From Auanema rhodensis (taxonomy: Eukaryota > Animalia > Nematoda), in contig OZ059894.1 in the NCBI GenBank assembly GCA_964057225.1, positions 6,882,001 through 6,946,000 on the forward strand: DNA of 64,000 nucleotides. The letters run 5' to 3'. This document shows, one piece after another, positions 1-64,000 of the stretch. A program made the position numbers and the translations under genes. Numbering within the stretch: the stretch's first letter is position 1; each line of letters begins with the position of its first letter. The notes below the pieces were generated by a model that was not told where the DNA came from, made no database searches, and was given only the letters and a program-made list of their open reading frames with translations.

Positions 1-2835
1 AAATTCAGTTATTTGTGGAACCATATTAGTCCAAAAGAATCGTCGTCGAATCGCATCAGTAGTTTTATTTATACCTAGGTGTGCACCAATTTTGGAATCT
101 TCGTGAAAAAATTTGATGACAACATCAGTTATTTTGTCGTTTCGCGGCAAAATAATAGATGGTTTTAAATAATTTTTCACTTGTTTTGCATGTAATATGC
201 CTTCTCGTTCTTCATACCGGTCTGATATATTAGCCGGACAGTTATCATTATTAATTTGAGAAAGTGCTTCGCGAATCCAGGGAACTCCAGCTTGAACTTT
301 CCGTATTTCTTCACAATTTAGTTGGTCAATAGAAGAAATAGTTGTAATATGAGCAATAAAAGCATCAACAGGTTTTACTTTGTCCTTTGGTTTAGTAGGA
401 CGACTGTCATTTGCTTCGTTTCCTATATACCTGGAGAGAGCATCACAGACACTGTTTAATTTGCCAGGACGATATTCAATCTTTATGTTGAAATCTTGTA
501 TCATTAGTTGATACTTGGCTAATCTACCTATGAGATCTTTACGCGACATTAAACTGGTTAATGGTCGGTGATCTGTGATAACTGTGGTAGGTACTCCTAA
601 TACATAGGTACGGAATTGTTGAAGAGCAAAGACTAAACCGAGTGCTTCAACTTCAATAGGAGGATATTTCCGTTCCGCTGGAGTCAACTTTCTACTAGCG
701 AACGCAATCGGGTGTAATGGAGAATTTTTCTCTGCTGATTGCAATAAAACTGCTCCCACAGCGATCATACTGCCATCACTTTCTATAACAAAAGGTTGGT
801 CTGCTTTAGGAGGTTTCAGTACAGGGGCAGTACACAGTAATGTTTTTAAAGTTTTAAATGCGTCTGCATGTTCCGATTTCCACTCAAAAGGAGTATCCTT
901 ATGTGTTAACTTATACAATGGCTCAGCTATTCCGGCATAATTTTGAATAAACCGTCGAAAATAGTTAGTCATACCTAGAAAGGATCTGACAGCCGTAACT
1001 GTGCTTGGATTTGGAAATTCGGAAACAGCCTGTATTTTAGCAGGATCTGGTTTAACACCATTTCTACCTATTATAAAACCCAAAAACTTTACTTCAGTGG
1101 CTGCAAAACAACATTTAGATAACTTAATTTTTAACCCTAGTTCAGTGACCTTTTTCAGCACTTCTTGTATATCTCTTAAATGTTCATCAGCTGAGTTCGA
1201 AATTATTAGCAAATCATCTAGATATACAAACAGTTTGCATCTAACAAGAGATTGCAAGTATCGTACTGCGGATTGAAAAGTGTGTGGCGCTCCACACAAT
1301 CCCATAGGCATTCGGCAATACTGATAGGTACCTGATGGAGTGGTAAAAGCAGTTAGGTGTCTATCTGAGCGTTTCAACGGTATTTGGAAGAAACCAGAAA
1401 TGAGATCAAAATTCGAAAAGAACTGAGCTCCAGCCGCTAAGTCTATGATATCAGGAATGTGTGGGATGCTGTATGTTTGTTTCTTAGTAACACTATTCAA
1501 TGCTCTAAAGTCAGTTACGAACCGGAAAGAATTATCTTTCTTTTTCACAAGAACAACTGGACTAGTGAAAGTAGCCGTCGAATTTTCGATTATACCTTGC
1601 GACAACATTTCTTTCACTTGCCGTTCTACTTCTTCTTGCTTACCCAATGGTACTCTGTAAGATCTACTTTTTGGGAAATCCATATCGGATCTTATAGGAA
1701 TGGCATGTTCTACTGGTCCGCAAAAGAGACCAATATTATGATCATGGTTGAAAAATGCCGTTTGGTTTTCCTTAATGATTGTGATCAGATTTTTCTTCAT
1801 TTTATGGGACAGAGTGCAAGAATTGAAGTTCAAATCATCCAAAAGATGCTGAGGAAAAGTTGGTAACTTATCTTCCCAATCAGCTTCAGGTGGAACATAA
1901 TCGTTCATAATTTCTTTAGATGCTATAAGTCCTGAACCAATGTGGTCATTTTTATTAATTTTAATTGGCTTTGAAGAATTGTTTGATACTACCATAGTAA
2001 TAGGAAAAGGTCCTATGGCGGCATCTGGAATTGAGATAGGACCTATGCTAGATTTTAAAAGAGCATATTGATCAAAATCTAATTCTGGTCCTGTTTGCAA
2101 AGATATGTGGGAGGTACTATGTGGTGGAACTGTTACTGTGGACAAACTTATGATATTTACTGTTTTAGTTGTGGTTTTATATGCAAAACAACCAGGTTTT
2201 ACTAAGGGTGTTTCCATATTACCAACAATCAACTTTCCTTTACATAGTTTTAATGTAGTAAATATCTCTCTTTCTTCCAACGTACGCATAAAATCAGTAC
2301 CAAGTAACATTTGTCCTGGACAGTCATTGTCTTCAGATATTAAAAATTCGTGTTCCACTTGGTAACCTGCTATACCCACATCTAACTTGCATTTTCCCAC
2401 AAAGCGAAACTCTGATCCATTTGCAGTGGATGCAGATTTAGAATATTTTGTAAAATATTGTCTTCCAATATATGCCAATGTGGAGAACGGAATATATGAG
2501 ACCGTAGCTCCAGAATCCCATAATGCTAACAGTCCTCTACCTTCAATGTCAATATGAACAAACGGTAACATGTGTCCATTTTTCTTTGTTGTTGTGTGAC
2601 ATACAAAAGGTATGGCTAAAGGAATGTAAGTTATTATGGTGGGAAAATAGCTCCGCATCAATTCATCACTAACTGTTTCATGAATCTCATCTCCCTCAAG
2701 TGGTGGAGCTGTTGGGCTCAACATGATATGGTTTATTTTTAACATAGAAGTAGGGGAGAGATAACATTTTATAGTGAAATATAATGCTATCATTAGACAT
2801 AATATCAGAGTTATACAACCGATGGTAATGAGTGT
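1..2835 (-). CDS. pol: Pol polyprotein frame (TM remnant, aspartic protease, reverse transcriptase, RNase H, start of integrase); 3'-partial
   Basis: Manual translation gives ALWDSGATVSYI (protease, ~2500-2530), SPVVLVKKKDNSFRFVTDFRALN and FVYLDDLLII (RT), ESDGSMIAVGAVLLQ / EVEALGLVFAL / TDHRPL / CDALSR (RNase H), and HEDSKIGAHLGINKT...FFW (integrase zinc-binding start). It is missing from the ORF track because it runs off the window. Confidence 0.95.
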
Positions 2836-3035
2836 TCATTCAATTGAACCTATACAAAAGTCAATGAACAGATCCCAATTGGAGAAAACAATTTTCCTGG
2901 CATCTCTTATAAGTTTACTTCCTTTGAAGATAAAAGAAGAAATTTGAGGCCAATCATGTGAACGAGAAATTACGCGGAGAAGATTATGGTGAGGTGAAGT
3001 AGATAAACTATAACCATAAGTTAATCCAATAGAAG

Positions 3036-3614
3036 TTAATCCAACGTTTTCAACATTGGTTCCCGCTCGGGATCCATTGGTGACATTATGGTGCTTGCCA
3101 TTCTCTCTAATTCCATACTAAAATCAAGAACAGATTTATCTCCTTGTTGTACTCGATGAATAAGCGCTATGGTGAAATTTTTATCTGTTTTAGGCGCTAA
3201 AAGCTCAGTGAGCTGATCCATCAAAACAATCCATGGGCCATTAGTTTTTATGCCACTAGGAATACTATTATACAAGGAGAGAGCTGTTTCATTTGATTCC
3301 AAAAGAAGAGGCAAAATTAATAGTCTCTCAGGTAAGCTTAGATTCATAACATTAAAAAATCTATTTAAAGATTCAACAAAAGAACGAAAGCTACGAGAGC
3401 CGTCATACCTGGGACAGAGATGGCAATTTAAAATAGTTGCCATATTTCTAGAGGGTGGAGCAACATTAGAATTAGGAGATGGAGAGGTAGGAGTCATTTT
3501 TCTTTCAAAAGCTTTAGTTATAGCAGCGGCCCACCGACTTGGTGATCTATTTCGTACTGTAGTAGGTGCCCGAGGTGTTTCCTCAGTGATGGCCTTTCTG
3601 CTTTTACTTCTCAT
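3036..3614 (-). CDS. gag: Gag capsid-like protein, C-terminally truncated
   Basis: PRYDGSRSFRSFVESL and QQGDKSVLDFSMELERMA (resembles the major homology region). It stops shortly afterwards with no zinc knuckle. First ATG is at 3614. Confidence 0.8.
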   Translation of the reverse strand: MRSKSRKAITEETPRAPTTVRNRSPSRWAAAITKAFERKMTPTSPSPNSNVAPPSRNMATILNCHLCPRYDGSRSFRSFVESLNRFFNVMNLSLPERLLILPLLLESNETALSLYNSIPSGIKTNGPWIVLMDQLTELLAPKTDKNFTIALIHRVQQGDKSVLDFSMELERMASTIMSPMDPEREPMLKTLD

Positions 3615-4810
3615 TCTAATTGTTAGAGAAGAAGAGTGAGAAGAAGAAGAGGAATCACCTTCTTCTCTCAAAAATTCAAAAGGAGAGAGGTAGGTGGATG
3701 GAGTATTTAAGTTTTTAGAATTAAATTCAAAAACTTGGCGTACCTCTGGTGATCCTTGTTCCTGATCTTTGTTTTCCTCGCTGATGTCCGAGTCCGACAG
3801 GGTGGCTGGTGAATACAGTTAGATGAATATAAGAGCGCGTACTGGAAGCAACTAGACTCCAGTAAAAACGTTTGTGACAATGGCGTCTGATGAAGGAGGA
3901 TCGTTGAAGCTTCAAGCTCCGCCTCCAGCCATGTGTCACGACACCAGATGTTAGCGCTTATGGTAAACAACCATTGACCGTCTGTCGTGATATTTGAATA
4001 TTATAATCACTTATGTCAGCTTAGAGACAAATAAGGAATCACAGATGGTGCCTTAAGCCTGTTTGAAAACTTTTGAATTTTAACAGCTGTTATTGACTAC
4101 ACATATCGAACAGCTGGTACGCGTGGGCCAACTATTTGAATGTGAGTAAGCTTAAAGTAAACAAAAATGTCTCATCTCGTATATTAAGTTCAATTTTATA
4201 AAGTTTATTAAGATTTGTAGAAAGAATTTCAAAATAAATCTTAATTAAGATAATTTTTAATTTAATTTCAAAAGATTTAGAAGGTAATTTAAGATTGATA
4301 TAGGAATTTAAATTCAGTAATCTGTCAATAATATAGGAAAGAGGAAACGTTGGCAGACGTAGAGTGGACTTGGGTGGGTAGGAATTTAAATATTCTTATT
4401 ATCTCTGAACTAATAAGAAAAGAGTTAACAGGAGTAGAACCCTGATGAACCCTTGGATGTGAATCAAAATCAAAAATCGTAAATAAAATTATCCCAACAG
4501 CCTCCAGCTTCCAAACAACTCAGCTAAAAAGTGAGCTCTGTTGCCACACTGGACATTCACATCATAAAGTAATGAATCAAAATAGCACGCGCGTGCATAA
4601 CAAAAAGGTAACGCTCGTCAAAACTATTGTCTGATAGTTTCCCCAAACGTCTCAGACACCTCCCAGTTTTTGTTGAGCGGAGGAGAAGTGGTAGCCAAAA
4701 TAATTTTTGGGGAAATCATGGTGCACGGCTCGGTTACTCCTCACTGTTGGGTAATTAAGTCCAAAAGTCTCGTAAACTTGCTGTCAATAAATTAACAGTA
4801 GAGTAAGCAA

Positions 4811-4823
4811 GGTGGAACCTCCA
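4811..4823 (-). promoter_or_regulatory. Primer-binding site of element A, complementary to the tRNA-Gln 3' end
   Basis: Minus strand reads TGGAGGTTCCACC immediately after the LTR end, matching the eukaryotic tRNA-Gln 3' end ...GGTGGAACCT-CCA. Confidence 0.88.
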
Positions 4824-5204
4824 CGTTACATATCGTTTCTTCCCGTCTTTTCATGGTCGGAAGATATATGTACTTCTACCTTGTTCCTTAGGTAGGCAGA
4901 CCCGAACGCCCCGATTTCCTTATTAAGACAAATACTCAAAGAGAAAAGGATTCATTATCAGATAACAAGAAAATACAATATAAGAATTACATTAAGAAGG
5001 AATATAAAGAGATATAATAAAGTATTAAATAGAGTATATATATAGATGATATAGAGATGAGACTCACATGACTATAAGACAACCTATCTGGGTTAGACCA
5101 GAAGCAAGAGTGTCATGTGTGTCCCATGTTGTAGGCGGGGCTTGTTCAGGCTCCCGCTATTTGGATGGCGCGCACATGTTTACCATGTGCTTGCAGATGT
5201 GACA
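4824..5204 (-). repeat. 5' LTR of element A (381 bp, TGTCACAT...ATGTAACG)
   Basis: Bounded by the PBS on one side and the interrupted tRNA on the other. It has imperfect terminal inverted repeats and an AATAAA on the element strand near 4920-4925. The partner LTR lies outside the window. Confidence 0.85.
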
Positions 5205-5237
5205 GACCCACGCTCTAACCGACTGAGCTATGGCGGC
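5205..5237 (-). pseudogene. 5' half of a tRNA-Ile(AAT) gene, interrupted at the anticodon loop by element A
   Basis: Identical to the first 33 nt of the intact copies (GCCGCCATAGCTCAGTCGGTTAGAGCGTGGGTC). Its upstream flank matches the array spacer at 9598-9634. Confidence 0.93.
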
Positions 5238-5274
5238 CACGAATCTGGCATTTCGCTATCAAACTTTGTTATAA

Positions 5275-5687
5275 TGTTCCATACGTGTCCTATAAGTAGA
5301 GCGATTGACAACGTCAATCGCTTATAAAACGGAACATTATAAAAACAAATAGCTGACGCTACATTTGAGAAACAGGAATTCAATGCAACAATGAACGAAC
5401 ACTTTTTCATATTAAGTTTAATTAAAGAAAGCCCAATTCAAGCGGAACCAAGTTCCGCGGACCTGATATAACCACTTTTTATGCTCGTAAGGAATACTAT
5501 ATAAGGTTTCCTTACGAATCCTTTGGGCTGCGACTAGGAATCATTATGTAACTTTTATTATTGTAATTTGTATACTTTATCATGAATAAACCTTTCTCTC
5601 TATACTCTTTATCATTTATATTTGGAAGAAAAGAAAGTAATTCCATGTGGTTACCCAGCCGGAACCCTGGGGAACCACCATGGAACG
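5275..5687 (+). repeat. 5' LTR of element B (TGTTCCAT...ATGGAACG)
   Basis: Identical by eye to 9057-9469. Contains TATATAA (~5498) and AATAAA (~5585). Confidence 0.96.
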
Positions 5688-5708
5688 TGGAGGTTCCGCC
5701 GAGATTCG
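5688..5708 (+). promoter_or_regulatory. Primer-binding site of element B, complementary to the tRNA-Gln 3' end
   Basis: TGGAGGTTCCGCCGAGATTCG directly follows the LTR. It pairs with tRNA-Gln ...AATCTCGGTGGAACCT-CCA with one G:U. Confidence 0.9.
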
Positions 5709-6309
5709 TCTATAACCGACGAATCTCTAAGAACCATATTTCGCTACATAAATTTAATTTTGTTGTCTTTCATACATCTAATTAAAGAATTATATTTCGA
5801 TTATGCTATATGAATTTAATTTGAAATCTTTCTCTTCTTTATTTCATTCATTCAAAGAACTTTATTTTGATTTTGATTCATAAATTAATACTGAAATCTT
5901 ATATACATTTATTTAAAAAGATATATTTTGAAACAACTTAATTTTGAAATTTTATATTCATTCATTTAAAAGAAACATTTCGATTTTTATCCATATTCTA
6001 AGATCTTTCATTCATTTTTGAGGAAAAACTTTGTTTATAACTATCATAAATTAATTTGAAATTCTTTTATATTTATTCATTTAAAGAAAGGTATTTCGAT
6101 ATTTTTTTTTCTGTCAATCTTTTCTTTTTCTGTTTTTTTTTTTTTTTTAATCAAAATCTATTCTATCTCTCATAAATTTTTGTTATAAGTTTCAAACAAT
6201 TTTTGAATCAAAAATGAATTAATTTCTTTCATGAATCATCACAAAATTCATTGTTTTATATATATTAAAATTCATTAATTTCTATTCTATCCTTTAAAAT
6301 GTATTACTC

Positions 6310-6312
<3 letters not shown>

Positions 6313-6361
<49 letters not shown>
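6313..6361. repeat. (TA)n microsatellite inside element B
   Basis: About 24 perfect TA units. Confidence 0.95.
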
Positions 6362-6365
<4 letters not shown>

Positions 6366-7145
6366 GTACAAAACTATTCTATACTAGTACTATATTCCTA
6401 CTATATTCCTACTATATTCCTATTTTATTTTTCTTTTATCTTCTTTTAAATTTTATCTTTTTCCCTCTCTTATTACTATTATTTTTTCTCTTCTTCCTAA
6501 TATAACCCAGAAAACAGTCAAATAATTTTGAATTTTTTTTTTTTATCTGAATCCCGAAACTAAGATTTATAATTTTGCATTTTGATCCTAAAAGTAGCCC
6601 GTGAGAAGCAATACCAGACTGTCTCGAGAACTGAGCGGAGGCAACCACTATTTTTGATATAAGACGTACGCATTCCTGATTTTGAAGATCCCTTTTTGGT
6701 CCTATTTTTGCAAATTTGAAAATTACGACAGAATTAGTCGAGAATGAAAGTGTTAGAGTGGTCTCACCATGAAAATCAGGGGAGCAGAATTTCGTTAAGG
6801 GAGCGATTTCTGTGATTTTTCATAGGCAAGAGAAGTCTGGGAAAGTGAATGTACGAGGCCTGAGCACCTAATCTTGTCGAAAGACTGAAAGGGAATACTG
6901 CTTAGATCACCGTCGTATATTTCACGCCTATTCGAGAGATGGGAACTTGATCCTAGAAAGGGCGCACCGGTCACAGGCCCGTGTATGTACCCGATTGAGC
7001 AATTCTCCGTTAGAAGATTCGCTGCAGGCTGGCCCCCTAGCAAGCGTCACGCATACAACCCCATATTGCCTCTCACGTTGTATATATATTTTTATAAGTT
7101 TCGCATCGTTGGTATAATAATTTCCTTTCCAGGAAAACCAACAAG

Positions 7146-7882
7146 ATGACGGACTCGAAGAGTAAAAATCCTCCGCAGGATAAAACAAATCCACAGAGCG
7201 CAGCCCCCGGTAATGATACGCACGTCGAGCCAGTACTCGAGCGGAATCAAAGAAAAAGAGGACCTCCAAATGTTTATGAGCCGGACACGAAGCGCCGACC
7301 TACTGCTGCAAAGAAACCACCCGCTATACCGGGTACCCCCGCGAAAAAAATAGGCACAACAGCTATCAAAACTTCTCGCCACGCTATTACTCTTAGTAAA
7401 ATTAAAACGTCTATTAACAAACAAACTCCTAAACGCAATTCTAACGTTATCAAAAGCTCTAGCTATGTTAGCACACATACTTCCCCTTGTAAAGATTATT
7501 CTCAAATATCATTTTCATACCCAAATACTGCTATTCTTTCTTCTCCTCTTCCTCGAAATTCACCAAACTATCAGAGAAAATAGAAGAAAACGCAAGAAAA
7601 GAATTGTATGAGGAACGGAAGAAAGAGCCACCCACAATTAAGAAATGGAGTTCAGCACTTAAATTGGCATTGGGATTAGAAGATAATTCTCCTACAACGC
7701 CAGCAAAGCCTTATCATGTGCCGATAAGGTATCACAGCACCATACCAGTAACAGAGCCGAAGAAGAGAGTTTCGAAGAGTCAGATCCCGGACCCAAACTT
7801 CGTGGCACCAACAGTACCAGTCATCCATAAGAAAAGACCGTCAACAGTTATTGGGACTACAAGTAAGAAGCTAGAACAATAG
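7146..7882 (+). CDS. Element B ORF1: basic Lys/Arg/Pro-rich protein, apparently split by a frameshift (7146-7583 plus an overlapping frame to 7882)
   Basis: ATG lies 13 nt after a TTTCCAG acceptor. The second frame is already open before the first stops (TKLSEKIEENARKELYEERKK), and both halves have similar composition. Confidence 0.55.
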
Positions 7883-8251
7883 TAAAAATCCATAATTTCT
7901 ATATAAAAATCACAAAAAGTATAATACCATTTTCATAATTTTCATAATTTCCATCTAAACTTGAACCTATATATATTTTTTTTTCTCATTTAAGTAAGAC
8001 ATAAAATTCTACACAAATTATTGTACATTTTTATTTTTCACTCTCATAAAAATATTGTATTAATAACCAAAATTTCAAAATAAAATTATACATCATACTT
8101 GGAATCTTTCAAAAATCACTGCAAAGTTTTAATCAACAATCTTCATCACTTTTTCACCTAACTGGTCAAAAAGGAAGCGACAAAAAGGAAGGAACAGACC
8201 GACCTAGTTTTAAAAAGGATAAAAGGACAGAAAACAGTAACAAAGCTAACA

Positions 8252-8854
8252 ATGTCCACCCAACTTCCTGAAGCCGTCGAAATTCCCCTCATGATGGCCA
8301 AAAAGAGATGGCTTTCAATTCAACTATTACTAAGAGAATTGAAGCAGCTAGGCGCCAATACCATCGCCAACCGCCCCAGGAAAGAGAAGATCCTGAAAGA
8401 GTTAGTTCAAGGACTAACAAGAGCGAACACCAGTACTGAAACGCTCAAAATCTTATGTTACCAATACGACAAGGATCAACTGTCGGAGGTTGACCACTGC
8501 ATAGGACCATGGACCAACATAGCAGGAGTCATCCGAGAAGCCATTGCTGAACTAAGGGACCAACTAGGTTATTCACCTAGTTGCGCTTCACCAGAACAGC
8601 AGACACCAAACTGGATTATTGCCGAGACCCATTCGGCCTATCAAGAATGGAGCCTGCAACATTGCAGCGAACTGCCATCCACAGAGGCAAGAAAAAGCAT
8701 TATAAATGCTCTACAAATATTTCTGGCATCACCAGCAACCACCAAGGAAGAAATGGAAAGAAAAACGGATTTATGCAACAAGACTATGGATCTTCTCCAC
8801 GACCTAGGATCATCACCATTACCAGAGATACACCAGTATTATGAAGAAGACTAA
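8252..8854 (+). CDS. Element B ORF2: 200-aa protein of unknown function, probably helical
   Basis: Intact intronless ATG-to-TAA ORF, GC-richer than its flanks, with amphipathic helical patterning. No family recognised. Confidence 0.7.
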   Translation: MSTQLPEAVEIPLMMAKKRWLSIQLLLRELKQLGANTIANRPRKEKILKELVQGLTRANTSTETLKILCYQYDKDQLSEVDHCIGPWTNIAGVIREAIAELRDQLGYSPSCASPEQQTPNWIIAETHSAYQEWSLQHCSELPSTEARKSIINALQIFLASPATTKEEMERKTDLCNKTMDLLHDLGSSPLPEIHQYYEED

Positions 8855-9056
8855 AAAGAACTTTTGAAAGATTCCCAGTATGATATATGATATATTATTT
8901 TGTAATTACATTGTTTTCCTTTATTTTTTCTCATAAAATTGTTCTGTATTATAAGTATTCTTTTATTTTTTGAAACATTTCATACAACTTTCACATTTGC
9001 ATGGAATTTCACTTTCTCGATGTAGCTGAGGTCAGCTACTTTTTCGATATTAGGCA

Positions 9057-9469
9057 TGTTCCATACGTGTCCTATAAGTAGAGCGATTGACAACGTCAAT
9101 CGCTTATAAAACGGAACATTATAAAAACAAATAGCTGACGCTACATTTGAGAAACAGGAATTCAATGCAACAATGAACGAACACTTTTTCATATTAAGTT
9201 TAATTAAAGAAAGCCCAATTCAAGCGGAACCAAGTTCCGCGGACCTGATATAACCACTTTTTATGCTCGTAAGGAATACTATATAAGGTTTCCTTACGAA
9301 TCCTTTGGGCTGCGACTAGGAATCATTATGTAACTTTTATTATTGTAATTTGTATACTTTATCATGAATAAACCTTTCTCTCTATACTCTTTATCATTTA
9401 TATTTGGAAGAAAAGAAAGTAATTCCATGTGGTTACCCAGCCGGAACCCTGGGGAACCACCATGGAACG
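9057..9469 (+). repeat. 3' LTR of element B
   Basis: Identical by eye to 5275-5687 and followed by the ATAA TSD. Confidence 0.96.
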
Positions 9470-9523
9470 ATAACCTGTGGCAATCAAGTTTTGAATAATT
9501 TAGAAGTTAAAAGAAAAATGTTT

Positions 9524-9597
9524 TGCCGCCAGCAGGGGTCGAACCTGCGACCTTGGGCTTATTAGACCCACGCTCTAACCGACTGAGCTATGGCGGC
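9524..9597 (-). tRNA. tRNA-Ile (anticodon AAT)
   Basis: GCCGCCATAGCTCAGTCGGTTAGAGCGTGGGTCT-AAT-AAGCCCAAGGTCGCAGGTTCGACCCCTGCTGGCGGCA forms a full cloverleaf with A and B boxes and a downstream T-run. Confidence 0.97.
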
Positions 9598-9684
9598 CAC
9601 GAATCTGCCATTTCGCTATCAAACTTTGTTATAACCTGTCGCAATCAAGTTTTGAATAATTTAGAAGTTAAAAATAAAAGGTTT

Positions 9685-9758
9685 TGCCGCCAGCAGGGGT
9701 CGAACCTGCGACCTTGGGCTTATTAGACCCACGCTCTAACCGACTGAGCTATGGCGGC
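9685..9758 (-). tRNA. tRNA-Ile (anticodon AAT), second intact tandem copy
   Basis: Identical to 9524-9597; array period is 161 bp. Confidence 0.97.
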
Positions 9759-9814
9759 TACGGATCTGCTGTTTCGCAAAAATTAATTAGTACACAGATG
9801 TAGTTTGAGGGTTA

Positions 9815-10020
9815 TGTAGCCGCCTTCGGTCGCTTGCTTATTCGGGAGTTCGCCTTCTAGCAACCTCATGGACGGCTTGTAGTTTAGTCTTTATACTTAT
9901 ACTTATCTTATTGTATTATAACTCACTAATTGTATTGTAATGTTGATGTTTCATGTATAATAAACCTTTCTCTAATATCTTATGATTCACCTTATGCTCT
10001 CTATATTCCTTACCGCTACA
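9815..10020 (+). mobile_element. Candidate solo or partial LTR of a third element
   Basis: TGTAGC...GCTACA ends, and an AATAAACCTTTCTCT stretch identical to the poly(A) region of the element B LTR. No TSD found. Confidence 0.4.
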
Positions 10021-10040
10021 CCAAAGAATACTACTTATTA

Positions 10041-10122
10041 TTATTAGAATCACGCTCTAACGGACCCCTGCTGGCGGCAAAATATTTTTGTTTTACCTTC
10101 TATATTGTTCAAAACTTGATTT
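10041..10122. pseudogene. Rearranged tRNA-Ile remnant (two fragments in opposite orientation plus inverted spacer)
   Basis: 10041-10061 matches the minus-strand anticodon/D-arm part (19 of 21 nt). 10063-10079 GACCCCTGCTGGCGGCA is the tRNA 3' end on the plus strand, followed by a diverged inverted copy of the array spacer. Confidence 0.8.
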
Positions 10123-10393
10123 TAGACTTCGAAAGGCTACAAACTGATTTTATATAGCTATATTAAATTAATTTTTTGATTATAATAGGCTTAAAAATTG
10201 ATTTATGAATTATTATGCAATTAATCGAATGAATTGATTTCTTTACTATCAGATAAAATCATTGAAAATATTCTGTACAATTGGTAAATTATGCTGTTTC
10301 GAACTCTATGTATAGTTAGCAAATAGAGTACTGTAGAAGATCAGTATAGAAGGTATTCGGATTAGTTCTAATCCTTTACGCCATTAATTCCTA

Positions 10394-13300
10394 TTATGGC
10401 TCAGATGCTTTACGAGCAACTGATGTTTTCGTAAATTGTATTATTTTCTTGAACGGATTGAGTGCAGCTATTTGTGATTTTCTTCGTCTTAGTGCAGAGC
10501 GTAAGCCAGTATCTAAAAATATCATTAAATTCCTTTTCAGTCACCAAAACTAACCATCATGTGCGTGATCTTCATGTACAATTCCATTTTCAATTTCAAG
10601 GGGCAGGACGTGTGAATGACTACGTTTTCGTCTAAATATTGAAACTACTTAACAATGTTGTTTCTAATCTGTTCACATACTTAGATGCGGTTATTGGTAC
10701 ATGTGGATTGGCATCAATAGAGAAGTGAAGAACCTGCGACGAAACAGATGCAGAATACGGCCGACACGGCTCATCGGCATAAAGCTGTAAGTCTTCATAA
10801 TATTGAGGTGTTCTTGTTCTTTTTATTAATTAAATGTTGGCAAACACACCGCTCGTATTTCTTTGCGCCTAATTTCAGGAGCTGGAGGAGGTGGTGATGA
10901 GGGTAATATTCGGTAATGCTCATCTGATTTCACGAGAGCCAGATACCCGTATCCTTCAGTAGCCTGAAAACCAAATGGTAAACTTGTGGAGAATGATGAT
11001 GTGAAGTACCTGTTCCAATTGAGTGGCGAATTGTGCTTCTAATTCTCGGAATGATGGTCTCTCACTTGGATTTTCATGCCAGCATTTAACCATCATTTCT
11101 CCACTACAATTCAAATCAAGATTAATATTTATATAAATAAAACTCACATTCGATCATTAGCAAGTAATGGCTTGATTGGCCGATTGCCAGCTTGAAGATG
11201 ATTAGCAACATCAGTGACATCTATATCCTTGAAAGGTGATTCACCCCATGAATACATTTCATATAATAGCATTCCGAATGACCATCTGAAATGAATTTCC
11301 AACAAATATTCAAATTCTGATAAAGTAATCTCACATATCTGTTTGAACTGAAAATTCTCTTCGAGCCAAGGCTTCTAAGGCTGTCCATTTAATTGGTAAT
11401 TTGAGATCATTTGGTGCAATTATCTTATCAGAATCCAATTTCAATGCTAAACCGAAATCACTAATCTGAAAATTTTGGAGATCTAACCTTAAAGAGAAAA
11501 AAAGTACTTTTGCTGTTTTGATATCTCCTACTCCAGTAATCAAAATATTTCGAGCAGCTAAATCACGATGGACTACCTTCTTCTCACCAAGATATTCCTG
11601 TTAGAATATTTTCTTTAGAACTAAAAAGTAATTTAAACAAACCATTCCTTGTGTTATTTGATGACTAAATGTCAAAAACTTTTTTGTAAATTCCCAAGTT
11701 TCATCAATTGATTTAGTCTGAAATAGATTTTTTAAAATTTTGATTTATAAATAAATGAAAAACTAACTGTATCTATGTCCAACTTGGATTGTTTCACAAA
11801 TTTCAACAGATCTTTGAATGGACAGAACTCAAGTACAAGCTTACAGAATGTTGATGATGTTATACATCCAAGCATTGTTACTATATGATCATGATAACCT
11901 ATGTGCTTCATCTAATATTATATTATTTGTTTTTCAAAAAATAATTATTCTTATGTAACATACAATATTAATTTCTTTGAGAAATGTTTCCCTGGCAGCT
12001 AATGGAACAAGTTTAACTACACATTCGACATCAGTAAATCTATCCTTCTCTTCTGGTAAATAATGAGCAATAGCAGGTGAATATCCAATAAGTTTAGCTG
12101 AAAATCATCGAAAATGTCTTTAATTTTGAATTTATCAAACCAATGTTAACACTTCCTTGTACACCTCTACCAGCAAGTTCATTCTTTACTATCAGATGTT
12201 CTTCAGATAATTCATAATAATCAAACCTATCAATGCTTGTGTTAGAGCATAAGCTTCAAATCTTAAAAACTTACTCTAACTCTTCATCAACAACTTCTTC
12301 TTCAGTATTTTGAACATTATTTCTGAATCTAGCTATCTTTTCCATCCAAATGTATTTTCTTCGATAAAGAATTGTTACAATGACGAGAAGAAGCACAACA
12401 CCAGCACATGCTCCAATAACAATAAACATAATTGTTGAAAAGCTTGCTTCTAAAAGAAATCATAATATTAGAGAATTGTTTGAAATACTCTTACTACTCT
12501 TTTTCGAACAAATTTGTATTTCTTCATTCTTATTATTACTGAAATCTGGATCAGAATGTACATGAGCTGGACTATATGTTTCATTCTTGTAAATGTCTGC
12601 TGCTAACTGAAATGTAAATGAAAAAAAACTTGTATGTTTTTAATGAAAAGGTATACCGTATCAAAGCAATAAATTTCAAAATCAAAACGTCCAAGAGATC
12701 GAATAAGACTTTCGTCTGTATGAAGAGCATCAATAAAATTCTGAAAAGAAACATTGAAAAACTGAATGAGAAGAATATTATGAAGACCTGGGATGCAAAA
12801 TCTGTAAGCAATGTAAGCTTCGGTTCGCCAATCTTCAAGTTTTGACTAATAGGTATGGCAATAGCACGTCGAACAAGTTGCAACGTTGTATTTTCATAAA
12901 CATCAATAGCTCGAGCTAAGATTAATAAGATGTAAATTATAATTTTTATAAATTTCATTCATACAAGCATCTAAAAGGACTTCTTCACTTCGTAGACTTT
13001 CCAAATGATTTTTGATGGAATTATAATTATCTAGCCAATTAGAATCCGAGTTATCCCGAGCTAAAAATCGTACCAAAATCTTGTCTTTATCACTCTGAAA
13101 TATTGAATTAAATGAAAAATTAGAAAAGAAATATTTGAAATATACCAAGCAATCTCGTAATGGATCCAAAACATAGTTAATTGCATTATTAAATTGATCT
13201 TGAGTTGTTCGATTAGAAAGAGCAAATAGATAGATGAAATGAGAAAAATCAGCAAATTGGCTACTTTCCTGAAAAAAAAGTTTTTTTCAAAAAAAAAATA

Positions 13301-15420
13301 ATGTTATTGAGAAGACTACGAACCGTTGATAACGGCAAGATGTTTTGATCTGTTGTTGTTGGTACAGTATGGCTTGTTGGAGGTGGGCAGTGTGTGAGCT
13401 CCTAATGTAAAACATAGAATGTTCAATCAAATTATCAACAATTCATACCTGAGATTCGCAATCCGTGAAGCTTTTTGGTCCACATGGCTTAATACATTGC
13501 TAAAATACAAAGTATTCAAAAGAAACAAAAATGAAATAATTTAATTTAATATGCAAACACTAGAAGCTTACATCCAAATTTGGAAGACAGTTGAAATCTG
13601 GTACTGAATACAGATTAGTTGTAAGATTTTTATATGAATTTTCAAGAAGCTCATTAGTTATAGCTGGATTTCCGACAGCTATAATAGTAAAAGAGATACA
13701 TCCAAAGTTGACAACTTGTTTTATATCCTAAAACAACTCAAAATAAAAAACTTAAAACTTGAACTTGAATACCTCTGGTAATCCATCTTGATAATTAAAT
13801 ACACGTTGAGTTAATAAAACTACATTATTATACAAACATTTCGTTTGTTTAGAAGCAAACGCTTTGAGCTAAAAACAAATAAAATTCAATAAATTCTAAA
13901 CTATATAAATCGATGAAAGTTGAAGAGCATATTAAAAAATATTAAAAAAAAAAAATTTTGATGAAACCTATTTAGAAAATAAAAATTATTTTTGAGTTTA
14001 AAATTATTTTTTTTGCCTTTGAAGGCTTACTCTTAATAGAAATAGTAATCTACGAATTGAGTTCAATTCATGAATATAGTTGAATAATTAACAAAAGTTG
14101 AAACAAAATGCTGTTCAAGTTGTATATGCTTGTGAAAAAATAATTTTATTTTCTTAGTAGATAAACGCGGTTCGTTTGAACTCGTTAATACTTTTGCTTT
14201 TACTTTCTAATCTTATCTCCATATTGTGCATCAAAATAAAAAAAAGAATAAGATAAGATATTTGAATTTCAAGAAAGTTTAATATAATTTTAATTTTAAT
14301 TAATTTATATAACATATTCTATTTTTGCAGATTTAATTACGTTTTTCGTTGAGTTATTTCGGATATTAACTGTAAGAAACTGACAACATGTTGATAAGAT
14401 TGATAGATGTTCTGAACTGTTAACCAGAAACGTTTTTATCTTCATTCATAAAAAATATAAATTTGCAAAAACGCCCTAGTTATATGATACTTTTGATATT
14501 CATATCAATATCAATATAATAATTAATATTAGTTTGAGAATATTTAAAATATTAAAAATAAGTTTGAAACTTACATCTCCTAATAACGCATAAGTAAAAT
14601 TCCCATTTGCTGGATCATCTTGTACAGTATTCATTGAACTATATGTTCCAACATTATCATTATAATCCATGAAAGCTATTTGATATCCACATGCTTTCTC
14701 TTCGCAGCATATCGTTTGAGTGTTATTCTGTAAGAATGATCAAGATGATATATGATTTGATTTTTTTCTGTATAATTGAGTGAATACAACTATCTATACT
14801 ATACAATGAGTAAAAAGGATTTGAGTTAAACTAACTGAATTAAACATTGAATAGAAATAAGATCTATATCCTATACCTCGGATCATGCATGTACCTACCA
14901 TACCCTAGACAATTGAGTTTACAAAATAAATAAAATATTTATAATAATTAAATAAACCTTAATAAATAGTAAAACATTTCCATAATTCTGTTCGCTTGTT
15001 AATCTTTGGTCTAAGTCAAGTATTACTGCTATACTACAATCATGTTTAATCTGATGATGAGACATAAATATAAAAGAAATATTTGATAATAACAATTACA
15101 AAATTGCTTCCTGCAGAAGATACGTTCCGAATTGGAGGTACTGATATCTTGGAATAAGCATCTGCTGTACACATATCTTCTTCATTCCAAACCGGAGGAT
15201 TTTCCGTTCCGTCAGAAGCTACAACTTCAAAATATTTTTACAAATTCAACAATATTCGTTACGAACTCATGTGCAAACGTATACGATAACCTTTGAAAGA
15301 GAGCTCTCTACCTGAATGGAGCAAACTACAAACATTTTCAATTTTAAACTACGGAAATATCTAAGAAGATTTTGATAATTTTAAGGAAATTTCAACTAAC
15401 AATCTTATACATTTGCACAT
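10394..15420 (-). CDS. Receptor tyrosine kinase, multi-exon; 5' end uncertain
   Basis: GRGVQGSV loop, [52 protein letters not shown] segment [26 protein letters not shown] at ~12360-12435. Extracellular exons extend to at least 15220. Confidence 0.88.
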
Positions 15421-18175
15421 GGTTATAATAGTTTATACATATACATAGACATAGACATAGATGAAGTTGAAACAAACCACAAAATTGTGAAGCAGCTAGT
15501 GGTGCACTTAACATTAATAATAGAAATATTGAACGAGTACAGTTCATCTTTTAGTTATATTATTGGGCATAAATCTAAACAGTTTTATATAATATATAGA
15601 GAATTGAATAAAATAATTTTCAGTAAAATAAATAGAAAATATTAAATTAGAAATAATAAGTTGATTAGAATGCAGATCTGTTAGATCTATTAGGAAGTAA
15701 CTATCATGAAAAATAAAATAAAAATTATATTGAAATTATAAGATAAACTGTCTAATATTATTAAAATAATAAGCAGATTACGTAGTATAAAGTGATAGCA
15801 CAGGGCATAAATAAAAACTATTTATACTATCAAAATATAAATAATAATCATAAGTTTAGACGAATAATTCTATGAATTATAAGCTTTCATATATAAGATA
15901 ATTGAAATTATTTTTATATAATATGTTTAACAATACTGATCAATATTAAATAATGTCTAACCCTTTTAGCATGTTCTAGTTCTCTGGAGCAATTGATAAG
16001 AAACCAAAATGGATGGAAAAAGGAGTTCTCGTGAAAAGATGTACCATTTTTCTTATTTTGTTACCATTTTCTTTTCTTTTTAATTATCATGTGATATTTT
16101 AAAATGTATATATTTTGGTCAAAATGAATAATGAAAATGTAATATTTAAAATCAAAAAAGAAAAGAAAAACAATTAAAAGATTTGTTTTATTTTTCTTTT
16201 CAAATAAAAAAAGTATTCAAATTTCTTTTTTTTTTAGATTTTACAAAATGTTCTTTTAATTAGAAAATAAATTCTAACTAATGAACACATTAGCTATACA
16301 AGTTCTTCACGTTTTTCACGTATTTCACGTTTCTGTACGCATTATTTTACTTTATTTTCTATTTCATTCAAACGCTTATACGGTTGCATTTATGAAAATA
16401 ATATTTCAATATAGAAAATTAAAGTAGAGTTTATGCTCAGAGATTCAAAATTTTAGAAAATTATGAATATAAGAACAAGAACATGGAGGAGGAGATCATC
16501 GTAAGATACTCAAAAAGTGATATTAAATAGCCAAATAATTATAAATATATATATATATATATATGTTGTTAATATGGTAATTTGAGTCAATTATGAATTA
16601 GAGATCAATACGTGTATGAAGAAATCTGGAAGAGTTTTGGATGCTATGTTGATAAGATGAATCGTAAAAGTTATATCACTGCAACACACACTATGAGCTC
16701 AAGCATAGGGTTTAACATGGAAAAAATATTTTCCAAAAATAGTTTTTACATTGAAATTATATAAAAATGATTGAAACTTCAAAGAAACAGTATGAAAGGA
16801 AATGTCGGAAAAGCGTAGAAACTACGTTTTCAGATTATAACGAAAGCTTTATCTTTCATTCAATCAGAAATTATTGATTAACTGAATGGATATTGCCCAT
16901 CAAAAAGTAATTATAGATAACAAGGTGTAGATGATGAAGACGAAGACATTGAAATACATATTCTATATGCTTTTATTATAAAAATTCCAAAAAAGTAATC
17001 AAGAAATTACTAAAATTTCAAAGAGGATTGAGATTGAATGATTAATTGAGGAGAAAAAGCTCATAAAAGCTCTTGTGTAAGAAAAATCGAGAAGCTATGG
17101 GGTTTACATGCGGTTTGTGTGAAATTATTAACAGTTGGCGCCAATTATAAAAGTATTGACTGTTAAGGATTTTCATGAGAAATAGCTGTAGAGCAATGTA
17201 TTATTTCGAAAGCTTCTAGGATTCTATTGAATGTCACACGATAATATTAATTATATGTCATACATAAAGTGTAATAAAACAGTGTGAAATGAAGAAGACA
17301 AGTTCTGAGATGAAAAGCTGCCGATATGATTCATAAAGGTCATCATCTCTGAATTAATTTTCTCTTAATACTGTGCTTAATGGTGATGATTCAACGAATT
17401 GTAATCAAAACTAATTAATACAAATTTTTATATCTAAAAAATATATAGAAAGCTCATAAAATTGAAATTGAGACAAAATTATAAAACATGGAAAAGGCGT
17501 CAACGAATTAGAGGTGAGTTTAAGCCCGATTGGAATTTCAACGATTAGGAGTACTTTCAGAAATTGCAAGAAATCACAAAGCATGCTAAATATTAAGAAA
17601 AATAATGAAAAAATTCAGAAGAAGTGGTAATATTACATCTGAGTCATGGGTAAAATAATTCGTTATCATGAAGTATACGTAAAGCTATCTGAAGGCTATA
17701 AAAGTTATCGTTTTTCAAATTGATGAAGGGGGAATGTGGAAAGGTAGGGGGGCTATACAACAGAAATGAATGTGAGTTTATTGATTTCATTATTCATCAA
17801 AAAAATATAAAAAATCAAAAATGATTTATAAAAATATTAATATTTATTGTTTCGTTACAATTAGAAATAAGAAATTGGGCTTTGTGTCATATGAATCAAG
17901 TTGGGATGGATAAGTTACAAAACGTTAATTGTTTTGAAGAAAAAAAAATGAAATAATAGTACAATTACAAATAAAATGAAAAAAGATATTTAACATTAGT
18001 TTGTCATTTAAGAATTTAAAAGAAATTTTTGAAAAAAATGTTTAAATTAGAATTTGAATAAGTAAAAGAGAAGAAGGATTATTATATATCATGCTAAGCT
18101 TGACATTGAAAAGCTATGTGAGATAAGTACGGAGTTATTCATGACTTTCAGGTTTTTGTCTAATAGTTGCTCGTC

Positions 18176-19965
18176 TTAGAAATTAGCAGAATCATTTTTT
18201 GTCTACAAAGAAGTATTAATAGACAATTAATAATTTCAAAAATATTTCAATATGTCTACCTCAACCGATGTATTCACCACAATTATGCTTCTGGCAGCCT
18301 TGTCTTCAGCCGCCGATTTACAGCACCTGCAAGTAAGTACTATTCATTCAAATGACAGTCTGAATTTTGAACAAAAAAAGAGAAAAAAGAGAGAAAAACA
18401 TTCATACCACCAGGATACAGCTAGTAAACCAATGATATTCAATATAAGAACAGTTATCATAAATCCCATGTATGAAATAGCTACCAAATCCCAACCATGA
18501 GATTTGGATTCCGCTCGAACAACTTTTGGTAACAAAAGCTGAACAAAAAAAAGTTTTAAGAAGATATTATTATTTTCCTACTTCTTTAATAATCTGTTCA
18601 CCTTCTACATAGTTTGAGCTAATTTGTTGTCGCATTCTAGTTGCTAGAAGAATTCTCATTTTGGCCAAGAAATCTTCATCGAAGCGAATTTCATCCAACT
18701 AAAAAAATTTTTTAAAAATCAGTCAATTCAACTAAAAATTTGAAATTTTTGTTTCAAATGACATACAAACCATACTATCAGAAACATAAATCTCACTGAG
18801 ATTTAGTATAAAAACGAATTTATAAAAAATATTTGAAATAAAACGAATTAGATGTGCCACTTACTAGTTTAGGAATAACGAATTGACGGCAATCAGATGG
18901 TATAGCACTTCGGAATATGGCATCAATATTATTAGAATTATCTCTGATTTGTCTTGATAATACATCTAAAGGACGTACAACCATTTCCTATAATATTATC
19001 TTTTTCTATTCACATTATTCCATTCAAAAGTAAACATACGACCACTTTACTTCCACTAGATCCACAAAACTTATTGAAATCACGTCGGATACATTTCAAA
19101 TAACATGATAATGATCTGAAATGTATAATAATGACTATAATGCACATCTACTAATTGTGGATATAATACAGTTGCCGTTGATGTCTGTTAAGCAAAAGCT
19201 AACAGTGAGTTGCAAACCTTGAGAACCATAAAACACTCACAATCAATGTGAAACAGAGGAAAGATAAGATAAATTAAATAATGAATTTGATAACTATAGG
19301 TACTTACTTGCATGTTATTCCAGCATGTTTAAGGATATCAATACCGTTTGATCCACGCATAATAGCCATCTGTACCTGTTTGGATGACATCATGTCTGTT
19401 AAACTATCATTTAAGCGACAAGTTGACTCGCAATCACCATCTAAATTAAAAGAAAAATTATTAAAATTAAACGTTTTCATTCAAAAAATATTTCACACAC
19501 CTAATGTCATTCGTTTCTCGGTGACAAACACCTTGATACAAGGGAGGAATGTTTGAAAAGCTTCGTACTCATCGTTACAAGCATACCGAATGCCTGATGT
19601 CAAATCATCATACAATTCAGAATGTAAAGAACATTTAGGAGAAGCTGTTACACAGGCTCGAGATGAACGATATGAACTCAAAAAAATATTCTTAAAAAAA
19701 CCATATACTGTAAGCTTACGTGCAGATTCTTTCGAATAATGGAGAACTGAAAGGTGAAACAATGACCTCATCAAGTTGGTGAAGAACACTAGCAGAACAG
19801 GCAATAATACAATTAGGAAATCCAACAGAAGAAACCAAATTTGAAATAGGACCTACACGTAAGAAACATGAAAATTCTGGAATAACTCACAAATTTACCT
19901 TTGAAGCTCTGTTTAGCTGCAGCAAAAACAGTTAATATTTGGAAAATTAGTAGAAACACTCGCAT
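18176..19965 (-). CDS. Cysteine-rich CPG4-like domain type I membrane protein, multi-exon
   Basis: Signal peptide MRVFLLIFQILTVFAAA; Cys pattern C..AC...ICTSYRSSRACV...C...LTSGIRYAC...LPC...CESTC...C..LSCYLKC...C; C-terminal TM FMITVLILNIIGLLAVSWW; GT-AG introns. The last exon is uncertain. Confidence 0.75.
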
Positions 19966-20865
19966 GATCAGTGATTTGGAAATCAAAAAAAAACATTCCT
20001 TTACACCTTATTAGATTCCTGACTATTACATGTTTGACCTCATATGTCTTTTTGATTAAACTACATTTGTAAATGAGCAAAGTTCAACTTAGGTAATTGC
20101 TCATCATTTGATCAAAAAAAAAAGAAAAGAATTGTCTTCTTGAATCCAAGGTTTTCAGCAATTTTTTTTTCTATTTTTATGTAAATTTTGAATGTGAAAC
20201 AAGCCAAAAATTATAAATTTATTGGTTTTATATATGTTGAATTCATGGTTCTTTCCAATATATTTTCATTTTTATTTCATCATCTTTTTTCGTATATCGT
20301 TGAATTTGTATACGAATATCCATGGTGATTCTAAAAAGGTTTAAGGTTTAAAAGCTAGCTTTGATAGTTCATCTATGAATTGTTAAAAACGAAACTATTC
20401 TACTGAATAATATATGTAAAATAGAGTTAAAAGAAAGAAAAAATCTATATTATTTAAAATAATAAAATATTTTTTTATTCAAATATTTTTAAAATAAAAA
20501 TCAAATACTATACATGTTTATATATTTTTATACAAAATCTCATAAATGATTGTCCGTTAGCTGACCATTATAAACGAACTGTTGAACTTATGAATACATA
20601 TCTATCTATCTATATTCTTTGATATTTGCTTGAAAACTGTTTGCTTATTGTTAAAACGTCTTTTACTATATATTCATGATTTGACCCATAGATTGAAAAG
20701 CTTGCTTGTAGTGTGTTACGTTTTCTTTGAAGCAGACCATTCTCATCATCACTAGGTTGCTTCACTTCTCCTAGATACCTGGTTGCGACGGACAACAAAT
20801 TACTGAACACGACGTGTTCGTTCCAGCAGATACTCTTCAAACACATCTGAGTTCTTGTACTAAAA

Positions 20866-21543
20866 ATGAGTTTTCGCTCAACATTGGCCATCTGTTTCAT
20901 ATCACTTCTTATTCTGGATAATCGTTGTGGTAAGTATATTTTATAGTTTTATAAATTTTTGAAGCAATTCTAGCTGAAATTCATATAAATTTGATAATTT
21001 CTCTCTGAAGTACATGTTTTTTCTTCTTAAAAAAGGGAAAAATTTATGTTTTTATGTATTAAAATTATATTTATGTAATGTTTAAGATGCTCTACGTTGT
21101 CAAGTAATGAATACTATACAAGGTATTACTGCTCAAGATTGTCCAGCTCATATCTTTGAATGTATGAAATTTGTGTGCAGACATGGAAGATGTAAGAATT
21201 AATATTATATTAATACAATAATTATTTTATTTTTCTATCTTACAGCTGAGCAAATCTATAAAGGGTGTAATGATCCAGCTAATCCACCTGTTTCATATCC
21301 TATCCTTCAGGTATTTTTATTTCTTTAAATCCAAATAATCATAAAACCATATTTTTAAACTCAAAGAATCTTTATTTTCTCTCTTTTATTATCAAGTATC
21401 ATATGAAATTTCAGCAAAACTGTGCAAATATGGGAGGAAATGGAAAGCAATATCTATGTCGTTATGAATTCTGTAATAGTTCTCGTGCAACATCTGTTAT
21501 TTTCTTAATCACAACGTTACTTCTATTTAAATCTTTTGTATAG
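20866..21543 (+). CDS. Small secreted or GPI-anchored Ly6/uPAR (three-finger)-like protein, 4 exons
   Basis: Spliced translation MSFRSTLAICFISLLILDNRCDA-LRCQ...DCP...ECMKFVC...IYKGC...NC...LCRYEFCN-SSRATSVIFLITTLLLFKSFV*: signal peptide, LxC start, C-x4-CN end, hydrophobic tail. Not in the ORF track. Confidence 0.82.
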
Positions 21544-22206
21544 ATTTTGTATTTACTTTTCAGTTTTTTCTTTTTTTTTTCTTATTGGAAAACTTTACAG
21601 GATTGAACCCCCTTATCATATTTTATTCTCACTCCTCTTCAAACCTCCTCCCCCTCCCTCCTCTCTCTCTCTCTCCCTCTGGCACTATTTTACTTATTCC
21701 TAGTTTAGTTTTGCTTATTTTTCATTTTCATTTGCCATAAACTATATTTTTTCAATGAAGAAACCCATAATAATAACAAATATATATATTTTTTTAAATA
21801 TAATAAATATTTTTATTATTATTATTATAATTCTTATACTTTTTTTTGTATTTTTTATGTGTATTGATGTTGTTAATTTTATATTTTATTCTTTATTTTT
21901 CAATATTTTCGTGTTTGTATGATGTTCGAATGCTTAGATTTCAAATAATAAACACATCAAAGGGAATATTTGAAGTTTTACTCATATCTTATTCGAGGTC
22001 AGCTCGATGGATTTTCAATAGAAATCCCAATTATGTGGTTGACAGCCTGAATATGAGGTGGAGAGTGAAAATGGTCAATTATCTCGATGCCGTGTGTCAT
22101 CATCAACTAACGGTTCTCACTTCACCATATTAGCTTAATCATTCAGTTAATACTATTCAGAAAATATAATTAACTATATAGCATTATCAATTCAATTGAA
22201 TGTATC

Positions 22207-22209
<3 letters not shown>

Positions 22210-22265
<56 letters not shown>
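22210..22265. repeat. (TC)n microsatellite
   Basis: About 28 perfect units. Confidence 0.95.
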
Positions 22266-22268
<3 letters not shown>

Positions 22269-25200
22269 TACTCTCTTCTTTCACTCTTTTTCTTTCGTTT
22301 ATTCACACACATACATATACACTCTCTCCTAAAGGATGTACTATGCTTAAGTTTTTCATTTAATTCTTCAGATCCTATTCGGGTTCATTCAACTTAAATA
22401 CTTTCTCTCTCGAAAACCTTTGAAGATTGTTCTATTTTGTTTCCATCCATACAATTAAAATCTTGATTTTCTTATGAAAAAGTATATATGTATAATAACA
22501 ATTTTCTAATAACCATTCAATATATATTGATTGAATTTCTAATATAATATTCTTATATTTGAAATGTTCTCACAACAATTTTCGTTTCGAATTCGGAAAT
22601 TAAGTTTACTTTTTTGCTCAAATGCCCTTTATAAGAAACATTCAATTTTAAACAAAACTTTGAGAAAAACAGTCGTTTGTTTCTCCCAGCAACCACAACC
22701 CCCGCATTTCTCTTTCTCCTCTTTTTCTTCAAAAAACGCTACCCCCTTTACTCTCATTATCTATAACATATCTGTCTATATGGTAATGTAATTAAAACGA
22801 AATCAGAGAAGATGGAGCCAGATAATCATGTGTCAATCTCTGAAAGCCAGCTGACGTGTAAGTACCATTTATGGTACATGGGGATGAGGAGCATGTCGAA
22901 TGATGATGCTTGAGATGGCGCAGACTGTGGTTGACGAGATAGCAAATCGGGACAGATGGCTTCTCGACTATCGACCTCATACGTTCTGTTGCGAGGGGAA
23001 CACCCAGTATTCAAAGCTCTCATTCCATATTCCAAGCTATCTAGCTGAATTCAAGCTCAATATCTTATTTGGTCAGCCAGTGTAACGGCTTTTCTCTTTG
23101 AAATTTAATTGATTTAATCGATTTTTCTGCCATATTATATGATGAGAATGAATATAAACTTATTAACAAAGGAATAGTTATCCAAAAATATTTTAAATAT
23201 TGTGCCATGTAAACCAGTTTCTCGTTGTTATAGTCGTTAGTCTGTAACATTGAGCCTTTACCCTTTCATGTTGCCTCACAGACCCTCATAATTCCTCTTC
23301 TTTTTCATTTTTTCTCTCTATCTCATATTTTTTTCTCACTTTTACTATTCTATCTATAGTTTAACTGAATATTTTTAACCAAAACATAAGTATTCTAGTC
23401 ATATTGAGCTTAATAAACTTCTTTTTTTCTGGAAATACGAGCATGTTAGTCTTAGTTTCAAAATGACCCTTAAAACTACATGATATTCTATATTGATTTA
23501 TAATTTTGTTTTGAAGAAACACAAGATAATTCTACTTAAACTCTTTTGCACTGAAACTTTGAAGCTAAATGAAATTTTCTTTGGAAAATAGCATATTATC
23601 TACATATTATATCTTATATATGTATTTTGTCATCAGAATTTCAAAAATTGTTATTTCTGTTAAAAAAATCTTGTTCGAAAACCAAGTTTCATCTAAAAAT
23701 AATACAAAACCATATTATGTGAATTCAAATTTTTTTTATTTTTTATTTTTTAAAATTAAAAAAAAATAAAAATATTTGAATGAATTTTGAAGACAATGAT
23801 ATACAAAGAATGAGAACATACGTAGTTTTAATCATTTATATTTTGACTACAAATCATTAATCATCTTCATGTAATGGTTTTTTCAATTTTCTTTTTTTCC
23901 AAATACTCTCTGCTTTCAAATTCCATCTATCTGTCGATCTATCTATCTATCTATTACATACACTATGTCTCTTCAATTCTCAATTCTATATTGTTCAATA
24001 TAAGAGAGTGAGAGAGAGGGATGCTCCTAACTGCCACCAATCTCATGTATCATATTCCTGCATAGTTCACTTCCAGCTTTAGTACTATTCATCGAAGTAA
24101 AAATATCTTTTTTCTAATTATAGACAATCGTCATGAATAACAGTGATCCAAATAGTGGAAGAGATGTAACTTATGAAGCACTTGATCTTAGTTACGTATA
24201 ACTATTATTATGGTTAAAATATATTTATAGTATAGATATAAACATATATTTCAAGAAGTTCTGACGTTATTACTTGATTGTTTGATCTCAATAATATCTA
24301 AATAACTATTTATATTAAAAATTTTTATTATAAATATTATTCCTAAATCTTATATATTATATTAATTTTTAACATTCAAGCTTCATCATCTTAAATATGT
24401 ACTATAGATGAATATATGTACATTAAGAAATTGCTTCTGATGATTTCATTAAACAACTATTTTCAAAAAGGTTTCTATAGAAGATTATTTCATTTTCATA
24501 ACTGTAATGATTTTAGGTTTTCAAAATTGCCTCTTCCATTTATTTATTTTTTGAATTTATGAAACATTAAGATTAATAAATAATATTCATTTTCATCAGA
24601 TTAAAGATCTAGAAATCAAACAATCAACTATATAGTATATATATATTCTACCTAATGAAGTCTTATTGATAGAAGCTTGAAATCAAGCTTCTTTCACAAG
24701 ACAAATGAAATATTTTGTATAAAGTAATCATTTCCGATTGCTCATAACTAACAATTTCTAAATAATATTTTATAAAAATAATATTATTGACTTGTTTTAC
24801 ACTTTGGAAACTACTTGTTTCATTATATATTTCAAGATAAAATCTTTCAATACTTGTTTATATGTTTCATTTGCTGCAACCTCACCTGATTCTCTATAGT
24901 TTCACATTCAAATATTCGCATTTATTTCATTTTTAATTGTTTTTTCTATAGGTTTTTTCTTGTTATACTCGTAGTATTGTTTAAAAGTTCTTTGATTGCT
25001 CTATGAACAGTTGTCATCAATTATTTCAAATCGACTCATCCATCTTCCTAAGCTAATATGAAAATGATGTTCTGAGCTAGCTAGTTGCCTAATCAGAAAA
25101 CTTAGATGAATGGACTTAAAGATGAAGAAAAGGTCACCTGCTTCAACATCATCTTCTTTCTTACGTTTCAGCTTGTTCCTCTCTTCCTCTTTCACTTCAA

Positions 25201-28200
25201 TTTTCGCATCTGTTTTACAACTTCACACTGAATGAGCAAAATGCAAAATTTGACTGATTTCTACTAATTCTAACATATTTCTTTTCAATCTTTCTCTATA
25301 CTTGTTGTGATTAAATTTTTAAATTTTATATTAGAAGCCATGTATAATGATGATTAGATGTTATTAAAGGTTTCAATTTCAAAAGTTATTGCTTGGTTAT
25401 TCCTCCCTCCCCCTCCAATTTCATTGAACATTTTACATTTGAATTTCATATTTTCTAATGTTTATTCATTATTATTTCAATTTGTTTTATTTAATTCTTT
25501 GACAACTACTTCACAACTAAAATGTGAATATACATGTATATTCCTAGATCTATTTCCTTTAAATCTTCTTACATCTTATGCGAATACTTGAGCTATATCA
25601 TCGAATCTCGTATTCAAGAAGAGAAGTTCTTTCAAAACTTGTAAATCTTGTTTGCACACCAACTAATATTCTCAAATGCGAATAATATGAAAGCATACGA
25701 TTAGCAACAATATCTTTGTTCCTCTGCGCCATCTGCGTGTGTGTTCCGGTCAAGGGGTTGCAACAGTGGTTGGCAACATTGGCAGGTTGACCAACTGGCA
25801 AGCTAGCTATTCGCATTTTCTAATATTGGTTGTTGCAGTCCTGCTTCTCTCAAAGCCGTAAAATGGAATTTGTTCGCGCATCAGTCTTCTGTTATGCTTT
25901 ATAAACAACGCTCATTGGATTACGCTAACGTTATTCATAAATGGACATGCGATAAGCCATTAGTTATCCATGAACAGCATAGAGCTTGAGATTTCCGCAA
26001 TGATAATCACACAGCTGATGGAGTAGAGCTGAAAGTTGAGTTCTACTAGCAAATTCTAATACTGAACAGAGAATTTGAGAGAAAGAGTGAAAGAACTAGC
26101 GAGGGAGAGCGAGAGCCGTGCCTTCTATCGATTTTCATCTCTCTCTCCCCCCCCCCCAAGCATTTTCATCAGTCTGCTGGTTGTATTGAAGTCTGAAGAG
26201 CCCAACCAAATCAGTAGTGTTCATATCAGAATAGGATAGCTTTTGGCCGTTATTTCTATTGGAAAATCTATCTTAGAAGCGCATTTAGATGACAATGATG
26301 ATACGAGAACATCGATCATCAGGGACAACAACAGCAAAAAAAAAAGAAATATTCAAATAAAGTTAACATTTTTTTGTTGCTCAAGCATCTCATAAATAGT
26401 TAAATGGCTCTAGTGTGGCTTTTGTCCTGTTTCCGGTTCGGTCAATGCTTTTATCTTTCATCTCTCCTCATTATTACTCGTTTTATATCATCTACTTTAA
26501 AATTTTCAAGCCTTCAATTGAATTCTAATTCACAATTTTTCAAGTTTCATATATTTAATTTATTATACTATAATCACATATTTATATAAAAGTTGTTGTT
26601 GTTCTTCTTCTTCTTTCTATAGTACTCACTCACCTTTATCTTTTTTTCTTTCTATTATATTATTCTTTTTTCATTTCCAAATATCTTGCTTCTTTTTGAA
26701 TCAAAATTTGTTTCGTTGCTTTTAAATTTCATTTTAAAACCTTTGAAAGGCTTTTCATTTCACAAGATTTGTCTCTCCCGCAGAAAGAGGGAGGAGATAA
26801 TTCATGTATGGATTCTTTCAAAGAAACAAAAACTTTTAATTTTCTCTTTCAAATTCATAAATTTACTGTTTTAATCATATGCTTAATCTTCATATTAGAA
26901 TATTAACTTCTCACGTAACCTTCACACATTTCACGTGCCTTTTCATTGTTATGTATATGTTCAGTGCTTATTGGTTGCATTCAATTTTCTTCTTTTCTTT
27001 TTTTTTCAATTACTTCTCTTCTTTCATGTAAATATACTTCTATTTTTTCATTTTTAAGCCTTTTAGTCCTCGTTTTAGAATTTTCAACGATAATATTAAT
27101 AATCGTTTGAAGTTATTACTCCCAGAAGATGGAACAAAGCTTCAGCACGCATTCTCCATAAGCCATTGAAGTTTAACTAGCTTCAAACATTTTATAATAA
27201 ATTCAGAAAAAAAGAAGGATAAGCATGAAAAATTTATAAATTTGGATAACATCCGAGACAACATAAATCCTAAAATCCTATATTAAGCATTCAAAACATT
27301 AGATAATGTTAGAAGTACTGCATGTCATATACATGTATGCAAGTATACTATACGTATAATAAATTATTTTTACTTAACTTGTCACATTGACTTATTGTCT
27401 TTTCTCATTTCATATACATATCTTTCTATTCTCTAATTTAATTCATATTATATATTCACTGTTCTTTTCTCTATCTGATTATTGTCGAAGATCAAGAAAA
27501 TTCTCAAAAAAAAAAGAATAAAAAAAGAATAAAAAATGTCACTCAACACATATGCTCTCCATATTGCTCATCCATCATCTTATGTCATAAATCCTTTTTT
27601 TTAGTTATTAAAGAAACAAAAAAATATTTGTTTCAACTTTCCTTCTCTTAAAGACAAGCTAAGTCGAATGAGAATGACGGTTACTGAGGTTCGCTGCTTT
27701 TTTCTATTTCTTCTCTCTTCTGATGTATATATCAGACACGAATATAAATTTCAAAGCTTATGATTAATGACCTCAAAATGCAAATAAACATAGTTTAGAT
27801 GTCTCTTCTCCAATTCTATACTTGCAGCAGCCAACTGTTATTTCCTCTTCTCACCTTCTATCAATGTCCTATATGACCTTAAAAAGCCTGGAAAAGAAAC
27901 AAAAAAAAAACAAAAAAAAAAATAAATGGAACTGAGTTATAAGTAACATTTCATTAGTTGTTCTTCAACCATATGCATATGTATGTATATACTATGAATG
28001 GCCTTCAATTTTAATTAAATTCTTTCTTTCTTGACCATTATTTGATTATTTTAACACATTTTTAATCAAATTTATATATATATGTATATATGTACACATA
28101 TATTGTTGGATTGATTGATGATTTTTAAGCTCTAAAAATGATATAAACTGCTTAAATGATGCAAAATGATTCATATTTTCAATCAGATTTTTATTACAAA

Positions 28201-28992
28201 TCAATGAATAAAATATTCAGTTATACATTTCTATATATGTATATGTATAATCACATCATCTAATTCTTTTACAATATTTCTTTTATATTACTTTTTAGTT
28301 TGTATTCATATGAAATTTTGTCTTTTTTTTCATCCAAAAACCTATTATAATACTATCTCATCAGCATCAACATCCAACATTTCTCTGAGCTAATGCGTTA
28401 TGTATAATATTCAATTTTTTTTTTCGATAAATCTTATAACATTTTCAAATATCGAACAGGAATAGATCTCATTTCATCTCATTTTAGCCAACTATATTAG
28501 CTGTTAATCCGAATATCTACATGTATTTACTTTGCCAGCACGCATATACCTGAAATTTAAAACCAACTTGATGAACTTTGTCAGCTATTTAAGCTTAACA
28601 ACATTAATTCAGCATTTTAGTGAGCTTTAACTTTCTTATTCAAAGACCAACATCAATGAAAATGTTCATTTAAATTCAATTTAAATTATTCCACGTGTTA
28701 CACGTGGAATTCATTAAAACAATATATATGCTAATTTTCCAAAGATTAACATATGTATGATGTGTTTAACATGCAACTCTTTCCACTTAATACCAACGCT
28801 TTTATCGATTTTAGCGTTATCTTTTGTCTTTTGATAACGATCTTAATATTCTAAACTTTGACTATTTAACATATTTGTAACTTGGAGTTGTGATTTCGTT
28901 TACTTTTTCTCATTTTTTTCATTTATATTAAGTTATTCTAAGCTAATTATATAATTTCAGATTCAAAATAGGGGTCAATTAGGCTGCAACAC

Positions 28993-31900
28993 ATGTGGTC
29001 CATGAAAAGTGCTGCCGGCGTGGTAGTAGCATTATGGGTATGCATGCTTGTATATCTATCCACGCAACTATTCGGTATTCAAGGCAGATGTATGTTTCTC
29101 TTTTTCTTATTTTATTCTATTTTAACTATATATATAGTAGTATAGAGATATATCTCATATAATTTACATATAAAATCAGGGAGGGTTAACTATGTCTCTT
29201 CATTCACCATATACTATATAATTATAATTTGTCTCGTTCTTTTTTTTTTGCATATAAACACATCGACACATACACATATCTCAACCTAATACTCAAGATA
29301 GTTCAATATAACCAGATTGTTATGCTGAGGATAAATTAATTGGCCATCTGGTCTGCCTGATCAAAACAGTGGCAGAACGAACGGTAATAAGAGGGCAGGA
29401 GGGACTGCAAGCGCTTACAATAAGAGAGGAAAGCAGTGTGAGCAGGAGAGGAGGGAGGGCGACATACATATACAACATCACCACCACAATCTGTTTATTA
29501 AGGTATTGACGTGGACACATTTATAACCCGGAACTTGTATAACAGGTGTTCCTGATTAGGACGTTTTTCACAGCAAATTTACAAAAAATTATTCACATAA
29601 TTGCTTGTGTATGTAGCACGTAGTATGTAATGACAATGAGCAATTTTTAAGAGCAGTTTATTGATTGAAAAATGAAAAATAATAATTTAATACTTCAAAA
29701 TATTCATATTCTATAAGTTTATATTGTTATTACAGCTTTTGATGCTGAAGAAAAGCTATCCGAAAAGCTTTTGGGGGCTCTTGAAACGCTGCAAGAACTT
29801 CGGAAGCAAAATTCAGAATTAAAAGAATTGATTGAAAATGAAAGAGCAGAAAATGCAGAACGCTCTAAACATGATCAAGTACATAGAGAATTGTAAGTAT
29901 GCAAACTTAAAGGCTTTTTTTTAAATTTTCAATTTTGTAGATTATTATCTCAATTAAAAGTTGATGGAAAAGCATTAAAAGCACCAATAGAGCCTATAGT
30001 AATGACACACAAAATTCCGGATCAAACTAGTCTTTACTCAAAAGAACATGAAATAGCTAGAAGACAGCTAGATAGAAGCGTTTGGGAAGTAAGAATATAG
30101 ATTAACAAAACATCTCGTCTAATTATATTTTTATAGATTTTCTATTATCTTCACAAAGAATTTAAGAAAAATCCTGAAAGTGCTGCTCTTTTCGGCAATC
30201 ATACTGAAAATCAGGTGAGAACTTTGGCCCCATTTGGCGTTTTTTTGTATTTTTTCAAAAACAAATTTTGTAAATTTATTGAATTTAGCTAATCTCACTT
30301 CTTGCTGCTTCCTCCAATATGTCATATGTTGATAAATCAGATGTATGGAGGCATTCAGAACTTCAAAAGTTAACAGACAAAATTCAAAATTCAATACATA
30401 AGGTTCAAAATCCATCTGACTGTTCAAAGGCAAAGTAAGAACATCATATGATATTTCTTATAAAAATCAAAAATTAATTATTTTAGAGCTTTAGTTTGTA
30501 CTTTGGACAAAGAATGTGGTTTTGGATGTCAGTTGCATCATGTTGCCTATTGTTTCTTAACAGCTTTTGGTTCAGGAAGAACATTAATTTTAAAAGAGAA
30601 TGGAGGAAAATGGCGGTCAGTTCATAGAAACTAACTTTTTTTTATTAAATACTAGAAAATATCTAAATAATTGTGTAAATAATATAAATATAAGCTTGAA
30701 AGAAAGCGTAATATTGATTTTTAGATATTCTCGTAAAGGTTGGAATGCTGTATTCAAGCCTGTAACAAGTTGTGATTATCGATCACTTATTGGGGTAAGT
30801 TATTGAAAACTTAATTTATAACTCATATAATTATTCTCCAGAAAAGCTCAATATCAAACTTTGATATGGATAGTGAAGCTCGTGTAGTCAGTTTAGGAAT
30901 AGTAGATGGCATGATGAATAAGTAAAAAAAACTTTTTTATTCATATTTTTCTAAAACGATTCCATATTTCAGACCAAAATACTTACCACTTTCTTTTCCA
31001 AAACAGTTAGCTGATGAATTATTAAAACTTCATTCGAATCCCCCTGTTTATTTTGTTAGCCAGGTAATTGAAATATTAAATTATCGTTTTCTTTATCTTT
31101 AAACTTTTTTAGTTTATTTGGTTTTTAATGAGAGGAAATGAAAAAATGGATTCTGTCCTGAAATCTGCCAAAGAACAGATTGACTTTGATAAAGGTTCGT
31201 ATCGTAAATACTGCTAAGATTCTGAATTTTGCTGTTTTTCAGGTCCAATTGTTGGTGTTCAAGTGAGACGAACAGATAAAATTGGTACAGAAGCTTCGTT
31301 CCATTCGATTGAAGAGTACATGGAATGGGTTGAGATTTGGTTCAAAGTTAATGAACGACGACTTGGTCATCCTCTCCAACGAAGAGTTTACATAGCTAGT
31401 GATGATCCAAATGTTATTCCTGAAGCTAAGAAAAAGTAAGAATTAAAGAAAATACTTTGAACCTCTTCCAAACTCTTTTATAGTTATCCTGATTATCAAA
31501 TTTATGGAGATATTTCAATAGCTAATACAGCTCAAATGAATCAAAGATATACTGATAATTCTCTTTACGGAGTAATAACCGATATTCGGCTTCTCAGTGA
31601 ATGTGATTATCTTGTTTGCACTTTTTCAAGTCAGGTAAATTGATTTTCAGACACATTAATGTTTGGAAAATGAACTTTGAAATGAATGTTGTATTCAGGT
31701 TTGTCGTATGGGATTCGAGCTTATGCAAGTTAGGCTTGGAGATGCTGGAGAAAACTTCCATTCATTGGATGACTTGTACTATTATGGTGGACAGTTCCGT
31801 AAGATTGCATTTCATAGAGTGGTATTTTCTAATCATAGGTTTTTTAGCTCATGAACAAGTTGCATATGAAAGCTATAAACCAGAAAAGCCTGAAGAGATC

Positions 31901-32095
31901 GAACTTGAGCCAGGAGATATCATAGGAATAGCTGGAAATCACTGGGATGGCTATTCCAAAGGACAGAACCGTCGAACAGGCAAGACAGGCCTATATCCAT
32001 CATACAAGGTATGCGTTCAAGTTGTAAAATACTTTAATCTTGAACGTTTTCAGGCTCTTGAACATTGGAGAATAGTTGATTTTCCTGAAATATAA
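28993..32095 (+). CDS. fut-8: Alpha-(1,6)-fucosyltransferase (GT23), multi-exon
   Basis: N-terminal TM anchor, coiled coil, [60 protein letters not shown], and C-terminal SH3 ([10 protein letters not shown]...GLYPSYK). Confidence 0.95.
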
Positions 32096-33985
32096 TATCA
32101 TAAATGCTCTTTCAAATACATCGAGAGAATTTACATCAATTAGCGCTTAGTCAGACCAACTACTCATTTCTGTGATTCTAGTCTATCCGGGTCTCAATCC
32201 ATTATCTAAAATATTATATAATATAATTAAAATTAGACAATTTCGGAGTTTTAATGGGTAAAGTACCGTGTTGTGAAAATTTTTTTACCGTGTTCATTCA
32301 TATTTTCATTTAATTTTTTTTTCAAAAAATACTTTTAAAAAAAGATTAGATTTTTTGAATTTCGTTGTTCATTGTATTCATTTTTAATTTTTTTTTCTCA
32401 AAATCAGAAGATATAAGATACTGGTCGTCATTCTCATCTATATTAATCAGATTAAGCAATCTGATCTTCAAAGTTCTATCAGATACTATATCCGTTGTAT
32501 GCCTTTCTAGTCATTCGGTTTATTATTTAATAAAGTTTTATGCAACTTTTTTATTTAATTTTTTAAGAGAAAAATTACTTTTGATCCTATTTAATTCAAA
32601 GTTTTCTGTCCCCAACTCTTCTTGTTTCGTGTACAGAAAGTATAAACGTCACAACTACAATTCTTCACATGCATAGCAATCAGAAAGAATGATAAACTGA
32701 TTAAAAAATAATTTTTAAATGGCTATAATATTAAGTTAAAGGCTATTAGCTGCTTCTTGTGCTTCTCTCTCATTGGGAGGTGTCATATCATACTAATTCT
32801 TTATCGTTATCTTCTGGGAAACACGTCCTGCAAAGTAAAAGCTCTCAAGAAACTGTGTATCATCCATTTCTTATATATTTTTATCATATTCAATGAGATA
32901 AGTTTTCCGAAAGAACATGAGATAAGAATTAGATAATGCTGGAAGAGGCATAGAAAATTTTCCGGACATCATAGAGAGCACGCGTCAAACTACGAGAGAC
33001 AGGACATTGAAGAGAGAAAGTGGAAAAAGAGAGTAGAAAATGTGAATAAACCATCACTACTACAGAAGTGTGTCTAATAAATTATCAGTATTTCTCTCAG
33101 GTAGCCCATCAAAATGAATGAAAGTCCGATATGTTTATCTAATTGTCCTTTATTCTATGGATTCAGTCACAAAATTATATTTATAACAAACATATGATGA
33201 TATCACATATACTTCCGTCAATTGTACTGTATTCATTAGATACCTTGTATGAATTAGTCATCTATAGAACAAGGAATTACTTTTTACTATTAAAATGCAA
33301 AAAATGCAGAAAAAAAGTTTAAAGAGCGTTCATTAATTACTTAAGATTGAATGTACATAATTGCACTTTAGGACATAGGTTGAAATAAGTTGAAAAAAAT
33401 TAAAAAATTGAAGACACAAATCAAAAGTAATGAAACTTAATTGACTAAAACATATGCTTGACAAGTTTCTTGATCTTGGTGAGTGAGAGAAAGATCTTTC
33501 TGCATGATTTCACTTGATCACATTGTGCGACTGATCAAAGATAATTACACAAAATCATTAATATGCTTAGCGTTGCCAAAATTTTCATAAAATTTAGAAA
33601 TCGTTCAACTTCTTCATATTGCAAAATTACTAAAAATAAATAAATTGAAAGAGAAATTGGTTTCGCAAAAAAAAAAGTTTTAAATAGCTGAAGAATATAA
33701 TATGGACAGTTGAAGTGATATTAGGTAGGAACGGACAGTTGCAAAACGGTTTTTCTCTCATTTTCACATCTTTAACTTCTGATTCTCTTAACTATTTATC
33801 AATACAATATAACCTCTCTGATTGACGACAACGATTTTCTGAAACTTTTGGCTGACTGTGGAGTTGATTGACTGAATGCATTAGCGCTAGGTAACAACAA
33901 GCTGGTGAGAATCAACAATGCTGCAGACTGCCATAACCGAACAAATTGCTTAATTTCATCGCTTCCTTTACCATTTACATCTTCG

Positions 33986-33986
<1 letters not shown>

Positions 33987-34047
<61 letters not shown>
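33987..34047. repeat. (ATC)n trinucleotide microsatellite
   Basis: About 20 perfect units upstream of the EGF-repeat gene. Confidence 0.95.
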
Positions 34048-34279
34048 GTTGTCGTCGTCGTGGTCGTCATCAGACAACCACACATACACATACACACGCA
34101 GACGTATACAACCCACAACCATCATCATCCATCTCGGTCCAATGTCAGCAAAGAAAGTTGCGCCTTTTCTCTCACAGTGCTGACTGACTGATGACTATAT
34201 TCCCCAATCAACCAATTCCGTCTACATATTGATTTCTCATAAAAACTTCATTTGGTATACAAGCAGATCATCACGGATC

Positions 34280-36654
34280 ATGGCTTATGTACTTGCGATT
34301 CTGGCTATAAGCTTAGCCGTATCATCAACTCATGATATATCATATTCGCTTCAGATTAATAGGTTTGTACATACTTTTATACATTTTATCTGAAACTTTG
34401 AATCAAAAAATACCTGACTGAATGATTCTAATAGCATTACATTTCTTATTTCGCGAGAGATTTCAATTTCGATAAGATTTATTGCAGCAATTCACACTTT
34501 GAGAAAAACTAATTTCTATATTGAAGATATTTTTTGAATGGTCAATTTCATTAATCTGCATATTTCATGATTTTCACGCATTTCACGTGTTTCACGTAAT
34601 TGTGGACGTTCTAGCTGTCTCACGTACACTTCAACTAATTTCATTTTGATATGACTAATACAACTATGCGGTTGCATGCAATCCAATTTCAATGAAATAG
34701 CTGTTTTCCAAGAAGTTAACCTTGGTACTTTCAGGATTCTCTACAAGCGTAATGCCATAGAAAATACATTGAAAGATAATCCAGCCTCTCCCTGCCGAAA
34801 TGGAGGTATATTTGCCAATGAGAAATGTCATTGTATTCATCCACACACTGGACCAACATGCCAAGATTTTGCCTGTGGTAAGTGCACAATCATATTTATT
34901 TCCTTCTCATCATTCCATCAACTATATCATCTTATTATTTTTATTTTTCTTTTATTCCATTATCTTTATTAGTTTAATGAATTAGCATTCTAGTTCACGG
35001 ACTATCTGTCGGGCCACGTTTTGATCCGAACAGTCTGTTCTTTAGCAGGCCTTGTATCTGTAATGACGGATGGGAAGGAGAATTATGTGATCTACGACTT
35101 ACTGATAAGGTAAAAACAATTTTTTTACGTATTTCCTCTAGAAAAATTCTTTGCTCTTTTGACTATTTCTTATACTAATCTCAATTACTTTTATAATTTT
35201 TTTTTTTTTGGATTTTCAAAGCAATCAAAGTGAAATATAATACCTTAGCTATATAACAACAAAAAAATGTTTCTTTCAATATTTTCAAAAAGCGTGTTTA
35301 TAGACGGAACGTCTGATCAAAATACTAAACATAAGGTAGTAAATTTACTTTTTAATAGATAAACTAAAATGTTTCTATAAACTTCCCATCTTAATCTGAG
35401 ACATTAAAATGATTCAGTAAACTGGTTCCTTTTTATCTTTAATATATTGCCTTTCATAAATCACATAACTGATACATACAAAAAACAACAGATCAATATA
35501 TTTCTATCATTTTTCTTTAATTTCTATATTATATAAGTTCTTTATAGATGTTAGAAAAAAAAAGTTTTTTTTCTTTTTTATCTATTTCTTTTTCTATAAA
35601 AATTAGAAAATTTATAGTGTAATCAGCGTGGACAATGGGTAAATAACACGTGCCAGTGTGTAGGTAGCTTCTTCGGTGATCATTGTCAGTACACAAGTCG
35701 ATGTGATTTTGGTCAAATTCGAAATGGAAGGTAGACCTTGGCATCATCGTTTTACATGAAATTTCATAAAATTCAAAAAATATTCTCAAATTTTAAGACA
35801 ATTAACTTATTGTTCTTCTGCAAATTTTCTAAAACTCCAGATGTATTTGTAACAAACACTTTCACGGAGATTACTGCGAAAAAGCTGTTTGCTATCATGG
35901 TTATGCTGGTATCATATGCGTATTCAAGTTATTACCTTTCATTCTCTTTTTCCGATATTTCAAACCATTCGCGATCTTGTGTCTGTCCTGCCAAGTACAG
36001 AGGAACACATTGTGATGAATGCTCGCAAGTTGGACGTCATATTCTTCCATATCCTCACTGTGTTGTCGATTTTGTTGGCCAACAAAAAGTAACGCGAAAG
36101 AAAACTCTTCATCAAGTAATTGAAATGATCTCCCAGAGGTTTTCAAAAAGAATTCTTTGTTTTAGAATAAATCTAGGATGTATATCATAACTGGAGCAAT
36201 TATCTTCTTAACTATTGTTGGAATTATAATGTTTCTTTTACATCAATGGCATCAAAAAAGAAAAAATCCTCAGGTACTTTAAGAGAATATTTTGAAGAGT
36301 ACAAGCATTATGTTTTTAGTTGGAAGAAATACGTCTGAGAGAACTACAAGATCGTCAAGCCATGTTAACAAAGGCAGCCATGGAATGCAATTTAGGACCG
36401 TACGTTTCTTCTAAAAATAAAATATTCACTTTGCAATAATTGTTTTAGTGGATCAGCACAGAATTCAATAATCAAGCGCGAAAGACGACGATCTCTTCCA
36501 AACTTGTTCAAATTGCGCAGAAATTCAAGCTCAGGTACTCGGACTCTCACTGTCAGCATACGATATATCGAATTTAGGTCCATCCTTCTTCCGTGTTCGA
36601 AACGAATTCCAAGTGACACAGGTCAGCAAGGTAGAAGACGAAGCAGAGACTTAG
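34280..36654 (+). CDS. EGF-like repeat type I membrane protein, multi-exon
   Basis: Signal peptide MAYVLAILAISLAVSS; repeats CRNGG..CHC..HTGPTC, CICNDGWEGELC, CQCVGSFFGDHC, CICNKHFHGDYC, CVCPAKYRGTHC; TM YIITGAIIFLTIVGIIMFLL; cytoplasmic tail. Confidence 0.85.
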
Positions 36655-37974
36655 AAAGGAAAATTCAACGAAATCTCAAAATGTCAAATAATATGAACAA
36701 AATGTTGAAAATTGCGTGGATGTATCATCACATAACTTCACTCTTATTCCTTTTTACCGCCTTTTTTTCTGTTTTATTCACATTGAACACTGTCGTGAAC
36801 TGGTGATTGATCTCTTTAGAAATTAAATGACGAAGCTAACCATCATTTTTTCGTTTTTTCGACCTGAAGTTTAAAATGAAATGTTTTCAAATAACTGTAT
36901 CTTATTACTGCTTCAATAGTTTTGACTGATTGCTTGCTGCGGCTAAGCCAGTTACTGAGAAATATATCAAATTTCCTATCTATTTTCGATATGTTTATCT
37001 TTCTGAAAACATAAAATAATAGTTGTTGTGATTGTAATTTGAACTATTGGATAATCAATTAGACTTTGACTTATATGGCCCGTCCCTGTATGAATAAGAC
37101 TATCAAACATGAGTCAAGCAATAGCCAAGGAAAGCTTGCTGAATAAGTTGTTTCGGGGTTGTAATCTAAATCTAAAACAAGATTCGACGTAAAATGTTAT
37201 TTATCAACAGAGAGTTGTCCGCTGTCCAATGTTTCTCCATCTGTTATCTATGTGGCTATCATGCTAAAGCCAACACATTTTGTCTTTTGTATCTATGACA
37301 CGGATGGACTTTCAATTGAACACACATTTTCTTGAAATGATCTTGAATCAAACTGATAACTTTTTTACAAGCTACCACACATTATATTTACATGAGTCAA
37401 ATAGAAGATAATCATAATTTCAACGTTTTTATTACAATTGAATAGTTAATATAGTCAGATATACATGTGAAGATGATAATGATGATGATGATGATGATGA
37501 TAATAATAATAATAAGGATGAGAAATACAAACATCATACATACACTTCGGAAGACAACAAACAACAAATACACATACATTGAATCATAAAATGAATGAAC
37601 TTCTCATACCTCTTCTACTTTCCTTACTAATCATAGAACTGATTGTTGTGGTTTTGTTTTGTTTTTCAAAAAAAAAAAGGCATAGATATAGTACAGAGAG
37701 ACATGAAATGTTGAATGTGCTGGCATTCGAGAATTTGATGATGAGAGAGCATCAACATGAAGCAGCAGGTTTCAGTTTGAACATAGAAGAATAGTCAACT
37801 ATTCTTCATATTACATATGCTCATAACATGATGCTGCTCTGCATTTGCTCGGTAAAAATGTACAAAATTGGATTATTTTCTTTTTTTTCTTTCAATGTCT
37901 AAATACATATATCATATATTGTATATATGATATTCAATTATCAGCATAATATTCTAGGTTTTCATATAATCCAA

Positions 37975-40900
37975 TTAATCATTATAGAAATTGAGATATG
38001 GTGAGCATTGTACACCAGCATGAGAAATATTCTGATAATGACCACAGCAGTTAGTATGTGATGAATCTTCTGTTGATGCCTGAAATCAGTTCATTGAGAT
38101 GAGAAGAGTGTCTACAGAAAACTTACACTATTGCTGTTTTGGAAAGCTGCAACATAACAAGGCTTAGCAAAACTTGTTGTACTAAGTTCTTTTAAAGCTG
38201 AATATGTAGCAGCACCTCCTCCAACTAATCCGAAAACTAAAAAATGAAATTTTAGTGACGAACGAGAAGTTTTAAGCTTAGAGTTATAGTTTAGCAAAAG
38301 AATATTGAAAATCTTACCGATAATAGAACCGCACAGAATCAAAGTTGCTTTGTCAGAGTACTTGAAAACACTGAAATAATATTTGGTTAGTATTTCAATT
38401 AAAACTTATTTGAGCATCATCTCTGAATTCAAATACTCACTCCGATAAGGAACATGGTTCTCTGTTCTTAATTCCGGTAACTTCTTCCTTCGTACGAGCA
38501 GAACTAAGGAATAGGTAGAACAGACATGGGAGAATAACTGATGTTAATGTGATCGTTGATCCACCTAGAAATATCACATATATTTATAATAAATCAAATC
38601 ATATGAAATCAGCTTACCGACAAGATCTAGTAACGGACCAAAAGTTGGAACACTTTCAGCAACAAAGACAACAGCAAGCATGATAGTGGTACGGATAACA
38701 ACACGCTTCCATCCGAAACCTGAAGAGACAATGATTTTAGTAATGCAAAAACACTTCAAGGAAAGTTACTTTGAGGAATCTTGAAAAGATCTTCAATTTC
38801 TTGATTTAAAGGATTAAAGACGATTGTCAAAGTGAGGATACAATGAATAGTAATTAAGACATTAATAGATTGTTGAATACCCTTATTCTGAACACAAACC
38901 ATATTATTACATCATGAAAGCATGCTATGAAATACCTGAATAGATGGAATAATGGAATCACGAAGTGATTCTCCATATACAACGTATCCCATAACAGATA
39001 CCGGAACATACATGACAGCCATAACTAAAAAGAAATTTAAGAATAAAGTTAAAACACTAAATACAAACTTGAGAAAGCAAGTAAGACAGATTTAGTGAAG
39101 TCACGAGGATTTTTCATGTCGTGTTGAATGGTAGGGAAAGCAGAATGTCCTTAAATCATGAAGATATATTCTTCAGATTTAAATAATTTGACATACCTCC
39201 GTAAGCGAAAAGGAATGTTCCTAAAGCCAAGAAGAAGCTTGTTACTTTTGCTGTTGGCATAGTTCTATAATAAATCATCAGTATGAGTATGAAATATATT
39301 TATTTTTTTTTTTTTTGTAAATTTTAGATGATAAATCTGTAATTCATCCCCAGTTTTAGTTATAGACTATTCATAGTACCTTTGACTTTCACAAATGCCA
39401 TAATCAATTCCAGATCCAATAAGAATGAGTACAACGGCACATGAAGTAGTGATCATAGCAATAACTACAGCCCACCTAAAGCAAATAAACATGATTTTGT
39501 ATTTTTCTATTTTAAATTTTTGTTTTCAAAAACTTTTTAGTACTAGCTAGATGGTTTGATCTTCTAATAACTAAGTAGATAATATTGATAAAATTATTTT
39601 AAACAACTATTAAGTTCAATTCAATATTCTATTTACATTCTATTACGTTTAGTATATTTAGTGGTTTTAAATATAAATGTTCTTCTTAAAATTCAAATAT
39701 TAGTTTTCTCTTATCAAGCTAAAATATTTTGTTTATATTCTTTACATAGTTCTTATCGAGGACAATAAGATTTACGAATTAAATAAAGACAATTCTTTAA
39801 ACATTTCTAAATCCCCCCCTCCCCTTCCCTTTTTCAACTTTCTCTTCTTTTCATTTTCACATGGTGTTTCTATTCAAAAGTATCAGTAGCATATTAGATA
39901 ATCAGGGAAAGCACATGCATGACGGTGGACTTTATTACCAAAAAACCATTTTGTGCATGGTGATTGTTATGTGATAAGAGAACGTGACGAAAGATGATTT
40001 TGAGTATGTGAAAACTCACCAGAAATCCTGTGGCGACTTCAAGAACGTTATAGGCAACAAGCAAATGGCCAAAATGATGATTACTATACAAAAGCTGATG
40101 CTACCTCCGAAGAAAGCCTGAAAGATTAGAAAAATGAAGTTGTCATTTCTACTGATAATTCTATTAGCTACATTTTTTTGTATTCATTTAACGACTAACC
40201 TTGATGAAATCATGAATGTTCTTGGATGATAAAAGAAGATAAACAACAGCAATTCCGAATTGTGTGATATCGATACATATGGAAACAAGTAGTCTAAAAA
40301 TAAAAAGAAACATTACAAATTCATTTTACAATATTCATATAATGAATAATCAGTCTCATTCTTCACATTCTTCAGTCCTCCTCTGGATTATTTTTATGAT
40401 TAAAGAGGACAATTTGAGAAGTATTCATACCAAGAATGATGTTAATACGTAAGGATAAACAAATATCGATATCATAACGGAATGTGATGTAAGTACTCAC
40501 CTTACAATAGGACCCATGGCTCTGTAACCAATTTCTGGATAAGGCTTACGACAATGCTCATGATATTCTGGCCATGTATCAAGCAGAATGTTCCACGATT
40601 TTCCAAGTACGTAAGCAGTATAAGTAACAACTAAGGTCATAACACATGTGATGGCGATTCCACCCCAGAATTCTGAAATTACACATTAGCTATTATATAA
40701 TTCATTAAATTTCAATCTTATATTTTCTTTTATTATATCAATTTGTATTATTTTTGCTTCTTGAATTTATCTTTTTCATAATCTGATATACATTCAAGAT
40801 AAGCTTCCGAAAATTAATTTTCACGTTTATGCTAATGAGCTCGCACGTGTATATTCTTTTGTGTGCTTATCGCTATGTAGAACGGTTGTATTAGCAAATA

Positions 40901-42431
40901 GCCATTGGAAGAAAGAAACATAAGAACGTACATTGCTTTCTTTCATAGTTTAGTTTTAACTATATAGGAATATGTGCAAAACCAGCAGAAGCTCTATTTT
41001 TAGATTTTAAACTTCCTATATCAACAATTAATGGGCCAAATCTAACTGTTTATGAGTGTGAATCCGTTGAAGTTTGAAATCTTATCTCGGTACCAGTCGA
41101 ACTATAATTAAAATACTTTTATAGTCAATGTTAAACTGCATGTAAGCTATAAAAGCGTTCGCATTCCTCAAAATTATGACGACCTTTAACCGATTTTGAT
41201 GTGTGACATGCTGTATCAATAAAAAGAAAAGGCCAAAAGAGATTGAACTGCATAAACTAATTTGTGAAAAGAGCAGAGCGTTCAATGTCATATCTCAAAC
41301 TATCTAAAGTTTATGTTTAAGGTGTCTTTAACTAATTGTGGAAAAAAATAAGAAGCAATCCCTGTATGATTAGGAAATGTTTGAAATATTTGATACTACT
41401 AAGAGAAATCTGTCAGTCACTTTAGCTTGTACGTGGACCCCCTTGTCACCTACTTATTGTGTTTTCTTGTTAAAGCGATATAAGAGGTCGTATATTAATC
41501 AAGAAAAGGATGGACATCTTTCTTTCATATCAATATTGGATTACACGTGTTCTTCACATAAACTGATAAGTAAACTTTTTGGTGGCAATGACGTATTTAG
41601 ACTTGCCTCAGGCTAAAACCGAGGTACAGAAGCTTGAAAAGAAGAAATTAAAAGAGAGGAGTAAACTACGTATAGAAACATAAAGTTGCTTTAGAATAAT
41701 GAACCCTATTTCCTTGTTACACAAGAATCAAGAATTTCTAAGAATCTCCATCTTGAGAGATTAGCAGAAAAAAAGCGAAATATATGAAAAGATTGGTGAT
41801 AACACCGATTCTTGATCTGACGTAATCTGACAGCCAAAAACAGACTAGAGGCTGTATTCATGTTTGTTATAAGCTTTTTGCTTTACATTTTCTTTGTAAA
41901 ACACAATAGATAAACAGATTACCTGACTGAATCATAGCCGTAGGAAGGGCTACAAGACCACCACCAGCTAAATCTCCAACAACAAACAAGCCAGTGACAA
42001 ACCATCCAAGACCATGTGCATTGATCTTCGGGCCGAGAATAGATCCAGAAGCAGCAGAACTCTTTCTCTTACCATCAGAAGAGCAATCAGTAGTTATAGA
42101 ATCTCTTCTAAAAATATGATGAATTACAGCCGGAAGAAAACAAAGTGTTCAAAATCGCAACAGAATAAGCAATCGCGATAAGGGAAACTTTTGGTACTCT
42201 CTACAAGGTACAGAGAGAACATTTCTTATAGTTTATGATTATCACTGGTATCGCGTAAAGGTCTTCTTCATTTTGGCATAAAACGAAAAGAACGCGAGCA
42301 AAGAACTGATTCATCAATTCTTTAATATGTTTTGTCCAGTGTTTAAGGTGATAGAACAACAACAAATTTGTTCTAAATACTTACGCGATATCATTGTCAT
42401 AATAGCATGGAGGAGCAGCAGGTCCCGTCAT
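37975..42431 (-). CDS. Amino-acid transporter of the Aa_trans/AAAP family, multi-exon
   Basis: [74 protein letters not shown]; many TM segments. Confidence 0.92.
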
Positions 42432-43434
42432 TATTGTCCGCTACAGAAGCTGTCGACTGCTGTACTACAGATGCTTATCAACTGAGAGAACGATTTCTTT
42501 TTCTTTATCAAAGTCTATCCTTTAACTGAGCCTTAGAGGAGGAGCCTATAAAATAACCAATAGGAAAAGAGTACATGGTAAAACGAGCTTTGACTGATGA
42601 AGCAAGCCAAAGAGACTCAATTATCAAGCACAATTCAACTCCAACTGTAGTCTTGAGGAACATAATATAATGAGTATTTGAAAGCTATTTCAAACAATGT
42701 GGCAAAACAGGAAAAAAAGTTCAGCATAGAAGTAGAATAGAAATTGAAATGAGCGTTAAATATAAAATGAAAACCGATTTTTCAAACAACTTCAATGTAA
42801 TGATGTCTAAAGTTTTAATTTATATGATACTACTAAATTAAATCAAATATATTATGAGGAACAACGAAAAAGAGAAAGTAAGCAACCGGTCTGTATAGTG
42901 TATATCAGGTAAAATAAAGCCAATAACACCGATGATTTTATATAGATACCACCCCCATCCCCCCCAAACCAGAAGAAACAGATGTGAATACAGATGACAT
43001 AAAACAGTTTCAAATATAATAATTTGGATATTATCTTAAATCGTCTGTTTTATTTCACCTTTCAATTTCAAATTTGAAAAACAAGATCTTAATCCTTACC
43101 CCATGTATATTCTAAACCTAAACATGATAACCTCCTTTATTGTCCAATATTTAAACTACACGCCGTTTGAATTTGTTAACCCAACATAACACATGGAATA
43201 TCTTGAAGTTTGAATTGAAAGACGAAAGGCAAACAAAAGGTCTTTCAACCAATTATAAGATATCAAAGAAAAAAAGAAAACGCATCTACTACTTAATACC
43301 TTACATAATATGACAGTCATGCAATCATATGATGAGTGAAAACTATGTAAACCAATCCCTTCTTATTTTAAAACAAAGAAAACAAACTTTACTATTAACA
43401 CAAATAGATCCTAAAAACTTTATTGTAAACAATA

Positions 43435-45117
43435 TCACAACGCTTTCTTCATGTCTTCCATGTGCACGCGCCAATGTTTCCATTTCGTTTCCGATTGGAA
43501 GATGTCGGACTCTTCAGTAAAATTAGGAAAAGACGTTATCATGTCTCCTGAAATAGGATTAATGATAATCCTCAGTAGGTAATTCGTAAGAAACACACCT
43601 TTCTTAAAATTTCTACGCACAAACTGCATTGCTTCTACAAAAGCAAAAGAAGCATAAGGCGATCTACATACACTTTGTCTAGAGTACGGATCAAAAAGTT
43701 GCATACAGTTTGGATCAACCACATGTTTTCTAGATATAAGATAGTATTAAGAACATTCTTTCAAATGAATCATCTAACCTTCTTACAGTTCTACCTGTAT
43801 CAATGTATATTGCTGATTCTGATGATCTGAATGATGCATAGTAATCGATAAATCTCACTACAAGTTCAGCTATAGACATCTTGTTGTAAGATTTCCATTC
43901 TGAACATCATAGATTACTATACTGTCATGTGTTTTACCTTACCAATAGGCTTACTGTTACTTTGTAAAGAATATATGATATCATCGATTTCGATATTTTT
44001 TCCTACCAACTCTGGGTGCGTTAATCCCAAAACGGGTAACACAGGCCATGGGGTTAAACACTACAACAAATTTAAAACCTCTTAAGCTATACATTGATCA
44101 AAAACCTTTTCACTTTGCAAGAAGTGAACAATCAACAACACTAGATGATAAGAAGCAAGAGCTCCTACTTTGCTATTCAGAATGTCCAACCGAAGAGCTA
44201 AATGCCGAAGCCATATATACATCAATACAAAACGATCATCACACTGTAAGATCAGCTAAATCACAACAATTCTAAGAAAATGAAACTAACGTGAGCATAC
44301 ATACGAATAAGTTGTGTATTTCTGATGGCATGGAAATTTTCTTCAGAAAATTGAATATCTATCTTTATACCATTACTTAAACCCATTGAAAGTAGAGGAA
44401 CCCAAAACAATGAAAGATGTGTTATTTCAAAATACAGTGATTTTACTCACTCGTCCTTTTGGAATTATTGTGCTGGATGTTACTGTTAAATCAAGCTGTA
44501 TTACTTCTCTTTCAATTAATTTTAAGAGACTGAACATGAACTGACTGAAAGCTAAGTGAAATATTTCCTTCACCTTCAAGTATTACCGTACTTTCTAAAT
44601 CCCAGACTTTTATGAAATTCCCGTAAAAACGAAGACCTGTACGACACATGGGGAACAAACACCTGAACACATTTTTTTGTTTTTAATTTTTGGTTTTCCT
44701 CACGAAATCCAAATCTGATCCTCCACAATAAAGTCCATTCATAGTTGAACCCACCGGAACAAGAGTACACTTTTCAGACACCACGGACGCCGTCATTAAA
44801 GATAGGAATTCTCGACAATCAGGCTAAACTTATGATTCCGACGTGTTAAAATCAAAAAGCAAACCATTCGAAGGTTCTTGCGCTCTTTTTGAGCTTTAGC
44901 CACTTTTGCGTTCAAAACTTCCATCTGCTCCGAATAATGTTTTTTTATTATATCTACATAAGGTAAAACTAAAATAATAAAAAGATTATCCAGGATGAAA
45001 ATTAAAAGATTCAGTACTCTCTGTCTTACTAGTATCACTACTTGTTGATGGTTGTTCAGATGAACATAGGCAACTGTGAGATAATCTCCTACATTTTGTG
45101 AATGAGCGTGCAAGCAT
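43435..45117 (-). CDS. Terminal nucleotidyltransferase (non-canonical poly(A)/poly(U) polymerase family), downstream copy
   Basis: VPVGSTMNGLYCGGSDLDF, IKIDIQF, NFHAIRNT, SYHLVLLIVHFLQ, PVLPVL, ELVVRFIDYYA, LFDPY (PAP-associated region). N-terminus MLARSFTKCRRLSHS. Confidence 0.85.
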
Positions 45118-45255
45118 GGAAAATCTTGAACAAGTTTGTGTAACCAGGGCATCAGTAATAGATCAGTATGACAGAGATTTGTTACTCTTTACAAACAGAA
45201 AATATAAAATTTGGATTTATTACAGTATTTTTAATAAATTAATTGAGTTGTAACA

Positions 45256-46846
45256 TTATAGCGATCGAAATCGCCCAACTTTGAGTTGTTCATGAAGAAA
45301 TGCGAAATGTTCCTTCAATATTGAAGGAGCATTCAGAGTTGAGCATCGAATACCCGTTGAAAAATAAGGATCCACTATTTCCATATATGATGTATTATTG
45401 TATACATCCCCACTTCAAAAAGATATTATTTTGATTACAACGACATTTAGTATGTTCTTACTCTTTTTGGAAAACTTGTCCATCAATATGTAAAGCTGTT
45501 TCAGATAAGTCTATTTGAGCATAATATTCAATAAGATATGCGACTAACTCTCCAGTTGATAATATTATTTTGGCTGGATTTTCATTGAGAACAACTTTTT
45601 CCTAAAATAACGGTGTAAAATGAATGGATAAAGAAGCAATAAATACCCCTGACACTAACATTTGCCCTGCTGAAACCCAAGAGTAAGTTGGCGATAACTG
45701 TATATGTGCACTGGTGCATGGTATAATCTTATTGTCGATATTCTGCAAATAGAACATAAATTCTGATCACTAAGTAGTCACAAAGCACATTGAGAAAATG
45801 AAAAACTAGCATGTATATATGATATGCACTGAAAAGATTTTTATCTCGTAAATTATATTTTTTGAAATTATGCTTGAGCCAATCTATCAAGACAACGACC
45901 TTAGAATCACACTGTAAATAAGTTTGAAACTCATTTAAATTTTAAAAATATGAAAAACCTCAACACATGATCTGATATAGAGAGATGAACGAATAGGATT
46001 TACATTATTAAATTGAATATCCACTGATACATCATCAATCGACAATTTTAAAATTGGAACCTGTATTATTAATGCTAAAAACTTATAGAAAGTAATTCAA
46101 CATACAGCAGCATTGTGTAAAATCTGGACATTTAATGGTTTCACAACTTTACTCAAGGTTTTGTGAACGGCTTTCATGTAACTCCTGAAAAATAATATCT
46201 AATTAATGAATTATTCATGGTTATTGCATACTCCCTGAAAAAATGATTCGTTCCAAATTTGGATTGAAAATCTTCCCGTTTTTTTTCCGAACAAGAAGGT
46301 ATTAGTACCTGGAAATATACCACAAACTGACAAATCAACAGGCAATATATACCAAATCTATATCAGAGCCACTATCCCCAAGTCCCGTTGCAACACTACC
46401 AATTGGAAACAGTTTTCGATCATTGTTTTCTAATGCCTTTCTTAGCAGAGAAAATACTTTCAACATCTAAAAAAATACTTTATATGGTGAATACATCAAA
46501 TATTAATGTATCTTACAGAAACTTGTTGTTTCTTTGTATATTCAAGACGTTTTTCAGTTGCGTGTTCCAATTCTCTCGAAAATTTTTGAAGTTTTTCAGT
46601 GCTATTTCTACATATCTCCTCGGCCAGAATGGGATTAAATACAAAATTTGAATTAAGCCTATTTTTGATCAGACACTCTTAAAACTTTTAAGTTAATATA
46701 TAGAAGATAATATTGTAAAACATACTATGAGCATTTCCTTGAGCTCTATTAGGTCGCGATAAGACGCCACCTCTTCTGATTTCAACATTTGAACTTGTTC
46801 GAACAGGCTCCACAATTAATTTACTCAAACGATGTCTGCATAACAT
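45256..46846 (-). CDS. Terminal nucleotidyltransferase family protein, upstream copy
   Basis: FPIGSVATGLGDSGSDIDL, VPILKL, VSVDIQFNN, SAYHIYMLVFHFL, ELVAYLIEYYA, IVDPY; in-frame TAA at 45258-45256. Probable start MLCRHRLSKL. Confidence 0.8.
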
Positions 46847-49800
46847 AATATAATATCTTCAGCTGCTTCAGAAGCATGTTGAAGCTTTAACATTACCCTT
46901 CAAATAAAAAAAAAGGTTACCTACGCTATGTTGCGTATGAAACTCCTAAGAATTTAATAAATTCAAATTGAAATAAAATTTAAATTGAGGCTTGATTCAA
47001 ACAGATTTAACTTTTTTTTTCTTTTATCATGGTAAGTTCTCATTCTAAAAATAAATAATATGATATTAATGAAACAGCTTTAATATAATTTGGAAAATAC
47101 TGTTAGAACATAAATTTATATAGTATTTTCTCAGTACTTTAATAACGTTTTCAATAAATTAAATTTGATATCATTAACGAACACTTCGTAGTAATTTAGG
47201 TTGATAGAGATTTTATAAAAATATTTTTGCACAACTGAAGTAAAAATATTTTTTCACTATTTTCTTAGCCTAGGCTAGATTAATTATTAATTAATATACA
47301 TCTTACGTGAACGTGAAAAATAACAAATAAATCTCATTATTATTCCTGGAAATCTATTGACCGGTTGCATTTTTCTGGGTTAAATATATAATTTTCATTT
47401 GTTGATTAGGCTTTGTTGATTCGGACACCGCTCATATAGCACGGAATTAACTAATAAGATGAGGCATTTCCTATTTGCACATAAATTTTTATTTTTCAAC
47501 AGCGGTTCAAATAACAAAGAAACTTAGAAACGGCATTGAAAAATCAAATTTCCGGTGACCTTAAGAAGAGTGGATTAATTTTGTTCTTTTTGAAGCCTTT
47601 CAATCAGTTTGTAAGAAATGAGTGCTTCATTTTTGTCATTTTATGGGTTTTGTTAGAAAATACGTTTCTAGTATCCGTTACATTCCAAACTACGTCAACA
47701 TATTCAATTTCAACGAAACAGTAACAACTCAAACGGAAAGATTTAAACAAATTGTAGTGAGAAAAGGAGGTTTTAAAATGGGATTATAGCCAGTTGATCA
47801 TTTTTTTCGTTAAAATTTGATTAAATCATTCAATTAGTGCTTATGAAGCTTAACGAACGAGCTAATGCTGTTTGTTTGGCATAATACTATCATAATGCTC
47901 AGCTTGCATCAGAACGACAATTAACATTTAGACAAGCTAAAAATAGAATTAACAAATGAATTACATCACATCATGAAAGTACCAAATGATGATAGGCGAT
48001 TTAGTACTAGCTTTGTGAGAAATATTTACTTATCCCGGAACTTTCCAGGAACATCATATTTGAAAATCAATTGGTCTGCTCTTTGTGACTTCTTAATCGG
48101 GTGCATTTCGTATCCTTCGTCAATGAAACATAATAAGATCGACCCATATATAGGTGATGATGCATATGGATTCTAGTGTTACGTTTATTTAAAAAGCTTC
48201 CAGTATCAAGTACTATTGATATTCTGCAACAGACTTGAGTAAAGAAAACTACGAGATCTCGTAAGCTTTCGTTTTCTGATTGTTTGGTCTTTGGACAATA
48301 AAATCGAATGACTTCTATAGATATTTGAGTTCTAAGCTTAATATTTAATTATTTAAAGTTAAGATTAGATTAGTTTATTATCGTTTTTTTTCATTCTTCA
48401 ATTCAGTTTTTAGTTAAAATACATCAAAACTGTCAATTTGATAGCGTGTCAAGGTATAGAATTCTGCTATAAATCTTCAAGTACATTGCTCAAAAATTTA
48501 CAATTTGCATTGTATCCACTTTGAAACAGGAATTCTCATTACTGCTTAATTACATTCTGCTTTTTTTGCCCCTTGACTAGTAGAAATTACGAAGAACTAA
48601 GACTAAAAACTTATTTTCACACTCCTTTGAGTCAATATTCTCCGCAACAGTGGGTTACCTTTTGTGACTAAAGTTCAGAAAAAATAATATATATATATAT
48701 CGATGAGTAGATGAGTTTGTCGTCACCTTTTATTTTGCATTTGCACGTTGTCGTTCATCATCTTTAGTCTCATTTATCTTTATTCTGAGAAGGCTAAACT
48801 TTGTTTTTGATTTCAGTCAATATGCATTAAGAAGCATAATTTTTTGTAACTCCAGGAACATTTTTTTAACTTCTAGACTAAGCTAATTAAGGAATTCAAT
48901 ACTAGCCAGATGGAATATTAGGTTGCTTCTGAGACATTTTGCTCAAACAAAATTTCAGCCGCTTTTGTATTTTGAAAAACTTCTATGAAGCATAATCGAA
49001 ATTCAAAACATTTACATATATGTCCAAAGAAATATACATGAGCAGCTGAGAGTGTGAACAAGAGAGAATGAAATAGGAAATATTGAAAATGAATGAAAGG
49101 GAGTGGGGAAGCATGATGGAGATCAAGAGAGATGGACAATGATGAAGGCACAGTGAGAGGGTACGAGAGGACAAGAGTAAGATCTGTCCGTTACTGGCTA
49201 AGGCTGTGGCTCGCACTGCTGGTTGTCATGAAACAGCTGAGTGAGATTCATGTCGGGAATTACAATTCATTTATTATAATCTGGTATCTCTACTCATCTC
49301 AACTCAATAATTGTGTTCATGTTCCATAGAGTTCAAAATCAATTACAGATCAATAGGCCGCTATGCTCGGAATAGGCTAGGAAACTCTCATGAAGCCTGT
49401 GCAAAGGCAATTTGGAACGATAGGCTTGTAGAAACGAGAGAGAGAACGGCGTAGAATATGCTAAGGCTTAGCCGATGTAGCTTGTGGAAAATGAGATAGA
49501 CGCAGAGGATGCAACAGCAGGCCAGAACCAGGGGTTGGGCGAAAAGAGGCAAAGCTGTGGTATCTTCGTCCCCAATCGTCTCTCTTTATTCTCCCTACTA
49601 CTCTCTCTAAATATATATCTTTTTTTCTTCTCTAAACTTTCTATTTTTTGTTTTTTTTTCATCCATCTCTTATCCTTAGAGCATCTGTCAACCACTATGA
49701 ACCACAGCGTCCGGTTCCACTCACATTCAATATTCTATGGCTGAATTTAAGGTTATTTCTTTATCAACTATTTCTTATTTACATAATTCAATCTTTATTG

Positions 49801-52800
49801 ATTTTAAATTTGCAAATTAAAGGTTTTTGATCTTCGAATGCGAAAATTTATATTCTGTTCACTCATTCGCATTTATCTGTTACCTCATATCTTCATCTCA
49901 TATTAAGCACTACTAAGAGTTTCAGTCCATCTGTCGGTCTTATTGTTTTATGTTTTCTTTTTCTTCATTTCCTCTCCCCCTCAATCATTTGGCTTCCTAT
50001 AATCACTAAGACAGCTCCATTGCCGTCGGTTGCTCTGGAGATTTTTGCGCAACCTTATATAATAATTGCTTGGACTAACAGCAGGCTCGACTAGCCCCCA
50101 GAATATGTTATTCGTTTTCTTTCACTGAAACACGGAAGAATTACAAAATATTTTATATTCGAAATCATAAGTGAAAAAAAAGAAAGAAGAACAACCGCTC
50201 AAGAACGTTCATTTTTCAAAATAATGTCATTTGAACACGTGGAGAATGCACGTGAAAATGACGCCTTCGAATTCAAATGATGTGATATACCTATTTCTTT
50301 TTTCAATTCGCATTGCTTTTTATACCGGTTTCCCTTTATCTCACATTCACATATGGACATATGTATATCTATACGGTAACATTGTAAATGATTCATTTCT
50401 ATGTTTCTATTTTTAAAAAAAATCTTTCTATTCATGGTATTTTTCGTATCTTTTACCATTATCAGTAACTATTTTTGGATATCCGTCTTAAATGCAAGCA
50501 ACAGCCCAATAATGTTTTTTTAAGAAAATGCTCTGAAGACAATTCCAAATCCCATATTTTTTGGTGATATATAAATCTTTCCTGAAAACTTAGATGTTTT
50601 CCTTGCTTGGTGGATATGATTCATTCACTATATCTTTCTCAGTTTTTTATGTTTTTTAACGCTTTTAGTGAATTTTGTCCTCATGATACTTATCGCTATT
50701 CTCTTCTTTTCTAAGCATATTGCTCAATGTGTTCGAAAACTGAAAAGTTGCATTTTTGGTTTATTTTTGGGGGAAATGCGTCATAGCAGTCTTACGATAG
50801 TCTTGAGATTCTAGATTCATACATCATAATCATAAGGTTTGAATGTGTTTTATTGCTTTCTTCGTGTTTTTTTTTCAAAACATAACTAGTTCAACATCTT
50901 TCTTCGTTAAAACCTTTTGTTCTAAGTTGGTCTAATACTTTTAAATATTGTTCAACTGACTATCTTTATTCATTTTCAACCAATGGTGCTCAAATGGAAT
51001 TAACATTGTTCTTATTTGTTGCTTAAATTGACATTTGTTCATCTTCTTAATCTTATCTACATGGCTGATGATCATCTTAAAATGGTACAAGCCTCGCTAT
51101 TCAAAGACTGTTCACATTTTTTCTTTTCTTTTCCTCTCTTTCTTTAAGTCTCACAACATTTCGAGTAGAAAGGATAGCAGAGAACAAAAAAAAAGATAGA
51201 AAATAAAGGATGAGCGACAACACTTTGACCCTCCAGATACATTTGATCGAGCAGACTCTCACCCAGACGGCCACTCGATTCATGTTTGTCTTCACATTGT
51301 TCGTTATATCAACCACCTCGTCTTGCCCATATCTTCAAATTTATTTCATTTAGTTTGAATTTCGTCAAATTAATATCCGAAAACTTGAGTGAGGGATCTG
51401 ATATTTAGCTTTTCTCGTTAAATGTTTTCTGGATTATTTTGAATGTTCGTCGTCAATGATGTTCAATCTTGTACTCACAATGAGAACAATAAGCAATCAG
51501 CAATGTATGTATCAAGTCTCAATCCAGCTTTCGTCATTGCAAATGTCTCAATGTCATATATTTCGTTTTCGACATTGTACATCTACAAGTTCATCCCTAA
51601 TTACAAGATTTTAAACCTCCTCAACATTTCTTTTATCTGGCTTTCAGACAGCAATGTTATTCAATCTGTTCACTTTGAAACTTTGAAATGTATAAGATTG
51701 TTTGCTATGTTTTCAACACGCTTTTCGACATATACATAAATTATTTTTAATATTTTGATCACTTCACAAATCTTGTTTGAAATTCATCTGCTTTTCTTGC
51801 TAGCTGTTCTGTGGCCATTCGTTCTCTGTTCTCTGTTTCGCTTTCAATCTTCACCCGAGCCTTAGTCACAATACCATTGAGTAGTTAAGTTGTTCAGTTC
51901 GCTTTTTTTCTTTTGAAGTTATTGCTTGAATGAATTGTCAAAATACTTTCATACTCATAGATACACAGATCACTAGTTCTTGCTCTCTTACACTCCTAGT
52001 TTGCATCTTTTTTTCTTCTTTCTTGTATAGCCTCTATTTTCGTTATTCACTACCATACTATAAACTCTACTCTGTCAAATATTCGAGCCTTTTGTTGTTT
52101 TCCACCGGTTCTAACATCAGTATTTAGTAGAATTTCAGAATAAAAAGACATTGAAAAGTGAAATTAATGGCAACATGAAAGCATTACGCTATTCACTTCA
52201 TGTGATGCTTTAGTCTATTTGCCTAAGGATCTTCTATCTATTTTTCCATTGTCCATTATAATATCATTTTTTGAAAATAACTCAAAGATTGAAATATCTC
52301 TGGCTCTGGTTGAAGAAATGATGTCACTCGTCCTCATAATCAACTACCCCCCCCCCCCCGCTAAGTATTCTCGTTATCATCAATTCCGTACATATTTAAT
52401 ATCATCATTAATATTTTTCTTCAAAGAAATTAATAATTCCTTTTAAAATAAAACTTTTCATTTACCTTATAACTTATACTTCTAGCTTTTGTATAATTTT
52501 TCTTTCAAATCTTCAGTCAGGATTTGAAATCTTCTCTTCTCCATTGCAACCCAATTTAAGTTCCGGGAAGGGTGCGGAGGGAAGTTGAAGTCAAAATCGT
52601 GCCACAACTTAAGAAGCGAACTTGTCCACACTATCGCCTTGGGAGTTTTTTTTTTCATTTATATTTTTTCGTTTTCTGTTTTGAAAATAAACAGAGAAAA
52701 TGACTATATGACCGACTCTAGAACTCAGGACAACCCTGAGAACCGACAATATCTTCCCATCAAACTTTGATAGAAATTTAGTCTATTTACCTATGAATAA

Positions 52801-55800
52801 TACCATTGCCGAAAATTTTACCTTCTTCCCATGTTTCTTCGTTTACTTTGTTCTCAGAATCTCATGCTTTCCGACAAGATTTGAGGACGGAACAAGAGAG
52901 AAATTGAGACGAAATCAGTAGATCATGTGCTTGGCATATATTATATTATATTTTGACGAATCTTCATCTCAATTTTCCAACCGTTCAGAATGTTGTCACT
53001 GTTGTTTTTTTTTGTTTTTTTTTTATTAAACTCACCTGGCTCGTTCCTAAAATTACGTTTTGTTTGTTTCCTTCTCTCATAAAACTATAGCAAGAAGACA
53101 TGTGAGAATTAATGAAGTTTTTCCGCCTGATGGAATAGTATGCTGGTCAGCAACAACTTCAATGTTAGCTTCTATTCTCCCGTTAAAGCTCATCCATGTA
53201 TATAAATAAATTTGAGTAGTTTCATTGCTAAAATAACTCTATGTTTACGAGCTGACAGTTTCGAATGATAGTACTGGATAAATTGCTTACTTTTCTTATT
53301 AATAATCCAGTTTCTTAGCAGCTTAGGTTCGTTTCAGGTTTTTTTTTCTCCAATGTTGTTGTTATGTACTTCATTTCGAATTTCTTTTTCTTGCTTTAAT
53401 GAGATATTGCTTTCCGTTTCATCTCTAAAAATATCATTAACTAATATTTGGACTCGAATAGAAACTGACCATCTAATACTATTTAGCGTCGCTTTTATCC
53501 TCTCCTTGCTACACATGCCTACATGTTGATTTGTTCTTAGCTAAGTATGATGTCAGTTGTTCAAACAGATCAATTCAATCCTCCTAGATTAAGTAGTGCA
53601 TCGTTTATTTCTTTATTTGTTTTCTTCTAATCTATCACAGTTTTTTTTTATTCCAATTTCGATTAGTTCGTTGGACCCTCTTTCATATAAAATCGCTACG
53701 ATCATGTTAGACAACCACTCACCAGCCGCCATACTTATTCAATCAAATACCCTTTGATTTTGAGCAAGCACTCAGTGAGTCAATTCTCTCTCTCTCTTGA
53801 CTCATATACAAGTAAAATATTCAAACTGTTGCATTTCCTTTCTTCTTCTTCTTCAACCGAGAGCCAATAATAGAAAAATCCTATTTATGTTTTCCGCAGT
53901 TATTGTGCTGCGGTTATCAGTACTGTCAGTAGCATTCCTCGATTTATCAATTGATTAAAAAAACTCGGTGGCTATTGGGCGGCAATACTGGACATTCGAA
54001 CTATTTTTCTTTAAAACCAACAACAAGTTCTTTTTTCTCTCGCAAATCTCTTTTTTCACAGATTTTAAATTTTTATTTTTTTTTGATTTGTTGAATGACA
54101 TTCTACAGAATTATTTGTTTTTCATGATGACTTGATTTCATATTAATTGCCAGTTCTCATCTTTTTCAATGTATTTTCTAATATTTTATTTGTTAAACAT
54201 ACTTTATTCCTTATTGAATACAAAGATCTGTTCAGTTCTGTTTTTTTTTCTCAATTGAATCAACTTTCTTTCTGGTATATTTGCTCCATGTTCTATATTC
54301 AATTGAAACATTTTGTTTTTTTGCTTCTGAACATAAATTTTGAGACCTGATCTCTCATCCTGTTATTTCCTTATACATGAATTTTCAGTTTTATCACCTT
54401 CCGCTTCAAATGAAAATGAAATGTAATGCTACAGCTTATACCTTTTACTTATTTGGCATCATTGAATCTTCTTCTCATATTTTTTTTCTTTAAAATAATA
54501 TTCTTACTCTGACAAAAATTGGAATATATTTTCATGTTTGGGAACTTTAAAAGCCTTATATATCTACTTTTCCCATCATTTACGTTATATTTATTGCTAT
54601 GAATTCATTCAATTTAATTGTATATTACCATGTGTGATTCATTTTTTCCGACTGTCACATGAAAAAAGTCTGATGCTAAGGTATTCACTTGTTTCTCTGA
54701 TGTCTTTGAGTTGCTTTTCGTTATGTGGGTCACCCTGACCAATCGTAAAATACACGGTTTGAGAAATGGCGATCTCCAGGGAGTTCTGCTTCCATTTCCT
54801 CGACTTCCGGCTCTTTTTATTGCTCAGCCTCGAAAGGAAAAAGTAACGTTCATTCGTGAATAATCTGAGTAAAATGACTTAAACAGACATTTTTTATCTT
54901 GAAATTATTTATTTTTTGCTACTGTTATATGCTTAAGTTCACTTAATTATAACATTGTATATGCGTACTCAATTCCTTGCCATCTTCGAGCTGTTACTCC
55001 CGGGAGGGAGATGACAAGGTTATAGTTAGGTTGCTACGACTCACAACATCTTTAATGAGCTTGCATAGTATTCTCCTGCACATCTTGACCAATATATAAG
55101 ACAAAGAGGCTAACTAAGACCGATTTGAGAGAAAATAAGAGGAGACTTAATCGTAGTCGTGGAGTTGAGGGTAATCTCTATGTGCTCGCCAAACATTATA
55201 TGATTGAAGCGCATACGCCTACAGGTCGTTGACGCTCTTTAATTCAAACTTTCCTTAAAGTCCATAGTTGTCTATGATTTTTATCTTTTTTTCACGCTAC
55301 ACAAATGTTTCCGAATTCTCTATTTTCTCAAAAATCCACAGTACATTTCAATATTTAAGTCCTTACTTTCTCAACGATTGTCATATGATGCTTCTCAAGT
55401 TATCTCAACTGTCGAATGATTAACATTTTCGGACTTTGGTGTCTACAGTTTTCTATATTCAATCCCAAAATCTTATTCTGTCTATTATCGAGTACATTGA
55501 CATAAGTTGTAGCTATGTGTCTGACTGCGAATAATCGAGTCATCTCGCAAAGCAAATAGACACTTGAACGATTTTTAGATAATTGAATTTTGGTCCAAAC
55601 ATTAAGCTATCTATATCCTATTTCTATTATAATTGAAAGAGATTACACAGGCTACCTATCTGAAAAAGCTGAAACGGCGAAAGCCTTGTACGGGATTTGG
55701 TTTCCGGGCAACGGGGAACTGCTCTCTCTACATGCAAGTCAGTGTTATATTTGATAAAGCGGAATACGTTGTAGGAATCTCAAAATATTTTTAGTGTCAG

Positions 55801-56318
55801 ATCCTGTTCTTTTTAAATTGAGAAATTTGTAGTTTTTCTTACGTTTATGTTGTTTGTTATGATTTCTCATTGCTCATGTACACATGACGCGATTTGATCA
55901 TATTGTAAGCTTTGATAACCGCATATTATTCGAATAATATCACTTTTCTTGGAAAAAAATGTAATCATGTCCATACGGAAATAATAAGAACATGAATTTA
56001 TTTATTTAAAACTTGGATTTTCTAAAGCTCTTGCACTTTCTTTTAGGCAATTGTAAATGATACCATTTACAACTCTTATTTAATTGTCTTCTATTTAATT
56101 TACCCTTTTACTTGTTCACAATTTTTTTATAATATTTATCAAGGTGTCGACAGCCTAATTGGTTGAATTACGTAGTTAATTATCCTGTTGGCAAGTATAT
56201 TAGGATATCAATATATAACTTTTCTCTTTGTAGTTTCAATTTATAACCATATATAGTGTTAATATATAAGCTCTTGATAACTGACTTTGCTTCTCATTCT
56301 CATTCGATCCATGACAAC

Positions 56319-59300
56319 ATGACTCAGCATGTACCACATTCAGGCGATGATATGATGGAGGACAAAGAATCTGAGAAGGAAAAGCTTCTGCCAGCTAATG
56401 AGCTGCCGAGAGCATCGTCTACAAGATTTCAAGTTAGTTCTGTTTTACATTTCAACTATAGTTTGTATTGTGCTAGTCTAACTTGTTCAACCACCTAACC
56501 TTGTGCCTTTGATGTGAAACATAAGCGGTCAACTGTTCTCTTTAAAACTTTGTTGTTTACATTCAATCCTCTGATTTGTTTTTGATGAAAAAAAGCACTA
56601 GCTTTATTCATAAATTCCCGAAAGAACTTTCGAATTTACCCCCATGTTATCTCTTTTTTTTTGGTGAAACCCAATGTATTTCGTTTATAAATATATATGT
56701 ATAGTTACAAGCATTTTGCCTTTGCTTGGACAAAAAAAAACATGTATCTGACTGAATCAATTCTTTTTGGATCTACGAAAACGAATATCCATTTCTATCA
56801 TGAATATTGTCGTTTGAATTGATTTGTTCAGCTATGGCATTTTGATTATCTCTGCTCCAAATCCATTCCGGAGGCGCCAAGCTAAGCTTGAAACTTGGCG
56901 CGCACGATTTTTACGTACTGACCATGCATAATTATTGCTCCAAAAAAGTAATTATCGATTTTACTATCTTTGGCATGCCAATTAAGCAGTATTAGTACAC
57001 CTATAATATTCCCTAGTTTCCCAGCTTTCTGTTTCACATATTCTTTCGTACGAAAAAATCATTATAACTAGGTGGAGCTAGACTTGCCCGATATGACTAC
57101 GGTACCACCGCGTAAGAACTCGCGGTTCCAGGTGTCCCGTCTGCCCCAAGCTGAGGACCACGAAGATGAAGCTGCCGTTGAAAATCAAGAATCCAAAGAA
57201 GATATCAAGAGAAATTACAGTTCTACTGGTAGATTTATGGTTCGTTTTGTAAAATTTCGTGATGGCATGTAATGCTTGATATATATTTAAGGTGACTTGT
57301 GAAAATGAAGCTGGCTCTAACCCCTCATTACATCAAAAGAGTGAGAGTCCAGAATGTGAAGATGAGGATGAAATTGATGAACTTGACTCTAAACCTACGT
57401 TAAAATCAAAAGGAGTGAGTGTTATTTCTGAAATAATGAAGTTATTATCGAATGAATTATAGGTACACTTTTCTGTTGGTGATAATGAGGGAAAGAGAGA
57501 ACTTTCAGAGACTCATACAACTCTTAATATGAAAAGTTGGAGGTAAGATAATAGTTATAAGGGTTGTCTTTTCATAATTGTTTATTATTTAGAAACATGA
57601 GAACTATTGAGCATCCTCCTATCATGGATTTCTACCGTAATTCGGTTGATGTAGAATTCAGTTCTTCACGTCCATCAATGGCTCAACTAATCCACGGAGA
57701 GAAATCAGTTCCTGAAGATATGGCTTTTGAAGATTTCAAGGTATTTGTTCAATCTTAATCTTGTAATAATTATTTATTTACAGATTCATAATTCTGAATT
57801 AGTTGAAGGCCATTCCACACAGGATGTAAGGTCTAAAGTAGAAAAATTCAACCCACCCCCACAACAAGTAAGGAACTTTTCTCTCTATAGTATAAAAATT
57901 GAACACCTTTACAGGCTAGATCTAAATTTGGATGGGTTGAAGGAGTATTTGTTCGCTGTCTCTTAAATATTTTTGGTGTTATGCTTTACTTGAGAATTAG
58001 TTGGGTTGCTGGTCAAGCTGGAATTGGTATGGGAAATAATTTCAGTTTATGATTTATGCCATTCTTTTAGGTCTTGGATGCGCTATTGTTCTTTTGGCTT
58101 CTTTTGTGACGTTGATTACAGCTATATCTACTTGTGCTATTTGTACTAACGGAGATGTTAAAGGCGGTGGTGCATATTTCTTGGTATTTTTTGAATAAGG
58201 AAGGTGAAACTGTAATTATAAATGTTTCAGATATCTCGATCTCTCGGTCCCGAATTTGGTGGCTCTATTGGTCTCATTTTCTCTGTGGCTAATGCTGTTG
58301 GAGCTGCAATGTACATAGTTGGTTTTGCAGAAACAGTCAGGTATAGGCAAACGTTTTGTAATAGCCTATTAAAATTTTTTCAGGGATTTATTGAAAGAAA
58401 ATGATATGATAATCATTGATGGAGACATGTGGGATGTCCGAATTATAGGATTTGGTAAGACTTCTTAATTAATATTATCTGATCGTCGTTTTATAGTCTC
58501 ATGCATTTTACTAATGGGAATCGTTTTCATTGGAACTTCATTTGAATCAAAAATGCAGATGGGTTTACTAGTAATTCTTTTACTTTCTGTCGTCGATTAC
58601 GTTATTGGATCTTTCTTTATTCCAACCGATGAAATGATGAAACGTGGAGCCACAGGCTATAGCAGTATGTCTCGTAACTTCTAGACTCTTAAAAAAATTC
58701 GATTTACAGTGGATACATTCAAGGAAAATTTCATGCCTAGCTTCAGAGATGAAGACTTTTTCTCTGTATTTTCCGTATATTTCCCAGCTGCCACTGGAAT
58801 TATGGCTGGAGCTAATATTAGCGGTGACTTGGCTGATCCCCAGGTTTTAGAAATAATGCCAATTCATAGTTTTATCTTAAATTCAGAAAGCTATTCCTAT
58901 TGGAACACTGTTAGCTATCGCTGTTACTACTGTCATCTACATTTTCATTGTGATTATGACTGGAAGTACTTGTGTTCGGTAAAAGTTCCTGTTCAGTATA
59001 CGCTTTCAATTTTATTTTTCAGCGAAGCTGATGGCCTCACGTATCCAATGTGGAATGGATCTTCCTTCCTTGCTCCAGATTGTTCTGCCAATGGAACTTG
59101 TGCTTATGGTTTAATGAATTATTTCCAGGTTTGTAGTTGTATTTCCAATTATTTTTGACGATTTAATTGTTCTAGGTTGTGGAAATGGAGTCTTGGTGGG
59201 GTCCTCTAATCACTGCAGGAATTTTCGCAGCTACTTTAAGTTCAGCTCTTGCCAGTCTTGTTAGTGCTCCAAAAGTTTTCCAAGTAAGACCATCCGAAAA

Positions 59301-62201
59301 TTGAATTATTATGAAATTACTAATTTCAAGGCTGTCTGCAAAGATAGACTCTTCCCAAAGATTGGATATTTTGCTAAATCCTATGGGCCAGATGAAGAGC
59401 CCCGTAGAGCTTACCTCTTGGCTTTCATTATTGCCTTCTCAATGATCGGAATTGGAGATTTGAATGCTATTGCTCCAATTATCTCCAACTTTTTCTTGGC
59501 GTCTTATGCGTTAATTAACTACGCTTGTTTTGACCAATCATTTGCCGATTCTCCAGGTTTGTACAATTGATTTTTAATAATTACAGTATATATCATTCTA
59601 GGATTCCGACCAAGTTTCAAATATTATAACATGTGGGTATCTCTTGCTGGTGCCATTCTCTGTATTGTTGTTATGTTTGTAATCAGTTGGGTAACTGCTC
59701 TGATTACATTCCTCTGTTTCGCCGCAATCTTCCTCTACTTACTTCATCGGAAGCCAGGTAAAACCAAAACTTATTCATATTGTATCGTATCATATTCAGA
59801 GGTTAATTGGGGTTCATCCACTCAGGCCCACAGTTACAAAACTGCATTGGCTGGAATGATTAAGCTGGCCAATACTGAAGAACATATCAAGAATTATAGG
59901 TAAAAGAAAGTTAATTTTAATTTTTATTATGTAGTACTGTTATAGACCACAATTCCTTGTTTTGACTGGTAACCCTGCTGCACGTCCATCTTTGGTTGAT
60001 TTTGTTTATAATATAACCAAAGGAACCTCTCTTATGGTTTGTGGCTATGTTGTCCCAGTAAGTTTCGTTAGAAGTCTCAGAAATCTTTATCTTTTTCCAG
60101 TATCATCCATCTGATCGTGTATATTCCGTTATTCGTAAATTGGACCATCAATTAAATGAATGGTTGAAAAAAAGAAAAGTGAAGTCATTCTATACTTCTG
60201 TTGCTAATCCAAGTTTAAGAGCTGGAGCTCAATCTCTTCTATCGGTATGCTCATGATTACTGTAATAATCATAACTCTTCTGTATAGATTGTTGGGTTAG
60301 GGCGTCTGAGACCTAACATCGTATTCGTAGGATTCAAATGTAACTGGTACATGGGTGGTCCAACCGAAGAGCGATTATATGATCTTAACGAATATTTTGG
60401 AACAATTCAGTACGATTATTCGTATTTAATGAAAGTAATAACATAAGTGTTACAGAGATGCTTTTGATAACGGTATGGGTGTATGTGTTCTCCGCAATGG
60501 TGACATGGGTCTCGACTTCTCCGAAGCTATGAAGATGTTGAATGTTGGGGAAAGTGACCGCTTCAAATTGCCAGATGTGAACAAGGACGATATAAAAAGG
60601 TAAAGTTGTATTAAAGCTTCTCAATAATAGCAACATGTACAGCTCTCCCGAAGTCAGTTCTGAAAAGAACGAAAAAGAATTGGAATCAAATGGTGTAGCC
60701 AACCTGGTAGTAAACGAGACTGATGAGAGTTCAAGTAAGAACATTTATCTCTTTTTTGGATAAATAGCATTGATTTGTTTTCTAAATATTTAGCATTACA
60801 ACATAAAGATAGCGCTAGAAGTATGGAAAATTTTGCTCGCATGAGCCATCATTATATAGAGGGTACATTAGATGTTGTGTTGTGAAAAACTGTTGTGTTT
60901 ATAAGCTCTATTTTACAAAATTTAAAATTTGCGGCGCCTTTTTTGTTCTATATTTATATATAATTTCAATTATTTTTAAATTTCAATTTTATTTAGCTTC
61001 CAACTCATTGGCTGATAATTTCCCATTCGAAGATGAGGTATTAAATTTAATCTTTAACTTATTCTTTTATGATTGTAGGAGCAGCCAAATGAAAATGGGG
61101 AAGAGGATCAGACTCCAGAAAACTCATACGATGTTGAAAACGGACAACCAAATGTTAGCGATGACTTTAAGCGTCAGCATACTTTCTCACTGCGTCGTAG
61201 AAAGTAAGTTCCTTGTTATCTGTTGTCCCTTGGGGGAATTAGTCTTCTGTCTTTATCTTTAAAGGTTTTTTGAAAAAGTCAAGCGAATTTCACAGGATAC
61301 CAAGTATGTCAATTGTAGTGTTGTGGTTGTCCTGTCATACATGCTTTTATATATTCAGTTGCTTGTGTTACATAATTATAATTTCCAGTTCTCGCAGACC
61401 AACGATGGAACAGAAAGCTCTTCTTGCATCCATTTGTCGTTTCCAAAGAAGAGTCTCTAAGCCCGTAAGTTTGAGTTTGACTTTTGCCTAATATATGTTT
61501 CAAAAATTCAGGGCACCATTGATGTGTGGTGGCTTTATGATGACGGTGGACTTACTCTTCTTATTCCTCATTTATTAACTATTCCTAAAAGTTATCTGGA
61601 GGTAAAATTAAGACGTTCTGTTTTCTTTTCATCATCTATCCATTTTTAGGGTTCCAAACTTAGAGTTTTCACTATTTCCACTAGTACCAGAACTATGGAG
61701 CAAGAACAAAGAGGAATGGCCGCCCTTTTGTCTAAATTCCGCATTGACTTTTCGGATGTTTCTGTGATTGCTGATATTGGAAAGAAGCCTATGCCTGATA
61801 CGTAAGTTATATTTGAAAATTTATGAAAATTTCAAATTTATTTGTAGTATGGAACGATGGGAGAAACTTATCAACCCTTGGATCGCACCAGATGGTGAAT
61901 GTCCAAACGGTATGACCTCGAGAAGTGAGCTTGATGCTCAGAAAGAAAAAACTTGGAGACAATTACGTGCCGCTGAATTACTAAAGAAGCATTCCCAAAA
62001 TGCCGATTTGATTGTTATGTAAGTTCAAGAAATTTAATTATTAATGACAACTTGCTAATTCACAGGACTCTCCCCGTACCACGTAAAGGTCTTGTAAGTG
62101 CAGCTTTGTACATGTCGTGGCTTGATATTATGACTCGTGGCTTACCTCCCACATTGTTCGTACGCGGTAATCAGACTTCCGTTCTCACTTTCTATTCTTA
62201 A
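56319..62201 (+). CDS. nkcc-1: Na-K-Cl cotransporter (SLC12 family), multi-exon
   Basis: [123 protein letters not shown]-terminus [13 protein letters not shown]. Confidence 0.95.
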
Positions 62202-62498
62202 AATATTTGATTGTTTTGTGTTATACATATACATTTTCTCTATTTTCTCAACAAATGCTCATTCCATTCATTATTGACCGTAGATCATAATATTACCACA
62301 TCCGTTGGCTTATTTATTTTGATAGAAAAAAAGTGAAATTATTAATAGATAACTAAGATTGAGCATGTTCACATGAAATGTTGTAATTTAACCGTGATCT
62401 TGTTAATTCGTGCCTTCTAGATATTTTTGTTGTTAATTTTTTAAAGAGATATAGTAATCATAATAAATTTATTGAATGATTTATTGTTCTTAAAAAAT

Positions 62499-63216
62499 TT
62501 ACAGAAGATCTCTTTCTTCCTTGGGGAAGATGGTTTCAAGGTTCAATACTCCAATATCGAAGATTTTCTTAGGGACTCCTCCGGCGCTGATGTATTTGTC
62601 GGGAATTCTGAACTTAACTTTACGTTGTCCGGGCTGAAATAATATAAAATTAAAAGGAATGAGTTGAATGCTGATACCTTGATTCCATCATCGCAATCGT
62701 GGTATACCTTGAAGACGGGATCGATGTTGGTCAGTTCTCTCTCAGATCCTTGAAGTTGGAAGCTTCCATCAGTAGCCGTGTATCCTTCGTCAAGTACATC
62801 ATCTGGATCAGGTCCTGAACAAAGAAATAGTTGATTTTTCCCCAGTGTATTTCTGACCATCATCTTCATCCCACAGCTTAACCTTCACACCACTAGCTGG
62901 TTGGGGTCCGCACATAAGACGTCCCTTGACACCAACCGCCTGAAAATTCGACTATTTTGAAACAATACAACACCTTTGGGAATATGTCTAGTATGCAACC
63001 GTTTGAGCACGGAAAGCAAATTAAAATGAAATGAACATAACTTTCAAGTTCAATTAGCATTCAACGAGTGAATTAAAATATTAAATTATATATTTATAAG
63101 AATAATCGTATATAAAAACCAATTTTATTTAATTTTAGATTATATAGATCAAATTCTACCTGTTGTCTCATGGCAACAGTGAAGCCGAACAAGGCAATCA
63201 GAATAAGATACCGCAT
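62499..63216 (-). CDS. Nematode transthyretin-like (TTR-52 family) secreted protein, 4 exons
   Basis: MRYLILIALFGFTVAMRQQAVGVKGRLMCG...VKLWDED-GPDPDD...NIDPVFKVYHDCDDG-PGQRKVKFRIPDKYI...IGVLNLETIFPKEERDLL*; TTTCAG acceptor immediately before the ATG. Confidence 0.93.
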
Positions 63217-64000
63217 CTGAAATGATAAAAAAATGAAATATCTCAAGAATATAAGACATGAATGAAACAAAATCTCAAATGAAATGAGCTATTTATCCAA
63301 AGGATTATGCAAGAAAGTAAATGTAAGCAGATCTAGCAACCTATCAGACTGAATAGCAAGATGAATTTACACTTGTTTTATTCTCTACAGAAAACACAGC
63401 TGTTAGTAGGGATGGTCCATATGTTGTGTCATCACTTCAAGATGGGGTTTTTCTATTTTTACAATTTGATCAACAATGAAACAAAGAACAGCTGTATTTT
63501 TACATAAACGATTGAATGTTGAATCTTGTCAGATTCCTTTTCCTTTATGTTTCTTTTCTTTAGTTTTTCTTTAAAATGCTATGATCAGAGATGAATATAT
63601 ATACAAAAAATTGGGACTTTTCTTGAATAACATCACAGTAAAATGGAATTTATTAAGTTGATCATGCATACTACGATGCGACGAAGGTTGGACACGTACC
63701 GAATTGGACACGTACAGAAGTCATTATTTTGATTTATATAGCTATATATAAATATGTTTCTTTATGTATTTATATAATGCATTCTCATTCTGGCGTTGGT
63801 ATTGTTTTGAACGAGAGCTTGAACAAAATTTAAAAGTATTAAATGTATCAGAGAGAGCACTCCCACTCGCAGAGATGAGACTCTGTATTTTCAGGTAAAA
63901 AACGCATGCGCTCTAATGTTAACTCCAAACGATACCAGCCCCCTCATTCTTCTTATTTGTAACTTTGCTTTATTTTTTGAAATAACTTTTAGAAGCAAAG

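What the first reader, a model, noticed from the sequence alone, without database searches (positions are those of the whole stretch)
2600..3045. Transmembrane helix and PTAPP late-domain motif fused in frame upstream of the protease: remnant of a gag-env-pol gypsy element
Seen: the pol frame begins TLITIGCITLILCLMIALYFTIKCYLSPTSMLKINHIMLSPTAPPLEG... (TM at 2835-2770, PTAPP at 2715-2701) before the protease. Just upstream, across one TGA (2838-2836, probably once TGG) and a 1-nt frameshift near 2940, is an amphipathic aromatic stretch (HDWPQI-SSFIFKGSKLIRDARKIVFSNWDLFIDFCIGSIE). Known: gag-protease junctions normally have no TM helix, env normally follows integrase, and P(T/S)AP recruits ESCRT-I in budding viruses. 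Inference: this is the membrane-proximal region, anchor and cytoplasmic tail of an envelope glycoprotein placed between gag and pol in one polyprotein, with most of the ectodomain deleted in this copy.
Basis: partly seen in the sequence, partly recalled or inferred. Interest (0 to 1): 0.8.

Follow-up and report, generated by a model that had tools for sequence, protein, structure and literature searches.

The report
Broken nematode retroelement, envelope before polymerase
This is a damaged copy of a retrovirus-like element, likely from a nematode, that has lost about 3 kb and keeps only the likely membrane-anchor end of its envelope protein in front of its enzymes; that gene order is already published, but the PTAP motif beside the anchor recurs in one in five relatives and would, if it works, be a budding signal not found in the papers searched.

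Summary
The helix (2832-2776), PTAPP (2715-2701) and the stop (2838-2836) are real. The claimed frameshift near 2940 is not: 3033-2836 is in the pol frame, and the break is an 11-nt filler at 3044-3034. Sibling copies hold 2,985 more letters there (one bridging contig; one or both ends in 7 of 8 runs). Relatives show gag, a gB-type (class III) ectodomain, a helix, a tail of about 70 aa and the protease in one protein: helix in 54 of 71, gB-type Pfam hit in 22 of 28, fold match to herpes gB. GAG-ENV-POL nematode Ty3/gypsy elements are published (PMC13524379, citing Sacco 2022, which I could not read), and this scan met the layout before on other DNA. So: a dead copy of a new member of a known kind. 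One addition: P(T/S)AP stands in 12 of 61 relatives' tails against 0.2 expected, in at least two distant clades; a role in ESCRT budding is untested.

The parts
4824..5204 (-). 5' LTR, 381 bp, begins TGTCACA; one copy in the window
   Evidence: Begins where a tRNA-Ile copy breaks off (family D3); other contigs reach 5204 from purine-rich sequence, as a 3' LTR would (loose ends); ends at the primer site. Limits inferred, second LTR lies outside the window.
4812..4823 (-). Primer binding site, tRNA-Gln type
   Evidence: Same 12-mer as listed for Clat_errantivirus_4 and Ctro_errantivirus_1 in PMC13524379 supplement file 2
3045..3818 (-). 5' part of gag, cut by the deletion (first ATG at 3614; true start not settled)
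   Evidence: ORF; blastp to gag of P0011 and P0129, E 5e-12 and 6e-12; Pfam Retrotrans_gag only weak, E 0.15
3034..3044 (-). 11-nt filler at the deletion joint, copy of 3029-3019; shifts the frame and stops gag
   Evidence: only two occurrences in the window; run X4 has 2,985 other letters in its place
2839..3033 (-). Last 65 codons of the envelope ectodomain (membrane-proximal region), in the pol frame
   Evidence: Aligns with the stretch before the helix in P0002 (0 of 5000 shuffles as high) and P0013 (1 of 5000); P0002 1-147 aligns with the ectodomain end of gB-bearing P0003 and P0011 (0 of 1000 each)
2836..2838 (-). Stop codon in this copy
   Evidence: sibling copies differ at this codon in 6 of 8 runs, X1 has it, X12 does not cover it
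2776..2832 (-). Predicted transmembrane anchor of the envelope
   Evidence: Kyte-Doolittle 2.63; a like segment in 54 of 71 proteins with 150 aa or more before the protease
2572..2775 (-). Tail or spacer of about 68 aa between anchor and protease; INHI at 2736-2725 (possible protease site), PTAPP at 2715-2701
2284..2556 (-). Aspartic protease
   Evidence: Pfam PF13975 E 2e-7
1069..1548 (-). Reverse transcriptase core
   Evidence: Pfam PF00078 E 3e-35
490..882 (-). RNase H
   Evidence: Pfam PF17919, PF17917
1..135 (-). Integrase zinc-binding start; the element runs off the window edge
   Evidence: Pfam PF17921 E 5e-8

Best explanation
This is an internally deleted, likely dead copy of a Ty3/gypsy element with the order gag-env-pol, and the helix and PTAPP are likely the anchor and inner tail of a gB-type envelope whose outer part was lost. 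Shown: the copy lacks about 3 kb that sibling copies hold at 3044-3034; it has two breaks (filler with frame change and stop, and the TGA); whole relatives carry gag, gB-type ectodomain, helix, tail and pol in one protein. Inferred: in whole copies one long protein is made; gag stays in the cytosol, an inner signal sequence sends the ectodomain into the ER, the helix seen here stops the transfer, and tail plus protease-RT-integrase return to the cytosol, so capsid, envelope and enzymes are tied together at the membrane until cleaved. Inferred, weaker: P(T/S)AP in the tail binds TSG-101 (ESCRT-I) during budding and is then released on a short spacer between two protease sites, as HIV p6 is (parallel recalled). 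The filler looks like a polymerase-theta repair scar (recalled).
For: Bridging contig: run X4 record 27 (4,217 nt) joins 3045 and 3033 with 2,985 letters between, a multiple of three that keeps gag and pol in one frame. Loose ends at exactly 3033 or 3045 in X1, X2, X3, X7, X9, X10. Helix within 250 aa before the protease in 54 of 71 proteins. PF24664 or PF00606 before the protease in 22 of 28 long proteins, in 4 of 4 and in P0003. P0129 (Caenorhabditis nigoni, 2,256 aa) is one protein from gag to integrase, 47% identical over the pol frame. RT-RNase H tree: the window sits in a 10-row clade (support 99) whose six named rows are all nematode. Model of relative P0017 matches herpes gB (best E 6e-8) and nyami- and rhabdo-like glycoproteins. 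A first hydrophobic segment before the ectodomain in 11 of 13 long relatives. P(T/S)AP in 12 of 61 tails, shuffles 0.21, maximum 4; in 0 of 24 rows without a helix; best anagram 3 of 57.
Against: The 2,985 letters were not seen, so that they are free of stops and code for a gB-type protein in this very family is inferred; only one contig bridges both ends. The 65-codon remnant matched only 2 of 54 relatives and two profiles built from relatives did not score it above shuffles (265 and 112 of 2000 as high). PF00606 hits never reach the curated cut-off. The fold match is partial (pTM 0.33, rmsd 7-14 A, about 10% identity). 49 of 61 relatives lack P(T/S)AP, among them the nearest, P0002. No binding or budding was tested.
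Confidence: 0.93

Rival explanations
1. The layout is as described, but P(T/S)AP is not a budding signal: it sorts the membrane precursor into endosomes, serves as a spacer for protease cleavage, or is a relic of the old gag end that stayed beside the protease when env moved in.
For: Absent from 49 of 61 tails and from whole clades; it lies between two candidate protease sites, 21-43 aa before the protease; no PPxY or YPxL enrichment to replace it where it is missing (1 and 2 of 57, chance 0.9 and 0.8).
Against: The exact order P-[ST]-A-P is enriched, its anagrams are not; ASAP stands at the same place in two more; 0 of 24 rows without a helix have it; the window's remaining gag has no such motif.
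Confidence: 0.45
2. In this family the missing 3 kb is not an envelope; the helix anchors gag-pol or an unrelated insert.
For: The interval was not read; the remnant has no Pfam hit; a few relatives have gag and helix-protease with little or no ectodomain between (P0040, P0019).
Against: Homology chain remnant to P0002 to gB-bearing P0003 and P0011; the expected distance from gag break to helix (1,062 codons) lies within that of relatives (767-1,608 aa); all nearest long relatives carry a gB-type domain.
Confidence: 0.04
3. The env end and pol came together by a chance rearrangement of ordinary gag-pol-env copies, or the deletion is an assembly error.
For: The deleted joint is seen only in X1 and X7 (one study, possibly the window's own source), with 30 letters on one side, just under the tool's 31-letter rule.
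Against: Helix-tail-protease order is shared by 54 of 71 proteins; contigs of other runs cross 2588-3033 without a joint; the filler is a clean local copy.
Confidence: 0.03

Closest known systems
GAG-ENV-POL Ty3/gypsy elements of Nematoda with HSV/gB-type ENV (PMC13524379, eLife 2026; 36 nematode elements in supplement file 2, all Chromadorea)
   Same: Gene order, gB-type envelope in relatives, tRNA-Gln primer site (8 of 36 listed as Gln; 2 with the same 12-mer), LTR length in the same range. P0014, in the window's clade, resembles Clat_errantivirus_4 by eye.
   Different: This copy is deleted and broken. Nearest protein found is 70% identical in RT-RNase H (P0002, Auanema), so it is a separate family. 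The paper's main text has no mention of PTAP, ESCRT, budding, polyprotein or cytoplasmic.
Non-canonical nematode endogenous retroviruses of Sacco et al. 2022, J Gen Virol 103:1739 (not held; title and citing sentence seen; the name NERV and the continuous gag-env-pro-pol ORF are recalled)
   Same: env before pol in nematodes; nyamivirus glycoprotein among fold matches of a relative agrees with my recall of that paper.
   Different: Could not be compared in detail; whether it notes late-domain motifs is unknown.
Atlas virus and other phlebovirus-env nematode elements (PMC9094657, search listing only)
   Same: Nematode LTR element with a captured viral fusogen.
   Different: Class II GN-GC envelope; no class II fusogen is among the listed fold matches here.
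HIV-1 p6 and other P(T/S)AP late domains (recalled; listing)
   Same: Same four-residue motif just before the protease.
   Different: There it is part of Gag; here it follows the envelope anchor. Function not tested here.

Membership tests
Ty3/gypsy (Metaviridae) | pol order protease-RT-RNase H-integrase | tested here: met
   Pfam order in the 945-aa frame
Ty3/gypsy (Metaviridae) | LTR followed by a tRNA primer site | tested here: met
   LTR 5204-4824 and primer site 4823-4812
Ty3/gypsy (Metaviridae) | Two LTRs with a target-site duplication | not testable with these tools
   The 3' end lies outside the window and no genome is held
Nematode GAG-ENV-POL elements (NERV, nematode errantiviruses) | env between gag and protease | tested here: met
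   gag, gap of 2,985 nt in siblings, env end, helix, protease
Nematode GAG-ENV-POL elements (NERV, nematode errantiviruses) | HSV/gB-type ectodomain | tested here: inconclusive
   Met in the nearest relatives; deleted in this copy and not read in its siblings
Nematode GAG-ENV-POL elements (NERV, nematode errantiviruses) | One continuous ORF from gag to integrase (recalled for NERV) | tested here: inconclusive
   Broken in this copy; the sibling interval keeps the frame; P0128 and P0129 are single proteins
Nematode GAG-ENV-POL elements (NERV, nematode errantiviruses) | RT groups with nematode env-before-pol elements | tested here: met
   10-row clade, support 99, named rows Auanema, Heterorhabditis, Caenorhabditis, Diploscapter; the published sequences themselves were not in the tree
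Nematode GAG-ENV-POL elements (NERV, nematode errantiviruses) | Host in Chromadorea | not tested
   Host inferred from relatives only
Class II (phlebovirus-like) env elements, such as Atlas | GN-GC-type envelope | tested here: not met
   Listed fold matches of relative P0017 are class III or proteases
P(T/S)AP late domain | Motif on the cytosolic side, kept beyond chance | tested here: met
   12 of 61 tails against 0.21; cytosolic side inferred from topology
P(T/S)AP late domain | Binds TSG101 and is needed for budding | not testable with these tools
   No binding or release assay

The most novel reading that the evidence does not exclude
Nematode gag-env-pol elements carry a working ESCRT-I late domain not in Gag but behind the envelope anchor, on a p6-like spacer, kept or regained in several lineages. 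That would be sequence evidence that these elements bud as enveloped particles by the retroviral route, and it names the host factor to test.
Probability: 0.4. Interest if true: 0.6.

Novelty: new member of a known kind. Interest (0 to 1): 0.3.

Why it matters
The layout itself is known, and this copy is dead, so the locus adds one family. What could matter is the tail motif: whether nematode env-carrying gypsy elements leave the cell as enveloped particles is, to my knowledge, open, and a recurring P(T/S)AP points to a plain test (TSG-101 binding, host ESCRT knockdown). The single-protein layout also implies that protease, RT and integrase are delivered into the particle tied to the envelope tail.

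Tried and rejected
No genome is held, so other copies could not be searched there. A scan of metagenome contigs found no relative. Two profiles of the pre-helix region of relatives (45 and 9 rows) did not detect the remnant; only pairwise matches did. The amphipathic moment was not significant. A sequence search of P0033 against solved structures gave no fusogen. Sacco 2022 is not held. Paper searches for a late domain in gypsy elements gave none that fits: 0 papers; 32 papers, 15 listed, none on retrotransposons by title; 6 papers, general reviews and abstract books by title; some searches found only PMC13524379 or nothing. No RNA holder is on record; X12 is only guessed to be RNA, so expression is not addressed. 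Contig depths were not used as copy numbers. The protease-only tree was weak (7 of 48 branches starred). PPxY and YPxL were not enriched. A sequence look-up in earlier findings gave nothing. DeepTMHMM and HHpred were not available; hydropathy stood in. No complex prediction was run. Rejected: frameshift at 2940; class II envelope; chance fusion.

Full report
Observation. The minus strand of 5204-1 holds a Ty3/gypsy element. Frame 2835-1 is open for 945 codons with protease, RT, RNase H and the start of integrase. Its first residues form the most hydrophobic 19-mer of the frame (2.63, next 1.29), followed by PTAPP at 2715-2701 and the catalytic Asp at 2517. Upstream, across the TGA at 2838-2836, the same frame stays open to 3117. 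There is no frameshift near 2940. An open frame of 172 codons with at most one stop has a chance of 1e-4 or less, so the stretch is coding or was so until lately.

Where the copy is broken. gag runs from 3818 to 3045 and then meets 11 nt (3044-3034) that copy 3029-3019 and occur nowhere else in the window; they change the frame and stop gag at 3038-3036. Public runs hold the element (15 rows, 4 studies). I laid 8 of the 15. In run X4 one contig of 4,217 nt covers 2588-3033 and 3045-3830 with 2,985 other letters between. That is 995 codons, and both ends fall on codon borders, so gag and pol would share a frame; I did not see the letters, so absence of stops is inferred. Loose ends at 3033 occur in X1, X3, X7, X9 and at 3045 in X2, X3, X9, X10; X12 shows neither. 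The deleted joint is covered only in X1 and X7, of one study, with 30 letters on one side. The stop codon differs in 6 of 8 runs; X1 has it and X12 does not cover it. So the family has longer copies, and the window holds a damaged one.

What the missing part is. Searches gave 5, 2, 121 and 5 proteins. Of 125 proteins examined, 71 have 150 aa or more before the protease, and 54 of those (the window's own among them) have a hydrophobic 19-mer of 2.0 or more within 250 aa of it; the median tail is 71 aa. I scanned 28 long ones of my choosing (27 of the 121, plus P0007): 22 have PF24664 (Monjiviricetes fusion glycoprotein) or PF00606 (herpes gB) before the protease at E 0.001 or less, 6 of them also Retrotrans_gag further up; 6 have neither env family. 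All 4 new long hits have one too. PF00606 stays under its curated cut-off throughout. P0129 from C. nigoni is one protein of 2,256 aa from gag to integrase. A model of P0017 (26-row alignment, mean pLDDT 66, pTM 0.33) matches herpes gB in the PDB (best E 6e-8) and nyami-, rhabdo-like and herpes glycoproteins in BFVD; the matches are partial, and no class II fusogen is listed. The window's 65-codon remnant aligns well with the pre-helix stretch of only 2 of 54 relatives, P0002 and P0013, but those matches are strong and end at the helix; P0002 in turn aligns with the ectodomain end of P0003 and P0011, which carry the gB-type domain. Broad profiles failed to detect the remnant. On RT-RNase H (31 rows, quick tree) the window falls in a 10-row clade with support 99, nearest P0002 at 70%; named rows are from Auanema, Heterorhabditis, Caenorhabditis and Diploscapter. 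The host is therefore inferred to be a nematode.

How it likely works. In 11 of 13 long relatives a first hydrophobic segment (15-mer of 1.8 or more) lies before the ectodomain. The simplest topology is a protein that crosses the membrane twice: gag in the cytosol, inner signal, ectodomain in the lumen, the anchor seen here, then tail and enzymes in the cytosol. Signal peptidase, furin in some, and the element's protease would cut it (inferred). A motif of the type (V/I)N-x-(V/I) is in 30 of 57 tails against 1.2 expected; related words stand after the protease and before integrase in the window; I read them as protease sites (inference from position). This copy can make neither full gag nor envelope.

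The PTAP motif. P(T/S)AP is in 12 of 61 relatives' tails; shuffles give 0.21, at most 4. In the first count it occurred 4 times in the other 62,494 residues of the same proteins. Eleven anagrams score 0-3 of 57. For 7 of the 12 the motif lies outside the stretch by which they were found, so the query did not select it. The 12 fall in 12 separate tail clusters of 57 and in at least two distant, well-supported clades; two more relatives have ASAP at the same place. None of 24 rows without a helix has it in the 90 aa before the best protease match. It lies 21-43 aa before the protease and often a few residues after the candidate cleavage site, much as HIV p6 does (recalled). Against: four in five relatives lack it, the nearest among them, and nothing was tested for binding.

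What is known. PMC13524379 states that nematode, bryozoan and flatworm elements carry HSV/gB-type ENV in the order GAG-ENV-POL and credits Sacco et al. 2022 for nematodes. I saw passages, section 5 part 1, all 36 nematode rows of supplement file 2, 15 nematode rows of file 3 and a search of 7 supplements for PTAP and PSAP (0 and 3 hits; the two shown are in ectodomains). Its figure supplements are images and could not be read. Eight of the 36 use a tRNA-Gln primer site, two with the very 12-mer found at 4823-4812. Sacco 2022 is not held; its details are recalled. That the tail motif is not in print rests only. Three earlier findings of this scan describe the same layout on other DNA; they agree but are not evidence.

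Verdict. Real feature, correctly read in the main, two details wrong. A dead copy of a new family of a known kind. Interest 0.3, carried mostly by the recurring tail motif.

Noticed in passing
window 3744/2615 (minus strand): All 8 runs laid hold contigs that skip 3743-2616; the skipped part begins GT and ends AG on the element's strand, and in the runs that show it these copies leave the window's sequence again at 2573. Likely a short non-autonomous derivative copied from a spliced RNA that drops gag and env; short sides (20-43 letters), and a deletion with two shared letters is not excluded.
   Followed up: partly
window 5204-5274: The LTR sits inside a copy of a tRNA-Ile gene (matches 9564-9634; whole genes at 9524-9597 and 9685-9758), and 5274-5573 repeats at 9056-9355. 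Whether the family prefers tRNA genes was not tested.
   Followed up: no
proteins P0040 and P0019: gag and helix-protease with a short or undetected ectodomain between: other env-deleted copies or gene-model errors.
   Followed up: no
proteins P0003, P0017, P0066, P0131: Long threonine- and proline-rich inserts in the ectodomain, perhaps mucin-like.
   Followed up: no
proteins P0015, P0022, P0041, P0043, P0045: Two or more protease-like stretches in one protein.
   Followed up: no
window 10800-11600 (minus strand): Short exons of a host tyrosine-kinase-like gene, read by eye from the ORF list.
   Followed up: no

Follow-up and report, generated by a model that had tools for sequence, protein, structure and literature searches.

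CG-ended long terminal repeats in env-bearing Ty3/gypsy elements located in tRNA gene arrays of the nematode Auanema rhodensis

In the nematode Auanema rhodensis, one env-bearing lineage of Ty3/gypsy elements has very probably replaced the terminal CA-3' by CG-3'. Families A and B show the change at U5, and family D shows it at U3 as well. In the usual terminal CA, it is the A whose 3'-hydroxyl group attacks the target DNA, and this dinucleotide is among the most conserved DNA features of retroviruses and LTR retrotransposons. The host genome comprises 181 Mb in 112 contigs. The window, the whole stretch of 64,000 nucleotides that was analysed, is C1:6882001-6946000; positions given below without a contig name are those of the window. 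Positions 4811-5708 hold the 5' ends of two LTR elements, A and B, which point away from each other, with LTR-A and LTR-B lying head to head, 70 bp apart, within a tandem tRNA-Ile array. Both LTRs read TG...CG, and a primer binding site (PBS) for tRNA-Gln adjoins the final G with a spacer of zero. A preliminary description of this DNA had given the sequences and bounds of the two LTRs, and these are correct, including the end of LTR-B at 5687.

Element A lies on the minus strand. Its internal part (1..4810) includes a gag-like ORF at 3036-3671, and its pol ORF (PR-RT-RH-IN) extends past the left window edge. The PBS of A, TGGAGGTTCCACC (4811..4823, read 4823->4811), directly abuts the 5' LTR of 381 bp, TGTCACAT...ATGTAACG (4824..5204, read 5204->4824). 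The second (3') LTR is situated outside the window at C1:6880052-6880432 and differs from the 5' LTR by one base, so that the whole element (C1:6880052-6887204) measures 7153 bp. This 3' LTR comes directly after the polypurine tract AAGGTGGGGGGA; on its other side are GGTC and the remainder of a tRNA-Ile gene. One copy of the target duplication GGTC is at 5205-5208 and the other is outside the window; the first 33 nt of the tRNA-Ile(AAT) gene, on the minus strand at 5205..5237, are cut in the anticodon loop by A. Since GGTC and the rest of the gene follow the 3' LTR, the anticodon loop is the site at which A entered this tRNA gene, and the reconstituted empty site folds, and is called, as an intact tRNA-Ile. 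The interval between A and B (5205-5274) is composed of these 33 nt and upstream spacer, and this sequence recurs, as 71 nt, at 9564-9634 in the next unit of the 161-bp tRNA-Ile array.

Element B lies on the plus strand. Its 5' LTR of 413 bp, TGTTCCAT...ATGGAACG (5275..5687), is followed by a PBS of 19 nt (5688..5706), complementary to the 3' end of tRNA-Gln with one G-U position in this copy, the first 13 positions of which (5688-5700) are TGGAGGTTCCGCC. The internal region (5707..9056) contains no pol and has a 200-aa ORF at 8252-8854. The 3' LTR (9057..9469), also ending ...ATGGAACG, is 100% identical to the 5' LTR. The sequence before it, ...CGATATTAGGCA (9020-9056) with the tract ..ATTAGGCA, is not purine-rich, unlike the corresponding tract of A. 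The target duplication ATAA is found at 5271..5274, on the upstream side of the cut tRNA-Ile gene and some 35 bp away from it, and again at 9470..9473, and a paralogous empty site from the neighbouring array unit, ...TTGTTATAACCTG..., is present at 9631-9634. Two intact tRNA-Ile(AAT) genes on the minus strand, 9524-9597 and 9685-9758 (together 9524..9758), belong to the 161-bp tandem array that A and B have entered. Further along, a plus-strand fragment of a fourth LTR type, termed E, occupies 9796..10062, its start being approximate, and ends ...CTCTAACG at 10062. The fragment abuts the 3' part of a tRNA-Ile unit (10063-10121) whose orientation is opposite to that of the array to the left, and this junction has the appearance of a rearrangement, not of a simple insertion.

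The terminal G belongs to both LTRs of each element and is real, not a chance base. Among copies in the same genome, the downstream LTR ends read ...GTAACG in 34 of 34 cases for A and ...GGAACG in 28 of 28 for B, with unrelated flanks beyond, and perfect 4-bp target duplications enclose all 36 LTR pairs (22/22 for A, 14/14 for B). The preliminary description had held that the integrated U5 end is CG and had named other copies ending in CA, or bounds that shift on alignment, as grounds for abandoning the idea; all 62 downstream ends keep the G, and the duplications fix the bounds. Genome-wide, 313 junctions read AACG|TGGAGGTTCCRCC, and the reversed-pattern control gave none. A, C or T stands directly before TGGAGGTTCCRCC at 24 junctions (23 A, one T); flanking sequence was examined for 20 of the 23 preceded by A, and 20/20 read ...ATATTACA, the end of family C. 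A CG without a preceding A (BCG) occurs before TGGAGGTTCCRCC at one junction, a GCG variant copy of family D. The two LTRs of a pair are 99.7-100% identical and the copies are 97-100% alike, which points to recent activity or insertion of A and B. Overall, hundreds of near-identical copies bear these CG ends.

The bounds of the window copy of A are ambiguous when that copy is taken alone, since its left flank, GGGTC, would allow a 5-bp duplication with an LTR ending ...AAC, the G then being a flank base or a 1-nt spacer before the PBS, and seven other pairs are equally ambiguous. If this were the general case, the fifth base, before the left copy of the duplication, should match the G at the right. 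It is G in 8 of 36 pairs, close to the chance expectation of about 25%, and is another base in the remaining 28, yet the G at the right end is always there, at 62/62 downstream LTR ends regardless of the sequence that follows. Therefore, with 4-bp duplications in 36/36 pairs, the elements begin with TG and end with CG; the 5-bp reading was ruled out on the fifth-base count, and a misplaced boundary is hardly credible. It was also considered that the copies might have multiplied along with the tRNA arrays, through segmental or tandem duplication, or that the ends are private mutations, in which case they would say nothing of the integrase. Duplicate loci with identical flanks do occur (L008-L011, L015/L016, L039-L042, L116-L118). 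However, the 36 pairs are distributed over seven large contigs (C1, C3-C8) and have 4-bp duplications of 33 different sequences, as is the case for separate integrations, and the G is common to families with otherwise dissimilar LTRs and integrases that are 48% identical. Spread by array duplication was thus ruled out for the de-duplicated set of 36 pairs, and we give next to no credence to this explanation of the ends.

The CG U5 end is common to families A, B and D and to the fourth LTR type, E, whose R region shows a relationship to those of D and B. It is thus a property of a lineage and not of single copies, as had been proposed, and in D the U3 end is CG, too. With 315-367 first-look candidates, D outnumbers the other families. 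All 20 of its sampled junctions read CGGAACG|TGGAGGTTCCACC. In ten independent D 5' flanks the homology starts exactly at CGTTCCATTCGG (CGTTCC), with any base before it, and in 40/40 best LTR matches (about 15 pairs) the alignment runs from base 1 to base 337. Therefore, D is CG...CG, and its ends form a perfect 6-bp terminal inverted repeat, CGTTCC/GGAACG. The termini of D rest on these flank and LTR alignments, the counts of 4-bp duplications being those of A and B pairs. The LTR pairs of D delimit elements of either about 11.5-12.6 kb or about 3.3-3.9 kb, a division that suggests, by analogy with B, an autonomous element and its shortened derivative. The first 1.5 kb after the D PBS contained no ORF of more than 90 aa and no similarity to the coding regions of A and B.

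Family C is a separate, canonical group, which starts with TGT and ends ...ATATTACA|TGGAGGTTCCACC. It is found in the same genome and shares with the CG families the tRNA-Gln PBS without a spacer, the integrase clade, and the location in a tRNA array, but it differs in its ordinary CA end. Against the 313 AACG|PBS-Gln junctions stand only 23 with A before the PBS, and the 20 of these that were examined are CA ends of C. Since C keeps CA with the same host and the same primer, CG is not a property of either. One C copy (L151, C1:6558400-6568399; TGTTATAC...ATATTACA) lies in a 271-bp tRNA array. An internal deletion places an integrase-only ORF about 200 bp past its PBS, and a 688-aa ORF with a weak match to a MULE transposase is next; a 3' LTR was looked for in this copy and not found.

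The PBS is of the tRNA-Gln type with zero spacer, as the preliminary description had it, and it matches the genome's own tRNA-Gln genes. The tRNA-Gln(CTG) and tRNA-Gln(TTG) genes (L223:1443-1514 and L225:1443-1514) end ...ATCTCGGTGGAACCT, and the PBS of A is the complement of the last 10 nt of tRNA-Gln plus CCA. The complementarity to tRNA-Gln plus CCA extends over 13 nt in A, C, and D and over 19 nt in B, and in none of the four families does a base separate the LTR from the PBS. B shows additional pairing potential, since its terminal G follows 11 nt (CACCATGGAAC) with perfect complementarity to nt 2-12 of tRNA-Gln (5675-5706 compared with L223:1443-1514). Therefore, with these 11 nt and the 19-nt PBS, the B template can pair with both strands of the acceptor stem. 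This extended complementarity is shorter in the other CG families, with 5 contiguous nt for D and 3 for A.

The domain order of A pol is PR-RT-RH-IN (Pfam: RVT_1, RT_RNaseH, Integrase_H2C2, rve), as it is in the full-length forms of A and B, and therefore A is a Ty3/gypsy element (Metaviridae). The hallmarks of the group are present, namely the LTR pair, the tRNA PBS, the 4-bp duplications and, in A, the polypurine tract; the usual termini, 5'-TG...CA-3', are absent, being replaced by TG...CG in A and B and CG...CG in D. Full-length A measures about 10.1 kb and the full-length form of B 12.2 kb, and in both a glycoprotein domain sits between gag and protease. In the B form, this domain is recognized as PF24664 (55.7 bits against a cut-off of 27) and lies after Retrotrans_gag and before the protease; in the A form, PF00606 alone is matched, at 20.6 bits, which is below the cut-off. 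The window copy of A is without 2986 bp of the env region when set against the ~10.1-kb copies (compared with L129), and it is in these 2986 bp that the longer copies encode the glycoprotein-like portion of a 2264-aa reading frame (gag-proximal/env/pol). The closest relatives of the Pol sequences are rhabditid nematode proteins (from Auanema, Diploscapter, C. japonica, and Heterorhabditis) with 41-53% identity, and these carry PF24664/PF00606 domains. By their domain order and their relatives, the elements belong to the known nematode GAG-ENV-POL lineage. In a FastTree phylogeny, run without a curated reference set, A, B, and C are in one clade with two Auanema proteins (support 99). This tree does not separate the branching order of the three and is compatible with one origin of the CG end as well as with several. 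An exact-pattern scan of metagenome contigs gave 51 matches, most of them on GC-rich, bacterial-looking contigs and none with Pol similarity, and no relative was found in the viral contigs scanned.

Element B, with 4195 bp and no pol, aligns at 98% to both ends of the 12.2-kb form, leaving a gap of 8.07 kb. The 8.07-kb segment of the long copy was searched for LTRs of its own and none was found, and a nested insertion was thereby ruled out; the 12.2-kb copy is flanked by the duplication AGAA. Judged from these alignments, B is an internal-deletion (LARD-like) derivative of the 12.2-kb gag-env-pol element of its own family, which carries the same LTRs, and this autonomous form presumably supplies the proteins of B. 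The integrase of A is 48% identical to that of B and 43% identical to that of C. Since the integrase of the B parent is only 48% identical to that of A, the 12.2-kb form is a likelier helper than A, and the earlier suggestion that B is probably mobilised by an A-like helper gives way to descent from this element.

How the terminal G might be made and used can be outlined from the standard scheme of reverse transcription, on which the following steps are modelled. In retroviruses, the tRNA primer is first extended by a deoxynucleotide copied from the base that lies 5' of the PBS. The G immediately 5' of the PBS would thus template the first base added to the tRNA-Gln primer, the plus strand of the linear DNA would end ...AACG-3', and the G would be copied into both LTRs and hence inherited. 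The integrase would then use the 3'-hydroxyl group of the terminal G for strand transfer, and if any primer-derived bases were left beyond the G, it would first trim back to it. At the U3 end, the joined strand would end in the ordinary ...ACA-3' in A and B; in D, it would be ...ACG-3' at both ends. If the A/B integrase joins CA-3' at U3 and CG-3' at U5, it would seem to accept either purine after the C. Families A and B, with CG, and the canonical family C do not differ in the motif of the catalytic helix, NGQVERLHRTLEE, and this comparison across the three yielded no candidate residue for the altered end. The retention of AACG across families whose LTRs are otherwise dissimilar argues that the end is functionally maintained.

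It is possible, though we think it unlikely, that the integrase is not specialised at all and ignores the terminal base, the G being fixed not by integration but by reverse transcription, either as the base templated first after the tRNA-Gln primer or within a structure formed by U5, the PBS, and the tRNA. The A/B enzyme would take both CA-3' and CG-3', at U3 and U5 respectively, and family C has CA before the same PBS together with the same catalytic helix motif, both of which are compatible with an indifferent integrase; the 11 nt of B that pair with tRNA-Gln, by which U5 and PBS jointly reproduce the two strands of the acceptor stem, would fit a structural role of the end. However, this extended complementarity is strong only in B, and in family D the CG is present also at the U3 end, which has no connection with the primer. 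Such indifference overlaps with the replacement of CA-3' by CG-3' that we favour and does not exclude it. A stronger version of the replacement, in which the integrase specificity of the clade has truly moved from CA-3' to CG-3' rather than become tolerant (the most abundant family having CG at both ends) and has been joined by recognition of tRNA genes, as the first such case in Metazoa, is put forward only tentatively and is doubtful at present.

Termini other than TG...CA are already known, and the statement in the preliminary description that integrases almost invariably join CA was too strong. Published types include Tos17 (TG...GA), AtRE1 (TA...TA), TARE1 (TA...CA), and AcCOPIA1 (TG...TA), the TGTT (TG...TT) and AACA (AA...CA) families of Rosaceae, and the seven non-canonical types of LTR_retriever, and the same literature stresses the retroviral CA as essential for integration. 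Like the present elements, the plant elements of this kind are active or recently active; their termini are often non-palindromic, and motif-constrained finders miss them. They are, however, mostly Copia elements with 5-bp duplications, and none of the types listed is TG...CG or CG...CG, whereas those described here are of gypsy type, from an animal, with 4-bp duplications, and the altered end is shared by several related families. A literature search, which did not extend to the nematode papers closest to the subject, yielded no report of TG...CG or CG...CG termini, and as far as we found these two types are new. TGCG is absent from the text of the LTR_retriever paper among its seven non-canonical motifs, which makes it plausible that standard annotation would miss these elements, as had been supposed; pipelines that accept only TG...CA or a fixed set of exceptions would tend to under-report these families, which are among the most active repeats of the genome.

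Nematode GAG-ENV-POL elements of the Ty3/gypsy group reportedly have an envelope of the herpesvirus gB type, a description ascribed to Sacco et al. in J Gen Virol in 2022. The elements share with them the order gag, class III fusion glycoprotein, PR-RT-RH-IN, as well as the LTRs and the tRNA PBS. The GAG-ENV-POL arrangement is a published one for nematodes (PMC13524379, citing Sacco et al. 2022), and the main text of that article makes no mention of tRNA-Gln or of LTR terminal dinucleotides; the CG termini and the location in tRNA arrays set the present elements apart from those described there. With hundreds of recent insertions, in which at least three related families would join G while a sister family keeps CA, the CG families and their CA sister provide a natural comparison set for asking which contacts between integrase and DNA read the terminal base.

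Families A, B, and D are overwhelmingly located in tRNA gene arrays (in the window at 5205-5274 and 9470-9800; elsewhere, loci L003-L060 and L226-L235). The genome has roughly 28,000 tRNA candidates in homogeneous tandem arrays, whose repeat lengths are 265 bp for Glu, 331 bp for His, 259 bp for Lys, 177 bp for Leu, 248 bp for Ser, 439 bp for Asp, and 161 bp for Ile. tRNA genes are present within 1.5 kb upstream in 31 of 43 distinct A/B insertions, and a tRNA was found in 23 of 36 reconstituted A/B sites and in 5 of 9 independent D flanks. The arrays make up about 5% of the 181 Mb by a rough estimate (some 28,000 candidates of roughly 300 bp each), so that insertions near tRNA genes, at 31/43, exceed the abundance of the target. 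In the small sample available for B, the tRNA 5' end is 42-86 bp downstream of the insertion site in 9 of the 14 insertions associated with arrays, in either orientation. Insertions of A are scattered, with 4 of 22, likewise a small sample, inside tRNA bodies; three independent ones are within a few bp of each other in units of the His array, and two in Glu units are 6 bp apart. No domain C-terminal to the integrase core was recognized by Pfam in A pol.

Taken as a matter of position in the sequence, this distribution suggests tRNA-directed integration in an animal, although the location may instead reflect a retention bias and not targeting. A strong association of insertions with tRNA genes is likewise known for Ty1-Ty4, Tj1, DGLT-A, Skipper-2, and TRE5/TRE3 (PMC5911963), and the table in that 2018 review of Pol III targeting lists fungal and amoebal elements only. 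In contrast to the yeast and dictyostelid elements, those described here occupy an animal genome, and their targets are tandem arrays of tRNA genes of huge size; compared with Ty3, the positions are much less precise, and A is often inside the tRNA body. If the location is due to targeting, Pol III-directed integration would be extended from fungi and amoebae to animals.

At one further locus of family B (L058, C1:8615257-8616080), two B LTRs are arranged head to tail and directly joined. The joint is a perfect palindrome, ATGGAACGTTCCAT, which is 2 nt short of an LTR end plus an LTR start, and the double-LTR structure is flanked as a whole by the duplication ATGA.

What the first reader, a model, noticed from the sequence alone, without database searches (positions are those of the whole stretch)
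4824..10122. A tRNA-Ile tandem array acts as a landing pad for two, possibly three, different LTR retroelements
Seen: removing the insertions restores a regular 161-bp tRNA-Ile array of at least three copies. Element A sits exactly in the anticodon loop of copy 1 (after nt 33). Element B sits 34-37 bp upstream of the same tRNA. An LTR-like fragment lies about 57 bp upstream of copy 3. I saw no LTR element in the remaining 54 kb. Known: integration near Pol III genes occurs in yeast Ty1/Ty3 and Dictyostelium TRE/DGLT-A elements. Inference: this may be a nematode gypsy lineage that targets tRNA genes. I do not know of one described, but cannot check the literature.
Basis: partly seen in the sequence, partly recalled or inferred. 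Interest (0 to 1): 0.85.

Follow-up and report, generated by a model that had tools for sequence, protein, structure and literature searches.

The report
Nematode retrotransposons aimed at tRNA genes
In this nematode genome, young gypsy-type retrotransposons insert almost only into or just upstream of tandemly repeated tRNA and 5S rRNA genes, a habit known from yeasts and social amoebae that I could not find described for an animal.

Summary
Beyond the window's left edge, element A's other LTR is preceded by the missing tRNA-Ile 3' half and a GACC duplication.

Element A is a Ty3/gypsy element (PR-RT-RNaseH-IN). It splits tRNA-Ile copy 1 at nt 30-33. Element B is a 4.2-kb pol-less LTR element with identical LTRs. 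It sits 34-37 bp upstream of the same gene, with TSD ATAA. A third, older LTR (family C) borders copy 3 in a rearranged context.

Genome-wide, I sampled the best-scoring LTR copies:
- **Family B:** all 21 independent insertions lie in tRNA or 5S rRNA arrays, and 17 lie 35-97 bp upstream of the gene start. A uniform spread within array units predicts 3.5 (P about 4e-11).
- **Family A:** 18 of 25 insertions lie in tRNA arrays, and 10 fall between -30 and +46 of the gene start.
- **Targets:** there is no target-sequence consensus. LTR pairs are 99.2-100% identical.

The best reading is integration directed by the RNA polymerase III machinery, as for Ty1, Ty3 and DGLT-A. The tethering partner is inferred, not shown.

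The scan had noted the same theme elsewhere in this genome, but those follow-ups lacked genome-wide counts. I found no nematode or animal precedent in the searchable literature.

The parts
1..4810 (-). Element A internal region. The pol frame (PR-RT-RNaseH and the start of the IN zinc finger) occupies 1-2724 and runs off the left edge. The gag/leader region is 2725-4810.
   Evidence: Pfam hits RVT_1, RT_RNaseH, gag-asp_proteas and Integrase_H2C2. The IN core (rve) continues in L002.
4811..4823 (-). Element A primer-binding site, TGGAGGTTCCACC in the element's sense.
   Evidence: Read directly. The same junction, AACG|TGGAGGTTCCRCC, occurs 313 times in the genome against 0 for the reversed control.
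4824..5204 (-). Element A 5' LTR, 381 bp, with termini TGT...AACG.
   Evidence: Its partner LTR at C1:6880052-6880432 is 99.7% identical. At least 42 further copies were found.
5205..5237 (-). The 5' part (nt 1-33) of tRNA-Ile copy 1. Bases 5205-5208 (GACC) are one copy of element A's TSD.
   Evidence: Repeat family D3. The complementary 3' half plus GACC lies at the other LTR.
5238..5274 (-). Upstream spacer of tRNA copy 1. Bases 5271-5274 (ATAA) are one copy of element B's TSD.
5275..5687 (+). Element B 5' LTR, 413 bp.
   Evidence: 100% identical to 9057-9469.
5688..9056 (+). Element B internal region. The PBS TGGAGGTTCCGCC is at 5688-5700. ORFs lie at 7146-7583, 7604-7882 and 8252-8854. There is no pol.
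   Evidence: None of the three ORFs has a Pfam hit. No similarity to the ORF of A's gag region.
9057..9469 (+). Element B 3' LTR, followed by the TSD copy ATAA at 9470-9473.
9524..9597 (-). tRNA-Ile(AAT) copy 2, intact.
   Evidence: ARAGORN; Rfam 71.8 bits.
9685..9758 (-). tRNA-Ile(AAT) copy 3, intact.
9807..10040 (+). LTR of a third family (C). It is diverged, has no TSD, and its ends are uncertain.
   Evidence: Window 9820-10033 matches at least 39 genomic copies at 83-84%, with pairs about 3.2 kb apart. There is a short similarity to the R/U5-like part of LTR-B (family D4).
10041..10121 (.). Rearrangement scar. A degenerate antisense tRNA-Ile piece (10041-10065) is fused to an inverted tRNA 3' end plus 59-nt spacer (10063-10121).
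   Evidence: Repeat families D5, I1 and I2.

Best explanation
[quoted passage not shown] Members share TGT...AACG LTR ends and the PBS TGGAGGTTCC(A/G)CC.

Family B and its unknown autonomous helper integrate about 35-97 bp upstream of the start of tRNA and 5S rRNA genes. That is just beyond where TFIIIB is expected to sit.

Family A integrates from about 30 bp upstream to about nt 46 inside the tRNA gene, between the A and B boxes. This destroys single units of highly redundant arrays.

Shown here: the insertions, their TSDs, their positions relative to many unrelated Pol III genes, the lack of a sequence motif, and their youth. Inferred: that the integration complex is tethered to TFIIIB, TFIIIC or Pol III, by analogy with Ty3, Ty1, TRE5-A and DGLT-A.
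For:
- LTR-A and LTR-B searches of the whole genome each returned at least 40 copies, and most flanks carry tandem tRNA arrays of many isoacceptors.
- All 23 LTR pairs have perfect 4-bp TSDs.
- Position table. Family B lies at -35, -43, -59, -60, -60, -60, -68, -69, -71, -72, -73, -84 and -85 from tRNA +1. Upstream distance stays constant while unit length ranges from 161 to 1017 bp.
- The four B events without a tRNA are all 55-97 bp upstream of 5S rRNA genes.
- Statistics. B: 17 of 21 in the window against 3.5 expected if uniform within units, P=3.6e-11. A: 10 of 18 array events in -30..+46 against 4.6 expected, P=0.0045. The A and B windows differ (Fisher 7e-5 and 2e-6).
- Background: about 28,000 tRNA and 8,200 5S first-look candidates in 181 Mb.
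- 313 exact LTR-end/PBS junctions against 0 for the control. At least 39 of the 56 listed on C3 lie in the 5S domain at 12.0-13.5 Mb.
- No target consensus, and LTR pairs 99.2-100% identical.
Against: - Family A is less strict. Seven of 25 events have no Pol III gene within 1.5 kb, and eight array events lie outside the window.
- The position windows were chosen after seeing the data.
- Only the best-scoring 40 of 80 (B) and 40 of 164 (A) candidates were examined.
- The tRNA and 5S counts are rough first-look figures.
- The integrase of A shows no recognisable targeting domain: only rve, with no chromodomain hit.
- B encodes no integrase and its helper was not found.
- No binding or de novo insertion data exist.
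Confidence: 0.8

Rival explanations
1. Integration is random. Copies survive only in redundant tRNA and 5S arrays, where they do no harm (retention bias).
For: Arrays are highly redundant, so units split by family A are tolerated. An earlier follow-up on this genome (s1-419004) left this open.
Against: More than 90% of this 181-Mb genome lies outside the arrays, and much of that should be neutral. Even so, 21 of 21 B events are in arrays. Within units the positions are not uniform (P=3.6e-11), which tolerance does not predict for spacer DNA. The copies are very young, with LTR pairs 99.2-100% identical.
Confidence: 0.07
2. A few chance insertions were multiplied together with the arrays by unequal crossing-over or segmental duplication.
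For: Identical flanks recur: tRNA-Glu event x4, tRNA-Arg-ACG event x4, and Leu, Ala and Lys-CTT events x2 each.
Against: Duplicates were collapsed before counting. The remaining 21 B and 25 A events have different TSDs. The B events lie in arrays of 11 tRNA anticodon types plus 5S rRNA on seven chromosomes.
Confidence: 0.04
3. Targeting is real but indirect. The integration complex prefers open or specially phased chromatin next to active Pol III genes, rather than binding a Pol III factor.
For: The windows are tens of bp wide and lack the bp-precise targeting of Ty3. No targeting domain was recognised in the IN of element A.
Against: The distance is constant across tRNA (type 2) and 5S (type 1) promoters and across units of 161-1017 bp. 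The two families have sharply different windows at the same genes.
Confidence: 0.12
4. The region is misassembled, or the tRNA pieces belong to the elements themselves (Helenus-like LTRs carrying tRNA sequence).
For: Short-read contigs from four public runs do not bridge the junctions.
Against: Complementary tRNA halves with a matching 4-bp duplication flank element A 7.15 kb apart. Element B is flanked by ATAA, and its removal restores the unit. Neither ARAGORN nor Rfam calls a tRNA inside LTR-A or LTR-B. The same LTRs abut many different tRNAs.
Confidence: 0.01

Closest known systems
Ty3 of Saccharomyces cerevisiae (Ty3/gypsy, Metaviridae)
   Same: Same superfamily and pol domain order. Integrates at Pol III genes, including tRNA and 5S genes, without a target sequence motif. 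Family A's window is centred near the transcription start.
   Different: Ty3 integrates within a few bp of the start site through TFIIIB (bioRxiv 10.1101/2021.07.27.453949; PMC6673722). Family A spreads from -30 to +46 and often lands inside the gene. TSDs are 4 bp and the LTR ends are TG...CG. The host is an animal with a 181-Mb genome. Any shared mechanism is untested.
Ty1 of S. cerevisiae (Ty1/copia)
   Same: Integrates upstream of Pol III genes in a window rather than at a point, in either orientation. Family B behaves similarly.
   Different: Ty1 belongs to a different superfamily. It uses a C-terminal integrase motif that binds Pol III subunits AC40/AC19 (PMC7459421, PMC10050235). From my own knowledge, its window reaches several hundred bp with nucleosomal periodicity. 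Family B is confined to about -35..-97 and has no integrase of its own.
Dictyostelid DGLT-A (Ty3/gypsy) and TRE5-A (non-LTR)
   Same: Position-specific, orientation-tolerant integration tens of bp upstream of tRNA genes. This was interpreted as convergent evolution of safe-site targeting (PMC5006619, PMC6101501).
   Different: The hosts are amoebae with compact genomes and dispersed tRNA genes. Here the host is a nematode with very large tandem arrays. The window positions differ, and 5S rRNA genes are also used.
Dada DNA transposons of animals
   Same: Animal mobile elements that live in multicopy small-RNA genes such as tRNA and snRNA genes (PMC3706591, PMC8869645).
   Different: Dada are DNA transposons that insert at a fixed sequence inside the target gene. 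The elements here are LTR retrotransposons with variable TSD sequence and position-defined, not sequence-defined, targets.
Unnamed Ty3/gypsy polyproteins of rhabditid nematodes (Auanema sp. JU1783, C. brenneri CAEBREN_00607, Heterorhabditis bacteriophora)
   Same: Nearest pol relatives, 49-54% identical over most of PR-RT-RNaseH.
   Different: The one C. brenneri copy examined has other LTR ends and a different PBS. No tRNA gene was called within 23 kb, so the targeting habit is not evident in that relative.

Membership tests
Ty3/gypsy (Metaviridae) LTR retrotransposon: element A | Two LTRs in direct orientation flanked by a short target-site duplication | tested here: met
   The LTRs are 7.15 kb apart and 99.7% identical, with TSD GACC. 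All 11 A pairs found genome-wide have 4-bp TSDs.
Ty3/gypsy (Metaviridae) LTR retrotransposon: element A | pol domain order PR-RT-RNaseH-IN | tested here: met
   Pfam order along the frame is Asp_protease, RVT_1, RT_RNaseH, Integrase_H2C2. The rve core follows in L002.
Ty3/gypsy (Metaviridae) LTR retrotransposon: element A | PBS next to the 5' LTR, complementary to the 3' end of a host tRNA | tested here: inconclusive
   TGGAGGTTCCACC directly follows the LTR and recurs 313 times in that context. Its assignment to tRNA-Gln rests on my general knowledge of eukaryotic tRNA-Gln and on earlier scan notes. No tRNA-Gln gene of this genome was read.
Ty3/gypsy (Metaviridae) LTR retrotransposon: element A | Canonical TG...CA LTR termini | tested here: not met
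   Both families end ...AACG (TG...CG). The final G is not target-derived, as element B's flanks show.
Pol III-gene-directed retrotransposons (functional class: Ty1, Ty3, DGLT-A, TRE5-A) | Insertions at a constrained distance from the gene start, whatever the tRNA identity | tested here: met
   B: 13 tRNA events at -35..-85 across Ile, Asn, Pro (x2 anticodons), Ala, Arg (x2 anticodons), Gly and Asp. A: 10 events at -30..+46 across Ile, Lys, His, Glu, Ala, Leu and Ile-TAT.
Pol III-gene-directed retrotransposons (functional class: Ty1, Ty3, DGLT-A, TRE5-A) | Other classes of Pol III genes are hit in the same way | tested here: met
   Four B events lie 55-97 bp upstream of 5S rRNA genes. Junctions of this element group are concentrated in the 5S domain of C3. 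Not seen for family A.
Pol III-gene-directed retrotransposons (functional class: Ty1, Ty3, DGLT-A, TRE5-A) | No conserved target sequence | tested here: met
   Aligned target sites of 12 A and 12 B events show no consensus.
Pol III-gene-directed retrotransposons (functional class: Ty1, Ty3, DGLT-A, TRE5-A) | Targeting depends on bound TFIIIB, TFIIIC or Pol III | not testable with these tools
   This needs binding or genetic experiments.
Ty3 sensu stricto | Integration within a few bp of the Pol III start site | tested here: not met
   Family A positions are -30, -24, -15, -6, +22, +26, +28, +31, +37 and +46. Family B has none closer than -35.
Non-autonomous LTR element (LARD-like): element B | LTRs, PBS and TSD present, with no reverse transcriptase or integrase | tested here: met
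   The element is 4195 bp. Its three ORFs have no Pfam hit. Copies are 4.15-4.2 kb genome-wide, and the longer B pairs are nested insertions.
Helenus-type LTR elements (tRNA-like sequence inside the LTR) | The tRNA-derived sequence is part of the LTR | tested here: not met
   The tRNA pieces lie outside the LTRs, beyond the TSDs. No tRNA is called inside LTR-A or LTR-B.
Dada-type target-specific transposons | Insertion at one fixed sequence within the small-RNA gene | tested here: not met
   Positions and TSD sequences vary.

The most novel reading that the evidence does not exclude
This may be the first group of animal LTR retrotransposons with RNA polymerase III-directed integration, evolved independently of the yeast and amoeba cases.

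It has two distinct site classes at the same genes: inside the tRNA gene between the A and B boxes, and 35-97 bp upstream of tRNA and 5S genes. It lives in a large, non-compact genome whose roughly 28,000 tRNA and 8,000 5S gene copies act as its habitat.

Array expansion and element targeting may have co-evolved. This would challenge the idea that such targeting is an adaptation to compact genomes.
Probability: 0.55. Interest if true: 0.8.

Novelty: new variant of a known kind. Interest (0 to 1): 0.72.

Why it matters
Pol III-directed integration is the textbook case of a mobile element choosing a safe site. It is known from budding and fission-type yeasts and from dictyostelid amoebae, and has been explained as an adaptation to compact, gene-dense genomes (PMC5006619, PMC5911963).

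A nematode case would show the strategy also arises in animals and in a 181-Mb genome. It would provide two related families with different position rules for mapping the targeting determinant. It would also link retrotransposon biology to the unusual expansion of tRNA and 5S arrays in this species. Integrases that target safe sites are of general interest as models for directed integration.

Tried and rejected
- **Control TE family:** a Tc1/mariner (DDE_3) search gave coordinates only, so distances to tRNAs could not be scored. The hits cluster at chromosome centres, unlike the LTR families.
- **Public reads:** four runs were laid on 4300-9000. All are short-read contigs, and none bridges a junction. 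This neither supports nor contradicts the assembly.
- **Autonomous form of B:** the 11.8-kb and 12.2-kb B pairs proved to be ordinary B elements with nested inserts.
- **B's ORFs:** no Pfam family, and no similarity to the ORF of A's gag region.
- **Integrase of A:** no chromodomain or other extra domain.
- **Relatives:** the C. brenneri and C. remanei loci have no tRNA gene called nearby.
- **Literature:** searches for nematode or animal tRNA-targeting LTR elements, and for nematode tRNA arrays, found nothing relevant.
- **LTR-C:** the idea that it is a simple solo-LTR insertion was rejected, because its two flanks do not match one site.
Full report
**Anatomy in the window**

ARAGORN and Rfam find two intact tRNA-Ile(AAT) genes on the minus strand, at 9524-9597 and 9685-9758, 161 bp apart. 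Bases 5205-5274 repeat the first 33 nt of the tRNA plus its upstream spacer at 99% identity.

Left of 5205 lies a 381-bp LTR (4824-5204). It is followed, on the minus strand, by the primer-binding site TGGAGGTTCCACC (4811-4823). Next comes a gag/leader region, then an open pol frame with protease, reverse transcriptase, RNase H and the start of the integrase zinc finger. This is element A, a Ty3/gypsy element lying in the same orientation as the tRNA.

Right of 5274 lies element B (5275-9469, plus strand). It has two identical 413-bp LTRs, the PBS TGGAGGTTCCGCC, and three ORFs with no Pfam family. It has no pol. Its 4-bp duplication ATAA (5271-5274 and 9470-9473) lies 34-37 bp upstream of the split tRNA. 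Removing B restores the array unit exactly.

The window is G000:C1:6882001-6946000. Element A's second LTR lies 1.6-1.9 kb beyond the left edge. It is preceded by ...ccttgggcttattaGACC, which is the missing 3' half of the tRNA, and by a further intact unit. GACC recurs at 5205-5208.

Element A is therefore a 7153-bp insertion with a 4-bp duplication of tRNA nt 30-33, at the junction of the anticodon stem and loop. Two complementary gene halves joined by a matching duplication 7 kb apart are hard to obtain by misassembly. Public runs exist only as short-read contigs, and these do not bridge the junctions, so they give no independent check.

**The third LTR**

Window 9820-10033 matches at least 39 other copies at 83-84% identity (224 candidates). 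These often occur in pairs about 3.2 kb apart. So a third family, C, is present, and this copy is older or from a different subfamily.

On its left, array homology stops 27 bp upstream of tRNA copy 3. On its right lies a degenerate antisense tRNA piece. This is fused to an inverted tRNA 3' end and spacer. There is no duplication, so the original site cannot be reconstructed. The arrangement looks like a recombination or inversion scar at the edge of the array.

**Genome-wide test**

I searched the genome with each LTR and examined the 40-odd best-scoring copies of each with 1.5-kb flanks. I then:
- paired LTRs by strand, distance and identical 4-bp duplications;
- collapsed events with identical flanks, which are array duplications;
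- rebuilt each empty site;
- located tRNA genes with ARAGORN, partial tRNAs with BLAST, and homologous positions in neighbouring units.

This left 21 independent B events and 25 independent A events.

**Family B**

Thirteen events lie 35, 43, 59, 60, 60, 60, 68, 69, 71, 72, 73, 84 and 85 bp upstream of the first base of a tRNA gene. The genes are Ile, Asn, Pro-CGG, Pro-AGG, Ala, Arg-TCG, Arg-ACG, Gly and Asp. The unit lengths range from 161 to 1017 bp. The upstream distance is therefore constant while the downstream distance varies.

The four events with no tRNA nearby all sit in 5S rRNA arrays, 55, 67, 87 and 97 bp upstream of a 5S gene. The last four lie elsewhere in tRNA arrays. One of these is about 27 bp upstream of a truncated tRNA-Leu.

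If positions were uniform within each unit, 3.5 of 21 events would fall in the -35..-97 window. Seventeen do (P=3.6e-11). Orientation is mixed, with 11 divergent and 6 tandem, which is not significant.

**Family A**

Eighteen of 25 events are in tRNA arrays. Ten fall between -30 and +46:
- upstream at -6 (Lys), -15 (Ala), -24 and -30 (Glu);
- inside the gene at +22 (Leu), +26 (His), +28 and +31 (Ile), +37 (Glu) and +46 (an intron-containing Ile-TAT-type gene).

All six internal hits lie between the A box and the B box, using the standard positions nt 8-19 and 52-62 from general knowledge. The expectation under uniformity is 4.6 (P=0.0045).

Seven events have no Pol III gene within 1.5 kb by ARAGORN or Rfam, so A is less strict. 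The A and B windows differ clearly (Fisher 7e-5 and 2e-6).

**Background**

First-look counts give about 28,000 tRNA and 8,200 5S candidates. These figures are rough. Assuming units of about 300 bp (tRNA) and 500 bp (5S), the arrays would occupy some 6-7% of 181 Mb. The chance of 21 of 21 B events falling there by random placement is negligible.

An exact search for the shared LTR-end/PBS junction (AACG|TGGAGGTTCCRCC) finds 313 sites, against 0 for the reversed control. The listed sites are strongly clustered. At least 39 of the 56 listed on C3 lie within the 5S domain at 12.0-13.5 Mb.

Target sites show no sequence consensus. LTR pairs are 99.2-100% identical, so the insertions are young.

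**Interpretation**

- Co-amplification with the arrays does occur, but it was removed from the counts.
- Sequence-specific targeting is excluded by the variable duplications.

The pattern is that of Pol III-directed integration: a constant position relative to the start of unrelated tRNA genes and of 5S genes, in either orientation.

I infer tethering of the integration complex to TFIIIB, TFIIIC or Pol III, as shown for Ty3, Ty1 and TRE5-A (PMC5911963, PMC7459421, PMC10050235, PMC6101501). Nothing here shows the contact. Element A's integrase has a zinc finger, a DDE core and a GPY/F-type C-terminus, with no extra recognisable domain. B has no integrase, and its helper was not identified. The long B pairs are B elements carrying nested inserts.

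**Relatives and literature**

The pol of A is 49-54% identical to gypsy polyproteins of Auanema, Caenorhabditis brenneri and Heterorhabditis, so the host is a rhabditid-type nematode. The one C. brenneri copy inspected has different LTR ends and a different PBS, with no tRNA gene called nearby.

Full-text searches found Pol III targeting described for yeast Ty elements and dictyostelid elements. They also found sequence-specific Dada DNA transposons in animal small-RNA genes. I found no LTR retrotransposon of a nematode or other animal with this habit. The main review does not mention animals. Absence from the held library is not proof of absence.

**Relation to earlier scan notes**

Other readers flagged LTR elements in tRNA-Ala, -Glu, -Pro and -Tyr arrays of this genome, as well as the AACG ends and the tRNA-Gln PBS. 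Two follow-ups judged single loci insufficient to show targeting. The genome-wide counts here supply what those follow-ups lacked.

Noticed in passing
whole genome (G000); e.g. C4:18.56-18.94 Mb and C3:12.0-13.5 Mb: First-look counts suggest about 28,000 tRNA and 8,200 5S rRNA gene copies, arranged in tandem arrays with units of 161-1017 bp. This is an extreme expansion for a nematode.
   Followed up: partly
L051 (G000:C4:15569163-15572580), 2018-3356: A 490-bp tandem unit carries both a 5S rRNA gene and a U4 snRNA gene.
   Followed up: no
G000:C7:9729525-9738399 (L007, L015): A family A copy (8875 bp, TSD GTAT) is nested inside a family B element. B-LTR pairs spanning 11.8 and 12.2 kb are likewise B elements with inserts of about 8 kb.
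   Followed up: partly
genome-wide A copies: Most complete A pairs span 10.13 kb, and the window's copy spans 7.15 kb. The two forms are collinear over the first and last 1.5 kb of internal sequence. Derivatives of 2.6-2.7 kb also exist. The nature of the 3-kb difference was not seen.
   Followed up: partly
L078 about 5447-5515 (C. brenneri GL379805.1): A tRNA-like stretch lies just inside the 5' LTR of the nearest Caenorhabditis relative. ARAGORN does not call it.
   Followed up: no
window 10041-10121: A degenerate antisense tRNA-Ile piece is fused, at a CGAC/GGAC microhomology, to an inverted tRNA 3' end and spacer. This looks like an inversion or recombination scar beside LTR-C.
   Followed up: partly
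whole genome, DDE_3 hits: Tc1/mariner-type transposase hits cluster at about 10-12.7 Mb of several chromosomes. This distribution differs from that of the LTR families.
   Followed up: no
window 6302-6373 and 6117-6160: A (TA)n microsatellite and long T runs lie inside element B's leader. Short-read contigs break there.
   Followed up: no
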